Assembly (NCBI GenBank): GCA_965232515.1
Contig: CBDDPY010000002.1
Span: 2,144,001 to 2,208,000, forward strand
Reading direction: 5' to 3'
Length of the DNA stretch: 64,000 nucleotides
From: Alphaproteobacteria bacterium
GTDB lineage: Bacteria > Pseudomonadota > Alphaproteobacteria > GCA-2731375
Position numbers and translations under genes: made by a program
Shown: positions 1-64,000 of the stretch, one piece after another
Layout: each line of letters starts with the position of its first letter
Numbering within the stretch: position 1 is the first letter of the stretch
Notes under the pieces: model-generated
Databases searched by the model: none
Seen by the model: only the letters and a program-made list of their open reading frames with translations
What the model was told of the DNA's origin: nothing

Positions 1-38
1 CCGCGAGTTCGTCGTTGCCGGGCTGGAAGAACGGTTGC

Positions 39-704
39 CTACCCCGCGGCGAGCTGGTCCGCTTTCAAAGTCCATTCGACGGTCTGGCGGAGGACCCTGC
101 CGAGGGCCACGTCGAAGGCGGCGACGATGGCGCGCATGTCGGTGCCGGTGGCCTCCTGAAAGGCCTCGAAGTTGCGCGAGCCGATAATGGCGCGCTGCGG
201 TTGCCGGATCAGCTTGGCGTTCAGGCGGACGCGCACGGTGGGCGTACTGGCGCCGTCGAGATACTCGGCCTGGAACTCGCGCAATTCGCTTTTCAGGTTG
301 TAGTCCGAGCGCAGACCGATGGCCTGCCGGCCGACGGCGACGATGGCGCCGCTGTTCTCGAAACTTTCGACCAGCAGCGTCTGCACCATGCGCGGCGCCC
401 GTTCGGTCCAGTTGGCCTGGGCGAAGTATTTCAGCTCGGTCGGATGGGTGCGCAGCGCGATACGCTGAACGTTCAGGCCGCCGGACGCGATCGGCTCTTC
501 GACCACGAGCTGCCAGGTGACTTGCGGCAGCCCGTTGGAAAACGTGCTCTTCGGGGTCAACGTATAGAGATCGGTGGGCGGACCGGTCAGCTCCTGAATG
601 ACGTTGCCGCAGCCCGCGACCGCCACGGCCAGCACCGCCGCCGCGCCAACGCCGGCGACACGCCGCTTGCGCGGCCAGGTTTTCAACGCCCCGAGCGACA
701 TCAT
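39..704 (-). CDS. ABC-transport auxiliary lipoprotein (PqiC-like)
   Basis: Lipobox VAVAGC; follows the MCE gene; W..RAPRMVQ..LVE and LREFQAEY segments typical of this family. Confidence 0.8.
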   Translation of the reverse strand: MMSLGALKTWPRKRRVAGVGAAAVLAVAVAGCGNVIQELTGPPTDLYTLTPKSTFSNGLPQVTWQLVVEEPIASGGLNVQRIALRTHPTELKYFAQANWTERAPRMVQTLLVESFENSGAIVAVGRQAIGLRSDYNLKSELREFQAEYLDGASTPTVRVRLNAKLIRQPQRAIIGSRNFEAFQEATGTDMRAIVAAFDVALGRVLRQTVEWTLKADQLAAG

Positions 705-1705
705 TCGGCCAACACCTCGCCTGCCCGATCGCCGAACAGGAACTGCCGGGGATCGCTCTCCAGATCTTCCAACAACCGCGACGTCGAGGCGACCAGCAAC
801 CGCGCGTCCTCGATCAGCCGCGTGAACTCGACCATGCCCTGACTGGCGAACAGATCGAGTTCTGCCTCGTGCCGGGTTAAATAACCCTCAATCTGCCGGC
901 TGAGGCTGTCGACGCTGTTGGCGGCCGCGCGCACATCGGTGACCAGCGGCGGCAGATCGTTGTCGATAACGGCGTCGACCGTGGTCAACGTGCCGCGCGC
1001 CACGGCCAGCGTGTCGTCGGCGCCGATGGCGACCCGATCGAGCGTATCGATCAACTTGTTCAGCTTGCCGACCATCGTGCTGAGGTCACCGCTGAGTTCG
1101 TTCATGTTGACGATAATGCCCTCGAACTCTTCACCGCGATCGGCGATGCGATCGGAGAGCGCGCTGGCGTTGTTGAGGATATTGGTGATCGTCGCGCGGT
1201 TTTCCTGATTGACGATCTGCGAAAGACGTTCGACCAGGATGATCACCCGATTGATCAGCTCGGGCGCGCCGGCGAACAGCTCCTGCAGGGGCGAGGGGAT
1301 CGAGGCGATAACCGGCAGCTCATCGTCGGTGGATTCCAGGATAGGGCTTTGCGGACTGCCGCCGCTCAACTGCACGAACGACACGCCGGTGATGCCCTGG
1401 AATTCGAGCGAGGCGACGGTGTCGGTGCGAATCGGCGTGCCGCTGCCGACCTCGATGATCACGTCAACCAGACTGGGATCGTCCGCATCGATGGTGATCT
1501 CGGTGACGATACCGACCGGAATGCCGTTGTAGCGGACGTCGCCGCCGACGCTGAGGCCAGAGACGGCGCTGTCGAAGATGATCCGGTAGTAGGCGAACTC
1601 GCGGTCGATCTCGACCTTCGTCAGCCAGATCACAAAGCCGAACCCCGCCGCCACAACCAGCAGCACGAAGCTGCCGATCAACAGGTGGTTGGCGCGCGTT
1701 TCCAT
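701..1705 (-). CDS. mlaD: MlaD/MCE family protein
   Basis: METRANH N-terminus, one TM, GLSVGGDVRYNGIPVG MCE motif, long helical C-terminus. Confidence 0.9.
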   Translation of the reverse strand: METRANHLLIGSFVLLVVAAGFGFVIWLTKVEIDREFAYYRIIFDSAVSGLSVGGDVRYNGIPVGIVTEITIDADDPSLVDVIIEVGSGTPIRTDTVASLEFQGITGVSFVQLSGGSPQSPILESTDDELPVIASIPSPLQELFAGAPELINRVIILVERLSQIVNQENRATITNILNNASALSDRIADRGEEFEGIIVNMNELSGDLSTMVGKLNKLIDTLDRVAIGADDTLAVARGTLTTVDAVIDNDLPPLVTDVRAAANSVDSLSRQIEGYLTRHEAELDLFASQGMVEFTRLIEDARLLVASTSRLLEDLESDPRQFLFGDRAGEVLAE

Positions 1706-1725
1706 TCGCCAGCTACTCCCCCACT

Positions 1726-2580
1726 CTACCCGGCGCCGGGCGCTCCGCCCTTTTCGGCCCCCTCGCCGCCGGCATCACTGGCGCCGTGCGCGGCCCGGGA
1801 CCGGGGGCCGTGAAAGTACTCGCGTATCCAGGGATGTGTCTGGCGCAGCATTTCTTCCATCGGCCCGACGACAATAACACGCTTTTCGGCCAGCACCGCA
1901 ATGCGGTCGCAAATGGCAAAAAGGCTGTCAAGATCATGGGTTACCATGAAAACCGTAAGTCCGAGCGTACGTTGCAGACGCTGGATCAACTGATCGAACG
2001 CGGCGGCCCCGATGGGGTCGAGACCGGCCGTCGGCTCGTCCAGGAACAACAGCTCCGGATCGAGCGCCAGCGACCGGGCGAGGCCGGCCCGCTTGCGCAT
2101 GCCGCCCGACAGTTCCGAGGGGTATTTCGCGCCGGCGTCGGGCGGCAGGCCGACCATGCTGATCTTCAAGGCGGCGATCTCGTCCAGCAGATGCTGCGGC
2201 AGGCGCAAGTGCTCCTTCAGCGGCGCCTCGATGTTCTGGGCCACGGTCAGCGAGCTGAACAGCGCGCCGTCCTGGAACAAGACGCCCCAGCGCCGCTCGT
2301 AGAGCGCCCGCTCGTTTGGCTTCAGCGCCGCCAGGTTCTGGCCGAAGACTTCGATGCTGCCAGCGGCCGGCCGGTTCAGGCCGATGATCGTGCGCAGCAG
2401 CACCGACTTGCCCGTGCCGGAACCGCCGACGATGCCCAGCACCTCGCCCCGCCGTACGTCCAGATCGAGGTCGTCGTGGATCACGGTCGAGCCGAACTGG
2501 GTGCGCAGGCCCTTGATGCGGATGATCGGCCGTCCGTCGGCGGCCTTGCCGTTGCCCTTTGTCACCGCGGCTTCAGACAC
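1726..2580 (-). CDS. mlaF: MlaF-type ABC transporter ATP-binding protein
   Basis: Walker A GGSGTGKS, LSGGMRKR signature, LFLDEPTAGLDP. Confidence 0.92.
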   Translation of the reverse strand: MSEAAVTKGNGKAADGRPIIRIKGLRTQFGSTVIHDDLDLDVRRGEVLGIVGGSGTGKSVLLRTIIGLNRPAAGSIEVFGQNLAALKPNERALYERRWGVLFQDGALFSSLTVAQNIEAPLKEHLRLPQHLLDEIAALKISMVGLPPDAGAKYPSELSGGMRKRAGLARSLALDPELLFLDEPTAGLDPIGAAAFDQLIQRLQRTLGLTVFMVTHDLDSLFAICDRIAVLAEKRVIVVGPMEEMLRQTHPWIREYFHGPRSRAAHGASDAGGEGAEKGGAPGAG

Positions 2581-3700
2581 CGATATACGAGAAGAAAATG
2601 GAGAACAGCGCGTCGACGACGATAACCAGGAAGATCGACGTCACCACCGCCTTGGTCGTCTGCTGACCGACGCTCTCGGCGCTGCCGGAAACGCGCATGC
2701 CCTCGAGGCAGCCGACCATGGCGATCAGGAATCCGAACACCGGCGCCTTGATGATGCCGACCCAGAAGCTCCAGATTCCGACCGCGTCGCGCAGGCGGTC
2801 GATGTAGAGCCCCGGCGAGATATCGAGCACCAGCCAGGCCATGATGCCGCCGCCGAGCAGCCCCATCAGGTCGGCCCAGAAGGCCAGGATCGGCAGCATG
2901 ATGACGAGCGCCAGCACCCGCGGCAGCACCAGCACCTCGACCGGATCGAGGCCGAGCGTGCGCATGGCGTCGACCTCCTCATGCACCACCATGGAGCCGA
3001 GCTGCGCGGCGAAAGCGCTGCCGGAACGGCCGGCGACGACGATGGCGGTCAGCAGGATGCCGATCTCGCGCAGCACCGACACGCCGATCAGGTTGACCAC
3101 GAAGATCTCGGCGCCGAACCGCTGCAGCTGAACGGCGCCCTGATAGGCCAGCACGACGCCGATCAGGAACGAGATCAGCCCGACGATGGGCAGCGCGTTC
3201 ACGCCGACCTGTTCCATGTGATAGACGAGCGGCGTGCCCCGCAGCCGGCGGGGCTGAACAATCGTGCGCGCCCAGGTCAGCATTATCAGCCCGAAAAAGC
3301 CCAGGACCTGGCGGGCTTCGTCCAGCACCTCGACCGTGCCCTCGCCGACACGGTTGACGCAGGCGACCAGCGCGTTGACGCGCGGCGGCGCGACCTCGCA
3401 CGGCTGATCGTTGGCCGCGACCTGCTCCAACATGACCCGGAAGTCGGGCTTGACCGCCCGCGTCTCGGCCTTCATCCCAGCCTGGCGCATATCGCGCAGC
3501 GTGCGGTGGATCAGCCAGGCGCCGGCGGTATCGAGGCGCTCGACGCCGGCGAGGTCCATGGTCAGCGGCGCCCGGTCACGGGGCGCAAGACCGCGGAGTT
3601 CGGCGTCCAGTCGCGCGATGCTGCCGACGTCCCAGACGCCGCCAGCCTGTAGCAACAAGCCACCGTCGCGCTCCGACGTCTTCAACCAACCTGACTGCAT
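2573..3700 (-). CDS. mlaE: MlaE permease with N-terminal STAS-like domain
   Basis: DLAGVERLDTAGA STAS-like motif, GRSGSAFAAQLG, EEVDAMRTLG; start uncertain (3700-3757). Confidence 0.9.
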   Translation of the reverse strand: MQSGWLKTSERDGGLLLQAGGVWDVGSIARLDAELRGLAPRDRAPLTMDLAGVERLDTAGAWLIHRTLRDMRQAGMKAETRAVKPDFRVMLEQVAANDQPCEVAPPRVNALVACVNRVGEGTVEVLDEARQVLGFFGLIMLTWARTIVQPRRLRGTPLVYHMEQVGVNALPIVGLISFLIGVVLAYQGAVQLQRFGAEIFVVNLIGVSVLREIGILLTAIVVAGRSGSAFAAQLGSMVVHEEVDAMRTLGLDPVEVLVLPRVLALVIMLPILAFWADLMGLLGGGIMAWLVLDISPGLYIDRLRDAVGIWSFWVGIIKAPVFGFLIAMVGCLEGMRVSGSAESVGQQTTKAVVTSIFLVIVVDALFSIFFSYIGV

Positions 3701-3847
3701 TGCCGAATCACGCATCGCCGCAACTTGAGATAAAGCTGGCACGGCGTCCACCGGCAATCAAGCGCCGGTCCCGGCGGCCGGTGCTTGCCGTCCCTCCGCC
3801 GAGGGTGCCAGACTGCGTCGGGTTGCTAAGGGGAGGGACACCACGAC

Positions 3848-4639
3848 ATGCCGAAATTCGCCGCCAACCTGACCTTCCTGTTCACCGAGATGGCGTTCCC
3901 CGACCGTTTCCGAGCGGCCGCCGAGGCCGGTTTCAAGGGCGTAGAGTATCTCTTCCCCTATGTGCGCCACAAAGAGCAGCTGGCCGAGTGGCTGACCGGC
4001 GCCGGCCTGGAGCAGGTGCTGATCAACATGCCGGCCGGCGACTGGGAGGGCGGCGAGCGCGGCCTTGCCTGCCTGCCCGACCGCAAGGGCGAGTTCCAGG
4101 AGGGCGTGGGCCAGGCGATCGAATATGCGCAAGAGCTGAACTGTCCGCGCATCCATCTGGTGGCGGGCCTCGCGCCGTCGGGCGGCGCGGAGCGGACGGC
4201 CTATGAGGACGCCTATCGCGACAACCTCGCCTACGCGGCCGACCGGCTGGCGCGGGAGAACCTGACCGCCACCATCGAGCCGATCAACGGCAAGCGCGAC
4301 GTGCCCGGTTTCTTCCTGCAGACGACGACGCAGGCCCGGGCGATCCTGGCCGAGCTGGGCAAGCCGAACCTGAAGCTTCAGTTCGACGTCTATCACGTGC
4401 AGATCATGGAGGGCGATTTGGTCGATACCTTCCGGACCTGCCTCGCCGATATCGGTCACATCCAGATCGCCAATCCGCCGGACCGGTTCGAGCCCGACGC
4501 GGGCGAGATCAACTATCCTTACCTGTTCGAGGAGATTGACCGCGCCGGCTATGACGGCTGGCTCGGCTGCGAATACAAACCGCGCGCCGGCACCGTCGCC
4601 GGCCTCGGCTGGGCCAAGGCCTACGGCATCGGCGGTTAA
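3848..4639 (+). CDS. hyi: Hydroxypyruvate isomerase family protein (Hyi/OtnI)
   Basis: MPKFAANLTFLF, GFKGVEYLFPY, IEPIN, FDVYHVQ, GCEYKP; GGAGG SD upstream. Confidence 0.88.
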   Translation: MPKFAANLTFLFTEMAFPDRFRAAAEAGFKGVEYLFPYVRHKEQLAEWLTGAGLEQVLINMPAGDWEGGERGLACLPDRKGEFQEGVGQAIEYAQELNCPRIHLVAGLAPSGGAERTAYEDAYRDNLAYAADRLARENLTATIEPINGKRDVPGFFLQTTTQARAILAELGKPNLKLQFDVYHVQIMEGDLVDTFRTCLADIGHIQIANPPDRFEPDAGEINYPYLFEEIDRAGYDGWLGCEYKPRAGTVAGLGWAKAYGIGG

Positions 4640-4650
4640 TCCAACCGCTC

Positions 4651-5868
4651 TCAGCGTTCGGTCAGCTTGAACTCGATGCGGCGGTTGCGACGGTGGGCGA
4701 TCTCGTCGTCGCGCCGGTCGATCGGCTGAAAGGCGCCGAAGCCGGTCGCGGCCAAGCGGGTCGGCGGCACGCCGTTGTCGACAAGAAACTTCACGACCGA
4801 GACCGCGCGCGCGGTCGAAAGTTCCCAGTTGGAAGGAAACCGCGCCGTCTGGATCGGCCGGTTGTCGGTGTGGCCGTCGACGCGCATGACCCAGTTGATC
4901 TTGGGCGGAATCCGACCGGCGACGTCCAGCAACATGTCGGCGAGCTTGCCCAGTTCGTCCCGGCCCGACGGGCCGAGATCGGCGCTGCCGGCCGGGAACA
5001 GCACTTCGGCCTGCAGCACGAAGCGGTCGCCGGCAATCTTGACGCCGGCCTGGTTGGCGAGCGACTGCTTGAGCTCGGCGAAGAACTCGGAACGGTATTG
5101 CTGCAGTTCCTCGACCTTGGCCGCCAGTGCCTCGTTGAGCCGCCTGCCGAGATCGGCGATGCGGAGCTGGCTGTCGGTGTCCTTTTGCTCCGCCGCTTCC
5201 AGCGCCTTCTCGATGCGGCCGAGCTGGCGCCGCAGCACGGACACCTCCTCGGCCAGGCGCGACGCCGCCGCCTTGGCTTCGGCAGCGGCCACGCGTTCCG
5301 CGGCGAGCTCGGCGTCCCGCTCGGTAAGCGATGCCTGACAGGCTTCGGCCTGGGCCTTGCGGTCGGCGGACGCCGTCTCGCTCGCCGTCAGGGCGGCGGT
5401 CTGGCTCGCCAGATCGTCTTCGAGTTGCGCGCGCAGGCGGCGCAACTGGGCGACCGCCTCGTTCAGCTCGTCGAGCTCGGCCGCGGTCTGTTCGGCCGAT
5501 TGCCGGTCGTCGTTCGCGCGCTGCTCGAGCAACGCAAATCTGTCGGCGAGCGATTCACGCTCGGTCGTGCAGCTCTCCAGCGCACCGGCGACATCGTTGC
5601 GTTCGCGTTCGAGGTCATCGAGCTGGCCCGTCAGATCCTGCGCCCGCAAGCGCATCAGATCGAGCTCTTCCTCGCGGGTGCTCAGCAGCTGGATCGCGAT
5701 CTCGACCTGTTTCTGCAACTCGTCCAGCGCCGCGGACCGGGCCTCGGCCGCCTTTAGCTTCTCCTGGACGCGCGCCGACAAGCCATTGTCGGACGGCGTC
5801 TGCGCCTCGACCATGGCCGGCGTCAGAACCGCCAAGGCGCAAGCCAAGCCGAATGTTAGGCACCGCAT
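4651..5868 (-). CDS. Coiled-coil protein with OmpA/MotB peptidoglycan-binding domain
   Basis: Signal peptide, long coiled coil, RVDGHTD..NWELSTARA..NRRIEF motifs. Confidence 0.85.
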   Translation of the reverse strand: MRCLTFGLACALAVLTPAMVEAQTPSDNGLSARVQEKLKAAEARSAALDELQKQVEIAIQLLSTREEELDLMRLRAQDLTGQLDDLERERNDVAGALESCTTERESLADRFALLEQRANDDRQSAEQTAAELDELNEAVAQLRRLRAQLEDDLASQTAALTASETASADRKAQAEACQASLTERDAELAAERVAAAEAKAAASRLAEEVSVLRRQLGRIEKALEAAEQKDTDSQLRIADLGRRLNEALAAKVEELQQYRSEFFAELKQSLANQAGVKIAGDRFVLQAEVLFPAGSADLGPSGRDELGKLADMLLDVAGRIPPKINWVMRVDGHTDNRPIQTARFPSNWELSTARAVSVVKFLVDNGVPPTRLAATGFGAFQPIDRRDDEIAHRRNRRIEFKLTER

Positions 5869-5890
5869 CACAGGTCCCCCTCCGGACGAT

Positions 5891-6694
5891 CTAGCGGACC
5901 CCCGTCTCTGCCGCGGCATGATACCCCAGACGCGCCGACAAGGCTTGCGCCGACGCGGTCAGCGCCTCCGCGTTCGCACCGGTCCAGGAAACGTCGAAAG
6001 CGGGCTCCGGCCCGAGCACGGTCAGGACCGCCTGCAGCGAACCGTCGTGCTGAAACACCGGGGCCGACAAAGCGGCGACGCCGGGCAGCATCTGTCCCTG
6101 CACGCGGGCGAGGCCACGCTCTCGTACGTCATCAGCAAGCGACCGGGCCTCCGCCGCGCTGCACGGGACATCAGCCAGGGACTCGTCTGCACCCGCCGCC
6201 AGTTCCGCCTCCAGCATCTCCGCGGTCGCTGCCTCTGGCAGGTAGGCCAGGAAGACCCGGCCGGTGGACGACCGCAGCAACGGCATCACCGATCCGACCC
6301 GGACGTTGACGGTGACAGGGTGGCTGGCCTCGCGCCAGCGGATCACCACCGGTCCGCGATTGCCCCAGATGGCCAGCAGCACTGTCTCATCGATGGCGGC
6401 ACCGAGGTCGGCGAGCGCCGCCGCGGCCAGTTCGACCACATCCAGCCGACGCAACGCGGCGAGACCGAGGTTTAGCGCCAGACCGCCGAGCGCGTAATGG
6501 CCCGAGACCGGCTCCTGCTCGACCAGGCCGCCGCGCACCAGGCTGACCAGGTAGCGATGCGCCTTGGCCGGCGCCATGCCAGCGGCGGCGGCGAGCGATT
6601 TCAGGCTTTGCGGCCCGTCGGCGGCGGCCATGACGGCGAGGATATCGGCGGCGGTCTCCACCGACTGCACGCCGCCACGGCGATCACCGGTCAT
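5891..6694 (-). CDS. IclR family transcriptional regulator
   Basis: GVQSVETAADIL..KAHRYLVSL HTH, SSTGRVFLAY; true start lies inside the long 5891..7510 ORF. Confidence 0.9.
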   Translation of the reverse strand: MTGDRRGGVQSVETAADILAVMAAADGPQSLKSLAAAAGMAPAKAHRYLVSLVRGGLVEQEPVSGHYALGGLALNLGLAALRRLDVVELAAAALADLGAAIDETVLLAIWGNRGPVVIRWREASHPVTVNVRVGSVMPLLRSSTGRVFLAYLPEAATAEMLEAELAAGADESLADVPCSAAEARSLADDVRERGLARVQGQMLPGVAALSAPVFQHDGSLQAVLTVLGPEPAFDVSWTGANAEALTASAQALSARLGYHAAAETGVR

Positions 6695-6711
6695 TTCGGG
6701 CGGGCGTCCGC

Positions 6712-7455
6712 TCAGCGGATGCTGCGGGCGCCGTCGACCGGAAGCGCGAGGCCGCTCATATAGCTGGCGTCGGAACTGGCGAGGAAGACGATCGCCGATG
6801 CGACCTCTTCTGCCTGGGCCATGCGGCCGATCGGGTGCTTGGCAATAATCGCGGTCGTCGCCGCCTCGAGGTCGGGCGCCTCGGCCAGCATGTTCGAAAC
6901 CATGGCCGTGTCGATGGTGGCGGGGCAGACGCAGTTCACCCGGATGTTGTCGCCGATATGATCCAGCGCCAGCGACATGGTCATGGCCACGACGCCACCC
7001 TTGGAGGCGGCATAGGCGACCATGCGGTGATTGCCGCGAATGCCATTGATCGACGCGGTGTTGACGATGGCCCCGCCGCCGCGTTTTTTCATCAGCGGGA
7101 TGGCCTTCTTGCAGCCGAGAAAGACACCCGTCAGGTTCAGCGAGATGACGTCGTTCCAGATCTCCCAGGTGGTCTCCTCGGCCGTGCCGGTGATGGTGAC
7201 GCCGGCATTGTTGATCAGGACGTCGAGGCCGCCGTGCCGGTCGGCGACATGCGCCATGGCCGCGTCCCAGTCGGCCTCCGACCGAGCATCGAGGCGAATG
7301 GCGTCGAAATCGGCGACGGCCGGAAGTTCCTCTTCGCGATAGTAACCGGCAACCACCGTGCAGCCCTCGGCAGCCAGACGCTTCGCCGTCGCCAGCCCGA
7401 TGCCACTGCCCGCGCCGGTGACCAGCGCCACCTGATTGTTGAATCTTTCGACCAT
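6712..7455 (-). CDS. SDR family oxidoreductase
   Basis: TGAGSGIG, NNAG, YAASK motifs. Confidence 0.92.
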   Translation of the reverse strand: MVERFNNQVALVTGAGSGIGLATAKRLAAEGCTVVAGYYREEELPAVADFDAIRLDARSEADWDAAMAHVADRHGGLDVLINNAGVTITGTAEETTWEIWNDVISLNLTGVFLGCKKAIPLMKKRGGGAIVNTASINGIRGNHRMVAYAASKGGVVAMTMSLALDHIGDNIRVNCVCPATIDTAMVSNMLAEAPDLEAATTAIIAKHPIGRMAQAEEVASAIVFLASSDASYMSGLALPVDGARSIR

Positions 7456-7623
7456 CGCCCGCTCCTCCCTTCACACCAACGTGAAACCAATTGACTAGGC
7501 CGCAACCCACAATGGCGTCAAATAATACCTATGTACAAAGGCTTGGCGTCCAGCCGGGTTTTCAATGGACAGCCTGGCCAATCGTTGGTGGTGAGTGATC
7601 AAGGGACGGCGCCGGAGCATACC

Positions 7624-8118
7624 GTGGCATCATCATTGCGGCCCCCCTATCACAATGATGTCTCCTGGACTTCCGGCGTCCGGACGGCGGCGATCCTTGT
7701 CGGGATCGTCGCCGTTCTTCTCGCGCCGCTTTTGGCGACCGCTGCCGAAAACAAGCGCATCTCGGCCGCGCAGGCGCTGGAACAGGCGCGGGCCGGTGAA
7801 TTGACGATCATCGACATCCGCCGTCCTGATGAGTGGGCCGAGACGGGCTTGCCGGAAAACGCCGAGCGGGCGACGATCCGCTCGCCGCGCGGCAATCGCG
7901 GTTTTCTTGCCCGCATCGCCAAGATCACCGGGGACGACAAGTCGGCGCCGATCGCGCTGATCTGCGCCCGCGGCGTTCGGTCGCACCATGCGGCAAATCT
8001 GCTGCGGCAACGCGGCTTCAGCAATATCTATGATATTAACGAGGGCATGCTGGGTAACGCGCGAGGGTCCGGCTGGTTGCAGCAAGGTCTGCCGACGGCG
8101 GCCTGCGCCGACTGTTGA
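7624..8118 (+). CDS. Exported rhodanese-like protein
   Basis: IIDIRRPDEW, ICARGVRS active-site loop, signal/TM segment; GTG start after GGAG inferred. Confidence 0.8.
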   Translation: MASSLRPPYHNDVSWTSGVRTAAILVGIVAVLLAPLLATAAENKRISAAQALEQARAGELTIIDIRRPDEWAETGLPENAERATIRSPRGNRGFLARIAKITGDDKSAPIALICARGVRSHHAANLLRQRGFSNIYDINEGMLGNARGSGWLQQGLPTAACADC

Positions 8119-8215
8119 TCCTGTCCTCGGGCCGGTGCCTGTGCTAGGTGATCGGCGGAAAGTCGGGTGCGCGCCCGCAATATCAGTTAACGGGAAATCG
8201 CGTAGGGAGACACAT

Positions 8216-8596
8216 ATGTCATTCGCACGACTGTCAGCTTTGGCCGCGGCGGGCTTTGTCGCGCTGGCAAGCAGCGCCGCCCATGCCGGCGACCTCAAGG
8301 CCGGCGAGAAGGTATTCCGGAAATGCAAGGCCTGCCACACGCTCGAAGCCGGCGGCAAGAACAAGGTCGGTCCGAACCTGCACGGGGTATTCGGCCGAAC
8401 GTCCGGCACATCGGACGGATTCAAGTATTCGAAAGCGATGAAAGAGGCCGCGATCGTCTGGAACGACGAGACCATCGCCGCCTATCTGGAAGCGCCGAGG
8501 AAGTACATTCCGAAGAACAAGATGGCGTTCGCCGGCCTGCGCAAGCAGAAGGACCGCGACAACGTCATTGCGTTCCTGAAGGAAGCGACGAAGTAG
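8216..8596 (+). CDS. Cytochrome c2 family protein
   Basis: Signal peptide, CKACH heme motif, KVGPNLHG, KMAFAGL; AGGGAGA SD. Confidence 0.93.
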   Translation: MSFARLSALAAAGFVALASSAAHAGDLKAGEKVFRKCKACHTLEAGGKNKVGPNLHGVFGRTSGTSDGFKYSKAMKEAAIVWNDETIAAYLEAPRKYIPKNKMAFAGLRKQKDRDNVIAFLKEATK

Positions 8597-8623
8597 AGCC
8601 GGCGATAGTTCGCTGAACGAACG

Positions 8624-8651
8624 ACCCCCGCGCTTCGCAGCGCGGGGGTTT
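8624..8651. terminator. Intrinsic terminator-like hairpin between convergent genes
   Basis: ACCCCCGCGC-TTCGCA-GCGCGGGGGT followed by TT. Confidence 0.7.
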
Positions 8652-8678
8652 GTGATTCGACCGGATGGCCGCGCGCGT

Positions 8679-9107
8679 TCAGTCGCGCACGACCAGCACC
8701 GACATCGGCGCGTGCCGGACGACGCGGGCGGCATTGGGGCCGAGCAGATAGTCCTGCAGTTCCGGCCGGTGCGAGCCCATCACGATCAGGTCGGCCTTGA
8801 TCTTCTTGGCCGTGTTCAGAACCTCCTCGTAGATGGTGCCGTGCGCGACGATGTGCTGGACATTGACGTCGCCGGGGACATGCTTTTTGGCGAAGGCCTG
8901 TAGGTCGGCCGTCGCCGTGGTGAGCGCCTTCTTCTCGAAGTCCTTCGGGAAGTACTGCGAGACGATGCTCATGCCGAAGTCCGGCACCACGGTCATGACG
9001 TGCAGGTTGGCGCCGAAGGACTGGCACAACGCAACGGCCGCCGTGATCGCCTTCTTCCAGGTGGCCTCATTGTCGAGGTCGATGGGCAGCAGGATTTCCT
9101 TATACAT
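8679..9107 (-). CDS. Universal stress protein (TRAP-associated)
   Basis: ILLPIDL, DLIVMGSHR..YLLGPNAARVVRHA..SVLVVR. Confidence 0.92.
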   Translation of the reverse strand: MYKEILLPIDLDNEATWKKAITAAVALCQSFGANLHVMTVVPDFGMSIVSQYFPKDFEKKALTTATADLQAFAKKHVPGDVNVQHIVAHGTIYEEVLNTAKKIKADLIVMGSHRPELQDYLLGPNAARVVRHAPMSVLVVRD

Positions 9108-9122
9108 GCGCGACCTCCACCA

Positions 9123-11702
9123 TTAAGCCGCCGCCAACCGCGCGCGGCGGCCGCGTTGCAGGAAGACGATCAACCCGAGCAGCACCAGCGCCGGGATGAA
9201 CATGAGTTGCTTCGGCGGCCGGTCGGCCTCGCGCTGCACACTGGCGATCTCGTAATCGAAATCGATCTGCTGCTTCTCGGCGACACTGCCGAAGACGATG
9301 TTGTCGACCAGGATCTTGCCGTCCTCCTCGCGCAGCTCGAGCCCGGCCTCGAGCAATCGCTCTGCGCCGTCTTGCTGGGCGCCAAGCGGCAGCATGACCA
9401 CTTTGTCGACCGGATCGTCGTTCAGGTCGATGCCGGTCACCCGCACGCGGATCTGCGCATCGGCCGGCATCTCGGTGGCGATGGCGACGATCTCTGTCGC
9501 CGGCGCCGCCTCCAGCGGCGGATAGACCATGTCCCACCAGAAACCGGGACGGAACAGCGTGAAGACGATCAGCAGCAGGCCGACCGTCTCCCAGATCCGG
9601 CTCTTGGTCAGGAAATAGCCCTGCGTCGCCGCCGCGAACAGCAGCATGCCAATCACCGAGGCAACGACGATGACAAAAAAGTGGAAGATGTTGTCAATGC
9701 CGATCATCAACAGCTCGGTGTTGAAGATGAACATGAACGGCAGGATCGCCGTTCGGATGTCGTAGGTGAATCCCTGTATGCCGGTGCGGATCGGATCGCC
9801 GCCCGAGATCGCCGCCGCCGCGAAGGCGGCAAGTCCCACGGGCGGCGTATCGTCGGCGAGGATGCCGAAATAGAACACGAACATGTGCACCGCGATCAGC
9901 GGCACGATCAGGCCAGCCTCGGCGCCGAGGCTGACGATTACCGGCGCCATCAGGGTCGAGACGACGATGTAGTTCGCCGTGGTCGGCAGGCCCATGCCGA
10001 GGATCAGGCAGATCACCGCCGTGAACAGCAGCATCAGCAGCAGGTTGCCACCGGAGATGAACTCGACGAACTCGGTCATCACCAAGCCGATGCCGGTCAG
10101 CGTCACGGTGCCTACGACGATGCCCGCCGCCGCCGTGGCGACGCCGATGCCGATCATGTTGCGCGCGCCGGCGATCATGCCGTCGCGGGCGTCAATGAAC
10201 CCGTCCTTCAGGGCATCGCCGAATTCGGCGTTGGCGCGAAAGATGGCCAGGATCGGCCGTTGCGTGATGACGATGAAGAGCATGAACACGGTGGCCCAGA
10301 ACGCCGACAGGCCGGGCGACAGCCGCTCGACGGTCAGACACCAGACCAGGACGCCAACCGGCAGCAGGTAATAGAGCCCGACCTTCACTGTCGGCGCCGG
10401 CTCGGGACAGTGTTCGATGTCGGTGCTGGTGCTGAGCTCGGGGAAGCGCGCCGAGTACTTCAACAGCCCTACATAGGCGACGGTCAGGATTACCGCCGCG
10501 ATCCACGGCGTCGCGTCGCCCGCGACCGGTTTCAGCCAGCCGAGGCCGTAATAAGAGATCGCGCAGAGCACGACCAGGATGATGATCGCCATGAGGAAGC
10601 CGATCAGCTTCTGCACCAACGGCGAGTCGGTCAGCCGGGGCAGGCCCTTCATGTCGGCCTTCATGGCCTCGAGATGGACGATGTAGACCAGCGCGATGTA
10701 GGAGATGATCGCCGGCAGGAAGGCGTGCTTCATGACGTCGACCAACGGGATGCCCACATACTCCACCATCAGGAAGGCGGCCGCGCCCATGATTGGCGGT
10801 GTCAGCTGGCCATTGGTCGACGATGCCACCTCGACGGCGCCGGCCTTCTCGGCCGGGAAGCCGACCCGGCGCATCAGCGGGATCGTGAAGGTGCCGGTGG
10901 TCACCACATTGGCGATCGACGAACCCGACACCAGGCCAGTCATGCCGGACGACACGACCGCGGCTTTGGCCGGCCCGCCCCGCATATGGCCCAGCAGCGC
11001 GAAGGCGACACGGATGAAGTAGTTACCGGCGCCGGCCCGTTCCAACAGCGCGCCGAACAGCACGAACAGGAACACCATGCTGGTCGAGACACCGAGCGCG
11101 ATGCCGAACACGCCCTCGGTCTGCAGCCAATAGTGGCTCATGCCCTTGTTCAGGCTGGCGCCCTTGTGCGCGATCACGTCGGGCATCCAGGGGCCGGCGA
11201 AGGTGTAGATCATAAAGACGATGGCGACGACCATTAGCGGCGGCCCGAGCGCGCGTCGCGCCGCCTCCAAAAGCAGCGCCAGGCCAACGACGCCGGTGAC
11301 CACGTCCAAGGTCGTGGGAGCGCCCGGCCGCTCGGACAGCTCGACATAGAACAGGAACTGGTAGCCGGCGGTGAAGGCGGCGACGAACGCGAGGATCCAG
11401 TCCTGGATCGGGATGTGATCGCGCGGCGAGCTCTTCATCGCCGGGAAGGCGAGGAAGGCCAGAAAGACGGCAAAGGCGAGGTGAATCGACCGCGCCTCGG
11501 CGTCGTTCAGCAGCCCGAACTTGAACAGGAATGGCAGCGGCGATGCGTACCAGAGCTGAAACACCGACCAGATGAACGGCACCGCCAACAGCACATAGGC
11601 CGGAACGCCGGTCGGCGCGCGGGCGCCGGTATCGGCTTCGGCGACAATATCTTCCGCCGCCTGGCCGGTATCGGCCTGCTGGTCCTGTTGCAATTCACTC
11701 AT
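9123..11702 (-). CDS. TRAP transporter 4TM/12TM fused permease (TAXI type)
   Basis: GGPAKAAV, GSSIANVVTTGTFTIP, PPIMGAAAF, LGMGLPTTANY, DDTPPVGLA. Confidence 0.93.
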   Translation of the reverse strand: MSELQQDQQADTGQAAEDIVAEADTGARAPTGVPAYVLLAVPFIWSVFQLWYASPLPFLFKFGLLNDAEARSIHLAFAVFLAFLAFPAMKSSPRDHIPIQDWILAFVAAFTAGYQFLFYVELSERPGAPTTLDVVTGVVGLALLLEAARRALGPPLMVVAIVFMIYTFAGPWMPDVIAHKGASLNKGMSHYWLQTEGVFGIALGVSTSMVFLFVLFGALLERAGAGNYFIRVAFALLGHMRGGPAKAAVVSSGMTGLVSGSSIANVVTTGTFTIPLMRRVGFPAEKAGAVEVASSTNGQLTPPIMGAAAFLMVEYVGIPLVDVMKHAFLPAIISYIALVYIVHLEAMKADMKGLPRLTDSPLVQKLIGFLMAIIILVVLCAISYYGLGWLKPVAGDATPWIAAVILTVAYVGLLKYSARFPELSTSTDIEHCPEPAPTVKVGLYYLLPVGVLVWCLTVERLSPGLSAFWATVFMLFIVITQRPILAIFRANAEFGDALKDGFIDARDGMIAGARNMIGIGVATAAAGIVVGTVTLTGIGLVMTEFVEFISGGNLLLMLLFTAVICLILGMGLPTTANYIVVSTLMAPVIVSLGAEAGLIVPLIAVHMFVFYFGILADDTPPVGLAAFAAAAISGGDPIRTGIQGFTYDIRTAILPFMFIFNTELLMIGIDNIFHFFVIVVASVIGMLLFAAATQGYFLTKSRIWETVGLLLIVFTLFRPGFWWDMVYPPLEAAPATEIVAIATEMPADAQIRVRVTGIDLNDDPVDKVVMLPLGAQQDGAERLLEAGLELREEDGKILVDNIVFGSVAEKQQIDFDYEIASVQREADRPPKQLMFIPALVLLGLIVFLQRGRRARLAAA

Positions 11703-11762
11703 CGATACATCCCCCTTGCTGCCGCCAGGCCCCATTTTTGATTAACGTTTTCACGGCGCGGA

Positions 11763-12725
11763 TCACAGCCAGCCCCGCTCGCGGAAATAGCGCACCGCCC
11801 CGTCATGCAGTGGCGCAGACAGTCCCTCGCTCACCATCCGCTCCGGCTGGAGATCGCCCAGCGCCGGATGCATCTTGCGGAACTGCTCAAAATTTTCGAA
11901 GACGCCGCGCACCAGGGCATAGACGACATCGGCATCGACGTCCGCCGAGGTCACCAGGGTCGCCTTGACGCCGAACGTGGTGACGGGTTGCGGATTGCCG
12001 CGGTACATGCCGCCGGGCACCGTGGTGTAGGCGTAGTAAGGGTTGTCGGCGACGAGCTGATCGATCTCGGGATCCCGCACCTCGACGATCACGGCGTCGC
12101 AGACATTTGCCGCCTTGCCAACCGAGTCGTTCGGATGACCGACCGTGTAGATCATCGCCTGCACACGGTCGTGGCACAGCGCCAGCGACTGCTGCGCGGC
12201 CGGCAGTTCCTCGGCCAGCAGAAAGTCCTTCTTCGTCCAGCCCTTGGCCGCCATCACCACTTCCATGGTCGCGCGCTGCCCGGATCCGGGATTGCCGATA
12301 TTGACCCGCCGCCCCTGCAGATCGTCGAACCGCTGAATGCCGGCATCGCGCCGCGCGACCAGCGTGAAGGGCTCGCCATGCAGCGAGAATACGGCCCGCA
12401 GGTTCTCGAACTTGCCATCGGCAAAGGCGAGCGGTCCGCTGCCGTTGACAGCATGGAACTGCCAGTCGGATTGGGCGATACCAAACTCGATCGCGCCGCC
12501 ATGCACATTGCTCAAGTTAAAGAGGGAGCCTGCCGTCTCGATCGCCTCGCAGCCGACGCCGGCACGGTCGGCCAACCGGCAGATCGCCCTGCCGACGGGA
12601 TAGTAGACGCCGGACTTGCTGCCGGTTCCGACGACCACCTCTTGCGCTTGCGTTGTCGATAGCGGCGCTTCGCCGACGAGCGCCAACGTCGCCAGCAACG
12701 CCGAAACTGCTGTGAACCTTTTCAT
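11763..12725 (-). CDS. TAXI family TRAP solute-binding protein
   Basis: [36 protein letters not shown]. Confidence 0.93.
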   Translation of the reverse strand: MKRFTAVSALLATLALVGEAPLSTTQAQEVVVGTGSKSGVYYPVGRAICRLADRAGVGCEAIETAGSLFNLSNVHGGAIEFGIAQSDWQFHAVNGSGPLAFADGKFENLRAVFSLHGEPFTLVARRDAGIQRFDDLQGRRVNIGNPGSGQRATMEVVMAAKGWTKKDFLLAEELPAAQQSLALCHDRVQAMIYTVGHPNDSVGKAANVCDAVIVEVRDPEIDQLVADNPYYAYTTVPGGMYRGNPQPVTTFGVKATLVTSADVDADVVYALVRGVFENFEQFRKMHPALGDLQPERMVSEGLSAPLHDGAVRYFRERGWL

Positions 12726-12862
12726 GGCTGCCTCCCCCTAAAGCCGGACGTCGCCCGCCCGGCATTCCCACTTGTTTGTCGTGGGTTGCGTTTGCTCGCC
12801 ATTTCGGCCGCTCAGGCCTCAAAACACTCCAAATTCCGTTACGACAACAATGGCCAAGGAAA

Positions 12863-12891
12863 ATGGGGAACGGCGCAGGGCCGTTCCCCAT
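12863..12891 (-). terminator. Hairpin after upstream TAXI gene (terminator or mRNA stabiliser)
   Basis: ATGGGGAACGGC..GCCGTTCCCCAT inverted repeat, followed by TTT on the minus strand. Confidence 0.65.
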
Positions 12892-12900
12892 CGGGCGCGA

Positions 12901-13881
12901 TTACATCCAGCCCTTTTCCTTGTAGTACTTGGCGGCGCCATCGTGCAGCGGCGCCGACAGGCCGTCCTTGATCATCTCTTCCGGCTTCAAGTTAGCGAAG
13001 GCCGGATGCAGCTTCTTGAAGGTGTCGAAGTTTTCGAACACCGCCTTGACGACGTGATAGACCGTGTCGGCCGGGACCGCGGTCGACGACACGAAGGTCG
13101 CGCCGACGCCGAAGGTCTGCACATCGGCGTCGCTGCCCCGGTACATACCGCCCGGTATGGTCGCGGTGCGGTAGTAGGAGTTGTCCGAGACCAGCTTGTC
13201 GACGGCCGATCCGGTCACGCTGACCAGCACGCTGTCGCACGACGTGGTGGCTTCCTTGATCGAGCCGCTGGGGTGGCCGACGGTGAAGACCATGGCGTCG
13301 ATTTTGTTGTCGCAAAGCGCCTGGCTCTGCTCCGACGATTTCAGCTCGGAGGCCAGCGCGAAATCGCCCTTGCTCCAGCCGAGCGCGTTCATCAGCACTT
13401 CCATGGTGCCGCGCTGACCGGACCCTGGATTACCGATATTCACCCGCTTGCCTTTGAGGTCCGCGAAGGACTTGATGCCGGAATCGGCACGAGCGACGAC
13501 GGTGAACGGCTCCGGATGCACCGAGAACACGGCCCGCAGCTCCTTGAAGCCGCCCTTGTCCTCGAATTTGCTGGTGCCGTTATAGGCGTGATACTGCCAG
13601 TCCGACTGCGCCACGCCCATGTCGAGCTCGCCCGCCCGGATGGTGTTGAGGTTGTAGACCGAACCGCCCGTGCTCTCGACCGAGCAGCGGACGCCGTGCT
13701 CTTTGCGGCCGCGATTGACCAGCCGGCAGATCGCGCCACCGGTCGGGTAATAAACGCCGGTAACACCGCCAGTGCCGATGGTGATGAAATTGTTCTGTGC
13801 CTGCACCGGCGCGGGCGCGCCGATCGACATCATGCCCGCCGCCACGGTAGCGGCGAAGGCGGATACAGCAATCTTCTTCAT
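12901..13881 (-). CDS. TAXI family TRAP solute-binding protein
   Basis: [30 protein letters not shown]; GAGGAGGA SD. Confidence 0.94.
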
Positions 13882-13940
13882 GAGTGACAGTCCTCCTCGC
13901 TTAGTGTTGTGCAACCCCATGTGCCCTTTCCCACCTCGGA

Positions 13941-15275
13941 CTAGGCTCGCGTTTCCGAAATCGCCGCGTCGACCGCGCGGCCCAGTTTCTCGACGATCTC
14001 CTCGATCTGTTGCGGCTCGACGATGAACGGTGGCGCCAGCAGCACGTGATCGCCGTTCTGGCCGTCTACGGTGCCGCCACCGGGATAACAGATCAACCCG
14101 TCCGCCTGCGCCAGCTTCTTGATCCGGGCATTCAGCTTCAAGGACGGATCGAAGGGCTGCTTACCGGTCCGCTCGGCGACCAGCTCGATGGCCCGGAACA
14201 GACCGCGCCCCCGGATATCGCCGACATGCGGGTGGTTGCCGAAACGGTCGTGCAGCGCGTCGTCCAACAGCTCGCCCATGGCGTTGACGTTCTGCAGCAG
14301 GCCACGATCCTCAATCGCCCGCTGCACGGCAAGCCCGGCGGCGCAGGCCGTCGGGTGACCCATATAAGTGTGGCCGTGTTGAAAGAAGCCGGAGCCGTCG
14401 CGGACGGCATTGAAGACGCCGTCCGAGCACAACATGGCGCCGATTGGCTGATAGCCGGCGCCCAAACCCTTGGCGACAACGACGATATCGGGCACGACGC
14501 CGTCCTGCTCGCAGGCGAACAGCGTGCCGGTGCGACCCATGCCGCACATCACTTCGTCCAGAATCAGCAGGACGCCATAGCGGTCGCAGATCTCCCGGAT
14601 GCGCTTGAAGTAGCCCGGCACCGGCGGGACCGCGCCGGCCGTGGCGCCGACCACCGGCTCGGCGATGAAGCCGATGACGCTGTCCTCGCCGAGCTCCCGG
14701 ATCGTCGTTTCCAGTTCGTCGGCGACGCGCCGGCCGAAGGCCTCCTCGCTCTCGCCGTCCTCGGCGTGGCGATAGGCATAGCAGGGCGAAATGTGATGCG
14801 CCGGCATCAGGATCGGATCGAACTGCGTCCGGCGCCAGCGGTTGCCGCCAACCGACAGCGCACCCAACGTGTTGCCGTGATAGCTCTGCCAGCGGGCGAT
14901 GAAATGCTTGCGCTGCGGCTGGCCGATCTCAAGATAGTACTGTCGGGCCAGCTTGAGCGCGGCTTCCACCGCCTCGGAGCCGCCTGAAACGAAATAGACT
15001 TTCTCGATGCCATCCGGCGCCTTGGCGACCAAATACTCGGCCAGCTCCTCGGCAACATCGCTGGTGAAGAAGCCGGTATGGGCATAGGGCAACCGGTCGA
15101 CCTGGGCCTTGATGGCGGCGATGACATCGGGGTCGCTGTGGCCGAGGCAGGAGACCGCCGCGCCGCCCGAGGCGTCGAGATAGCGTTTGCCGTCCCGGTC
15201 GATGATGAAACAGCCATCCCCACCGGCCGCGACCAGCGGCTGCATCGCGGTATGGCGGTGGAAAATTGCACTCAT
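13941..15275 (-). CDS. Class III PLP aminotransferase
   Basis: [41 protein letters not shown]. Confidence 0.93.
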
Positions 15276-16177
15276 GAACCACCTCCGGTGGACGACTCGG
15301 GCCAGTAGGCGCCGAACCGCACCAATTGCTCCTCCGACTGCGCCAGGACATCAAGTTGGGCCCGCCGACCGTCGGCGAGCAGAAAGGCGACCAGCGCCTC
15401 GGCCAACGCCTGCGCGCCGGCAAGCGAGCGGAAGAAGCTCGGACCGCCGTTCGCCGCGACGAAGCCGAAGCGGGCCGGCGCCGCGATGGGCGACACCGGG
15501 CTGTCGGAAATCGAGACGATCTCGGCCCCGACTTCGGCGGCATGCTGCACGGCCTGAACCGTCTCTCGCGTATAGGGGTCGTAGCTGATCGCGATCATGG
15601 CGTCGCGCCGATCGAGATCGCGCAACTCGTCGGCCAGCGTGCCGGCGACCCCCGTCAGCAGCGCCACTTCCTGACGAAACATGCGAAAAGAGTAGTGCAG
15701 ATACCAGGCAACCGGAAAGCACTTCCGCATGCCGGCGACATATATGCGCCGCGCCGCGGCCAGGGCATCGGCGGCGGCCTGTAACTCGTCTGCCGACGTC
15801 GCGGTAAAGGTCTGCGTGACGTTTTGGCCGCCGGCCTCGAGCAAGTCTTGAAACAGACCTTCGCGGGCCCGTGACGCCCGGCGTGTCTTGAGCTGATGCG
15901 CCCGCGCCGTCAGGCTGGCCGGACGCGCACGCAAGCGGGCGCGGAACGGCTCGCGGAACTTGGCATATCCGGGAAAGTCGAGCTGCTTGGCCAAACGCAC
16001 CATGGTCGACGGATGCACCCCTGCCCTGGCGGCAACGTCGCGCATGGAGCTCAACGCGACATCGTCCGGCGCGTCCAGCACATACCTCGCCGCAAGCTTC
16101 AACTTCGGACTGAGCATTGGGTAATACGCTTCCAAGCGTTCCGTCAGATCCTGTGTTTGCAACATGCCTTCGCCCAC
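15272..16177 (-). CDS. MurR/RpiR family regulator
   Basis: LSPK..AARYVL..MRDVA..VHPSTMVRLA HTH plus SIS domain. Confidence 0.9.
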   Translation of the reverse strand: MGEGMLQTQDLTERLEAYYPMLSPKLKLAARYVLDAPDDVALSSMRDVAARAGVHPSTMVRLAKQLDFPGYAKFREPFRARLRARPASLTARAHQLKTRRASRAREGLFQDLLEAGGQNVTQTFTATSADELQAAADALAAARRIYVAGMRKCFPVAWYLHYSFRMFRQEVALLTGVAGTLADELRDLDRRDAMIAISYDPYTRETVQAVQHAAEVGAEIVSISDSPVSPIAAPARFGFVAANGGPSFFRSLAGAQALAEALVAFLLADGRRAQLDVLAQSEEQLVRFGAYWPESSTGGGS

Positions 16178-16228
16178 TCCCGAAGACTCCCCAGAATAGG
16201 CTAATCAGCGTTTGGCGGTGTCCGCAAC

Positions 16229-16269
16229 AAATGAATCAAATATGCTTCACAAAAATCATATGATTCATT
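16229..16269. promoter_or_regulatory. Inverted repeat, candidate RpiR-type operator
   Basis: AATGAATCA...TGATTCATT inverted repeat in AT-rich divergent intergenic region. Confidence 0.45.
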
Positions 16270-16379
16270 GCGAACCGTTCGCTGTTTGCTTGCATCGATC
16301 CGTCGCGAGACGATAAGTTTTGCCGAAGAGTCGCGCCAGTTCGCCTAGTGGCGCGGCCGAATGCGCTATTCGCGGGAAC

Positions 16380-17636
16380 ATGGGCGACGGGTTCGTCGTA
16401 ATGGACACGTCAAACCAGGTCCTTGAGTTCTTCGAATTCGTCGAGAGTCAGCCGCGGCAATCCGTGCGGCAGCTACTCGACAAGATTCTGCTCAAGAGCC
16501 GTCTGTTGACAGGTGCCGAGGCGGGCACCGTCTTTGTCATGCGCAAAAAGGGCGCGCAACGCTGGCTGGAACCGGCGAGCGTACAAAACGACCGCGTCGC
16601 GGTCCGCTCCCGGGATTTCGTGGTGCCGGTGACGAACGCCAGCATCGCCGGCTACGTCGCCGGCTCGGGCGACATCGTCCGGGTGGCCAACGTCTACCGG
16701 CTGCCGTCGTCGGCGCGCTATGCCTTCAATCCCGACTTCGAGCTGAGGGGCTATCGCACGGTGTCGGTGATGTGCTTCCCGATCAAGAACTATCAGGAAG
16801 ACGTCATTGGCGTTGTGCAGCTGATCAACCGCCAAGGCGATGGCGCGAATCAGCCGATCGCCTTCGAGGCCGGCCAGGCCCGGCTGGTGACGCTGGTGGC
16901 CCGGGCGCTGGCGACACATATCGAGCGCGCCCAGCTGCTGGAAAACATCCGCGACAAGAACGCCAAGCTGCGGCTGCGCAATCAGCAGCTGGCCGAGCAG
17001 CGGTCCCAGGTCGTTTCGTTGCAGGCCGAGACCGAAGACGCCTTCATGCTGTCGATCAGTCTGCTGGCCCGGGCGGCCGAGATCCACGACGAAGAGACCG
17101 CCAATCACATCGTCCGGGTCAACGAATACAGCTTCTATCTGGCCGACAAGCTCGGCATGCCAAAGGCGTTCTGCGACGAGATTCGTTATTCGGCGCAGCT
17201 GCACGACGTCGGCAAGATGAGTGTGAACTCGGCCGTGCTGAAAAAACGCGGCCGGCTAAATGTCGACGAGCGGGCGGAGATGGACCTGCATCCGCTTTAC
17301 GGTTTCCAGATCCTCGAGCCCTCGCCGCGACTGAAGCTCGCGGCCGAAATCGCGCTGCACCATCACGAGAAGTGGGACGGCTCCGGCTATCCGGCCGGCG
17401 TCAGCGGCGAAGACATACCGATCTCGGCGCGCATCGTGTCGCTGGCCGACGTCTACGACGCCCTGCGCTCGAAGCGTCCGTACAAACCCGCCTACAGCCA
17501 CGAGAAAACCTGTAAGATCATGATGAAAGGCGACGATCGGATCGATCCGATCGCCCATTTCGACCCCAATCTGCTGCGGCTCTTCGGCGAACACCATGCC
17601 GGCATGCGAGACATCTACAAACGGCTCGCGGACTAG
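16380..17636 (+). CDS. GAF + HD-GYP phosphodiesterase
   Basis: GAF (IGVVQLIN), HDVGK, HHEKWDGSGYP, ADVYDAL..RPYK. Confidence 0.9.
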   Translation: MGDGFVVMDTSNQVLEFFEFVESQPRQSVRQLLDKILLKSRLLTGAEAGTVFVMRKKGAQRWLEPASVQNDRVAVRSRDFVVPVTNASIAGYVAGSGDIVRVANVYRLPSSARYAFNPDFELRGYRTVSVMCFPIKNYQEDVIGVVQLINRQGDGANQPIAFEAGQARLVTLVARALATHIERAQLLENIRDKNAKLRLRNQQLAEQRSQVVSLQAETEDAFMLSISLLARAAEIHDEETANHIVRVNEYSFYLADKLGMPKAFCDEIRYSAQLHDVGKMSVNSAVLKKRGRLNVDERAEMDLHPLYGFQILEPSPRLKLAAEIALHHHEKWDGSGYPAGVSGEDIPISARIVSLADVYDALRSKRPYKPAYSHEKTCKIMMKGDDRIDPIAHFDPNLLRLFGEHHAGMRDIYKRLAD

Positions 17637-17699
17637 GCTGCGCGTGGCTGGATATCAATCGAAAATGCGCTCCGGCTCCGCGGGCGCGTGGGCGGCGCA

Positions 17700-19967
17700 A
17701 TGATCTCGCTGCGACGATTGCGGCGCTATGTCGTTTACCTGCTGCCGCTCATCGTGTTGACGACGGGCGTCGTGCTGTATCGCGAACAGCCGCAATTCCT
17801 GCAGATCTTTCAACTCAAGCTGTTCGACCTCTACCAACAGATCCAGCCGCGCGAATATGAACCGGCGCCGGTCAAGGTCATCGACATGGACGACGCCAGC
17901 CTGGCCCGGATCGGCCAGTGGCCCTGGCCGCGAAACAAGCTGGCCGACATGCTGATCGTGCTGTTCGAGGCCGGCGCGGCGGTCGTCGCGTTCGATGCCG
18001 TGTTCGCCGAACCGGACCGGACCTCGCCTGACGAGATCCTGCCGGTATGGTTGAACGTCCCTTCCCTGGACGCCGGCCAGTTGCCGCCGGAATGGCAGGA
18101 ATTCTCGCAAGCCATCCTGCAATCGGTGCCCGACCATGACGAGCTGTTCGCCGAGGTGATCGCGCAGACGAATGTCGTACTCGGCGTGCCGTTCACGGAC
18201 GACAGCGGCGGACGACCACCGACCGTGAAGGCGGGATTTGCCACGGCCGGCGACGACGATCCGCTGGAATTCGTGCCGAGCTTTGAAAGCGTCACGCCAA
18301 ATCTACCGCAGCTCGAGGCGGACGCGGCGGGCATCGGCAGCTTTACCTTCACCCCGGACGCGGACAGCATCGTTCGTCATGTCCCGTTGATCATGCGTGT
18401 CGGCGACAATCTGGTTCCGTCACTCGCCGCCGAGGCGCTTCGTGTGGCGCAGGGCGCCCGGAGCTATGTGATCAAGACCGGCGGCGCCAATATGGAGACG
18501 AACTACGGTGAAGCCAGCGGCCTGAACCACGTCAAGATCGGCCACGCCGATGCCGTGCCCGTCGACGAGGCCGGTAAGATGTGGGTGCACTACACCCGCG
18601 ATGTTCCCGGGCGCGTGATTCCGGCCTGGAAAATCTTTGAAGCGGACTTCGATCCCAGTCTGGTCGAGGGCCAGATCCTGTTCTTCGGCACCAGCGCCGC
18701 CGGCCTGAAGGATCTGCGCACGACGCCGCTGAATCCGGCCGAAGCCGGCGTCATGGTCCACGCACAGGTCGCCGAACAGATGATCCTCGGCCATTTCCTG
18801 GAGCGGCCGGACTGGGCATTCGGCGTCGAATTCACGTTTATCCTGGCCTTGGGATTGATACTGATCGTGGTAACGCCGCGGGTCGGCGCGTTGGCCGCGG
18901 CGGCGATCGGCGCCGGCGCCGTGGCGTTCGCCATGGGCGTGTCGTGGTATCTCTACACCGACCAACGGCTGTTGCTGGACCCGCTCTATCCGGCGATCGT
19001 CACGGTCGCCGTCTACATCGGCAGCTCGCTGCTGAGCTATTTGCAGACCGAGGCGGAAAAGCGTCAGGTGCGCGGCGCCTTCAGCCAGTATCTCTCGCCG
19101 GCACTGGTGGAACAGCTGGCCCGGGAACCGGATCTGTTGAAGCTGGGCGGCGAGCTACGGGAAATGACGTTCCTGTTCTGCGACGTCCGCGGCTTCACCA
19201 CGATCTCGGAAGGATTCAAGGGCGATCCGCAGGGCCTGACCAAGCTGATCAACCGTTTCCTGACACCGATGACGGACGCCATCCTGGCCCGCGGCGGCAC
19301 CATCGACAAATACATGGGCGACTGCATCATGGCGTTCTGGAACGCCCCGCTGGACGATAAGCAACATGCCGATCATGCCTGTGACGCGGCGCTCGCCATG
19401 TTCGAGGAACTGGGCAAACTCAACGCGGAGTTGGTCGCCGAAGCCGAGGCCGAAGGACGCGCGTCGGCGCCGCTGAATATCGGCATCGGCCTGAACACGG
19501 GCGACTGCGTGGTCGGCAACATGGGCTCGCAACAGCGCTTCGACTATTCGGTCCTGGGCGACGCCGTCAACCTCGCCTCGCGCCTGGAGGGCCAATCGAA
19601 AAACTACGGCGTCGGCGTCGTCATCGGCGACGACACGCGCCAGCGCGCGAACGGCTTCGCCACCATCGAGCTCGACCTGATAGCCGTGAAAGGCAAACAG
19701 GAGGCGGCGAAGATCCACGCGCTGCTGGGCGACGAGAAGATGACGCACGACGCTCGGTTCACCGAGTTGAGCGACAAGCATGCGCGTATGCTGTCGGCCT
19801 ATCGCGATCAACACTGGGACGAAGCCGAAACGCTGCTCGGCGAATGCCGTGCGCTCGACGGCGCCTTGGAGGTGCTGTACGACCTCTATGAAGAACGCAT
19901 CGAGTATTACCAGGAGAACCCGCCCGGCCCCGACTGGGACGGGGTCTTCGTGGCCACCAGCAAATAG
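17700..19967 (+). CDS. CHASE2-domain class III adenylate/guanylate cyclase
   Basis: GQWPWPR CHASE2 motif, 3 TMs, FCDVRGFT, IDKYMGDC, GDAVNLASRLEG. Confidence 0.93.
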   Translation: MISLRRLRRYVVYLLPLIVLTTGVVLYREQPQFLQIFQLKLFDLYQQIQPREYEPAPVKVIDMDDASLARIGQWPWPRNKLADMLIVLFEAGAAVVAFDAVFAEPDRTSPDEILPVWLNVPSLDAGQLPPEWQEFSQAILQSVPDHDELFAEVIAQTNVVLGVPFTDDSGGRPPTVKAGFATAGDDDPLEFVPSFESVTPNLPQLEADAAGIGSFTFTPDADSIVRHVPLIMRVGDNLVPSLAAEALRVAQGARSYVIKTGGANMETNYGEASGLNHVKIGHADAVPVDEAGKMWVHYTRDVPGRVIPAWKIFEADFDPSLVEGQILFFGTSAAGLKDLRTTPLNPAEAGVMVHAQVAEQMILGHFLERPDWAFGVEFTFILALGLILIVVTPRVGALAAAAIGAGAVAFAMGVSWYLYTDQRLLLDPLYPAIVTVAVYIGSSLLSYLQTEAEKRQVRGAFSQYLSPALVEQLAREPDLLKLGGELREMTFLFCDVRGFTTISEGFKGDPQGLTKLINRFLTPMTDAILARGGTIDKYMGDCIMAFWNAPLDDKQHADHACDAALAMFEELGKLNAELVAEAEAEGRASAPLNIGIGLNTGDCVVGNMGSQQRFDYSVLGDAVNLASRLEGQSKNYGVGVVIGDDTRQRANGFATIELDLIAVKGKQEAAKIHALLGDEKMTHDARFTELSDKHARMLSAYRDQHWDEAETLLGECRALDGALEVLYDLYEERIEYYQENPPGPDWDGVFVATSK

Positions 19968-20103
19968 CGCGCGCCGCGCGGCAAGCTGCCGACGACGACA
20001 ATTGACACGCCGGTCGCGAATTCGTGGCTGGGACACGAACCGACATTCGGATAGCCTTGTCGGGAACCAACGACATGCCGTTGGCGGCACGGAGAGACGT
20101 TCG

Positions 20104-21120
20104 ATGCGCGTTCAACGCCTGATAAGCCCGGTTGCCAGCGTTGCTTTCGCGCTGCTGTTCAACCTGGTCGCTGCGGTCGCACCGGCAATGGCCGACACCG
20201 CGCCTTTCGATCTCAACGACACCGTCAAGGCTGTCGTCAAGGTGACCGCCGAGGTTCCGGCGGACGCCCGCACAGCCGCGTTCCTCGGCACGGAACGCGA
20301 AGGCAACGGCGTCGTCATCGACGACGATGGGCTGGTGCTGACCATCGGCTACCTGATCCTTGAGGCGATGTCGGCGAACGTCGCCAATGCCGCCGGCGAG
20401 ATGGTGCCGGCGGAAATCATCGCCTACGACTATGACACCGGATTCGGCCTGCTGCGCGCGCTGGACCCGCTCGATATCGAACCGCTCCGGCTGGGCAGCG
20501 CCGGTGAGCTCAAGGAACGCGATCCGGTCCTGGTGGTCGGCAACGGGGGCCAGGAGGCGACGATCGGCGCCTTCGTCGTCTCCCGCCGTGAATTTGCCGG
20601 ATACTGGGAGTATTTGCTGGACAGCGCGATCTTCACCTCGCCACCGCACCCGAATTGGGGTGGCGCGGCGCTGATCGGCCCAAACGGACGTCTGCTGGGT
20701 GTCGGCTCGCTTCTGGTGCGGGACGCGATGCCGCCGCCGGATCTGATTCCCGGCAACATGTTCGTGCCGATCGACCTGCTCAAGCCGATCCTCGGCGAAC
20801 TCCTGGAGCTCGGGCGGAGCGCCGGCAAGCCGCGGCCTTGGCTCGGCATGTTCTCGGCCGAATCGCTCGGCCGCGTCGTGGTGACGAGCGTCGCGCGCGA
20901 CGGACCGGCGGACAGCGCCGGAATCGAATCGGGCGACGTCGTGGTCAGCGTGTCAGGCGAGAATATCGAGGATATGGGCCGGCTCTACCGCAAGATCTGG
21001 TCGCTGGGCGAGGCGGGTGTGGACGTGCCGATCACCGTCCTGCGCGGCAGTCAGGCGCTGGACATCGTTGTCCGTTCGGGCGACCGCTACGACTATCTAA
21101 AGCTACGGCAGACCTACTGA
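20104..21120 (+). CDS. S1C trypsin-like + PDZ protein (catalytic residues appear substituted)
   Basis: GNGVVID..LTIGYLI, HPNWGGAAL, RPWLG, PDZ-like GPADSAG. Confidence 0.82.
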   Translation: MRVQRLISPVASVAFALLFNLVAAVAPAMADTAPFDLNDTVKAVVKVTAEVPADARTAAFLGTEREGNGVVIDDDGLVLTIGYLILEAMSANVANAAGEMVPAEIIAYDYDTGFGLLRALDPLDIEPLRLGSAGELKERDPVLVVGNGGQEATIGAFVVSRREFAGYWEYLLDSAIFTSPPHPNWGGAALIGPNGRLLGVGSLLVRDAMPPPDLIPGNMFVPIDLLKPILGELLELGRSAGKPRPWLGMFSAESLGRVVVTSVARDGPADSAGIESGDVVVSVSGENIEDMGRLYRKIWSLGEAGVDVPITVLRGSQALDIVVRSGDRYDYLKLRQTY

Positions 21121-21264
21121 CCAATCCGCGCGCCGCGTCGGGACGCGTTAGGATCGAGCCCGAATCAGGCTGAGCATCCACATACGCCACGGGTAGTGTG
21201 TCAAACGCCGTCAACCACAAAATTTAGTTGCGGGTGTCCACGCGGCCTGCTAGATGATGCAAAT

Positions 21265-22135
21265 AGTTGGGGCGTCGGGGCGCTGAAGCCGAAGCTCTAG
21301 CGTCGTGTCCCGCTAAGGACACCCCCGACACCCCAGGAGCCGGTCTCGCTCCCCACACCCGCCAGCAGCGGGCTCAGCTTACGGTCGCTTCGTGCCGTCG
21401 ACGTTCCGGGTCGTCGACCGCGCGTTGCGAGCGTTGTTTTCCGTTCGGGTTCCGGAAGCTGCCGGCAACAACTCCTCGCGAAGTTCCCGCCGGTCTCCGG
21501 CCCGCCGCGCCCGAGGGCGCGGCGTTTCGGAGAGTTCCGCTCCCGATCGACCGCCGACCGAACAGCCATCCGCCACGCCCGAGGGCATCGCAGTCGACCG
21601 TGTCCGCCGACAATCGGCTGGTCCGGATCGCGTCGCCCCTGGCGCAAACGATGTCCGAAGACTTCGTTCGACACCCTGGCCGCACGATCGGAGCGGGGTT
21701 GGATCTGCCCGACCGTTCGACGTCGCGACCCGAAGGCCACACCGTCTCGCAATCGGACGGACGTGATATCGCCCCGGAGGGTAACACCACCGCCTCGCCC
21801 CTGGCCGGCAAACACGAGGCCTGCCAGCCGGACGAAGCCCCTTCCCCAGCCGAGGCCGCTGGATCCGGTCGTACGCCCGAAGGCGTCGCGATCTGATCGT
21901 CGCTGCCCCGCCAGCGGACGGATGGGCCATGTGCCAGACCGTCCGACCGGCCCGAAGGCCAACCTTCCGATCCGACGACCGCTCCGTCCACGGAGAACGT
22001 GCCGTCCCGCATCGAAGAACTGTCAAACCCGAAGGTTCTTGGCTCTCCGACCGAAGCCTGATCGTGGGGGCGTCATGGTCGACCCCGAAGGGTTTTCCGC
22101 TTCGCCTTCTCGACCGATGCTTCGGCGCTAACGCG
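21265..22135 (-). ncRNA. Candidate large structured non-coding RNA (about 870 nt), class unassigned
   Basis: 8 CUUCGG, 3 CCUCGG and 1 CUCCGG loop motifs on the minus strand, most closing stems; G-U pairs valid only on the minus strand; nested long-range helices; AT-rich upstream region; no credible CDS. Confidence 0.65.
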
Positions 22136-22140
22136 TGCAG

Positions 22141-22300
22141 TTAGAGTATTGATGGGTGGCAGAAAGAAAACAACAAGAAAAATTGACAAAACCTAAAAAA
22201 TCTGTGAATAGTTGGAATAGAAAAACACAATCTATTCACAGTTTATCCACTAAAAAATCCACATACGATGACTTCCGGTCTTTTTTTGAATTCATGAAGC
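22141..22300. promoter_or_regulatory. AT-rich divergent promoter region with DnaA-box-like 9-mers
   Basis: TGTGAATAG 22203, CTATTCACA 22232, TTATCCACT 22243, AAATCCACA 22255; minus-strand TACTCT (-10-like) at 22143-22148. Confidence 0.45.
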
Positions 22301-22489
22301 ATCTATATAGTAGCGGCGACCGCCAAACAAACCGGATTTCCTCGGATCGATGCACGACAAATCGGTTCGACATGCCGCAATCCGGCGCTAAATGGTAGCT
22401 TGCGCCGCGCAAACGTGATTGTTAGACCAACCGATGCCGCGCATTGCCCGGTTCGCAACGCGAATCGTCCTATCTGCCGGGAGTCCCGC

Positions 22490-23110
22490 ATGCTATCCCG
22501 CCGCACATTTTTCCTCAGTCCTCTCGCTGTCGGATTGCTGCCGGCGACGGCCAAGGCGGAGGCTTCCGCCGAAGCCGTGAACGGCGCCAGCCAGTTCATA
22601 CAATGGCTTGCCGACCAGGCCATTGCGGTGCTGGGCGCAAGCAACTCGACACTGGAGACGCGGGAGGCGGAGTTCCGCCGGTTGCTGGGACAGGGATTTG
22701 CCCTGCCGTTCATCAGCCGGTTCGTTTTGGGCCGCTACTGGCGGACCACGACCCCAGAGCAGCGAGAGGACTATCAGGAGCTGTTCGCCGAGTACATCCT
22801 GCGAACCTATTCGAACCGCCTTGGCGGCTATGCCGGGGAGACCTTCAAGGTCACCGGGGCCCGCCCCGCCGGCAAACAGGACATTCTGGTCGCCACGCGG
22901 ATCGATCGTCCCAGCGGTCCGCCGATCAAGGCGGACTGGCGCGTTCGCATCTTCGACAACGAATACAAGATCATCGATATCATGGTCGAAGGCGTCAGCA
23001 TGGCCGTGACCCAACGGTCGGAATTCACCAATGTTGTCCGCAGCCAGGGTATCGACGGCCTGCTGCAGGCCCTGCGCGCGCGCACCGAGCGGATGCCGGC
23101 GACATCGTGA
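22490..23110 (+). CDS. mlaC: MlaC/Ttg2D phospholipid-binding protein
   Basis: RRTFF Tat-like leader, ISRFVLGRYWR, KIIDIMVEGVSM..QRSEF. Confidence 0.9.
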   Translation: MLSRRTFFLSPLAVGLLPATAKAEASAEAVNGASQFIQWLADQAIAVLGASNSTLETREAEFRRLLGQGFALPFISRFVLGRYWRTTTPEQREDYQELFAEYILRTYSNRLGGYAGETFKVTGARPAGKQDILVATRIDRPSGPPIKADWRVRIFDNEYKIIDIMVEGVSMAVTQRSEFTNVVRSQGIDGLLQALRARTERMPATS

Positions 23111-23139
23111 CCATCGAGCGACAAAGGAATCGTACCGCC

Positions 23140-23982
23140 ATGCCTCTGTTGCACTTTGACCCCGATAGCGACCGCCCACGGCGGGCCGCGCTGGCTTCGC
23201 TGGCGATCGCGGCGGCGCTGCTGGCGACGACACCGTCATTGGCCGACATCGCGGCCGGCTACGAAGCCTATCAGCGCGGGGATTTCGCCGCCGCGCTCTC
23301 GGAATGGCGACCGCTGGCCGAAGCCGGCAATTCGCGGGCGCAGTACAATCTCGGGATCCTGTATGACGAAGGCCGCGGGGTCGCACGCGACCGCGGCCAA
23401 GCCATCGCCTGGTGGGAGAAGGCGGCGAAACAGGACTACGCCCCGGCACAGCACAATCTGGCCAGTCTGTATATTGGTGGCGACGGCGTCGTCCAGGATT
23501 ACGCGAAAGCAGTTACCTGGCTGCAACGCGCCGCCGACAATGGCTTGGCCCGGGCCCAGTATACGCTCGGAAAAATGTTCTACGACGGTCTCGGAATCCC
23601 GGCCGACCGCACGGCATCGGCCCGCTATTATCGCCTGGCTGCGGACCAGGGCCTGGCCCGGGCCCAATACAATCTGGGCAAGCTCTATCGCGACGGCGAC
23701 GGGGTCGAGCAGAGCGACGCGGAGTCGGTCAGATGGTTCGCGTTGGCGGCGCGCCAGGGCTATGCGAAGGCGCAGAACCACCTGGGCACCCGATACGCAC
23801 GCGGCATCGGCGTCAATCGCGACGACGTGCAGGCCTACAAGTGGGCAGCGCTCGCGGCCCGGCAAGGCCATGCCGCGGCGAACGAGAACCTCAAGGTTCT
23901 GCGCGGCCGCATGACGTCCGCAGACATCGAGAAGGCCGAAGCCCTGATCGCCGCCTTCCGGCCGGAACGCAAACGCGAATAG
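23140..23982 (+). CDS. Sel1-repeat (TPR-like) exported protein
   Basis: Repeated AQYNLG.LY..G.GV..D...A..W...AA.QG units. Confidence 0.92.
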   Translation: MPLLHFDPDSDRPRRAALASLAIAAALLATTPSLADIAAGYEAYQRGDFAAALSEWRPLAEAGNSRAQYNLGILYDEGRGVARDRGQAIAWWEKAAKQDYAPAQHNLASLYIGGDGVVQDYAKAVTWLQRAADNGLARAQYTLGKMFYDGLGIPADRTASARYYRLAADQGLARAQYNLGKLYRDGDGVEQSDAESVRWFALAARQGYAKAQNHLGTRYARGIGVNRDDVQAYKWAALAARQGHAAANENLKVLRGRMTSADIEKAEALIAAFRPERKRE

Positions 23983-24089
23983 CCGCGGACCATCGTCCGC
24001 CGGATCACGCGCCCCCGGGAGCGGGTGACGTGACAGGCCGCATCGGACCTGATTTACTCGCGCCTGGATCGGCCCCGGGGGCGTTTCGT

Positions 24090-25640
24090 ATGCACTGGTT
24101 CAACCGCCGTCGCGCGGCGGCGCTCAGCACGTTCGTTGGCGTAGTGACGATGACCGTCGCGTCGGTCGCGGCCGGGCAATCGTCGGCGCCGGGGATTGCG
24201 GCGCGCATAGATGCCGCTGTCAGAGCCAACCAGGCGTCGCTGGCCGCGGCCGGTACCGGCCCCAATGCGCAGTCAGCCGCGCTGCAGGCCCAGCGGCGCC
24301 TCGAGAGCGAGTTGAGCGCGATCGTTGTCGGCACGATAGCGCAACGCCCCGATCTGTTGACATCCGTCGTTCAGGCGGCCGTCAATGCCGCGCCGCCGGC
24401 CCGTAACCGCATCGCCAACCGGGCCGCCAGCGCCTATCCGGGCTATGCCACGCAAGTCTACGCCGCCGCCGGCATCGACCCGGCGACAGCGCCCGCCTAT
24501 CCGCAGGCCAACTTCGGACTGACAACGTTTCCGGGCGCGCCGACTTATGCGCCCCGAGCAGCGACGCCCGCCATCAGCGCCAGCTATGCCCGGACCTCGC
24601 GGGCAAGCCGCAACGCCGATGTCGCAAGCCGCGTCGTGGCTTCGATTGCCGCCAATCCCGCCCAGGCCGAGACCATCGTGCGCGACGCCGTCGCCCGCGC
24701 ACCGGATCAGCGCGACAACATCGTCCGGACGGCAGGCCGATCGTTTCCCACCTTCGCCGGCCGCATCGCTACCGCGGCCCAGTCGGCGCCCGTTGCACGC
24801 CCGGCGAGCCAGACAAGCCCGGCGCCGCCGTCTCCGGCCGCCACACCGATCGCGCAGCGCCTGCCGACAGCGGGCCCCGCCGCAACCGCCAGTTCCGCGG
24901 CGCGACAAGCGACGCCGGCCGCGTCCCCGGCAGAGACCTCGGCGGGCCTTGTCGGTCCCGAGGAGGCCCGCGATCCGATCGAGTCGTTCAACCGGGCCGT
25001 CTTCGCGTTCAACGAAACGGTCGATTTCCTGATTTTGCGACCGGTCGCCTGGACCTACAACAAGATCACGCCGGATCCCGTCATCTTCGCCGTGCGCCGC
25101 TTCTTCGACAATCTGGGCTCGCCCGTCATCTTCGCGAACGACCTGTTGCAGCTCACGTTCGACGATGCCGGAGTCACGTTGGGACGGTTTGGCATCAACA
25201 GCACGATCGGCCTGTTGGGCTTTTTCGATGTCGCGGAAGACTTCGGTCTGGAACGGCATACAGCCGATTTCGGCCAGACCCTGCACGCCTACGGCACCGG
25301 CCCCGGTCCGTACATCGTGCTTCCCCTCCTCGGCCCGTCGACGGCGCGGGACGGCGTCGGCACGGTGGTCGACATTTTCCTGGACCCGCTGACCTATCTT
25401 CTCGGTTCGCCGGAATCCTATATCGTCACCGGCAGCCAGGTGGTGGTCGCCCGCGAGGCGCTGCTGGAGCCGCTGGACGAGCTGAAGCGAACGTCGGTCG
25501 ACTACTACATCTCGCTGCGCAGCGCCTATTACCAGCGCCGCGCGGTCGATCTGAACAAGGGCCGCGGCAGCGGCGGCGGCGCGGCCATCGACGAGCTGTT
25601 CGATTCGCCCGAGCTCGACGACGAAGCGGCGCCCAACTAG
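24090..25640 (+). CDS. mlaA: VacJ/MlaA family protein with long N-terminal extension
   Basis: C-terminal DPIESFNRAVFAFN, RFGINSTIGLLG, DFGQTL, YIVLPLLGPSTARD. Confidence 0.85.
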   Translation: MHWFNRRRAAALSTFVGVVTMTVASVAAGQSSAPGIAARIDAAVRANQASLAAAGTGPNAQSAALQAQRRLESELSAIVVGTIAQRPDLLTSVVQAAVNAAPPARNRIANRAASAYPGYATQVYAAAGIDPATAPAYPQANFGLTTFPGAPTYAPRAATPAISASYARTSRASRNADVASRVVASIAANPAQAETIVRDAVARAPDQRDNIVRTAGRSFPTFAGRIATAAQSAPVARPASQTSPAPPSPAATPIAQRLPTAGPAATASSAARQATPAASPAETSAGLVGPEEARDPIESFNRAVFAFNETVDFLILRPVAWTYNKITPDPVIFAVRRFFDNLGSPVIFANDLLQLTFDDAGVTLGRFGINSTIGLLGFFDVAEDFGLERHTADFGQTLHAYGTGPGPYIVLPLLGPSTARDGVGTVVDIFLDPLTYLLGSPESYIVTGSQVVVAREALLEPLDELKRTSVDYYISLRSAYYQRRAVDLNKGRGSGGGAAIDELFDSPELDDEAAPN

Positions 25641-26264
25641 ATGTCGCCGCCCGCCACCGACGCGGCCGCATTCGGTCCGCTCGTCAGGCTGAACGAACCG
25701 GCGTTCGTGCATCCCAGCGCCTCGATCTACGGCAAGGTGACGATCGAACAGGGCGTCAGCATCTGGACGAACGCCGTCTTTCGCGCCGAAGCGCACGAGA
25801 TCACGGTCGGCCCCTACAGCAACATCCAGGATTTCGTCATGCTGCATGTCGCCGCCGAGACCGGCACGCATGTCGGCGCCCACTGCTCGATCAGCCACCA
25901 CGCGACCGTCCACGGCTGCACGATCGGCGACAATTGCCTGATCGGCATCAACGCCACGGTGATGGACGGCGCGGTGATCGGCGACAACACGATTGTCGCC
26001 GGCCATTGCATCGTGTCCGAAAACGCCGAGATCCCGCCGAATTCGGTCGTCGCCGGCGTGCCCGGCCGGGTCGTCAGATCCCGCAACAACTGGATCGCGA
26101 ATCGAATGAACGCGTTTTTCTACCACCAGAACGGTCTGGCCTATGCGATCGGGCAGCATCGCCGCTGGGACGGCCCGGAATGGACGGAGATCTTTCAGGC
26201 CGAACGCGCGCGCCTGGAGGCGGAATTCGCTACACTGCTGGAAACCGGCGCACAGGTCGCCTGA
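25641..26264 (+). CDS. Gamma carbonic anhydrase-like hexapeptide-repeat protein
   Basis: SNIQD..MLH, ISHHATVHGCTIGDNCLIGI. Confidence 0.88.
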   Translation: MSPPATDAAAFGPLVRLNEPAFVHPSASIYGKVTIEQGVSIWTNAVFRAEAHEITVGPYSNIQDFVMLHVAAETGTHVGAHCSISHHATVHGCTIGDNCLIGINATVMDGAVIGDNTIVAGHCIVSENAEIPPNSVVAGVPGRVVRSRNNWIANRMNAFFYHQNGLAYAIGQHRRWDGPEWTEIFQAERARLEAEFATLLETGAQVA

Positions 26265-26305
26265 CCCCGCCGCCGGTCGATCCCCGAACACCAGACGGTT
26301 GCAAC

Positions 26306-27298
26306 ATGGAAAAACCCTATCTGCTCTTTCTCGGCGACGTGCATGACGAACTCGCGGCCAAGACGGCTCATGGCATTGCCGACTGGCGGCCCGACTGGTG
26401 TGTCGGCCAGCTGCGGCTGCCGGGCTGCCAAGCCGACACCGTGCTGAGTGACATCACGGTGGCCGAGGCCGCCGAACGCGGCGCCAAGACCTTCGTGATC
26501 GCCGTGGTCAATTCAGGCGGCACCATGCCCGAGAGCTGGACCGACACCATCGTCGACGCCATTGAACACGGCATGGACGTGGCGAGCGGCCTGCACATGC
26601 GGCTGCAGGACTTTCCGGCGATCGCCGACGCCGCGGCCAAGCGTGGCCGGCGGCTCTACAACGTCCGGCACAGCGAACAGCAGTTCGGGACCGGCAAGGG
26701 CCATAAACGTGCCGGCAAGAGGTTGTTGACGGTGGGCACCGACTGTTCGGTCGGCAAGAAATACACCGCACTAGCGCTGGAGCGCGACATGCGGGCCCGC
26801 GGCATGAACGCGGATTTCTGCGCCACCGGCCAGACCGGCGTCTTCATCGCCGAGCGCGGCGTGGCAATCGACGCCGTGGTCGCCGACTTCATCTCCGGCG
26901 CCGCCGAATGGCTGAGTCCGGAAAACGCGCCCGACCATTGGGATGTGATCGAGGGCCAGGGATCGCTGTTCCACGCCGCCTTCGCCGGCGTCTCGCTGGG
27001 CCTGCTGCATGGCTCGCAGGCGGACGCGCTGGTGCTGTGCCACGAACCGACCCGCACGCATATGCGCGGCCTGCCGCATGCGCCGATCCCGGACCTGACC
27101 CAATGCATCGACGCCAATATCGCCAGCGGCAAGCTGACCAATCCGGATTGCCGCATGGTCGGGGTCAGCATCAACACGGCGGCGCTCGACCGAGAGGCGG
27201 CCGAACGAGTATTGCGGTCGACGGAAGACCGCCTGGGCCTGCCCTGCGTCGACCCGATGACGGTCGGCACTGACGCCATCATCGACCGGCTGGACTGA
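26306..27298 (+). CDS. dgcN: DUF1611 family / D-glutamate N-acetyltransferase DgcN-like
   Basis: PYLLFLGD, AAKTA, VGTDCSVGKKYT, ATGQTG, IEGQGSL. Confidence 0.85.
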   Translation: MEKPYLLFLGDVHDELAAKTAHGIADWRPDWCVGQLRLPGCQADTVLSDITVAEAAERGAKTFVIAVVNSGGTMPESWTDTIVDAIEHGMDVASGLHMRLQDFPAIADAAAKRGRRLYNVRHSEQQFGTGKGHKRAGKRLLTVGTDCSVGKKYTALALERDMRARGMNADFCATGQTGVFIAERGVAIDAVVADFISGAAEWLSPENAPDHWDVIEGQGSLFHAAFAGVSLGLLHGSQADALVLCHEPTRTHMRGLPHAPIPDLTQCIDANIASGKLTNPDCRMVGVSINTAALDREAAERVLRSTEDRLGLPCVDPMTVGTDAIIDRLD

Positions 27299-27299
27299 C

Positions 27300-28280
27300 A
27301 TGCCGGCGCTGCACGCGGCCCGAGAAACCTGGCCATTGCCGGGCGAGTTCAGGATATCGCGTGGCGCGCGCACCGAGAGCATCGTCGCGGTCGTCGAGAT
27401 CGAGGATGGCCCGCATCGCGGCCGCGGCGAATGCTTTCCCTACCCACGCTATGGCGAAAGCGTGGAGTCCGTATTGCAGCAAATCGATGACATCAGGTCG
27501 GAGATTCAGGCCGGAATGTCCCGGCAGGCACTCCAGAGCCTGCTGCCCGCCGGGGCGGCGCGAAACGCGATCGATTGCGCGCTCTGGGATCTGGAAGCCA
27601 AGACGGCGGACCGGCGGGTCTGGGAACTGGCCGGATTGCCGCGACCCGAGGTCGTGACGACAGCCTATACGCTCAGCCTCGGCGAGCCGGCGGCGATGGC
27701 CGCCGCGGCACGCGAGGCCGCCGACCGGCCGCTTCTGAAACTGAAGCTGGGCGGCGCGGACGATATCGCGCGGGTCGCGGCCGTGCACGAGGCCGCGCCG
27801 GCGGCCGACATAATCGTCGATGCGAACGAGGCCTGGACGCCGGACATGGTGATCCCCCTGAGCCGTGCATTGGCCGCTCTCGGCGTCACCATGATCGAGC
27901 AACCGCTGCCGGCCGACGCCGATCAGGCGCTGGCCGAGATCGATCATCCCGTGCCGATCTGCGCCGACGAGTCCTGCCACACGGCCGCCGACGTGTCTGC
28001 GCTGGCCGGCCGCTATGACATGGTCAACGTGAAGCTCGACAAGACAGGCGGCTTGACCGAGGCAATCGACCTGATTGACGCCGCGCGGGCGGCCGGCCTC
28101 GACCTGATGGTCGGGTGCATGGTCGGGACATCTCTCGCCATGGCGCCGGCGACCCTGATTGCCGGTGCGGCCCGGTATGTCGACCTCGACGGTCCGTTGC
28201 TGCTTGCCCGCGACCGCGATCCGGGACTGCGCTACGACGGTAGCCGGCTATCTCCGACGACGCCGGAAATCTGGGGCTGA
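27300..28280 (+). CDS. dgcA: Dipeptide epimerase / N-acetyl-D-Glu racemase DgcA-like (enolase superfamily)
   Basis: FRISRGA, KLKL, DANE, EQP, ADES, KLDKTGGLTE, DLDG. Confidence 0.87.
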   Translation: MPALHAARETWPLPGEFRISRGARTESIVAVVEIEDGPHRGRGECFPYPRYGESVESVLQQIDDIRSEIQAGMSRQALQSLLPAGAARNAIDCALWDLEAKTADRRVWELAGLPRPEVVTTAYTLSLGEPAAMAAAAREAADRPLLKLKLGGADDIARVAAVHEAAPAADIIVDANEAWTPDMVIPLSRALAALGVTMIEQPLPADADQALAEIDHPVPICADESCHTAADVSALAGRYDMVNVKLDKTGGLTEAIDLIDAARAAGLDLMVGCMVGTSLAMAPATLIAGAARYVDLDGPLLLARDRDPGLRYDGSRLSPTTPEIWG

Positions 28281-28379
28281 GGACCGGCCGGCCATCGGAC
28301 GTCCGCCCGCGGGCGAAGATCAGCCGGTCCGTCGCGCGCGCATCCACACACACGTTCCCACCAAAGATAGATGTTGAAT

Positions 28380-28520
28380 ACTTGCGCAAATTCACTTAAA
28401 TTTCTTGAGTAATTTAAATAAAAATAACAAATTATTAACCATATCCAATTATATATTCACTTCTGTAAATAATGAGTTAATAAAACTGAAGTTATTTTAC
28501 TTGATCAACTTCGATTTTCG
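28380..28520. promoter_or_regulatory. AT-rich pilin promoter region with CtrA-like site
   Basis: ATAA-N7-TTAAC at 28424-28439 upstream of the flp gene. Confidence 0.5.
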
Positions 28521-28639
28521 ATCTAGATTCCTCGCATTCCACTCCGTCGAAGGACCAATGCGTCTGACGCATTCCGTCTACGTTCGGCGGTTTTACGGCC
28601 ACTGCTGCAAATGGTCTGGAATGGATAGGAGGACCCACA

Positions 28640-28849
28640 ATGCTGCGGGTTATTACGGAAGCTCAGTCGACGTGGATGCGCGTCCGCAAGTTCGTCAAGG
28701 ACCAGTCGGGCGCCACGGCGATTGAATACGGCCTGATCGCCGCCGGCATCGCCGTCGCGATCATTACCACCGTCTTCGCGCTCGGTACGGATATCGACGC
28801 CTTCTTCGTCGACATTCAGACCAAGCTGCAGAACGGCGGTAGCGGCTGA
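28640..28849 (+). CDS. flp: Flp family type IVb pilin
   Basis: DQSG/ATAIEYGLIAAGIAV Flp motif; AGGAGG SD. Confidence 0.95.
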   Translation: MLRVITEAQSTWMRVRKFVKDQSGATAIEYGLIAAGIAVAIITTVFALGTDIDAFFVDIQTKLQNGGSG

Positions 28850-28891
28850 TTTGCCGTCGGCGTTTATCGCCGACGCAATTCGCTACGGGCA

Positions 28892-28933
28892 ATCCGGGGG
28901 CGGTGCGCACGCCCGCCCCCGGATCCCTTTTTT
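28892..28933 (+). terminator. Rho-independent terminator after pilin
   Basis: ATCCGGGGGCGG..CCGCCCCCGGAT then CCCTTTTTT. Confidence 0.8.
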
Positions 28934-29005
28934 GTTGTATTCACGGTATCCTCGGCCGTCGAATGTCGGTACCAATCGGTTCCAACGGCCGCTGCCGGAA
29001 CGCGC

Positions 29006-29500
29006 ATGCTGCCTGACCTGCTGAGCTGGCTATTCCCCCTCGCCTTGGTCTGGGCGATGGTTTCCGACACCCTGACGCTGGAGATCCCCAACAGTATCTC
29101 GGTCGGACTTGTCGCGGTGTTTCTCGCGCTCGCTCTGCTCGCCGGAACGGACTATGTCACCGTCCTGATGCATCTGGGCGCCGGCCTGGCCATGCTCGTC
29201 GCCGGCGCCGGGCTTTTCTTTGCGCGCATTGTCGGTGGTGGCGATGCCAAGCTGCTGGCGGCAGTGTCGGTCTGGACCGGATTTCAGCTGCTGCCGATAT
29301 TCCTTTTCTATATGGCGGTCGCCGGCGGCGTGCTCGCGCTTAGCCTGCTGATCTATCGTCGACTGCCGCTGCCGGCGCGCTTCGCGGCAAATCCCTGGCT
29401 GGACCGCCTCCACAATCCAAACGAGGGGGTTCCCTACGGTGTCGCGATCGGTCTGGCCGGCCTATTCGTGTTTACCAATTTGCCTGTGTTTACAAATTAG
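29006..29500 (+). CDS. cpaA: Prepilin peptidase CpaA (A24)
   Basis: SD..IPN, GGGDAKL, VPYGVAI. Confidence 0.92.
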   Translation: MLPDLLSWLFPLALVWAMVSDTLTLEIPNSISVGLVAVFLALALLAGTDYVTVLMHLGAGLAMLVAGAGLFFARIVGGGDAKLLAAVSVWTGFQLLPIFLFYMAVAGGVLALSLLIYRRLPLPARFAANPWLDRLHNPNEGVPYGVAIGLAGLFVFTNLPVFTN

Positions 29501-29712
29501 TCACAGGGAAATTCGATAAAAAACCGCGCGTATTCGAGGATTTTCCCTCTGACGGTAAGCATCTATTAAGAAAAACAGCAACGGTAAATTAACAGATTCG
29601 GTTCATCGTTTCGCCCCTGACACTCGTCGGAAAATAGAAACAGAACAAACCGGCGGCAAGGCGTTGTCCCTGACAAGACAATGTCGACGTCAACAAAGAA
29701 AAGGGCGCGGTC

Positions 29713-31293
29713 GTGAACCTAGCACGCATTCTCTTGATCGTGGTCGCGTTGGGCATGGCAGGCCTGACGGCCTTTCTGATCAACAACTATCTGACCAACA
29801 AAGAGAACGAATTCGCGAGCAATCAGACCACCGAGCAACAGCTGGTCGGTGCGGTCGAGGTCTTGGTCGCGGACCGTGACATCGCGGCCGGCGAAATCGT
29901 CAATGACGGCGTTCTGCGCTGGCAGGCCTGGCCGGAAACCGCGGTCAACGAGAATTTCGTCTCGCGCAGCGACGAGAGCAGCGCCGCCGGCATCGAGGGC
30001 GCCGCCGTCCGCAGCGCCATCATGGCCGGCGAACCGATCGTGACGAGCAAGCTCGTCATGTCCGATCAGCCGGGTTTCCTGGCCGGCGCCCTGCGCCCGG
30101 GCATGCGCGCGGTCACCGTCGAGGTCGACGAGGTCAGCGGCAATGCCGGCTTCATCCTGCCAGGCAACAGGATCGACGTGATCCTGACTCAAGAAGTCGA
30201 CGTCGCGACGCCGGGTGGCGACACGGGCAAGAAACGGGTCAGCGAGACCGTGTTGACGGACCTGCGGGTGCTCGCCGTCGACCAACAGGTCAACGACCTC
30301 GAGGAAGAGCCTAAGGTCAGCAAGACGGTGACCTTGGAAGTCGACGTCAAGCAGGCCGAGACCGTCTCCCTTGTCAAGCGGATGGGCGAGCTGTCGCTCT
30401 CGCTGCGCAGCGTCGCCCGCAGCGACAACGAGACATTGTCGGCCAGCATGTTCACCGCCGACGATCAGATCAGCCGGTTCCTGAGCCCGATCTACATGCC
30501 GGTGCTGACGGCCCGGCACGACATCAAGGCCGGCACGTTGCTGCGGGACCTGGATATCGAGTGGCGCGCGCTGCCGGACGGCATCGAGCCGAACGGCCTG
30601 GTGCTGAAGTCGCAGGTGCCGATGACCTCGATCCGCGGCGCGCTGCTGATGCAGGACATCAGCGCCGCCACGCCAATACGCCAGGACATGTTGATCCAGC
30701 CGAACCAGCAAGGCTTCATCATCGCCGCGCTGAACCCCGGCATGCGCGCGGTATCGGTGGCGGTCGACCAGGTGACCGGCGTCTCCGGCTACATCTCGCC
30801 CGGCGACCATGTCGACGTGATCATGATCCACGAGGTCAAGGACACATCCGATACGCCGGTCCTTGATCCGCGCCGGTTCGCCGAGACCATCGCCGAGGGC
30901 GTCCGGCTGCTGGCGATCGAGAAGCTGTCCAGCCGCAAGACCGGCAAGCCGAAAATCGGCGAGACGGTGACGCTGGAAGTCGACCCCCGGCAGGCCGAAG
31001 TCATCGCGCTGGCGCAGCAAATGGGCACGCTGTCGTTGACCGTGCGGTCGGTGCCGGCACTGGCCCTGGAGAGCTCGACGCCGCGCGACGAGCCGTACAC
31101 GAGCGATCTGTTCGTCAGCGGCGCCGTCGCCGACTTCCTGAGCTTCGGCACCCGGCGGGCGCCGCAGCTGCTTGCCCGACGGGGTCAGCGCAACCGCAGC
31201 GTCGTATCGGCGCCGGCTCGCCGGCCGTCGGCCGGCGGCACCGTCCGGGTCTACCGATCCACCGCCCAGTCAACCGTTCAGATCAGTCGATAG
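29713..31293 (+). CDS. cpaB: Pilus assembly protein CpaB/RcpC, tandem-duplicated
   Basis: Two SAF+RcpC units, each with PGMRAV, PG..DV, VTLEV..QAE, LSL..RS. Confidence 0.9.
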   Translation: MNLARILLIVVALGMAGLTAFLINNYLTNKENEFASNQTTEQQLVGAVEVLVADRDIAAGEIVNDGVLRWQAWPETAVNENFVSRSDESSAAGIEGAAVRSAIMAGEPIVTSKLVMSDQPGFLAGALRPGMRAVTVEVDEVSGNAGFILPGNRIDVILTQEVDVATPGGDTGKKRVSETVLTDLRVLAVDQQVNDLEEEPKVSKTVTLEVDVKQAETVSLVKRMGELSLSLRSVARSDNETLSASMFTADDQISRFLSPIYMPVLTARHDIKAGTLLRDLDIEWRALPDGIEPNGLVLKSQVPMTSIRGALLMQDISAATPIRQDMLIQPNQQGFIIAALNPGMRAVSVAVDQVTGVSGYISPGDHVDVIMIHEVKDTSDTPVLDPRRFAETIAEGVRLLAIEKLSSRKTGKPKIGETVTLEVDPRQAEVIALAQQMGTLSLTVRSVPALALESSTPRDEPYTSDLFVSGAVADFLSFGTRRAPQLLARRGQRNRSVVSAPARRPSAGGTVRVYRSTAQSTVQISR

Positions 31294-31300
31294 GCCTGTC

Positions 31301-32719
31301 ATGAAGCGATCATTGTATAGCGCGGCTGTCTTCGGCCTCGGCTGGTTGTTGCTCGTTGTTGCTGTGGCGCCGGCGACCGCGCAGAACCTTGTGACCAGCG
31401 AGCTCAGTGGGATCGACCTGAGCGACACCAGCAGCGGTCGCCATATCAGCCTGCCGCAGGGCAAGGCGCGGATCATCACGCTGCCGGTCGACGTTCGCGA
31501 CGTCCTGGTCTCAAATCCGGAGGTCGCCGATGTCGTGGTGAAGACCCAGCGGACGATCTACCTGCTGGGCCGCGAAACCGGCGCCACCAACGCCTTCTTC
31601 TTCGACGCCGAGGGCAACGAGCTGCTGCGGCTGGAAATCGCCGTGCAGCTGGACGTGGAAGCCGTCAACGACGCGCTGTCCGCCCTGATGCCCGGCATCG
31701 ACGTGCGGGCGCGCGCCGTCAACAACAATCTGTTCCTGTCGGGCACCGTGCGCTCGCCCGACATGGCCGAGAACGCGCGCAAGATCGCCACGCGGTTCGT
31801 CGAGGAGGACGAGGACGTCGTCAACATGCTTGCCGTCGTCGAAGATCAACAGGTTCTGCTGCAGGTCCGCGTCGCGGAGGTCTCGCGCAACGTGCTGAAG
31901 GAGCTTGGCGCCAATCTGTTCGATTCGATAACCGGCAACTTCACGACGATCACGTCGGGCGACCTGTTCACACGGACATTCACGCAAGGCGCCTCGGTGG
32001 AGACGCCGTTTCTGAACCAGCTGCTGCGCTACGACAACGGCAACGGCGACGTGCTGACGCTGGTCATCAACGCACTCGAGCGCAACGGCCTGATCCGCAC
32101 GCTGGCCGAACCGAACCTGACCGCGATCTCCGGCGAGACCGCGAACTTCCTGGCCGGCGGCGAGTTTCCGATCCCGGTGTCGCAGGACGAGGACACGATC
32201 ACGGTCGAGTTCCGCCAGTTCGGCATCGGCTTGAACTTCACGCCCGTTGTGCTGAACTCCGGCCGGATCTCGCTGCGAATTTCCACCGAAGTGAGCTCGC
32301 TGACCAACGAGGGCGCGGTCACGCTGCAGAGCATCACCATCCCGGCCCTGACCGTTCGCCGGGCGGAAACCACCGTCGAGCTGCCGTCCGGCGGCAGCCT
32401 GATGATCGCCGGCCTGATGCAGGAAGACATGACCAACGGCGTCGACGGCGTGCCAGGCATCAAGGACGTCCCGGTGCTGGGTCCGTTCTTCCGGAACAAT
32501 GCCTTACAGCGGACAGAGAGGGAACTGGTCGTCACCGTCACCAGCTATCTGGTGAAGCCTGTCGATCGGTCGGTCCTGAGCCTGCCGACAGCCGGGCTGA
32601 CGGCGCCGACGGATTTCGATCTGTATTTCCTGGGCCGCCTGCATGGCGCCTATACCAAGACCGAAGCGGCGCCGTCTGCCACCGCGCTGCAGGGTCCGAT
32701 CGGCTACATCCTTCAGTAA
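31301..32719 (+). CDS. cpaC: Secretin CpaC/RcpA
   Basis: QVLLQVRVAEV, LAEPNLTAISGETANFLAGGEFPIP, VPVLGPFF. Confidence 0.94.
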   Translation: MKRSLYSAAVFGLGWLLLVVAVAPATAQNLVTSELSGIDLSDTSSGRHISLPQGKARIITLPVDVRDVLVSNPEVADVVVKTQRTIYLLGRETGATNAFFFDAEGNELLRLEIAVQLDVEAVNDALSALMPGIDVRARAVNNNLFLSGTVRSPDMAENARKIATRFVEEDEDVVNMLAVVEDQQVLLQVRVAEVSRNVLKELGANLFDSITGNFTTITSGDLFTRTFTQGASVETPFLNQLLRYDNGNGDVLTLVINALERNGLIRTLAEPNLTAISGETANFLAGGEFPIPVSQDEDTITVEFRQFGIGLNFTPVVLNSGRISLRISTEVSSLTNEGAVTLQSITIPALTVRRAETTVELPSGGSLMIAGLMQEDMTNGVDGVPGIKDVPVLGPFFRNNALQRTERELVVTVTSYLVKPVDRSVLSLPTAGLTAPTDFDLYFLGRLHGAYTKTEAAPSATALQGPIGYILQ

Positions 32720-33423
32720 TGGGAGCTGACGTAATGACCAGGTTCCAATCGACGCCAGCGGCAATCGGACTTTGCGCCGTGCTGGGCCTGTCGTTGTCCG
32801 CGTGCTCGAACAACAGCGCCGAATTCGCCACCGACGTCGAACGCGACCATCCGGTCCAAGTCGTCAGCCGGCAGGTCGAGCGGCCCGTGACGGTGAATAC
32901 CGAAAGCCTGGAGCTGAGCCCGGAAGACACCGCGCAGCTCGATCGCTTCGTCGCCGACTTTTTGCAGAGCGGCAGCGGCGCCATCGAGATTTCCGTGCCG
33001 GCCGGCACCGGCCGCGACCTGGCGCTCGCACGCGCGAACGTCATTCGCAGCCATGTCATCGCCCGCGGCGTCCGGCCAAGCGAGGTGCAGGTCCGGCTGT
33101 CCGAGCGCAGCTCGGATGCGGACGCGCCGCTGACCGTGAGCTACGAACGCTACAGCGTGAAGCTGCCGGAGTGCGGCAACTTCAGCAAGCCCATGTCGCT
33201 CGATCCGCGAAACCTGGTGTCGCCGAACTACGGCTGCTCGACCCAGCGCAACGTCGCCGCCATGGTCTCCAACCCGGCCGACCTGGTGCGGCAACGCAAT
33301 CAGACGCCGGCCGATGCCCAGCGGCGCAGCCTTGTCATTCAGAACTACCAGCAAGGCAAGGTTACCGAGTCCGAGATTTCCGAGCAGGCCGAGGCTGCCG
33401 GCCTGACCGACATCGGCAACTGA
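32719..33423 (+). CDS. cpaD: Pilus assembly lipoprotein CpaD
   Basis: LSAC lipobox, NYGCSTQRNVAAMVSNPADL. Confidence 0.9.
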   Translation: MGADVMTRFQSTPAAIGLCAVLGLSLSACSNNSAEFATDVERDHPVQVVSRQVERPVTVNTESLELSPEDTAQLDRFVADFLQSGSGAIEISVPAGTGRDLALARANVIRSHVIARGVRPSEVQVRLSERSSDADAPLTVSYERYSVKLPECGNFSKPMSLDPRNLVSPNYGCSTQRNVAAMVSNPADLVRQRNQTPADAQRRSLVIQNYQQGKVTESEISEQAEAAGLTDIGN

Positions 33424-33495
33424 TCGGCAGATCTCTCCAGACGGCAGCAACAAAGGCGGGGCAGAACCATTATTAGGGTCAGCATACAGGCGTGG

Positions 33496-34704
33496 GTGGA
33501 AGACGAGAACTCACAGGCGATCGTCTCCGAAGGGCTGAGCGACCATAAGCTGTCGAAGTCCACCATCGACACACAGCTTGGCGGCCTCGATGCCGCGGTC
33601 ACCTACTATCAGTCAAACCCCACGCCGACGATCATCATTCTCGAATGCGGCGAAGACAGCGAAGCGACGCTGTCGCAGATCGACATTCTGGCTGAAGTGT
33701 GCGACGCCGGCACCAGTGTCCTGCTGCTCGGCGAGGCCAACGATATCGCGCTCTACCGGGAGCTCATCCGGCGCGGCATCAGCGACTATCTGGTCAAGCC
33801 CATCGCACCGCGCCAGATCTTCGACGCCGTGGCGGCAATCTGCATCGATCCGTCGGCGCCCCCCATGGGCCGGCTGCTCGCGTTCGTCGGCAGCCGCGGC
33901 GGCGCCGGCAGCAGCACGATCGCGCACAACGTCACCTGGCAGCTCGCCAAGACGTTCCAGGAAGAGGTCGTCCTGATCGACCTCGACGTTTCGTTCGGCA
34001 CCGCCGGCCTCGCGTTCAACCTGGAATCGCCTCAGGGCGTGCACACGGCGCTGTCGGATCCGGACCGCCTGGACGAAGTCCTGCTCGAGCGGTTTCTGAT
34101 CGAGTACGACGACAATATCCGGCTGATGATGGCGCCCGCGTCGTTGGAAGCCGAGGACAAGATCTATATGGACGCGCTGGAGAAGCTGCTCGACCTGGTG
34201 CGGCGGCGGGCCAGCTATGTCGTTCTGGATCTGCCGCATCGCTGGTCGCCGTGGACGCAGCAGGCGCTGTTGGACGCCGACGAGTCGGCCATCGTCACGA
34301 CACTCGATCTCGCCAGTCTGCGCGACACCAAGAACATCGTCGACCGCCTGAAACAGCAACGCGGCGAGAATGCGCTGCTGCACATCGTGCTGAACCATTT
34401 CGGCGCGTTCAAAAAGACCGAGCTGTCGCCGAAAGACTTCGAAACCGCCATCGAGCTGAAGGCCGCGGCCGTCGTCCCGCACGATCCGGGGCTGTTTGGC
34501 ACGGCATCCAACAACGGCCAGCTGCTGGGCGAGGTGAACGCCCGCCACAAAGCGGTCGAGGCAATCGGGCAACTGGCGCTCGCCATGAGTGGACGTCAGC
34601 CGCCCAAGCAGAAGAAGGGCTTCTTCGATTCGCTGCTGAAGGCCAGGCCAAAGATAAAGGCAAAGGCGAAGCCGAAGGCGGAAGCGAAGTCAGAAGCTGA
34701 GTAA
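33496..34704 (+). CDS. cpaE: Pilus assembly protein CpaE/TadZ
   Basis: NDIALYRELIRRGISDYL, GSRGGAGSSTIAHN, DLD..FGTAGL; true start may lie upstream (about 33469). Confidence 0.9.
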   Translation: MEDENSQAIVSEGLSDHKLSKSTIDTQLGGLDAAVTYYQSNPTPTIIILECGEDSEATLSQIDILAEVCDAGTSVLLLGEANDIALYRELIRRGISDYLVKPIAPRQIFDAVAAICIDPSAPPMGRLLAFVGSRGGAGSSTIAHNVTWQLAKTFQEEVVLIDLDVSFGTAGLAFNLESPQGVHTALSDPDRLDEVLLERFLIEYDDNIRLMMAPASLEAEDKIYMDALEKLLDLVRRRASYVVLDLPHRWSPWTQQALLDADESAIVTTLDLASLRDTKNIVDRLKQQRGENALLHIVLNHFGAFKKTELSPKDFETAIELKAAAVVPHDPGLFGTASNNGQLLGEVNARHKAVEAIGQLALAMSGRQPPKQKKGFFDSLLKARPKIKAKAKPKAEAKSEAE

Positions 34705-34706
34705 AG

Positions 34707-36158
34707 ATGTTCGGAAAGCGGAGCGGACCGCCGACGCAAGCTCCAAAGCCGGCGCCGGAAGCGCCGGCTGCCAGTCCTGCACAACCGGCGACAGCGCCGG
34801 CTCCTGCAGCGCCGGCGGCACCGGCTGAGTCTGCCTCACCGCCGCCACCGCCCCCGCCGCCGGCCAGCGAACCGCCGAAAATCTTCGGCGACGCCGAACA
34901 GAAATACAACGAGACCAAGCAGAACATCTTCGCGGCGCTGGTCGAAGCCGTCGATCTGACGGAGCTGAGCAAGCTCGACTCCGGTCAGGTCCGCGAGGAG
35001 ATCACCGACATCGTCGGCGAGATCATCGCCGTTCAGAATCTGGTGCTCAGCGCCGCCGAGCAGGGCAAGCTGATCACCGACATCTGCAACGACGTCCTCG
35101 GTCTGGGGCCGCTGGAGCCGCTGCTGGTGCGCGACGATATCGCCGACATCATGGTGAACGGCGCGAACAAGGTCTATATCGAGACCAGCGGCAAGGTTGA
35201 GCTGACCGATATCCGCTTCCGCGACAATGCGCAGCTGATGAACATCTGCCAACGCATCGTCAGCGCCGTCGGCCGCCGCGTCGACGAAGCCAGCCCGATC
35301 TGCGACGCCCGCTTGGCAGACGGCAGCCGCGTCAACGTGATCGCGCCGCCATTGGCCATGGACGGCCCGGCCCTGACCATTCGTAAATTCAAGAAGGACA
35401 AGCTGACGCTGGAGACGCTGGTCGAATTCGGCAGTGTTTCGCCGCAGGGCCTGGAACTGCTGAGCGTCATCGGCAACTGTCGCCTGAACGTCATCGTATC
35501 CGGCGGTACCGGCTCGGGCAAAACGACACTGCTGAACTGCCTGACCCGCTTTATCGACGTCGACGAGCGCACGATCACCTGCGAGGACTCGGCGGAGCTG
35601 CAATTGCAGCAGCCGCACGTCGTGCGCCTCGAAACGCGCCCGCCCAACCTGGAGGGCGTTGGCGAGATCACCATGCGCGATCTCGTCAGAAACTGCCTGC
35701 GTATGCGACCGGAGCGGATCATCGTCGGCGAGGTCCGTGGACCGGAGGCTTTCGATCTGCTGCAGGCCATGAACACTGGCCACGACGGCTCGATGGGCAC
35801 GATCCACGCCAACAACCCGCGCGAAGCGATCAGCCGTGTCGAGAACCTGATCGCCATGGGCGGCTTCAACCTGCCGGTGAAGACCGTGCGCGAGCAGATC
35901 GCAGGCGCCGTCAACATCATCGTGCAGGCCTCGCGGCTGCGCGACGGCAGCCGCAAGATCACCCATGTGACCGAAGTGGTCGGCATGGAAGGCGAGGTTG
36001 TGACCCTGCAGGACCTCTATGTCTACGAACTGCACGGCGAAGACGAGAACGGCCGCATCGTCGGCGAACACAAACCCACCGGCCTGCGGCCGGCGTTCTG
36101 GGACAAAGCGAAATACTTCGGCAAGGAACGGGAACTTGCCGCGGCACTGGGCATGTAA
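34707..36158 (+). CDS. cpaF: Pilus ATPase CpaF/TadA
   Basis: GGTGSGKTTLLN, LRMRPERIIVGEVRG, AMNTGHDGS; Pro-rich N-terminus. Confidence 0.95.
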   Translation: MFGKRSGPPTQAPKPAPEAPAASPAQPATAPAPAAPAAPAESASPPPPPPPPASEPPKIFGDAEQKYNETKQNIFAALVEAVDLTELSKLDSGQVREEITDIVGEIIAVQNLVLSAAEQGKLITDICNDVLGLGPLEPLLVRDDIADIMVNGANKVYIETSGKVELTDIRFRDNAQLMNICQRIVSAVGRRVDEASPICDARLADGSRVNVIAPPLAMDGPALTIRKFKKDKLTLETLVEFGSVSPQGLELLSVIGNCRLNVIVSGGTGSGKTTLLNCLTRFIDVDERTITCEDSAELQLQQPHVVRLETRPPNLEGVGEITMRDLVRNCLRMRPERIIVGEVRGPEAFDLLQAMNTGHDGSMGTIHANNPREAISRVENLIAMGGFNLPVKTVREQIAGAVNIIVQASRLRDGSRKITHVTEVVGMEGEVVTLQDLYVYELHGEDENGRIVGEHKPTGLRPAFWDKAKYFGKERELAAALGM

Positions 36159-36209
36159 CGGGCCAGGCGGCGCCTGTCGCCGCCGGTCGGATGCAAACGG
36201 AGACAGATC

Positions 36210-37202
36210 GTGAGCCTAAACGCATTGATCATGGTGGTCGTGTTCGGCGGCTTTCTGTCGTTGTCGCTGCTGGTCTATATCGTCCTGGCGCCCCAGCTGA
36301 TCGCGCGCGCGCGATTGCGGCGTCGAATCTCGGCGGTGTCCGGCAAGTCCACCGTGCAGACCGACAGCAAATCGAACCGCGACAGCAGTCGCAAGCGCGG
36401 CGAACTGCAGGCCCGATTGAAGCAGGCGGAGAAGGACAAGGCTAAAACCACGTCGCGCGCCGCCATCTACCGCCGCGACCTGCAACAGGCCGGATTGTCG
36501 ATGTCGCTGCAGAAGTTCCTGTGGATGTGCGGCATTCTCGGACTGGTGGCGGGCGCCGTCTATCTGCTGCTCGGCTATCCGCCCATCGGCGCGCCCGCGG
36601 TGGCGATCACCGTCGGCTTCGGCTTGCCGCGGTTCGTCGTCCGCTGGCTGGGCAAACGGCGCGTCGCCAAGTTCACGCAGCTCTTCGCCGACGCCGTCGA
36701 CGTCATGGTGCGCGGCATCAAGTCCGGCCTGCCGGTCGGCGAGTGCCTGAACATCATCGCCCGCGAGAGCCCCGATCCGGTCGGGGAAATCTTCCGCGAG
36801 ATTGTCGAGGCTCAACGCCTGGGCGTGACGACGGAAGAAGCGCTCGAGCGCGCGCAGGAACGCCTGCCGACGGCCGAGCTGCGCTTCTTCTCCATCGTGC
36901 TGTCGATCCAGCAGCAGACCGGCGGCAACCTCGCCGAGACGCTCGGCAACCTGTCGAGCATCCTGCGCGCGCGCAAGAAGATGAAAGACAAGGTCAAGGC
37001 GATGTCATCGGAAGCGCGGGCGTCGGCGATGATCATCGGCTCGCTGCCGTTCATGGTGACCGGCATGCTGGCCATGAGCAGCCCCGACTACATCATGATT
37101 CTGTTCACCGACGACTTCGGCAACATCCTTCTGATGGGCGGCCTGTGCTGGATGGCGATCGGCGTCTTCATCATGAAGCAGATGGTGAATTTCGAGATAT
37201 GA
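36210..37202 (+). CDS. tadB: TadB (T2SS-F family)
   Basis: VRGIKSGLP, IQQQTGGNLAE, AMSSEARASA. Confidence 0.92.
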   Translation: MSLNALIMVVVFGGFLSLSLLVYIVLAPQLIARARLRRRISAVSGKSTVQTDSKSNRDSSRKRGELQARLKQAEKDKAKTTSRAAIYRRDLQQAGLSMSLQKFLWMCGILGLVAGAVYLLLGYPPIGAPAVAITVGFGLPRFVVRWLGKRRVAKFTQLFADAVDVMVRGIKSGLPVGECLNIIARESPDPVGEIFREIVEAQRLGVTTEEALERAQERLPTAELRFFSIVLSIQQQTGGNLAETLGNLSSILRARKKMKDKVKAMSSEARASAMIIGSLPFMVTGMLAMSSPDYIMILFTDDFGNILLMGGLCWMAIGVFIMKQMVNFEI

Positions 37203-38164
37203 TGAACGCAATCCTCGACACGACCAACATCATCATGGTCCTGGCCAGCGCCGGGGCCTTCCTCACCATACTGGCCTTCGGCATGCCGCTGTTGGCGCGC
37301 GACCCCTTTACCTCGCGCCTGAAGGCGGTGGCGAAACGGCGCGAGGAGCTGCAGGCGGCGAACCGTGCTCGCACCGGCCCGCAGTCCTCGCGGATCCGCC
37401 AGCAGCAGGGCAAGACCTATATGCGGATCGTGGTCGACCGGCTCAAGCTGCTGGATCCGACCGACAGTCAGCAGATCAAGGATTCGCTGGCGCAGGCCGG
37501 CCTGCGCGGCCAGGGCCCGTTGATCACCTACGCCTTCCTGCGCTTCGTCGCGCCGATCGGCGTGATGCTGCTGACGGCGCTCTACATCTTCCTGGTCGCC
37601 AAGGTCGACCTGGAAACGCCGATGAAGATCCTGATCACGATCGGCTCCGGCGTGGTCGGCTTCTTCCTGCCGCAAATCCTGCTGAAGAACCGGATCCAAA
37701 GCCGCCAACAGGCCCTGACCAAGGTGTTCCCGGACGCGCTCGATCTGCTGGTGATCTGCGTCGAGGCCGGCCTGTCCATGGATGCGGCCTTCACGCGCGT
37801 CTCCGAGGAAATCGCCGAAAGCGGACCCGAGCTGGCCGAGGAGCTCGGCCTGACATCGGCCGAGCTGGCGTTCCTGCCCGACCGGCGGCAAGCACTCGAG
37901 AACCTGACCCGCCGCACTGGCCTGCCGTCCGTCAAGGCGCTGGTCACCGCACTGGCTCAGTCGGAAAAGTATGGTACGCCCCTGAGCGTCAGCTTGCGCG
38001 TGCTCGCCGGCGAGAATCGCGACGAACGCATGTCGAAAGCGGAAAAGAAGGCCGGCGCCCTGCCGGCACAGCTTACCGTGCCGATGATTGCCTTCTTCCT
38101 GCCGGTGCTGTTCGTGGTGCTGCTGGGTCCGGCGATCATCCAGACCATGTCGACCTTGGGCTAG
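37199..38164 (+). CDS. tadC: TadC (T2SS-F family)
   Basis: FPDALDLLVICVEAG, QSEKYGT, LTVPMIAFFLP; ATGA overlap with tadB. Confidence 0.92.
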   Translation: MMNAILDTTNIIMVLASAGAFLTILAFGMPLLARDPFTSRLKAVAKRREELQAANRARTGPQSSRIRQQQGKTYMRIVVDRLKLLDPTDSQQIKDSLAQAGLRGQGPLITYAFLRFVAPIGVMLLTALYIFLVAKVDLETPMKILITIGSGVVGFFLPQILLKNRIQSRQQALTKVFPDALDLLVICVEAGLSMDAAFTRVSEEIAESGPELAEELGLTSAELAFLPDRRQALENLTRRTGLPSVKALVTALAQSEKYGTPLSVSLRVLAGENRDERMSKAEKKAGALPAQLTVPMIAFFLPVLFVVLLGPAIIQTMSTLG

Positions 38165-38182
38165 CGCCGGGCCGCCGGGCAA

Positions 38183-39373
38183 ATGGGAGCACGCCGGTCG
38201 CGAGAGCGCGCCGTCGCCGAGCGCGCGAGCTTCGATCCGGCCCCGAAGAAAATCCTGATCACGACAGGCGGCTGGCAGTCCGCCCTGGCCTGCGTGCAGA
38301 GCTATGGCCGCGCCGGCCACGAGGTGCATCTGTTCGACCCGGATCCGGATGTGCCGCTGGGCCGGTCCCGTCACTGCCGCCAGGTCGTTCGCGCGCCGCG
38401 TGAAAACGAAACCGCGACCTATCGCTCGGCCCTGCTCCAGACGCTGGCGGCGGGCCAATACGACCTGCTGGTGCCAAGCAGCGACGCAGTCGCCGACATT
38501 GTGGCCCGCGCGCAGAACGAGATCCCCGAACGAACGCGAATTGCCATCGCCTCGGCCGAACAGGTCGCCATGGCGGGCAACAAGCGGGACACCGGCCGTT
38601 TCGCCGAGGCCGCCGGCATCCTGACGCCGGAGACGTTCTATCCGGAGACGCGCGACGAGGTCGTCCGTCTCTCCGAGCGGATCTCCTATCCCTGCGTCGC
38701 CAAGCGCCCCGTCGGGACCGCCAACGACGGGGTCCTGATCTGCATGTCGGCCTGCGAGCTGCTGGCCTATTTCGACGCGCCGGAATCGGACGGCAACTGG
38801 CCGATCGTGCAGTCCTTCGTCGACGGCGATTTCTACGATGCGACGGCCGTCTGCGATCGTGGCGAGGTGGTCGGGCTGTTCGCCTTCTACTGTCCGCAGT
38901 CCTACTACATCGGCGGCACGCCGCCCTATGCCTACAGCGTCACCGATCCAGCCTTCCTGGCGGCGGCGCGCCAGGTGCTCGAGATCTTGGCCTGGCACGG
39001 CGCCGTGGACCTGGACTTTCTCCAGGACGAAGACGGCCGTTACCGTCTGCTGGAAATCAATCCGCGCTTCTCGGGCACGGTGAACATGGCGCTGAAGCTG
39101 GGGCTCGATCTGCCGCGGGCCTATTTCGACGTCGCCCATGGCCAACGAACCGGGGACTACCGCGGCCGCTATCCGGACGGCGTCCTGTTCCGTACGGTCC
39201 TGAACGTTGAATTGAACTGGATCGCCCAGCGCCCCGGCGCCAGGCTATGGATCGCCTTCGCGAAATCCTTCCGCCGGTTCCGCACCAATATCTACTGGCG
39301 CGACCTCCCCTATCTGCGCCACCTGATCGGCCGCGCCTTCCGCCGCTTGTGGCGGCGTTTTGGACAGGCTTGA
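38183..39373 (+). CDS. ATP-grasp domain protein
   Basis: YPCVAK, IVQSFVDG, LDF..YRLLEINPRFSG. Confidence 0.8.
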   Translation: MGARRSRERAVAERASFDPAPKKILITTGGWQSALACVQSYGRAGHEVHLFDPDPDVPLGRSRHCRQVVRAPRENETATYRSALLQTLAAGQYDLLVPSSDAVADIVARAQNEIPERTRIAIASAEQVAMAGNKRDTGRFAEAAGILTPETFYPETRDEVVRLSERISYPCVAKRPVGTANDGVLICMSACELLAYFDAPESDGNWPIVQSFVDGDFYDATAVCDRGEVVGLFAFYCPQSYYIGGTPPYAYSVTDPAFLAAARQVLEILAWHGAVDLDFLQDEDGRYRLLEINPRFSGTVNMALKLGLDLPRAYFDVAHGQRTGDYRGRYPDGVLFRTVLNVELNWIAQRPGARLWIAFAKSFRRFRTNIYWRDLPYLRHLIGRAFRRLWRRFGQA

Positions 39374-39408
39374 ACCGGCGCCAGGCCAGCCAGCGCCGCT
39401 CGGCGTCG

Positions 39409-41082
39409 TTATTGCGCGGAGACCACCACGCAATCGGCGTTGCGGTTGCGCAGCCGGGCGCAGAGATCAATGGCCGAGGCCCGCGCCGCCAGGGGCGCCG
39501 TCAGAACCCTGTAGAACTCTCCACGATCGGCGATGGTGACCCGGGCGATATCCAGCGGCAGGCCGGCCAGGACGTCGCCATGCGCCGTGCGCAGCAAACC
39601 GATGCTGCGTTCCGCGGCGCCCGCCTTGCGGAAGCTGCCGAGCTGTACCCGGAAGCCGCCCGTGGCGGCCAGTGCCGCAACGCGCTGGGCGCCCCCGGCC
39701 ATGCCGGTGTTGTGCGACGCGCCATCAATGGCCGCGACGAATGGATCGGCCGCATAGTCTTCCGTCATCGCCGAAATGCCGGGCGCGTCGACCGGCCGGC
39801 CGGCGCCGGCCGGTGACGGAACCTCGGCCATTAGATCGGGATGCGTATCGAAATCGGCATGCAGACTGGCCACCTTCTTTGGCGCCGGCGTCGGATCGTC
39901 GATCAGGGCTTGCGCCGCGTCGCCCGACGATGCCGGCGCAGCCGGCGGCACCAAGCGCTCGCTCACGGCCGGCGGCGGCAGCTGGGCGCCGAAATCGACA
40001 ATGGTTTCGAGCGAAGCGACAGCGACGCCAACCTCGGGCGCATCTTCTTCCGACGTCGCGAACGGCAGCTGATCGATCTGGGCATCGATATCGGCCGGCG
40101 AAGATCCATCCAACCCGGCCATCTGGGCGGGCGCCGGTACCGGCGTCTCGCCGGTCGCCGGCTGTTCCGCAATCAACACCTGCGTCGGATCGTTCGGCAC
40201 GGCCTCGGCATAAACGGGCGTTTGCGGCACGGCGGGTGGCTTGTCCGCGGCCAACTCGGGCGTCGGCCCGACCGCCGTCGTGACCTGCGACAGCGCCGGC
40301 AGATCGCCACCGGCCTGAATACTGGCGTGCAGGCGCTGGTAGTAGCTCAGATTCTCTTCGGCCATCTCCGACGGCAGGTCCTGGCGCACCAGCTTTTCGG
40401 TCGCCGGCAGGTCGCCCTTCATGGCGTAGAGCAGCGCCAGATTCTGCCGGACCTGAGGTGTCGTTTCCGGCTGGCCGACGGCCCGCTCGAGCGCCGACAC
40501 GGCATCGGCCAAGCGGCCCGCCTGGGCCAGCGACAGGCCCAGATTGTTGAGCACGGCAATGTTCTCGGGCGAAAGCTCGAGCGCCTTCAGATAGTGGGTC
40601 TCGGCTTGGTCGTAGATGCCGAGCCGGTCGTAGGCGATGCCCATCGCCGAGAGGATCTGCCAATCGTCGGGGTGGCTGATGTTGGCCTGCGACAGGTAAT
40701 CGAGCGCCGCCGACGGCTCGCCGAGGGACAGCTCCACCTTGCCCAATTCGCCGAGCAGGCGCGGTTCCTCGGGCCGCTCGCGCAGCGCCCGCTTGAGCAC
40801 GGCCCGGGCCTCGCTCGCCCGCGAGAGGTGACGGAGATTGCGCGACATGCCGATCAGCGAGTCCAGGTCGCCGGGATTGCGCCGATACAGCGAGCCGAAA
40901 TAGGACGCCGCCGTCGCATAATCTCCACGCATTTCGGAGGCGGTTGCCGCCTCTTCCAGACTGTTGCCAAGCTTGGCGTTCATGTCGCTATCGGGCGGCA
41001 TCTTGGCCGTGGTCTGACAGGCGCCAACGACGAGAACCGCGCCGAGACCGAATACCAACCGGAAGAGTGTCTGTTTCTTCAT
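39409..41082 (-). CDS. TadD-like TPR lipoprotein with C-terminal SPOR domain
   Basis: VVGAC lipobox, TPRs (VLNNLGLS, VRQNLAL), Pro/Ala linker, FRVQLGSF..YRV..LC..L..C SPOR motif. Confidence 0.82.
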   Translation of the reverse strand: MKKQTLFRLVFGLGAVLVVGACQTTAKMPPDSDMNAKLGNSLEEAATASEMRGDYATAASYFGSLYRRNPGDLDSLIGMSRNLRHLSRASEARAVLKRALRERPEEPRLLGELGKVELSLGEPSAALDYLSQANISHPDDWQILSAMGIAYDRLGIYDQAETHYLKALELSPENIAVLNNLGLSLAQAGRLADAVSALERAVGQPETTPQVRQNLALLYAMKGDLPATEKLVRQDLPSEMAEENLSYYQRLHASIQAGGDLPALSQVTTAVGPTPELAADKPPAVPQTPVYAEAVPNDPTQVLIAEQPATGETPVPAPAQMAGLDGSSPADIDAQIDQLPFATSEEDAPEVGVAVASLETIVDFGAQLPPPAVSERLVPPAAPASSGDAAQALIDDPTPAPKKVASLHADFDTHPDLMAEVPSPAGAGRPVDAPGISAMTEDYAADPFVAAIDGASHNTGMAGGAQRVAALAATGGFRVQLGSFRKAGAAERSIGLLRTAHGDVLAGLPLDIARVTIADRGEFYRVLTAPLAARASAIDLCARLRNRNADCVVVSAQ

Positions 41083-41371
41083 GGTGAACCGATGATCCGT
41101 TGCTAAACGCGGGCCCTGTTCACTCGCAAGTCCTGCCTCGCGCGCCATGACCCCGACGCTGATGCCCGATATTCGACAAAAGTAAACACGCGAATGGTTA
41201 ATTAAACTTCAATTCGCTCTAAAACACCGAGAAATCAACGATGCCGTATCGGCAATGATGCGCAGCTAAATTTTAAGATTCTTATAGTGAAATAGAGGTA
41301 CCTCAATGGAGCTACCGAAATGCCGGTACTTCCAACACTTCCGATTGATCAATCCGGTCGAGGTCGAGATT

Positions 41372-41944
41372 ATGGCTAATCTTACGCTGCTGTCGTCGGC
41401 ATCGCGCCGGCGAAACACATTGGGCGCCGGACTACGGCGGACGCTGGCCGTCCTCGTCGCTGGCCTAAGCCTGGCGGCATCGGGCGCCTGGGCTCAGGAA
41501 GCGCTGAACGTGCAGGTCGGCAAGGCGGCTAAGTTGGCGCTGTCGGAACAGCCGAATGTCGTCGTGGTCGGCAACCCCGCCATCGCTGATGTTATTGTCG
41601 AGAACTCGCGGCTGATCTTCCTGATGGGCCTGATGCCGGGCGAGACGAACCTGATCGTGCTCGATCGGCGCGGCAACGAGCTGATCTCCGCGCCGATCGT
41701 GGTGACGCCGAGCGATGCGCGAACGGTCACCGTGAACCGCGACGTGGCCGAATTTACCTTCAGCTGCAATCCCCGCTGTGCCGGCATACCGACGCCGACG
41801 AGCGCCGAGGAGGAGGCGGCCGTGTCTGGCGGTGCGGGCGGCGCCACCGGTACCGGCGCCAGCGACCCGAACGATCCGGCGGCCGCCATGCAGAACTTCT
41901 CCGAAGCCTTCTCCAACATCATGAACATGACGGGACCGCAGTAG
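41372..41944 (+). CDS. Pilus formation protein N-terminal domain protein
   Basis: VVVGNPAIADV..GETNLIVLD, FSCNPRC. Confidence 0.85.
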   Translation: MANLTLLSSASRRRNTLGAGLRRTLAVLVAGLSLAASGAWAQEALNVQVGKAAKLALSEQPNVVVVGNPAIADVIVENSRLIFLMGLMPGETNLIVLDRRGNELISAPIVVTPSDARTVTVNRDVAEFTFSCNPRCAGIPTPTSAEEEAAVSGGAGGATGTGASDPNDPAAAMQNFSEAFSNIMNMTGPQ

Positions 41945-42022
41945 TAATGCGCGGCGGCGTCTCCGTCGGCGCCGCCTGCCCCCCGTGCGACGGGGCGTTC
42001 CCGCTTCGCGACAGATAGGCCG

Positions 42023-42871
42023 ATGAAAATCCTCGTTGTCGACGGCGATCAGCTGTTTGCCCGCCTGCTGAAGGCGAAGCTGGAGAAATGGGGGCATCGG
42101 GTGGTCGTCGAGCATGACGGCGCGGCGGCCTATCGGCGGATCCAAAAGGAATCCTTCCGCACGGTGATCCTGGACTGGGATCTGCCGGGCATGAACGGCC
42201 CGGAGCTGTGCGCGAAGATCCGCGCCATGCGGCGGGCCCGCTACACCTATGTCGCCTTCTACACCGCCAAATCCGACCGGGACAGCCTGCTGGCCGGGCT
42301 CGAGGTGGGCGCCGACGACTACCTGCTAAAGCCGCTGAACGTGGTCGAGCTGCGCTTGCGCATGAAGCGCGGGAAGCGCCTTCTGAATCTGGAGGACAAG
42401 CTCCTGGAAAGCGCCGGCGAGGACCAGTCGACAGGCGTCGTGAACGCCGCCAGCTTTCGGCAGTTCTTCCGCGTGGTCCTGGCCGAGGCCCGGCGCACCC
42501 GATCCGACGGCACGCTGATGTTCGTCACCGTCCGCAACTTCGGCACCGTGCTGCGCGAGCACGGCTACAACCCCGCCCATGGCATGATGCGCGAAGTCGC
42601 CGCCGTGCTGAACCGCGGTGTCCGCGAGAGCGATCTGGTGGGCAAGGTCGAGGAGAACGAGTTCTGCGTGCTGTTGCAGAGCACGCACCACGAAAACAGC
42701 CTGCCGGTTGTCGAGAAGCTGGCCGTGCGCCTGCGCAACCTGGCGATCTATGTCGAGGACACCGCCCTGCATCCCGACATCGGCATCACCGTCGCCGGCT
42801 ATCCGCACGGCAATCTGAGCTACGAGCAGATTCTGGACGGCAGTGACGACCGCCTGCCCGTAGCCAGCTAG
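42023..42871 (+). CDS. Response regulator with degenerate GGDEF domain
   Basis: REC (ILDWDLPGMNG, GADDYLLKP); GGDEF position reads VEENEF; RESD upstream. Confidence 0.82.
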   Translation: MKILVVDGDQLFARLLKAKLEKWGHRVVVEHDGAAAYRRIQKESFRTVILDWDLPGMNGPELCAKIRAMRRARYTYVAFYTAKSDRDSLLAGLEVGADDYLLKPLNVVELRLRMKRGKRLLNLEDKLLESAGEDQSTGVVNAASFRQFFRVVLAEARRTRSDGTLMFVTVRNFGTVLREHGYNPAHGMMREVAAVLNRGVRESDLVGKVEENEFCVLLQSTHHENSLPVVEKLAVRLRNLAIYVEDTALHPDIGITVAGYPHGNLSYEQILDGSDDRLPVAS

Positions 42872-42917
42872 ATCACTCTGCCTGCCGGAACCCGGCGACC
42901 CACGAAATCGGCAACAG

Positions 42918-42960
42918 AAAACGCCATCCCAATCTCCACGTGGGAGACGGGGATAGCGTT
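42918..42960. terminator. Hairpin between convergent genes
   Basis: AACGCCATCCC..TCTCC ACGT GGGAGA..GGGATAGCGTT imperfect stem. Confidence 0.45.
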
Positions 42961-42983
42961 CCTGAGTCAGGCCCGGTGCCGGG

Positions 42984-44534
42984 CTAGCTGCCGATACGAA
43001 GGTTGCTGAGCTCCTGTGCGATCTCCTGGAACACGCTGCGCAGCTGGGCGTTGGTCGGCGAGTTGAAGTACATGGCCGGCGTGGTCGCACAGTTCTCGTA
43101 AAGGGTCCGAAGGCTGGAGCTCGTCACCTGGAAGGTGATGGTGTAGAGCCGGATATGCTTCGGATCGGGATGCGGGTTGATGCTCTTTATCAGATTGCAG
43201 ACGTCGGTGAACTTGTCGTCGACCGCGTCCTCCGCGGCAATCCGGTCTGTCGTACCAAGGCGGCCCTCATGGAGAAATCCATATCCGCTATAGTCCGACA
43301 GATTGGGCGTGTCGCCCTGACAGCAGACCTGGTTCACACCGTCGGTCAGCATGATGATCGCCTTGACGTTGGCGTCGTCGTTGTAACCGGTGCCTTCGGT
43401 GTACGGGACGCCGGGCGAGATCACCCGTAGGCCCCAGATCAGGCCGAGCGCACCGTTGGTGCCGCTGTTCCGCCATGCATCCATGGCGGCGATCTCGGCA
43501 AACAGACCGTCACGGTTGTTGGTCAACGGCACGATCTGTTGCGGACAGGCCTTGTTCGGGCCGGACGTCGACTGCGGCGTTTCGTCGATCGACGCCGTCG
43601 CCGCCTGATCGATGTACTTGCTGCGCCGCTCCTGTCGGGTAAAGAAGCCGCCGCCGCCGTCATCATCCATATAGTCGTTGTTCGTGTCGCTGTCGTTGTC
43701 AGGCTCGTCCGCCCAGAAATACGGCACCCAATAGGTGTTCGGCGTACCGGGCGTGGGCGGCGTGTCCTGAACGTCGTACGGCGACGGCCGGGCCTCGACG
43801 CAGCCCTTCCAGGGGACGCCCAGGTCTGCGAAGAGGGTGTGATGGTTCGGCTTGCCCGTCATGTTGGCGCCGTTGTAGAGAGCCGCACCGGCTTGGTCGG
43901 TAAGGGCGATATTGCCGGGGCCGATGTTCACCGTGGTCACATACGGCACCATGCCGACCTTCAGATTCGGCGGGAAGGCCTGGCTGCCGAACAGAATGTC
44001 GACCAGATCGTTCGCCGCGGTCCGCAAGGCGGCAATCTTGCCGCTGTGCCGCATCGAGCCCGTGTTGTCGAGCACCAGCACGACTTCCATGCCTTTGATT
44101 TCGCGCACGATGGTCGAGTTTTCGGCGACGGTGATGTTGTGCACGCCAAGAACCGACATCAGCGTCGCGTTGACATCGGCCGTGGCCGTCAGCGTGATCG
44201 TATCGTCGACGATGGTCATGACCGGAGTCGCCGGCACGCCGATCTCGTGCGCCGGATAGTTGGCGTCGAAATAGCGCTGCATGACGGCCTCGAGCTGGGC
44301 CTGATCGCCGGTCGACGAGCCGACCGCGAGGCCGGCCGCATCCAAGGCCATGCCCAGGCGCTGCTTGACCAGATAGGCGCGGGAGATATCCACGGCCGCG
44401 CCACCGGCAGCCACCATCGGAATCAGGGCAAAGACAAACACGATAGCCACGGCCCCGCGGCGGTTTTCGGTGAAATGACGCCATCTGCGCGCAACGCGCC
44501 GACCTGCGTCCGTACAACGTTCGGAAAACCGCAT
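42984..44534 (-). CDS. tadG: TadG-like pseudopilin with vWA domain
   Basis: RGAVAIVF pilin-like leader, VLVLDNTGSM MIDAS, MLTDG. Confidence 0.88.
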   Translation of the reverse strand: MRFSERCTDAGRRVARRWRHFTENRRGAVAIVFVFALIPMVAAGGAAVDISRAYLVKQRLGMALDAAGLAVGSSTGDQAQLEAVMQRYFDANYPAHEIGVPATPVMTIVDDTITLTATADVNATLMSVLGVHNITVAENSTIVREIKGMEVVLVLDNTGSMRHSGKIAALRTAANDLVDILFGSQAFPPNLKVGMVPYVTTVNIGPGNIALTDQAGAALYNGANMTGKPNHHTLFADLGVPWKGCVEARPSPYDVQDTPPTPGTPNTYWVPYFWADEPDNDSDTNNDYMDDDGGGGFFTRQERRSKYIDQAATASIDETPQSTSGPNKACPQQIVPLTNNRDGLFAEIAAMDAWRNSGTNGALGLIWGLRVISPGVPYTEGTGYNDDANVKAIIMLTDGVNQVCCQGDTPNLSDYSGYGFLHEGRLGTTDRIAAEDAVDDKFTDVCNLIKSINPHPDPKHIRLYTITFQVTSSSLRTLYENCATTPAMYFNSPTNAQLRSVFQEIAQELSNLRIGS

Positions 44535-44618
44535 TGCTAGTCTCCCTTTGTCAAATTCGGTTCCCGACGCCGGCTCGCATCGCGGCCGGCGTCAAATTTC
44601 AATCGCCGTGTCGGCGCA

Positions 44619-45176
44619 TCACAGCTTCTGGACGCGCTTGCTCCGCCGCGGCCGCAGATAGACCTGATCGGTGATCGTGAAGGGGGTCAAAATCAGATCG
44701 CTGTAAACCGGCGAAAAGTTGTATTCGATCTGAACCGCGATCACGCTTTGGTCTTCCTCCAGCAGGCCGGACGGGATGCCGGTGTCGCTGGCGCTCGCCG
44801 CCGCGCCGCCGCCACGGGAGACGCTCCAGTCGAGCTGCGGCGTCGTGCTGCCGGGGTCGGTCACGACGCTCGAGATCACCAGCCGGGTGTTGTTCGGGAA
44901 CGGCGCGATGATCTGTTCCATCGCCGAGAACACGTCATCCAGCTCCGGGTCGGTGATCGCGCTCAATTGCGCCACCAGATCGCCGCCGATATGAGCCGAG
45001 CGCGAGAGCTTGCGGTCCAGCAGCAAGGCGTCGCCGAGCTCGATCGATCCCAGGAAGACGAACAGCATGACCGGCACGACCAGTGCGAACTCGATCGAGG
45101 CGACGCCGCGCCGCGAACGCCGGAACAGGCGCCAATGTCGATAGCAGCGAGATTTGCTCATGGTCGGCTCCGTCAA
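44619..45176 (-). CDS. TadE/TadG family pseudopilin
   Basis: RGVASIEFALVVP, YLRPR. Confidence 0.88.
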   Translation of the reverse strand: MTEPTMSKSRCYRHWRLFRRSRRGVASIEFALVVPVMLFVFLGSIELGDALLLDRKLSRSAHIGGDLVAQLSAITDPELDDVFSAMEQIIAPFPNNTRLVISSVVTDPGSTTPQLDWSVSRGGGAAASASDTGIPSGLLEEDQSVIAVQIEYNFSPVYSDLILTPFTITDQVYLRPRRSKRVQKL

Positions 45177-45724
45177 CCGGCTCCGGGATTCCCGAAGGGC
45201 TCATTCATGAAAACGGACGTGGAGACGAGTTGCTTGCTGTTGGCGGCGCCGTCGCCCAGCAAATGACCGATCAACGGCGTCATGAACTGCCAGCGATAGG
45301 CCACCCGGACCAGGACGACGTCGCCCGGTCCGCCGGGCAGGAATTGATTGTTATCGGCCGCGCCGTCGGAATCGACAAAGTCAGGATAGTTCACGTCGCC
45401 AAAATCGTCGTAGCGGCGCACGTCGATGACCACGTCGCCGCAGGTCATCAGCCTCGACAGGTTCGAGCAGAGCAATGTCGAGAAGGTGCCAGTCGGATCG
45501 CCGGATGACTGCACCGCGCCGGTTCGGATCTGCCGCGCCGCCTCGCCGACCTGACCCTCGAGAGTCGCGGCGGCGAAAAACATTGTCGAGACTTCGAAAA
45601 TGCCAAATGACAGCACGAAGAACGGCGGCAGCACCAAGGCGGACTCCAGCGCCGTTATGCCGCGGCGGCAGTGGGCCAGCGCCGTCGCCGCAGCCGGTAG
45701 CTTCGTCTTCAAGTACCGCAACAC
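45173..45724 (-). CDS. tadE: TadE family pseudopilin
   Basis: RGITALESALV, ARQIRTG, NEPF; SD GGGGAG. Confidence 0.88.
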   Translation of the reverse strand: MLRYLKTKLPAAATALAHCRRGITALESALVLPPFFVLSFGIFEVSTMFFAAATLEGQVGEAARQIRTGAVQSSGDPTGTFSTLLCSNLSRLMTCGDVVIDVRRYDDFGDVNYPDFVDSDGAADNNQFLPGGPGDVVLVRVAYRWQFMTPLIGHLLGDGAANSKQLVSTSVFMNEPFGNPGAG

Positions 45725-46094
45725 GGCTCGATCTCCCCTCGTAGGTTCGTGCCAGGCATCGACAAGGTCTGTGCCCGCTTGCCGGGCGGATTTCCGCCAC
45801 TCTCGCCTGTCGCCGTCATTCCCGGCCGCTGGATCGGCTATCGAGCCGAAGTCGTCAGATCAAGCCCAGGAAATAGAGGCGCTGCGGTATATTACGCCTG
45901 AAAGAAATTAATGAAATATAAACTCGGCGAGATCGATGTTTTCATAAAATTTTTGGTATTTTTTCTTCGATTTTATTGAATACAGATAAATCACTGCTTG
46001 GTGTGCTGAATAATCAGTGAAGTAATGATCAACCATGATCGCAATTCTACGACTGCGGGCAGGTTGGCGACCGCGATCCGGTCCGATCGAAACC

Positions 46095-46841
46095 CTATGG
46101 CTTACGGAAAACCACCCCGGCCAGCCAGCCGGCGAACAAGGCCATCAGGATTGCCAGCAAGCCGTAGACCGCGGCGTGGCGATGGGCGAATTCGAAGACC
46201 CGGGCGCCGATGCCGATCTTGCTGACCACCAAGGGCGTGGTCTGGGCGCTTCTGACCTCGCCGTCGCGGATCAGATAGACGGTCACCGTATAGGTGCCGG
46301 TGGGCACGTTCGATGGCAGATGGACATCGGTTCGGAACAGCCGCGGGGCGACGAAGCGAACCTTGCCGAGGCGGTCGTGGAAGACGCCGAGACGCTGCTT
46401 GTTGCGGATCAAGGCGTTGCGAAACGATGCCGTCACGGCCTCCGGCGCCACCTCACCGGGATTGAAGCGCAGGTACTGCAGGCCGATCTGATGCCGCGCC
46501 AACAACGGCGAGTCGGCGATATCCTGCAATGGGCGGCTCGAGGCGACGCTATAGAAGGCAGGAATCTCAGAAAATGGGAACTGTTGACGGTTGACCCAGA
46601 TCCCGGCGACGCGCTCCTTGCGGCGGACGATATCCCGCTGCTCCGGGCCGCGCACCACGACGACCACGTCGCCCTCGCCGTTCGTGGCGCCGAACAGCAG
46701 CAGGTCAGTGCCGACAAAGCCCGTGGTCACGGCGACGAGGTGCTTGGAGAGATCGGCGACCAGGGCCTGCGCCCGCGCCTCCTCGGCGCTCTGCCAGAAG
46801 CAGTAGACGAGTCCAATCAACAGGCTCAAGCGCGCGATCAT
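46095..46841 (-). CDS. TIGR02186-type conserved membrane-anchored protein
   Basis: GTDLLLFGA, RRKERVAGIWVN, LFRT; usual partner of the upstream TauE gene. Confidence 0.8.
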   Translation of the reverse strand: MIARLSLLIGLVYCFWQSAEEARAQALVADLSKHLVAVTTGFVGTDLLLFGATNGEGDVVVVVRGPEQRDIVRRKERVAGIWVNRQQFPFSEIPAFYSVASSRPLQDIADSPLLARHQIGLQYLRFNPGEVAPEAVTASFRNALIRNKQRLGVFHDRLGKVRFVAPRLFRTDVHLPSNVPTGTYTVTVYLIRDGEVRSAQTTPLVVSKIGIGARVFEFAHRHAAVYGLLAILMALFAGWLAGVVFRKP

Positions 46842-47758
46842 TCCGACACCAGGTAGCCGAGCGAATAGATATCGGCCGGGGTCGCGACCAGGTCATAGGC
46901 CAGCTTGCCGCAGACCGCCAGGACCAGCAGCGCCAGCAGGCTGCGCAGCTGCTCGCCATGCAGCCGGGCGCCGGCGCGGCTGCCGAACTGCGCGCCGATC
47001 ACGCCGCCCGTCAGCAGCAGCAGCGCCAGCACGACGTCGACCGTCTGGTTTTGCCAGGCCTGCAGGAAGGTCACGTTCGCCGTGACGAAGATGATCTGGA
47101 ACAGCGAGGTGCCAACCACGACCGATGTCGGCATGCCCAGCAGATAGATCATCGCCGGCACCATGATGAACCCGCCGCCGACGCCCATGATCGCCGCCAG
47201 GACGCCGACAAAGATGCCCACGGCCAACGGCAGCAAGGCGCTGATATACAGCTTCGACTTGCGGAAGCGCATCTTGAACGGCAAGCCGTGCAGCCAGTTG
47301 TGCTGATGCAGCTTGACGCGCCGGCCGGTCGGTTTGCGGCGGCGCTGCATGGCCCGCAGGCTCTCGAACAGCATCAGAAAGCCGATGATGCCGAGGAACA
47401 CCACATACGACAGCGAGATCACCAGGTCGATCTGGCCGGCGCCGCGCAGGATGCTGAACAGCCAGACGCCAAGCGTGGAACCGATGAAGCCGCCGACCAG
47501 CAGCACCATTCCCATCTTGAAGTCGACATTGCCGCGCCGCCAATGCGCGAGCGCGCCGGAGACCGAGGAGGCGACGATCTGGTTCGCCTCGGTCGCCACG
47601 GCGACCGCCGGCGGCACGCCGATGAAGATCAGCAGCGGCGTCATCAGGAAGCCGCCGCCGACGCCGAACAGCCCGGACAGGAACCCGACCGCGCCGCCCA
47701 GGCCCAACAGCAGAAAAACGTTGAGCGACAGTTCGGCGATCGGAAGGTAAATCTGCAT
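46838..47758 (-). CDS. Sulfite exporter TauE/SafE family
   Basis: MQIYLPIAE, GLFGVGGGFLMTP, MGVGGGFIMVP. Confidence 0.9.
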   Translation of the reverse strand: MQIYLPIAELSLNVFLLLGLGGAVGFLSGLFGVGGGFLMTPLLIFIGVPPAVAVATEANQIVASSVSGALAHWRRGNVDFKMGMVLLVGGFIGSTLGVWLFSILRGAGQIDLVISLSYVVFLGIIGFLMLFESLRAMQRRRKPTGRRVKLHQHNWLHGLPFKMRFRKSKLYISALLPLAVGIFVGVLAAIMGVGGGFIMVPAMIYLLGMPTSVVVGTSLFQIIFVTANVTFLQAWQNQTVDVVLALLLLTGGVIGAQFGSRAGARLHGEQLRSLLALLVLAVCGKLAYDLVATPADIYSLGYLVSE

Positions 47759-48000
47759 CGAAGACCCGATGCCCGGTCTACACTGTTTTACGTCTGGCGA
47801 CGTCTACGACGTGTCGAGCGTGCGTCAAGAATTAATTCGGAAGCGCGGAAGCGCGCGCCACAATATCCCCATTCGCGACCACGCACCACCCGCATTATGG
47901 CCAATAGCCATGCGTGGCGCGCGACCCTGGATCACGCGTCGGTCAAAATTTCAGCAGCCCGGATCGCCGGGCGCCGACGAGGGCTTGCTTGCTGGGCGGG

Positions 48001-48390
48001 CTAGGAAGTCGTTTCAGCCATCACGGCTTGCCCGTCGGCCGGCGAGGGTCGGCTGGGACGGCACAGGATGTGGTGTAGCGACTCCAACAGTTCCGTCACC
48101 TCGCTATTGGCGACCGAGTAGAAGATGTTCTGCGCCGCGCGACGGGTTTCGACCAGGCCGTCGCGCCTGAGCCGGGCCAGATGCTGCGACAGAGCCGACT
48201 GGCTTATGCCGATCAGGGCTTCCAGTTCGCTGACCGACCGTTCACCTTCGATCAGGTAGCACAACACAGTCAACCGGCGCTCATTCCCCATGGCCTTGAG
48301 CAGCGTGCTGGCCCGCCGTGCATTCTCGCGCAGTTCGCCGGCCTTCTCGTCCATCGCTATCAATCGGTCCCCCAGAATCCCCATTTGCAT
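48001..48390 (-). CDS. ArsR family regulator (BigR/SqrR-like)
   Basis: RLTVLC, SQSALSQHLARLR, RRAAQNIFYS, second Cys in HILC. Confidence 0.85.
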   Translation of the reverse strand: MQMGILGDRLIAMDEKAGELRENARRASTLLKAMGNERRLTVLCYLIEGERSVSELEALIGISQSALSQHLARLRRDGLVETRRAAQNIFYSVANSEVTELLESLHHILCRPSRPSPADGQAVMAETTS

Positions 48391-48507
48391 AAATTCACTT
48401 CCCTGAAGCGCGGCATGCCCGCCTTGGGCACAGCATTTCCTAATGAGAAGTAGATCCCGGACCGGCGCTGTCCAGCCGTGAGCGGCGAAGAATGTCGGTT
48501 TTTTCGA

Positions 48508-49260
48508 TCAGCCGATCTGGCCGAGGATGGGGAACGCCTCGATCAGCCAAAAACCCAGCAATTCGAAGGAGTTAAAAAGGAACAGCACGCCGGTCACCAC
48601 CAGCAGGCCGCCAACCCCCTTCTCGACCGTCGGCATGTGCCGGCGAAAGCGCTTGGCCCAGCGCATGAACGGGCGGGCGGCCAGCGCGGCGATCACGAAC
48701 GGGATGCCTAGGCCCACCGCATAGGCCGTCAGCAGCGAGGTGCCGAAGGTCACCGACTCCGACTGGGCCGCGACGGCCAGGATGGTCGCCAGAACCGGAC
48801 CGATGCACGGCGTCCATCCGAAGGCGAACGCGAGGCCGATAACGAACGCGCCGATGAGCCCCGCCGGCTTGCCCTGCATATGGAACCGGGCCTCGAAATT
48901 GAGGAAACCGATCCGGAACAGGCCCATGAAATGCAGACCGAACAGGATGATCACGACGCCGGCGATCTTGCCCAGCACCAGTTTGTGCTCCAGCAACAGT
49001 CCGCTGATCGCCGAAGCGGAAGCGCCGAGGGAGATGAAAACGACACTGAAACCGCAGACAAAGGCAATGGCGGCAGCGATGATGCGGCCGCCGGGCCGCT
49101 CCGCACCCTCGTCCCGGGGCGCGTCGTCGGTCAACTGCTCGAGCGAGACGCCGCCGATATAGCAGAGATAGGCCGGCACCAGGGGCAACACGCACGGCGA
49201 CAGGAAGCTGAGCATGCCAGCCCCCACCGCGCCAATGTAGGAAACGTCGAATCCACCCAT
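48508..49260 (-). CDS. ccdA: Cytochrome c biogenesis protein CcdA
   Basis: SFLSPCVLPLVPAY, FGWTPCIGP. Confidence 0.92.
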   Translation of the reverse strand: MGGFDVSYIGAVGAGMLSFLSPCVLPLVPAYLCYIGGVSLEQLTDDAPRDEGAERPGGRIIAAAIAFVCGFSVVFISLGASASAISGLLLEHKLVLGKIAGVVIILFGLHFMGLFRIGFLNFEARFHMQGKPAGLIGAFVIGLAFAFGWTPCIGPVLATILAVAAQSESVTFGTSLLTAYAVGLGIPFVIAALAARPFMRWAKRFRRHMPTVEKGVGGLLVVTGVLFLFNSFELLGFWLIEAFPILGQIG

Positions 49261-49415
49261 CCGATCGGCCTCAAGGAACGCCACCGGTCCATCTAACATC
49301 GCCGGGAAAGGCTTTAAAGACAACGCGCTATCACGATGTCTTGACGGAACCCGAACGACGCCCGACGATTCCACATTCGTCTCCGACGCCCCGGGGCGAC
49401 AGGATCTCTAGAGAT

Positions 49416-49643
49416 ATGGCACAGCGAACGCTCGACGCAACCGGCTTGACCTGCCCGCTGCCCGTGCTGCGGGCCCGGAAGGCGCTGAAAGACATGTCCG
49501 GCGGCGACGAGCTGACGGTGCTGGCGACCGATCCGAGCGCCGTTAATGACTTCCACGCATTCTGCGACGCAGCCGGCCATCGGCTCATCGACTGGCGGCG
49601 GGAGGACGAGATCCTGACATTCATCATCGAAAAGGCCGGCTGA
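49416..49643 (+). CDS. TusA family sulfurtransferase
   Basis: LDATGLTCPLP, TDP. Confidence 0.9.
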   Translation: MAQRTLDATGLTCPLPVLRARKALKDMSGGDELTVLATDPSAVNDFHAFCDAAGHRLIDWRREDEILTFIIEKAG

Positions 49644-49725
49644 CCCCACGGCGCGCGCCTGCCCGGCTTCGCCCGGTCACGGCTTTCTGTTAAAACAACC
49701 GCGCAGAACTGTAAGGGAGGCGGCG

Positions 49726-49947
49726 TTGGCCGAAGTTCGTGTGAAATCCGAAATAACCGGCAAGGTCTGGATGATCGAAGCCAAGGCCGGCGACAAGGTG
49801 GCCGAGGACGACCCGATCGTCGTGCTTGAGAGCATGAAGATGGAAATCCCGGTCGGCGCCCCCGTCGATGGCACCGTCAAGGAGATCCTGGTCGCCGAGG
49901 GCGACACGGTACAGGAAGGCGACGAGGTCGCCGTGATGGACGGCTGA
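49726..49947 (+). CDS. Stand-alone biotin carboxyl carrier protein
   Basis: ESMKME biotinylation motif; TTG start with GGGAGG SD. Confidence 0.88.
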   Translation: MAEVRVKSEITGKVWMIEAKAGDKVAEDDPIVVLESMKMEIPVGAPVDGTVKEILVAEGDTVQEGDEVAVMDG

Positions 49948-49969
49948 GGTCCGACCGGGCGGCGGCGGG

Positions 49970-51406
49970 ATGGCGAATGCCGACGATCTCTGCTTCGCTT
50001 CGGCGGCCGAGCTGGCGGCACGCTACCGCGCTCGGGAACTGTCCCCGGTGGATGTGGTCGATGCCGTCCTCCAGCGGATCGAGGCGATCCAGCCGTCGAT
50101 CAACGCCTTTGTGACGGTCTGCTCGGACGAAGCCCGTCGGGAGGCCGCCGCGGCCGAGGCCGCGATGACACAAGACACGGAACCGCCGCCGCTGCTGGGC
50201 GTGCCGGTCTCGGTCAAGGATCTGGTCAATACGGCTGGCGTGCGCACGACCTTCGGCTCAAAGCTGATGGCCGACAACGTGCCGACGGCGGATTCGGTGA
50301 CGGTCGCGCGCCTGAAGCGGGCCGGCGCCATCCTGGTCGGCAAGACCACGACCCCGGAATTCGGACACAAGCCGCTGACCGAGGCGCCGCTGTTCGGCAA
50401 GACCCGCAATCCCTGGGACCTGTCCCGTACCTGTGGCGGGTCGAGCGGCGGCGCGGGGGCGGCCGTGGCCGCCGGTCTGGCACCGCTGGCTGTCGGCACC
50501 GATGGCGGCGGCTCGATCCGCATTCCCGCCGCCTGCTGTGGCGTTGTCGGCTTGAAGCCCACGCTGGGCTGCATCCCGCACGACCAGGCGGCCGACAACT
50601 TCGGCAACCTCGCCTATGTCGGGCCCATGACCCGAACCGTCGGCGATGCGGCGCGCATGCTCGACGCCATGGCCGGGCCCGACAGTGCCGACCCCTACTC
50701 GCTCGGGATCGCGTCGCGGGACTTTACATCTGCCGCCAAGCCCGAGGCCGATCTCAATGGCCTGCGCATTGCCTGGCGGCCCTACCTCGGCAACGCGGTC
50801 GTGGATGCCGAGGTCCTGCGCATCGTTGAGGCGGCGCTGCCGGCGTTCGAAGAGCTGGGCGCCGACGTGGAGCCCGTTACTGACGACTTCGCCAACACGG
50901 AGCCCCATTGGCTGGTGATCACCCACTCGATCTGGGCCAGCCGGTTCCAGGAACTGGTTCGCGACGGCCGCGAACAGATGGACCTGAGCCTGCTGACGCA
51001 AATCGACAAAGGTCAGAGCTACAGCGCGGTCGATCTGCAAGACGCGGCTCGCGCCCGCACCGCCCTGTTTCGAGAGGTGCAGGGCTGGTTCGACCGGTTC
51101 GACCTGGTGCTGACGCCGACGCTCAGCCGCACCGCCGTATCGGTCGACCACGATCCGTTGGGACAGGTCGAGATCGAAGGTCGGCCGGCCGGATCGCTGC
51201 GCGCGGCCTGGTACCCCTACACACACCCCTTCAACCTGACCGGCCATCCGGCGATCACGCTGCCCTGCGGCATGGCGTCGGACGGCCTGCCGGTAGGCTT
51301 GCAGATCATCGGTCCCTGGCATGCCGAGGAACAGCTCTTGCGGGCGGCCGCTTTGTTCGAAGCCGCCCGGCCCTGGGCCGGACGCCGGCCCGATCTCTCA
51401 AGCTGA
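49970..51406 (+). CDS. Amidase signature family protein
   Basis: [21 protein letters not shown]. Confidence 0.93.
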
Positions 51407-51443
51407 AGCGCCCGCCCTTATCAGCGTATCTGGAGCGACAGTC

Positions 51444-52697
51444 ATGCAAGACGTTTACATCATCGGTACCCATTCGACGCCGTTCGCCAAGTATCCGAAG
51501 AAGAGCTTCAAGGACCTGGCGCGCGAGACCTATCTGGGCGTGCTGGCCGATGCCGGCCTGGAGAACGGCGACGACATCGAGTTCGCCTGGTTCGGCAATT
51601 GCGGCATGGGCTCGTGGGGACAGCCGAACGTGCGCGGCCAGGTCTGCTTCACGCCGCTGGTGCGCGAGGGCCTGTTTCCCGAACGCGTGCCGATGATCAA
51701 CGTCGAGGGCGCCTGCGCCACGGCGTCGATGGCGCTGCACGGCGCCTGGAAGGATATCCTCAGCGGTCAAACGCAAGTCTCGCTCGCCGTCGGCGTCGAG
51801 AAGACCTTCATTCCCGACGAGCCGGAGAAGACCTTCGCGCTGTTCGCCGGCGGCATCGACCAGCTCGATCCGCGGGAATGGCAGGACCACTACGCGGCGG
51901 CGGGCGACAAGGCCGGCAAGCCGTTCGAGACCGGGCCCGGACGCACGGTGTTCATGGACACCTACGCCATGCAGGCCTGCCATCACATGAAACGCTTCGG
52001 CACAACGCAGCGGCAGATCGCCGTCGGCGCCGCGAAAAACCACAACAACGGCGCCATGAACCCGAACGCGCAGTACCGCTTCGAAATGTCGGTCGACGAC
52101 GTGCTGGCCGACCGCGAGGTGAGCTATCCGCTGACCCGCGCCATGTGCGCGCCGATCGGCGATGGCGCCGCCGCGGCCTTGGTCTGCTCGGCCGATTACC
52201 TCGCCGCCCAGCCGGCCGCCGTGCGTGACCGCGCGGTCAAGTTGAGGGCGAGCGCAATTGCCGGCGGCAAGTACCGCGATCTGGATGAGCCCAGCCTGAC
52301 CCGGCCGGCGGCGCAGAAGGCCTACGACATGGCCGGCCTGACGCCGGACGACATCAACGTGGCCGAGGTGCACGACGCCACCTCATTCTGCGAGGTCTTC
52401 CAGGTCGAGATGCTGGGCTTCTGCGCCGATGGCGAGGGCGGCCGCTTCGTCGAGGACGGCAACACAATGCTGGATGGCCGCATTCCCATCAACACCTCGG
52501 GCGGCCTGGTCTCGAAGGGCCATCCGGTCGGCGCCACGGGCCTGTCGATGATCCACGAGCTGGCCCAGCAGCTGCGCGGCGAGGCCGGCCCGCGGCAGGT
52601 CAAGGACGCGCGCCGGGCACTGGCCGAGAACGGCGGCGGCGTCATCGGCTTCGAGGAAGCGGCTGTCTGCATCTCAATCCTCGAACGCGCGGACTGA
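51444..52697 (+). CDS. Thiolase family protein (SCP2-thiolase-like)
   Basis: VEGACATAS, EVHDAT, NTSGG..KGHPVGATG. Confidence 0.9.
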   Translation: MQDVYIIGTHSTPFAKYPKKSFKDLARETYLGVLADAGLENGDDIEFAWFGNCGMGSWGQPNVRGQVCFTPLVREGLFPERVPMINVEGACATASMALHGAWKDILSGQTQVSLAVGVEKTFIPDEPEKTFALFAGGIDQLDPREWQDHYAAAGDKAGKPFETGPGRTVFMDTYAMQACHHMKRFGTTQRQIAVGAAKNHNNGAMNPNAQYRFEMSVDDVLADREVSYPLTRAMCAPIGDGAAAALVCSADYLAAQPAAVRDRAVKLRASAIAGGKYRDLDEPSLTRPAAQKAYDMAGLTPDDINVAEVHDATSFCEVFQVEMLGFCADGEGGRFVEDGNTMLDGRIPINTSGGLVSKGHPVGATGLSMIHELAQQLRGEAGPRQVKDARRALAENGGGVIGFEEAAVCISILERAD

Positions 52698-52707
52698 CCG
52701 CCCTCGC

Positions 52708-53469
52708 TTAAGGCAGGGGCGACAGGCCGGGCGGCGGCCCGGCCTTTTCGGCCGTCAGCACCTGGAAGGTGCGCAAGCGGCGCGGCAGCACCGCGAACAG
52801 CACCCGCGCCAGCGCGCCCTTCTTGCCGCGCGGATAGTGGTAGTGGTGAAAGCCGGTCTCGGTGACGGTGAAGTTGCCGAGCGCCAGAAAGCGCCGGATC
52901 TCGGCCGGCGAATACTCGCGCACGTGCCCCATATGGCCGAGATGGCGGAGCTGCGAGAACGCCGCGACCGGATCGTTGGTGCCGTAGCCCAGCACGAAGC
53001 GCGCGATGTTCTGCACCGAATAGAGGTTGGGCGTCGTCAGCAGCAGTCGACCGCCCGGCCGCATCACCCGGTTAAGCTCGGACAGCACGAACAGCGGATC
53101 GACGCGCAGGTGCTCGAACACCTCCGCGAAGACGACGCAATCGAATTGGCCGTCGTCGAACGGCAACGGCTCGCGCTCGATATCGCAGCGCTCGACGCGC
53201 AGTTCGTAACGGTCGATCAGCGTCTGCGCTCGCGCCGGCGCCACGTCGATCCCGATCACGTGAAATCCGGCGAGCTTCAACGCTACGGTCAGGTGGCAGG
53301 GCAGCGACCCAACCTCAAGAACATCGCCGTCCCGGTACAGCCGCCGCACGCGCGCGAGATCGTGTTCGTAGCGGCGGCGGTGGGCCGCAAAGTCGGTCCG
53401 GTGCCAGACCGCCGCCGGGCCGTCGATGGTCCTAATCGTCCGCGCCAGATCGTCGAGTTCGGAAGCCAT
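52708..53469 (-). CDS. Class I SAM-dependent methyltransferase
   Basis: VLEVGS, LPFDDGQFD..EVFEHL, RVMRPGG..TTPN. Confidence 0.85.
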   Translation of the reverse strand: MASELDDLARTIRTIDGPAAVWHRTDFAAHRRRYEHDLARVRRLYRDGDVLEVGSLPCHLTVALKLAGFHVIGIDVAPARAQTLIDRYELRVERCDIEREPLPFDDGQFDCVVFAEVFEHLRVDPLFVLSELNRVMRPGGRLLLTTPNLYSVQNIARFVLGYGTNDPVAAFSQLRHLGHMGHVREYSPAEIRRFLALGNFTVTETGFHHYHYPRGKKGALARVLFAVLPRRLRTFQVLTAEKAGPPPGLSPLP

Positions 53470-53543
53470 GGCGCTATATACTACGGCGCCAGATCGGAGG
53501 CGACGGGCCGCGATCGCAGCCATCCGACATGGGTGTATCGGCA

Positions 53544-54335
53544 ATGGATTTCGGACTGAAGGACAAGGTCGCACTGGTGACCGGCGGCAGCCGGGGCATC
53601 GGCCGGGCGGTGGCGCTGACGCTCGCCGACCAGGGCATGCGGGTGGCGATCTGCGGCCGGACGCCGGAGAGCCTGGAAATGACGGTGGCCGACCTCCGTG
53701 GCAAAGGCATGGAGGCCTGGGGCTTCCAGGCCGACGTCAGCCGTCTGGACGACGTCGAGCGTTTCGTCGCCGAGGCCGTGGCGGCCGCGGGACGGGTCGA
53801 CGTGCTGATCAACAATGCCGTGACCTCGACCAGCGCGCCGTTCGACGAACTGACCGACGATCAGTTCCGCTACCATATCGACGTCAAGCTGATGGCGTAT
53901 ATCCGCATCGCCCGGCTGGTGTTGCCGCACATGGCGCAACAGGGCGGCGGGCGCATCGTCAATGTCGGCGGCATGACGGCCCGGATCGTGGCCCCGCTGC
54001 GGATGACCAACGGCGTGGTGAACGCCGGCGTCGCCAACTTCACCAAGCAGTTTGCCGGCTACGCCGCCCGGCACAATGTGACGGTCAATTGCGTGCACCC
54101 CGGCTACACCGCGACGGAACGGGTGACGCAGATCTTCGAGCGCGAGGCGAAGGACGGCGGCGTCGGCGTCGACGACATCATCGCCAAACGCACGGCCGAC
54201 ATTCCGCTCGGCAAACTCGTTCAGCCCGAGGACATCGCGGCGGCGGCGCTGTTCTTCTGCTCCCCCATGGCAGGCATGGTCACGGGACAGAGCATCGCCG
54301 TCGACGGCGGTTCCGGCGAGGCGGTGATCTATTAG
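53544..54335 (+). CDS. SDR family oxidoreductase
   Basis: TGGSRGIG, LINNA, VNCVHPG, VDGG. Confidence 0.9.
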   Translation: MDFGLKDKVALVTGGSRGIGRAVALTLADQGMRVAICGRTPESLEMTVADLRGKGMEAWGFQADVSRLDDVERFVAEAVAAAGRVDVLINNAVTSTSAPFDELTDDQFRYHIDVKLMAYIRIARLVLPHMAQQGGGRIVNVGGMTARIVAPLRMTNGVVNAGVANFTKQFAGYAARHNVTVNCVHPGYTATERVTQIFEREAKDGGVGVDDIIAKRTADIPLGKLVQPEDIAAAALFFCSPMAGMVTGQSIAVDGGSGEAVIY

Positions 54336-54338
54336 GCC

Positions 54339-54962
54339 TCAGACGTCGGCGACGACGGAAACGCCGTATTCCAGGCTTGCATCCTCGAGCCAGCGCCAGG
54401 CGTATTCGGCGAAGCTGCGGTGTACATAGATGTCGCAGGTCGGCCCCGTTTCGGGGTCGTCGGCGAGCGCGTGCAGCAGCATGTGCGTGCGGGCGAGGTT
54501 GGACTGGGCGCACTGGGGCGGCGCGAAGACGGTGGGGTGCAGATCGAGGCTGCAGCCCTTGGCGAGGACGTCGCGCGCATGCCGGCCGCCGAGACCGATG
54601 ACCGCCCGGCTTTCGCTGACATTGGTCACCGCGTGATGGCTGTTCGACAGCGACTGGCGCAGCGCGCTCGCCATGCCCGGCCCGTCGCCCGGCGTGACGA
54701 TCAGCCATTCGCTGGGTCCGAGCCACAGCGCCGTCACCTCGCCGTGGCTCGCCGTCGTGTTCGGCGTCAGCGGCAGATCGAAACCCATGCCCTCGCGGAA
54801 AGCCGCCAGGAACGTCGCGTCGTCGCTTTCGCCGCGCACCGCCACCTGGCCGCGAAACGGCCGCTCGCAAAGGCGCACACCGGATTCTGCCGTGCCCTCG
54901 CCGACCCGAGCCGCGATGTTGAGCGCGACGAGCCCGCTCTGCCGGCGCCAGTCGTCAGCCAC
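54339..54962 (-). CDS. soxG: Sarcosine oxidase gamma subunit
   Basis: LWLGPSEWL, LAKGCSLDLH, RSFAEY; operon position; GTG start overlapping soxA end. Confidence 0.88.
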   Translation of the reverse strand: MADDWRRQSGLVALNIAARVGEGTAESGVRLCERPFRGQVAVRGESDDATFLAAFREGMGFDLPLTPNTTASHGEVTALWLGPSEWLIVTPGDGPGMASALRQSLSNSHHAVTNVSESRAVIGLGGRHARDVLAKGCSLDLHPTVFAPPQCAQSNLARTHMLLHALADDPETGPTCDIYVHRSFAEYAWRWLEDASLEYGVSVVADV

Positions 54963-57957
54963 GGGCCCGCGCCCCCTCGGCGTCGAAGAACCGTGGCGGC
55001 GCGATCTTCGCCGGGACTGTTTGATCGTCGAAGAACAGATGCACGCGCTCGCCATGCCGGTCGCCGCCGCCCGAGACCAGGCCCAGAGCGATGGAGCGGC
55101 CGACATTGGGACTGTGGTAGCTCGACGTCACGTGGCCCAGCATCTTCTCCGGCGGCTTGGGGTTGGCCGTGCCGATGACCTGCGCGCCCTCGGGCACCAC
55201 AAGATCGGGGTCTTCGGTCAGGAGACCGACAAGCTGTTTGCGGTCGGGCCGGGCCGTGTCGGACCGTGACAGCGAGCGTTTGCCGATGAAGTCCTTTTTG
55301 CGGCTGACCATGGCGTCCATGCCGAGGTCGACCGGCGTCACCGTGCCGTCGGTTTCCTGACCGACGATGATGAACCCCGCTTCGGCCCGCAGCACGTGCA
55401 TGGCCTCGGTGCCGTAGGGGGTGATGGCGTATTTTTCACCCGCCGTCATCAGCGCCTGCCAGAGCGCCAGGCCGTAACTCGCCGGCACGTTGATCTCGTA
55501 GGACAGCTCGCCCGAAAAGCTGATCCGGAACACGCGGGCCGGGATACCGGCGACCCGCCCCATGCGCAGGCTCATGAACGGAAAAGCCTCGTTGTCGAGC
55601 TCGATGCCCTCGCTCAGCTCGGCCAGCAGCTTGCGCGCGTTCGGCCCGCCAATACTGGCGACGGCCCATTGTTCGGTCACCGAATTGCAATAGACCTTGA
55701 GATCAGGCCATTCGGTCTGCAGCCAGTTCTCCAGCCAGCCCAGCACGGCGGCGGCGTTGCCGGTGGTGGTGGTCATGTGGAAGTGCTGTTCGGCGAGGCG
55801 CGTAGTGACGCCGTCGTCGAAGACCATGCCGTCCTCATGCAGCATCAGGCCGTAGCGGCAGCGGCCGACGCCCAGCTTCGACCAGCCGTTGATGTAAATG
55901 CGGTTCAGGAACTCGGCCGCGTCCGGCCCCTGGATATCGATCTTGCCCAGCGTCGTCGCGTCGAGAACGCCGAGGCTGTGACGCGTCGCCTTGCACTCGC
56001 GCGCGACCGCGGCATGCATGTCCTCCTCGCCACGCTGATAGTAGCGCGGCCGCAGCCATTGGCCGACGGGCTCGAACACCGCGCCGTTGGTCACGTGCCA
56101 GGCATGCATCGGCGTCTTGCGCTCGGGATCGAGAAAGTCGCCATGGTCGCGGCCGGCGAAGGCGCTGAACGAGGCCGGCGTATAGGGCGGCCGGAAGGTC
56201 GTGGTACCGACCGCTTCGATATCGACGCCGAGCGTGCCGGCGACGATGGCGAGCGCATTGACGTTCGAGGTCTTGCCCTGATCGGTGCCCATGCCGGTCG
56301 TGGTGTAGCGCTTCACATGCTCGATCGAGCGATAGCCTTCGCGCGCCGCCAGATTGAGATCGGCCGCCGTCACGTCGTTCTGGAAATCGACGAAGTGCTT
56401 GGCGCCCCGCCCCAGCGCCGCCTTTCCCGGCACCAACCAGAGCGGCCGCATGGGTGTCGACTCCGGTAGCGCGTCGACCGTGGGCAGGCCCGAAGATTGT
56501 GCGCCGGCGGCGCCTGACGCTGCGGCGCCCGCCGCTGCGCCCTCGGCGAGGCAAGCCGCCAGATCGAAGTCACCGTTGGCGGCGCCGACGGAGCGCTCGG
56601 CCTGCCGCGACGCGTCCGGCACAAAGGCCGATTTCTCCTGATCGAACCGCAGGCGGCCGCCGGACTGCGAGAACAAATGCACGGTCGGATTCCAGCCGCC
56701 GGAAATCGCCAGCAGTTCGCACTCAAGGCGCCGCGGCAGGCTGACGACCGCCGTGCCGCCGTCATCGAGCCGCTGTACATCCACCGCCGTCACGCCCCGC
56801 GCGCCGTAGACGCCGACAACGGCCTCGCCGGCATAGATGGCGATGCCGGCCTCGCGCGCCCGGTCGACGTAGGCGCCGGTGATATCGGGGCGCAGATCGA
56901 CAATGGCGGCGACCGTAATCCCGGCGTCCGCCATGTCCAGCGCCACACCGTAGGCGCTGTCGTTGTTGGTGAAGACCACCGCGCGCCGGCCCGGCCGCAC
57001 GCTGTAGCGATGCAGATAGCATTGCGCGGCGCTCGCCAGCATGACTCCGGGCCGGTCGTTGTCGGCGAAAACCAGCGGTCGTTCGATGGCGCCCGTCGCC
57101 AGCACGACCCGCTTCGCCCGGATCTTCCACAGGCGTTGGCGCGGTCGGTGCGGCGGCGGCACGGCCAGATGATCCGCCACCCGCTCGACGGCGGTCAGAT
57201 AGTTATGGTCGTGGTAGCCGATCACGGTCGTGCGCGGCAGCAGCCGGACATTGTCGCGGTCTTGCAATTCGTCAACGACGGACGCCGCCCAATCCGCCCC
57301 CGGCGCATCGTCGATACGCTCGCCGTTGCCCAACAGGCTGCCGCCGAAAGCCGGCTGCTCGTCGGCCAGTATCACCCGCGCGCCGCCCGCAGCCGCTGCC
57401 CGCGCGGCGGCGAGGCCGGCCGGACCGCCGCCGACAACCAGCACGTCGCAATGGGCGTGCATCTTGTCGTAGCGGTCGGGGTCGGGCTGCTCGGGCGAGC
57501 GGCCCATGCCGGCGGCATGCCGGATCACGACCTCGTAGGTCTCCCAGAAGCCCTTCGGCCACATGAAGGTCTTGTAGTAGAAGCCGGCCGGAAACAGCCG
57601 GCCAAGCGCGTTGTTCACAGCCCCGACATCGAATTTCAGCGACGGCCAGCGGTTCTGGCTTTCAGCTTCCAGGCCGTCGAACAGCTCGATCTGAGTCGCC
57701 CGCACGTTGGGCTCGGTGCGCGCGCCCTTTCGGAGCTGCACGAGCGCGTTTGGCTCCTCCGAGCCCGCCGTCATGATGCCGCGCGGCCGGTGGTACTTGA
57801 AGCTGCGGCCAACCATGCGCACGCCGTTCGCCAGCAGGGCCGAGGCCAGAGTGTCGCCGGCATAGCCGCGATACCAGCGGCCGTCGAAGCGGAAGTTCAG
57901 CGGCCGGCTGCGGTCGATGTCGCCGCCCTCGGGCAGGCGCAGATCATCCCCCCTCAT
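54955..57957 (-). CDS. soxA: Sarcosine oxidase alpha subunit
   Basis: GDTLASALLANG, RSFKYHRPRG, AGFYYKTFMWP, KRYTTTGMGTDQGK, GcvT-like C-terminus. Confidence 0.94.
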   Translation of the reverse strand: MRGDDLRLPEGGDIDRSRPLNFRFDGRWYRGYAGDTLASALLANGVRMVGRSFKYHRPRGIMTAGSEEPNALVQLRKGARTEPNVRATQIELFDGLEAESQNRWPSLKFDVGAVNNALGRLFPAGFYYKTFMWPKGFWETYEVVIRHAAGMGRSPEQPDPDRYDKMHAHCDVLVVGGGPAGLAAARAAAAGGARVILADEQPAFGGSLLGNGERIDDAPGADWAASVVDELQDRDNVRLLPRTTVIGYHDHNYLTAVERVADHLAVPPPHRPRQRLWKIRAKRVVLATGAIERPLVFADNDRPGVMLASAAQCYLHRYSVRPGRRAVVFTNNDSAYGVALDMADAGITVAAIVDLRPDITGAYVDRAREAGIAIYAGEAVVGVYGARGVTAVDVQRLDDGGTAVVSLPRRLECELLAISGGWNPTVHLFSQSGGRLRFDQEKSAFVPDASRQAERSVGAANGDFDLAACLAEGAAAGAAASGAAGAQSSGLPTVDALPESTPMRPLWLVPGKAALGRGAKHFVDFQNDVTAADLNLAAREGYRSIEHVKRYTTTGMGTDQGKTSNVNALAIVAGTLGVDIEAVGTTTFRPPYTPASFSAFAGRDHGDFLDPERKTPMHAWHVTNGAVFEPVGQWLRPRYYQRGEEDMHAAVARECKATRHSLGVLDATTLGKIDIQGPDAAEFLNRIYINGWSKLGVGRCRYGLMLHEDGMVFDDGVTTRLAEQHFHMTTTTGNAAAVLGWLENWLQTEWPDLKVYCNSVTEQWAVASIGGPNARKLLAELSEGIELDNEAFPFMSLRMGRVAGIPARVFRISFSGELSYEINVPASYGLALWQALMTAGEKYAITPYGTEAMHVLRAEAGFIIVGQETDGTVTPVDLGMDAMVSRKKDFIGKRSLSRSDTARPDRKQLVGLLTEDPDLVVPEGAQVIGTANPKPPEKMLGHVTSSYHSPNVGRSIALGLVSGGGDRHGERVHLFFDDQTVPAKIAPPRFFDAEGARARG

Positions 57958-58235
57958 GGCTCGACCTCGGGCGGCGATTCGCCCATGCGATAGACGGCCA
58001 GGATCTCGTGCGTCACGGTATGGCGGGCGACATTGAACCAGCGGCGGCAGCCCGCGGCGTGGTTCCAACGCTCGTACTGCACGCCCTTCGGGTTCTTGCG
58101 CATGAAGACATAGTCGCCCCAGGCGGTGTCGCTGAGGCCTTCGCTGTCGACCGGCCGGGCGATATGCGCTTCGCCGCCGCACTGAAATTCGCTTTCTTCG
58201 CGCGGGCCGCACCAGGGACAGGAAATCAACAACAT
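57954..58235 (-). CDS. soxD: Sarcosine oxidase delta subunit
   Basis: CPWCGPR, NPKG..ERW.H..GCRRWF. Confidence 0.92.
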   Translation of the reverse strand: MLLISCPWCGPREESEFQCGGEAHIARPVDSEGLSDTAWGDYVFMRKNPKGVQYERWNHAAGCRRWFNVARHTVTHEILAVYRMGESPPEVEP

Positions 58236-58246
58236 CAGCCCTATTC

Positions 58247-59497
58247 CTAATGCGCGACCGCAGCCGCGCCGTGCTCCGCGACAAGTTCGCCCGAGTAGAA
58301 CCGGTCGAGCTTGAATGGCGCGTTGATGGCGTGCGGCTCGTCCCGCGCGATGGTGTGCGCGAAGGTCCAGCCGGAAGCGGGCGTCGCCTTGAAACCGCCC
58401 GTGCCCCAACCGCAATTGAAGTAGAGGCCGCCAACGGGCGTCTTCGAGATGATCGGGCTGGCGTCCGGCGCGATGTCGACGATGCCGCCCCACGACCGCA
58501 GCATGCGCACACGGCCGAACATCGGGAACAGCTCGACGATGGCGCGGATCGTCTCCTCGATGATCGGCAGGCTGCCGCGCTGGGCGTAGGAGTTGTAGAG
58601 GTCGGCGCCGGCGCCGATCACCAGCTCGCCTTTGTCGGACTGGCTGATATAGGCGTGCACGGCGTTTGACATGACGACCGTGTCCAGCACCGGTTTGATC
58701 GGTTCCGAGACCAGCGCCTGTAGCGGATGGCTGTCGATCGGCAGGCGGAAGCCGGCCATGTCGGCCAGCACCGTGGCGTGGCCGGCGACGACGACGCCGA
58801 CCTTGGCGGCGCCGATGAAGCCCTTCGTGGTCTCGACGCCCTGCACCGCGCCGTCGTGGATGCGGAACCCCGTGACCTCACAGTTCTGAATGATGTCGAC
58901 GCCGCGCTTGTCCGCGCCCCGGGCATAACCCCAGGCGACCGCGTCATGCCGGGCGACGCCGCCGCGGCGTTGCAGCGTGGCGCCCAGCACCGGATAGCGT
59001 GCATCGGGATCGCAGTTCAGGATCGGGCAGAACTCCTTCACCTGCGACGTGCTCAGCCAGTCGGAGTCGACGCCGTTCAGATGATTGGCATAGCAGCGGC
59101 GTTTCAGCTCGCGCACGTCGTGCTCGTTGTGCGCCAGGTTCATGACACCGCGCTGACTGAACATGACGTTGTAGTTCAGGTCCTGGCTCAGGCCTTCCCA
59201 GAGCTTCAGCGCGTGCTCGTAGAGGCCGGCGCTTTCGTCATAGAGATAGTTGGAGCGGATGATCGTGGTGTTGCGGCCGGTATTGCCGCCGCCGATCCAG
59301 CCCTTCTCGACCACCGCAACGTTCGTCAGGCCATGCAGCTTGGCAAGGTAATAGGCCGTCGCCAGGCCGTGCCCGCCGCCGCCGACGATCACGACATCAT
59401 AGCTCGGCCGCGGCTCCGGGCTGCGCCAGACCGATTGCCAATTCTCATGATAGCTCAGCGCATTACGCGCCAATGCGAAGATGGAGTATTTGGACAG
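58247..59497 (-). CDS. soxB: Sarcosine oxidase beta subunit
   Basis: [48 protein letters not shown]; CTG start at 59497 inferred. Confidence 0.93.
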
Positions 59498-59614
59498 TTC
59501 AGATGTCCCCGCGCCGCCAGACCCCTGCTTATCGTTGGTCTGTTTATATCGCCGGCCCGTGACAGAACACCAGCATTTGCGACAACAAGCCGCCGCGGAG
59601 CGACGTCTTTCGGG

Positions 59615-61546
59615 CTAGAGCGTCAGACCGATGGCGTTGCCGCCGTGGATCGCGGCCATCAGGTCGCGCGGCGACTGGCTATCGCCGACCAGATGCACCT
59701 CGAGACCAGCGAGCGCGGCCGACAATGGCTCGTCGACGACGCGCGGCGTCGCGTAGACCAGCAGATCGACGTCCGCAATCGAGTCTTCACGTTGCGTGAA
59801 GACGTTAACATAACGCACTGTTTTATCTTTGAATTCGATCGGCTCCGCAGCCAGAATCTGTTCGACGCCGTTGCCATAGAGACGGCGATGCACGCCGATG
59901 GCGCTGCAGTAGTTCACGCGCTGGGCCAGTTGCGGGCGCGGGCTCATCAGGATGACGCGGTCGAAGTCCTGGGCCAGCAGGTCGGCGGTGGCGTAGGTGG
60001 CGGCGCTGTGGTCCTGGTCGAACAGCAGCGCTGTGTCGCCGCCATGCTGGCCGGAGACATACGCCCGCGCCGAGACGACAGGTGCGCTGTCGGGCGACAG
60101 CGTCGCGGGAAAACGCAGATCGGATCCCGTGGCGATGACGACGGCGTCGGGCTGCAGGGCCTTGATGTCATCCGGCGTCGCGCGTTTGCCGAGCCGGAAG
60201 GCGACCTGATGCCGCTCGGCGAGGTGCTGCTGGTGCCGGTAGACATTGGCCATGTCGGCGCGGCCGGGCAGCGCCGCTTCGAAACGCAGCCGGCCGCCGA
60301 CCTCGTCCGAAGCGCCCAGCACGGTCACACGGTGCCCGCGCGCCGCCGCCACCCAAGCGGCTTCCAGGCCGCCGGGACCGGCACCGACGACGACCACGTT
60401 GCGCGGCCGGTCGGCGGGCGGCGGCATCCAGTCGGCCTCGCCGGCCTCGCCCAGATGCGGGTTGTGGAACTCGCGCAGCGGCTTGCCGGCATGCACCTCG
60501 CCCCAGCAGTAGTTGTCGAATACCGATGGCCGGATCTCGGCCGCCCGGCCGGCGCGCGCCTTGTTGGCGAAGGCCGCGTCGGCGATCTGCGCCCGGGTCA
60601 TGCCGACGAGATCGCCATAGCCCTCGGCCACGACCTTCTCGGCCAGCTCCGGCGTGCCGATGCGGCCGAGCGCCATCACGGGAACGCCGTCCGCCACCGG
60701 ACGCAGGCGCTTGTGCAGATCGATGAAATGGCCGGGCCGATAGTTGATATCAGGCACATGGTCTTCCAGGCTCAGGCTGAAGTTGCCCTGGGCGTAGGCG
60801 AAATAATCGAGCAGCCCCAACGGCGCCAGGTGCGCGGTGATGCGGGCCGCCTCTTCCACATCGATACCGCCATCGACGCCCTCTTGCGCCGGCATCTTCA
60901 GGCCGACGATGAAATCGTCGCCGCAGGCGCGGCGGATGCCGTCGGCGATCTCGCGCACGAACCGGGACCGGTTCTCCAGGCTGCCGCCATAGCCGTCGTC
61001 GCGCGTGTTCGACCAGGGCGACAGGAACTGGGTGATCAGATAGCCATGCGCACCGTGCAGTTCGACACCGTCGAGACCGTAGGACTGCAAACGCGCCGCG
61101 ACCGACACGTAAGCATCGACGACCTGGCCGATTTCGGCCGCTGTCATCACGTGCGGCACGGTCCAGCTATAGGCATCGGGCTGGTTGGAAACGCCCATGG
61201 GCGAAATCGTCGGGTGCCAAAGCTGCTGCCGGCCGGGATGCCAGAGCTGCGCCACCAGGCAGCCACCGGCCGCGCGTACGCCGTCGGCTGTGCGCCGGAA
61301 GCCGTCGGCGTTGGCGTCGTCGAAGCCGGTGACGATGGCGCCCTGAGCGATGGCGTTCGGGTCGACCGCGATCACTTCCGAGACGATCAGGGCGGCGCCG
61401 CCGCGGGCCCGTTCGACCAGGAAGTTGGTCCAGCGCTCGGTGATGCGGTTTGCGACGCCGTAGTTGGTCAGCGTCGCCGGCAGCGCGATGCGATTGCGCA
61501 GCGTCTTCCGGCCGACTCGGAGCTCCGAAAACAGATTAGCCCACAT
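59615..61546 (-). CDS. NADH:flavin oxidoreductase (OYE-like) with FAD/NAD-binding C-terminus
   Basis: LRNRI, AQLWHPGR, ELHGAHGYLITQFLSP..N.R.D.YGGS, VGAGPGG. Confidence 0.9.
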   Translation of the reverse strand: MWANLFSELRVGRKTLRNRIALPATLTNYGVANRITERWTNFLVERARGGAALIVSEVIAVDPNAIAQGAIVTGFDDANADGFRRTADGVRAAGGCLVAQLWHPGRQQLWHPTISPMGVSNQPDAYSWTVPHVMTAAEIGQVVDAYVSVAARLQSYGLDGVELHGAHGYLITQFLSPWSNTRDDGYGGSLENRSRFVREIADGIRRACGDDFIVGLKMPAQEGVDGGIDVEEAARITAHLAPLGLLDYFAYAQGNFSLSLEDHVPDINYRPGHFIDLHKRLRPVADGVPVMALGRIGTPELAEKVVAEGYGDLVGMTRAQIADAAFANKARAGRAAEIRPSVFDNYCWGEVHAGKPLREFHNPHLGEAGEADWMPPPADRPRNVVVVGAGPGGLEAAWVAAARGHRVTVLGASDEVGGRLRFEAALPGRADMANVYRHQQHLAERHQVAFRLGKRATPDDIKALQPDAVVIATGSDLRFPATLSPDSAPVVSARAYVSGQHGGDTALLFDQDHSAATYATADLLAQDFDRVILMSPRPQLAQRVNYCSAIGVHRRLYGNGVEQILAAEPIEFKDKTVRYVNVFTQREDSIADVDLLVYATPRVVDEPLSAALAGLEVHLVGDSQSPRDLMAAIHGGNAIGLTL

Positions 61547-61803
61547 TTCTCACCACCCTCACGGTCTGCGTCGCGCACAGGCGTCCGATCCGCCAGGAGC
61601 GGGCCGAAAAGCGTAGCGGGGACTACGGTTGAGGCTCGCGACGCCGCGGGCGGGCGCCTGCGCGCGACCCTTCGGGCGGCGTCGTACTGCCGACAGGGGG
61701 CGTCGCGCTGCTTGCCCGATGCCCCACATCGCGCCGCGCAGCGCTCCTGCCCTGTCGGCAGCACGACGCCGCGCAGACCATGAGGGTGGTGAGAAATGTG
61801 GGC
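61539..61803. mobile_element. MITE-like element with about 32-bp terminal inverted repeats and TA duplication
   Basis: GCCCACATTTCTCACCACCCTCACGGTCTGCG at left and its reverse complement (1 mismatch) at right; TA on both flanks; internal hairpins; no transposase. Confidence 0.8.
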
Positions 61804-61968
61804 TAAGATAGGCGCTCGACTCACCGGCCATCTGACGCTCCCGCTTAGTCTCGTTGGAAATTGCCGGTGTTGCCCGGACCTGATAATTTGTCCGGACAAA
61901 TTAGAATTGCCGCGATGGGGCGTCAAGGCGACCGCCGACGTCGACATCCCGATTGGAAGCAGAGTGCC

Positions 61969-62754
61969 ATGTCCGACGAACCGATCTATCTGAACCGCCG
62001 CGGCGACATCGCCGAGATGATCCTGAACCGGCCCGAGAAGCGCAATGCCATGAACCTGGGCGTCTGGCAGGCGATCCCGCGGCTGATCGGCGAGGTCGCG
62101 GCCGATCCCGCCATCAAGGTGCTGATCCTGCGCGGCGGCACGCCGGAAGCCTTTTCGGCCGGCGCCGATATCGGCGAGTTCAAGACCGTGCACGCGTCGG
62201 CCGATAGCGCCCGCGATTACCACGCCCAGGTCCACGACGCCTATGACGCCATTGCCAACCTCAACAAGCCGACCATCGCCATGGTCCAGGGCGTCTGTTA
62301 TGGCGGCGGCTGCGCGGTGGCGCTGAAATGCGACCTGCGCTACGGCGACCTGACGGCGAAGTTCTGCATTCCGCCGGCGACGCTCGGCCTTGCCTATTCG
62401 CTGCGCGAGACCAAGAGCCTGTCGGACCTGGTCGGCCCATCGAAGGCGAAGGAAATGCTGATGGGCGCGCGCGTCATCGAGGCGCAGGAGGCCGAGATCA
62501 TCGGCCTCGCCACCCGCATCTTCCCGGCCGACGACCTGGAGCGCGAGACCTTTGCCTTCGCCGAGCGCCTCTGCGGCCTGTCGCAATACTCGATCCGGGC
62601 GGTGAAGCAGAATGTCGGCGAGATCCTGGACGGCGCCACCGACGAGACCGACAACAGCCGCGCGCTCGCCATGGGCGCCTTCGAGAACCCGGACTATGTC
62701 GAAGGCCGCGACGCCTTCCTGCAAAAGCGCAAGGCGGCGTTTACGTATCGGTAG
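61969..62754 (+). CDS. Enoyl-CoA hydratase/isomerase family
   Basis: LNRPEKRNAM, FSAGADI, CYGGG, EGRDAFLQKR. Confidence 0.92.
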   Translation: MSDEPIYLNRRGDIAEMILNRPEKRNAMNLGVWQAIPRLIGEVAADPAIKVLILRGGTPEAFSAGADIGEFKTVHASADSARDYHAQVHDAYDAIANLNKPTIAMVQGVCYGGGCAVALKCDLRYGDLTAKFCIPPATLGLAYSLRETKSLSDLVGPSKAKEMLMGARVIEAQEAEIIGLATRIFPADDLERETFAFAERLCGLSQYSIRAVKQNVGEILDGATDETDNSRALAMGAFENPDYVEGRDAFLQKRKAAFTYR

Positions 62755-62806
62755 CAGACGACTTCACGCGCCATCTCGTCGCGGACAGGCCTCGCTCTGC
62801 TGCCCT

Positions 62807-62896
62807 GGATGCCCGCGTCAAGCGCGGGCATGACAAATTAAGCGTTGATTCTCATACACATTCGTCATTGCCGGGCTTGACCCGGCAATGACGAAT
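62807..62896. repeat. Pair of REP-like palindromes
   Basis: GGATGCCCGCG-TCAAG-CGCGGGCATGAC and GTCATTGCCGGG-CTTGA-CCCGGCAATGAC in opposite orientations between convergent genes. Confidence 0.75.
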
Positions 62897-62918
62897 CGCA
62901 AGCGTTCGTCGACTGTGC

Positions 62919-64000
62919 TCAGAAACCGTCCGCCGGCAGCCGTGGCAGGTGATAGCCACAGGCGGCTTCGAAAGCCACGGCGGCGCCGAGCACTTGCCGC
63001 TCGCTGAAGGGCGGGCCGATGAGTTGCAAGCCGAGGGGTAAACCGCTCTCCGAGACGCCGCAGGGCACGCTGACGGCGGGGCAGCCGGCGAAGTTGGCTG
63101 GCGCCGTCAGGTCGGCCTGATTGGCGGGTGCAGCTTGCTCGAACGGAAAGGCCGTTTGCGGCGTGGTCGGCGCGGCGATGACATCCACATCCTCGAAGGC
63201 TCGGCGAAGTGCGAAGCCGGCGTGCTGCACGGCGCGTTCGGCCTTGATCAGTCGGTCGCCCTTGACGTCCCGGCCATAGGCCAGCATTGACCGGAAGGTG
63301 TCCGAGAACGCAGCCGGATGATCGTTGAGGTCCTGTTCGTGGAACACGGCCGCCTCGGCCTCGCTGACCAGCAGGCCGGCGCGCCGCGCCACCGACGGGT
63401 CGTAGTCCGGCAACGTCAGCCGTTGCTCCTGCGCGCCCATGGATTCCAGTTGCGCCAGCGCCGCCTGGAATCCATGCAGCACGTCGGCCGAGATCTCGAC
63501 CGTGTCGAAGTTCGCGATCACGCCGACGCGGACATCGGCGAGATTATGCGGCGCCGGCGGCGCGTAGCTGCTGTCGTCGGGCGCCGCCACCGACTCCATG
63601 CTGCCGGGATCATGACCGGCCATGGCGTCGAGCATCAGGCCGAGATCGGCGACCGAGCGGCAAAGCGGGCCGACATGATCGAGCCGCCAGCTCAATGCCG
63701 CGACGCCGCGGGTGCTGACCAGGCCGAAGGTCGGCTTCAGGCCGGCGACGCCGCAATAGGCCGCCGGCAGCCGCACCGAGCCCATGGTGTCCGTGCCGAG
63801 CGCCGCGGCGCAGAGCCGCGCGGCGACGGCGGCGCCCGAACCGCCCGACGAGCCGCCCGGCGTGACGCCGCGGGCCCAGGGATTCTGCGTGCGGCCGTGA
63901 TGTTCGTTGTCGGTGGTGGCGCCGAGCGCACCCTCGTGCATGTTCAGCTTGCCGAGGATGACGGCGCCGGCGGCGCGCAGCCATTGAACCACCGGGGCGT
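62919..64000 (-). CDS. Amidase signature family protein (5' end beyond window)
   Basis: GKLNMHE, PGGSSGG, GTDTMGSVRLPAA. Confidence 0.9.
   Translation of the reverse strand, partial: APVVQWLRAAGAVILGKLNMHEGALGATTDNEHHGRTQNPWARGVTPGGSSGGSGAAVAARLCAAALGTDTMGSVRLPAAYCGVAGLKPTFGLVSTRGVAALSWRLDHVGPLCRSVADLGLMLDAMAGHDPGSMESVAAPDDSSYAPPAPHNLADVRVGVIANFDTVEISADVLHGFQAALAQLESMGAQEQRLTLPDYDPSVARRAGLLVSEAEAAVFHEQDLNDHPAAFSDTFRSMLAYGRDVKGDRLIKAERAVQHAGFALRRAFEDVDVIAAPTTPQTAFPFEQAAPANQADLTAPANFAGCPAVSVPCGVSESGLPLGLQLIGPPFSERQVLGAAVAFEAACGYHLPRLPADGF

Follow-up and report, generated by a model that had tools for sequence, protein, structure and literature searches.

A large structured non-coding RNA rich in cUUCGg tetraloops, with relatives in two further alphaproteobacterial genera

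What fills the gap between a gene for a trypsin-like protease with a PDZ domain (19780-21120, plus strand) and mlaC (22490-23110, plus strand) in the 64,000-nucleotide stretch of alphaproteobacterial DNA analyzed here, which we call the window? A sequence-only reading had proposed a stand-alone structured RNA of about 870 nt on the minus strand, and our checks of Rfam, folding, coding potential, copy number, transcripts and homologues support this, with the strand as the probable one. We place the body of the gene at 21265-22140 (minus strand, about 876 nt), based on contigs from RNA runs, the fold, a conserved 5′ anchor at 22139 and the lack of codon periodicity. The minus strand would be the transcribed one, with the 5′ end of the RNA near 22136-22140 and its 3′ end near 21265-21291, so that the gene is convergent with the protease gene and divergent from mlaC.

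The most conspicuous property of the locus is its wealth of cUUCGg, the most stable tetraloop known. The hexamer CCGAAG, which reads CUUCGG on the minus strand, occurs eight times (21289, 21655, 21730, 21877, 21952, 22029, 22051, 22085) and CTTCGG once (22120), exactly as previously listed; the counts for CCGAGG (three, at 21511, 21579 and 21850) and CCGGAG (one, at 21774) are likewise correct. From the genome-wide rate of CCGAAG, 0.53 per kb per strand, about 0.46 occurrences are expected in 871 nt. Among all 900-nt segments on both strands of the 7.39-Mb genome, this one is the densest in cUUCGg with 8 occurrences, the runners-up having 7 and 7. The excess is strand-specific, with 8 sense versus 1 antisense motifs in the window and 6-19 versus 0-1 in the copies of a sister genus, g6 (see below). 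A search for tandem repeats at the locus found none.

On the minus strand, the minimum free energy (MFE) structure reaches -496.1 kcal/mol, well below its shuffles (z -7.03, 20 shuffles), compared to -406.1 kcal/mol for the plus strand (z -3.34, 20 shuffles). Relative to GC-matched native segments from its own genome (164 folds, mean -421.6, sd 21.8), the z-scores are -3.4 for the minus and +0.7 for the plus strand. G-U pairs make up 50 of the 324 pairs of the minus-strand MFE, and its 15 hairpin loops include seven cUUCGg, one cUCCGg, two cCUCGg and one cGCGAg. Every hairpin that had been picked out by eye is recovered in this structure. The four long-range helices that had been drawn between them are not: their sequences are complementary, yet they are missing from the MFE, with summed pair probabilities of 0.005, 0.000, 0.46 and 1.88. 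The same strand preference is seen across 22 copies, in all of which the sense MFE lies 66-161 kcal/mol under the antisense MFE; cUUCGg loops number 1-12 in the sense and 0 in the antisense structures.

Read from its 5′ end, the predicted RNA starts with a motif around a GCACGCG core (22122-22139), common to three copies from genus g4 and one copy from outside the bacterial family; the GCACGCG columns are invariant in alignment A9. The 5′ domain follows (21905-22121), with several blocks kept in g4, such as the hairpin region GCGGxxCGxCxxGUUCUCCG. A central variable array (21436-21998) consists of long helices, 25-29 bp in length and closed by a cUUCGg or cCUCGg tetraloop, and in five of these a purine-rich 3x3 or 3x4 internal loop lies beneath the terminal stem. 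A small hairpin, GGGAGC-loop-GCUCC (21335-21353), is near-identical in the g4 copies and stands directly 5′ of the 3′ module (21269-21334), in which a 12-bp closing helix encloses two hairpins with a pair probability of 1.00. This helix (21269-21280 with 21323-21334), already noted around its two hairpins by the sequence-only reading, is present in the MFE. All these elements are on the minus strand. The 3′ module may terminate transcription or protect the 3′ end; after the corresponding module, the g6 copies and those from outside the family have a terminator-like U-run.

A discrete RNA of about 0.8 kb accumulates from the locus. In two runs, the locus was assembled as an isolated, strandless contig: a single one of 837 nt (21291-22127, depth 22.9) in X3, whose RNA nature is a guess, and a single one of 787 nt (21325-22111, depth 115.4) in the metatranscriptome X7. 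Both flanking genes are at depth 0 in both runs. Among the 24 runs listed, 12 had at least half of the words of the locus, with 11 on record as RNA and 9 studies represented. A third run, X8, has a depth of 13.7 over the element and 4.8-9.0 over the flanks, which are thus nearly as deep, and the sole raw-read run, X23, placed 0 reads at the locus and carries no weight as a test.

Upstream of the RNA, an AT-rich block had been described and is present (GC 0.38 at 22100-22299), as is the TACTCT hexamer (22143-22148). By eye, we read a putative minus-strand promoter at 22145-22173, formed by TTGTTT (22173-22168), a 17-nt spacer and AATACT (22150-22145), from which the RNA would be transcribed. 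It scores under the threshold of our promoter scan, and the promoter and terminator scan found neither element on the minus strand at the locus. A CTTGTTT block is kept upstream of the g6 copies. Further upstream lies an AT-rich, operator-like region (22199-22267) with the inverted pair CTGTGAATAG/CTATTCACAG together with TTTATCCAC and AAATCCACA; boxes like TTATNCACA, present here, have comparable counterparts in AT-rich DNA upstream of the copies in g4, g6 and genome G198. Due to the DnaA-box-like appearance of these motifs we considered a replication origin and rejected it: cumulative GC skew bottoms out at 5.81 Mb and peaks at 1.38 Mb, with the locus at 2.17 Mb, and only one box is within one mismatch of the DnaA-box consensus. 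On the plus strand, a promoter-like site at 22183-22212 faces mlaC.

Relatives of the RNA were found with a pattern of three spaced CTTCGG motifs, which led to non-coding loci in g6. BLAST with one of these copies detected the RNA in 21 of 21 g6 genomes, and copies are present in all three g4 genomes. In total, the RNA family, from related marine bacteria, has 25 members of about 620-1310 nt, with many indels between homologues, and five candidate loci in other bacterial families; it was not found in 8 of the 33 genomes of the bacterial family. An HMM built from the three g4 relatives, leaving out the window copy, had a single match in its 7.39-Mb genome, at 22251-21184 on the minus strand (E 3e-16). 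The cassette homologous to the g4 copies (21184-22251, minus strand) comprises the promoter side, the RNA and about 80 nt downstream. HMMs built from g6 alone gave just three matches genome-wide, individually not significant (E 0.51, 1.8 and 3), but all three lie within the locus, collinear and on the same strand. By these HMM comparisons, RNAs of two other genera are homologues of the one in the window. The 5′ start motif and several blocks are common to the window, g4 and G198. The RNA family spans at least three (g1, the genus of the window, g4 and g6). The 3′ module is carried by roughly 20 genomes of the class and recurs in other alphaproteobacterial families, where the evidence is mainly this module of about 60 nt and the copies have no YUCG excess.

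Searches started from the window copy were far less productive. BLAST returned only fragments of 28-62 nt (40 relatives; 33 genomes for the order), and three single-sequence covariance models, covering 469 of 871 nt, found no relative in 32 genomes of the bacterial family; one of them, R1, run alone, matched nothing in 150 genomes of the class. Scanning metagenome contigs for exact 20-mers turned up 13 loci, each a chance match of 20-22 nt, and the same scan of viral contigs yielded 0; plasmid and phage collections had no match to the RNA. In a scan of the class, 12 loci were fetched, 7 of which lie in coding-like sequence and were taken as chance matches. The pattern GGGAGCGNGANCNGCTCC with two mismatches was uninformative, since control matches outnumbered pattern matches. 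Candidate L230 in genome G002 was rejected, as it resembles REP-type repeats beside a tRNA gene. In G001, which belongs to the same genus as the window, the region is not assembled: a cyclase gene (88% identity) is cut by the contig end, and orthologues of the protease and Sel1 genes were not found. RNAs of this kind can thus evade BLAST and single-sequence covariance searches, yet a simple structural signature finds them.

Covariation among the homologues, one of the checks that had been suggested, is present in both terminal domains, as judged by counts of compensatory changes against shuffles. In the alignment of the 5′ domain (19 rows), 93.6% of cells are paired, compared to 26-50% with the partners slid, and both sides have changed in 26 of 55 pairs, against 12.8 +/- 2.1 in shuffles, none of 500 of which reached this value. 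The 3′ domain (22 rows, three genera) has 96.2% of cells paired (39-57% with partners slid) and compensatory changes in 12 of 25 pairs, against 4.6 +/- 1.6 in shuffles, again reached by 0 of 500. In alignments of 22 and of 16 sequences, every sequence forms eleven pairs of the 3′ closing helix, and three positions are compensatory. The window itself forms 24 of the 29 pairs of the 3′ consensus, with three compensatory changes; in a sequence-only MAFFT alignment, it fits the 5′ consensus of g6 at only 27 of 55 pairs. Judged from the aligned sequences, the 5′ and 3′ domains of the family are maintained by compensatory base changes.

Comparison of the whole window with Rfam 15, including GOLLD, ROOL, OLE, HEARO, raiA, RNase P, tmRNA, 6S, SRP, group I and II introns and small ribozymes, yielded 0 matches at the gathering threshold on both strands; at E-values up to 10, only five plus-strand matches of 13-15 bits appeared over 21000-22450. 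Ten g6, three g4 and five out-of-family loci had 0 Rfam matches as well, and ARAGORN reported 0 tRNA or tmRNA genes in 20000-23500. At the level of titles and the openings of abstracts, we did not find such an RNA described in the literature. The RNA had been put forward as a possible new class: the lack of an Rfam match agrees with this, but it is no lone oddity, being one member of a family in at least three genera.

We conclude that 21265-22140 on the minus strand is very probably a gene in its own right, whose product is a large, abundant and highly stable non-coding RNA, the local member of an uncatalogued alphaproteobacterial family. Could it instead be a selfish or recently moved cassette, a mobile unit with a structured transcript that persists and changes place without serving the host? 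The genomic setting of the RNA gene differs in each genus. In the window genome it sits between the protease gene and mlaC, in a gap of 1369 nt, where 25 of 26 related loci have one of 10-148 nt; in g6 it is downstream of an Fe-ADH gene in five of five loci examined, and in G004 it lies between transposase genes of the IS1595 and DDE_Tnp_1 types. Moreover, an 11-nt direct repeat (21176-21186, abutting the homologous region, and 22257-22267, both plus strand) flanks the cassette at 21184-22251, and its two copies are the only ones in the genome, although by chance alone such a repeat is no rarity over 1.2 kb (we estimate about 0.2-0.5 expected). Against mobility, the RNA is single-copy in its own genome and the 3′ motif has one place per g6 genome, there are no terminal inverted repeats, and for about 12 kb to each side we found no gene for a reverse transcriptase, transposase, integrase or nuclease; the sequence-only reading had likewise seen no reverse transcriptase, transposase or nuclease next to it. 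Selection acting on the RNA itself is indicated by its strong covariation and its occurrence in 21 of 21 g6 genomes. We consider a selfish or recently moved cassette unlikely; such a reading would be compatible with our explanation as far as the nature of the molecule is concerned. We also considered that the gap holds a decayed gene and rejected this, as the gene that occupies the corresponding gap in two distant genomes is not similar to the sequence here.

It is very improbable that the transcript is a long UTR or a fragment processed from a neighboring mRNA, or that it belongs to a known RNA family whose models overlooked it. In g6, the RNA is on the same strand as, and downstream of, Fe-ADH, and the plus strand of the window likewise folds below its shuffles (z -3.3). 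The window, however, has no minus-strand gene upstream, and its flanks are at zero depth compared to 23-115 for the RNA; in g1, g4 and g6, AT-rich, promoter-like DNA with conserved boxes lies upstream of the RNA. A missed known family is opposed by the Rfam result, five weak plus-strand matches, and by the empty ARAGORN search.

Extremely improbable, in our view, is a DNA-level structure such as a REP/BIME- or MITE-like palindrome array. GC-rich hairpins do fill an intergenic gap here, the same intergenic site in G048 holds a palindromic insertion of about 275 nt that is unrelated, and the window genome itself contains a perfect nested palindrome (C2:4850265-4850535). True palindromes fold equally on both strands, though, whereas here the strands differ by 90 kcal/mol and the opposite strand would have C-A mismatches in place of the 50 G-U pairs; the RNA accumulates as a discrete species. 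The earlier view that this is not a REP array agrees with our finding of a single copy in the genome, with no terminal inverted repeats and no second copy of any hairpin.

The chance that the locus encodes a disordered repeat-containing protein is next to nil: open stretches of 149-276 codons exist in each of the six frames and six tetraloop motifs (21511, 21580, 21655, 21730, 21877, 21952) are spaced at multiples of three, which, by placing them in one reading frame, accounts for the PEG/PSG motifs of the supposed protein, but Pfam has no match in the four long frames, one plus frame requires read-through of a stop (21894-21896), homologue length ranges over 650-1310 nt with many indels, the codon-phase GC spread is 0.02-0.14 over 21100-22300 versus 0.34-0.45 in the flanking genes, and strain variants (3, 1 and 5 by phase) have no third-position bias, those of X8 in the flanks being mostly at third codon positions (protease 3/3, mlaC 8/9, 22486-22885). 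The stretch is non-coding.

Very few bacterial non-coding RNA classes above about 500 nt are known to us, and each has raised new questions. To these comes a candidate class, backed by covariation and by evidence of expression in environmental transcriptomes. Its closest parallels in size are GOLLD, ROOL and OLE, for which we know of no biochemical function. They share with the RNA described here a length of several hundred to more than 1000 nt, a highly structured nature (predicted in our case), an own transcription unit and abundance. In contrast to them, our family matches no Rfam model, its hosts are Alphaproteobacteria, long cUUCGg-capped helices make up its body, an array of variable length between conserved ends, and the window locus has no phage or tRNA neighborhood. 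GOLLD, ROOL and OLE are reported to form homo-oligomeric, RNA-only assemblies (PMC12286853).

Other abundant RNAs resemble it less closely. Sponges of the CsrB/RsmZ type, of about 100-400 nt, bind CsrA/RsmA through GGA in hairpin loops; they are likewise abundant and terminator-ended, with many similar hairpin modules whose number varies by species. The RNA of the window differs in its UUCG or CUCG loops, a length 2-10 times greater and covarying multi-helix terminal domains, and the many loop GGA motifs of the sponges are lacking, since 10 of its 15 hairpin loops are YNCG and GGA occurs in only one (ACCCGGAA). 6S, RNase P RNA, tmRNA and SRP RNA are also stable, abundant, structured and seen as isolated contigs in metatranscriptomes, but the RNA described here has no Rfam or ARAGORN match, is not universal, as it was not found in 8 of 33 family genomes, and varies strongly in length. 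From REP/BIME arrays and MITE-like palindromes, which it resembles in its GC-rich hairpins filling an intergenic gap, it is set apart by its single copy, strand specificity, conserved unique ends, covariation and own promoter region.

The unusual design, a conserved core with a variable-length hairpin array saturated with cUUCGg, invites a tentative guess at a role, which we would sooner doubt than believe. The conserved terminal domains might be a functional core or binding site, and the expandable helix array, being rigid and nuclease-resistant, might give a durable protein scaffold or decoy, or form a self-assembling particle. Under this guess, the RNA would not be a base-pairing regulator. 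More speculatively, the locus may be the first sighting of a widespread class of large alphaproteobacterial RNAs, in which a 5′ core and a three-way 3′ module flank an expandable bundle of cUUCGg helices, a kind of 'RNA origami', acting as a particle, multimer or multivalent protein scaffold whose transcription could be tied to the cell cycle via the DnaA-box-like sites.

Strain variants within the RNA touch on its structure as well. Seven of all nine are structure-compatible, which is no better than chance (about 68% expected). Among the six G-to-A changes, four fall on G-U pairs, though these hold only 50 of the 327 G residues.

The element on the minus strand at about 21265-22140 is a discrete, abundant transcript, and very probably an independent gene for a large, stable and abundant ncRNA, belonging to a family without an Rfam match. 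A word index listed 24 runs, with at least half of the words present in 12; nine studies account for the 11 recorded as RNA, whose sources comprise marine, coral and sediment metatranscriptomes as well as labelled organisms. Four sequencing runs (X3, X7, X8, X23) were compared over 20700-23100. X3, which is RNA by guess, gave one 837-nt contig (21291-22127, depth 22.9) and the metatranscriptome X7 one 787-nt contig (21325-22111, depth 115.4), both flanks having depth 0 in either run. Since the flanks act as a silent control, DNA carry-over does not explain this signal, and the isolated contigs, which carry no strand, bear out the stand-alone transcript proposed by the sequence-only reading. 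X8, from a slightly different strain, covers the full stretch, with 13.7 over the element versus 4.8-9.0 and 6.1-7.4 at its sides; the raw reads of X23 place 0 reads on all of 20700-23100 and hence provide no test of expression. As RNA contigs reveal neither strand nor true ends, we infer the minus strand from the folding asymmetry, the tetraloop orientation, the G-U pairs and the AT-rich upstream region.

A gap of 1369 nt holds the element; both genes bordering it are on the plus strand, a trypsin-like/PDZ protease gene with its stop at 21120 and mlaC at 22490-23110 (Pfam MlaC, Tat-like signal peptide), the latter followed by a Sel1-repeat gene at about 23140-23982. An ORF of 512 codons at 22444-23982 was rejected as a single gene, being an off-frame reading joined to the Sel1-repeat gene; mlaC is read in a different frame and we consider it real because codon-phase GC, third-position strain variants and tblastn to relatives agree. 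The element itself is non-coding. Codon-position GC periodicity is absent in every frame of 21100-22300 (spread 0.02-0.14, versus 0.34-0.45 in the flanking genes), all six frames of the element are open, and none of them has a Pfam match. On recount, the motif numbers reported earlier were all exact: the 871 nt hold eight CCGAAG, where the genome averages 0.53 per kb, and neither strand of the 7.39-Mb genome has a denser cluster.

The minus strand folds at −496.1 kcal/mol (z −7.0 against 20 shuffles, z −3.4 against 164 native GC-matched folds with mean −421.6 and sd 21.8) and the plus strand at −406.1 kcal/mol (z −3.3 and +0.7, respectively), so that the proposed comparison with shuffles favors the minus strand. 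The sole native window folding equally well is a perfect DNA palindrome, alike on both strands. This palindrome, nested, nearly perfect and about 270 nt long, lies between genes outside the window (C2:4850265-4850535, on the contig that holds the window). Its two strands reach −499.9 and −494.6 when 871 nt are folded, and it resembles a MITE or else a terminator acting in both directions. The minus-strand MFE structure has 324 pairs, 50 of them G-U, and six helices of 25-29 bp each. Ten of its 15 hairpin loops are C-G-closed YNCG tetraloops, seven of these being cUUCGg, an unusually stable tetraloop, and five hairpins carry a purine-rich 3x3 or 3x4 internal loop below the terminal stem. The 3' closing helix described in the sequence-only reading has a pair probability of 1.00, but the four long-range helices it listed are not populated in the pair-probability calculation, and the long-range helices of the MFE structure itself reach only 0.62-0.67.

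Inside the element, X7 and X8 depart from the window sequence at nine positions, all transitions. On the MFE structure six leave pairing intact (A-U to G-U, four G-U to A-U, C-G to U-G), one converts an A.C mismatch to G-C and two disrupt G-C pairs; the seven structure-compatible variants do not exceed chance, since roughly 68% of random transitions would be compatible as well. G-U pairs receive four of the six G-to-A changes but contain only 50 of the 327 G residues (post-hoc test, about p 0.006), a bias that is suggestive only.

Searches with the window copy yielded no match in Rfam on either strand, the check that had been proposed, and no relative by BLAST in 40 relatives or the whole order (33 genomes), by a 20-mer scan of metagenomes, or in viral, plasmid and phage collections. 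Of three single-sequence covariance models, all searched against 32 family genomes and one also against 150 class genomes, none found a relative. Relatives were found by a pattern of three CTTCGG at 55-85-nt spacing. In the own genome it matches twice, at the element and at one coding site; within the bacterial family it matches loci of genus g6 that are non-coding, lack an Rfam match and share the layout of the window copy: behind an AT-rich block lie about 0.6-1.2 kb of GC-rich sequence, also non-coding, whose 8-17 cUUCGg are confined to a single strand. BLAST with one g6 copy showed it in 21/21 g6 genomes and 0/12 others. The length of the 18 full copies ranges from 650 to 1309 nt, and they carry 6-19 CUUCGG in sense and 0-1 in antisense. 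The match in G004, a genome of genus g4, is much closer to the window copy and shares with it the start motif GCACGCG, a GCGGxxCGxCxxGUUCUCCG block, a GGGAGC-loop-GCUCC hairpin and the 3' module of a closing helix around two hairpins; BLAST with the g4 copy found it in 3/3 g4 genomes (952-1240 nt). The family was not found in G002, G003, G005, G007, G008, G009 and G012, nor in G001, where the region is unassembled. A candidate in G002 (C111, L230:2040-2370) proved unrelated, consisting of REP-like repeated hairpins with the unit GGAGGACACUCCUUCG twice; by eye, these adjoin an apparent tRNA gene.

An HMM of the three g4 copies, which leaves out the window copy and thus avoids circularity, had a single match in the whole own genome, C2:2166251-2165184 on the minus strand (window 22251-21184, E 3e-16). 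HMMs from g6 only, at E up to 10, gave three matches in all (22241-22172, E 3; 21981-21872, E 1.8; 21336-21262, E 0.51), each weak alone, yet all in the locus of the element, on the minus strand and collinear. The sense fold is 66-161 kcal/mol better than the antisense fold in 22/22 copies, with 1-12 cUUCGg loops in the sense MFE structures and never one in antisense. In sequence-based alignments, paired cells amount to 93.6% for the 5' domain (19 rows, 55 pairs; 26-50% with slid partners), 99.1% for the 3' domain (19 rows, 29 pairs; 28-43%) and 96.2% for the 3' domain across three genera (22 rows, 25 pairs; 39-57%). Both sides change at 26 pairs of the 5' domain (12.8 ± 2.1 in shuffles) and at 12 pairs of the three-genus 3' domain (4.6 ± 1.6), values reached by 0/500 shuffles in each case, although these ignore phylogeny. 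The 11-bp closing helix is paired in all rows of the three-genus alignment, three positions alternating between A-U and G-C. Of the 3' consensus, the window row forms 24/29 pairs, with three compensatory changes, but of the g6 5' consensus only 27/55 in the sequence-based alignment; its 5' domain is therefore clearly alignable only with g4.

A degenerate pattern for both strands of the 3' closing helix matched 47/401 class genomes, versus 8 control matches. Five of 12 fetched loci (L250, L251, L252, L256, L258) form the downstream end of a non-coding stretch of 0.6-1.6 kb, the sense orientation being read from hairpin order, and their fold has a closing helix that encloses two hairpins; the other seven fall in coding-like sequence. 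The g6 3' HMM matches L250 (E 1.5e-7), L251 (E 5.4e-7) and L256 (E 0.0047). L250 also has GCACGCG about 620 nt upstream of a U-run, similar promoter-side boxes, and a sense fold of −475.6 (z −3.6) versus −404.7 (z −2.4) in antisense. With these five loci added, the closing helix is paired in 16/16 rows. None has an Rfam match and the out-of-family copies show no YUCG excess. On the 3'-module evidence from these few loci, the RNA class probably extends well past one bacterial family.

As to function, the RNA is very stable and abundant, its terminal domains are conserved and covarying while the middle gains or loses whole helices between species, and loops of the UUCG type cap helices instead of making contacts. 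Because of these features, a long-lived scaffold, decoy or particle would fit better than an antisense regulator, though as a mechanism it is tentative and rather doubtful.

The surrounding gene order (CHASE2-cyclase, protease, mlaC, Sel1, mlaA) is a conserved cluster, in which the protease-mlaC gap measures 10-148 nt in 25/26 related loci and 406 nt, filled by an unrelated palindrome, in the remaining one; the 1.3 kb here is therefore an insertion specific to the window lineage. This site may be prone to insertions; in G048, from another genus (L021:1100-1490), the insert there is a nested palindrome of about 275 nt and unrelated. In g6 the RNA lies 3' of an Fe-ADH gene in 5/5 loci examined, and in G004 between an IS1595-type transposase gene and a DDE_Tnp_1 transposase fragment (L232:451-1389 and 2834-3442). 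The homologous cassette (21184-22251) is flanked by an 11-nt direct repeat absent elsewhere in the genome, which may reflect a target duplication or have arisen by chance. Neither the maximum nor the minimum of the GC skew coincides with the locus. Two further contigs of the genome, C3 (5516 nt, 46% GC) and C4 (10862 nt, 42% GC), deviate from the 65.5% of the chromosome and could be plasmid, phage or contamination.

The AT-rich spacer at 22183-22267 looks, by its sequence, like a divergent promoter region. A putative minus-strand promoter, TTGTTT-17-AATACT, was read by eye, and the only site reported by a promoter scan (22183-22212, plus strand) is TTGACA-18-AATAGT, facing mlaC back to back with it. 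The spacer also contains boxes similar to the DnaA-box consensus, which recur upstream of the g4, g6 and G198 copies; in g6 there is, in addition, a perfect palindrome, TGTAATA-N-TATTACA. At 21200-21225, 40-60 nt 3' of the 3' module, CAAC(A/T)AAATTTTG is kept in the window and the three g4 copies. The RNA contigs stop short of this motif, so it could be the actual terminator or a site that acts at the DNA level.
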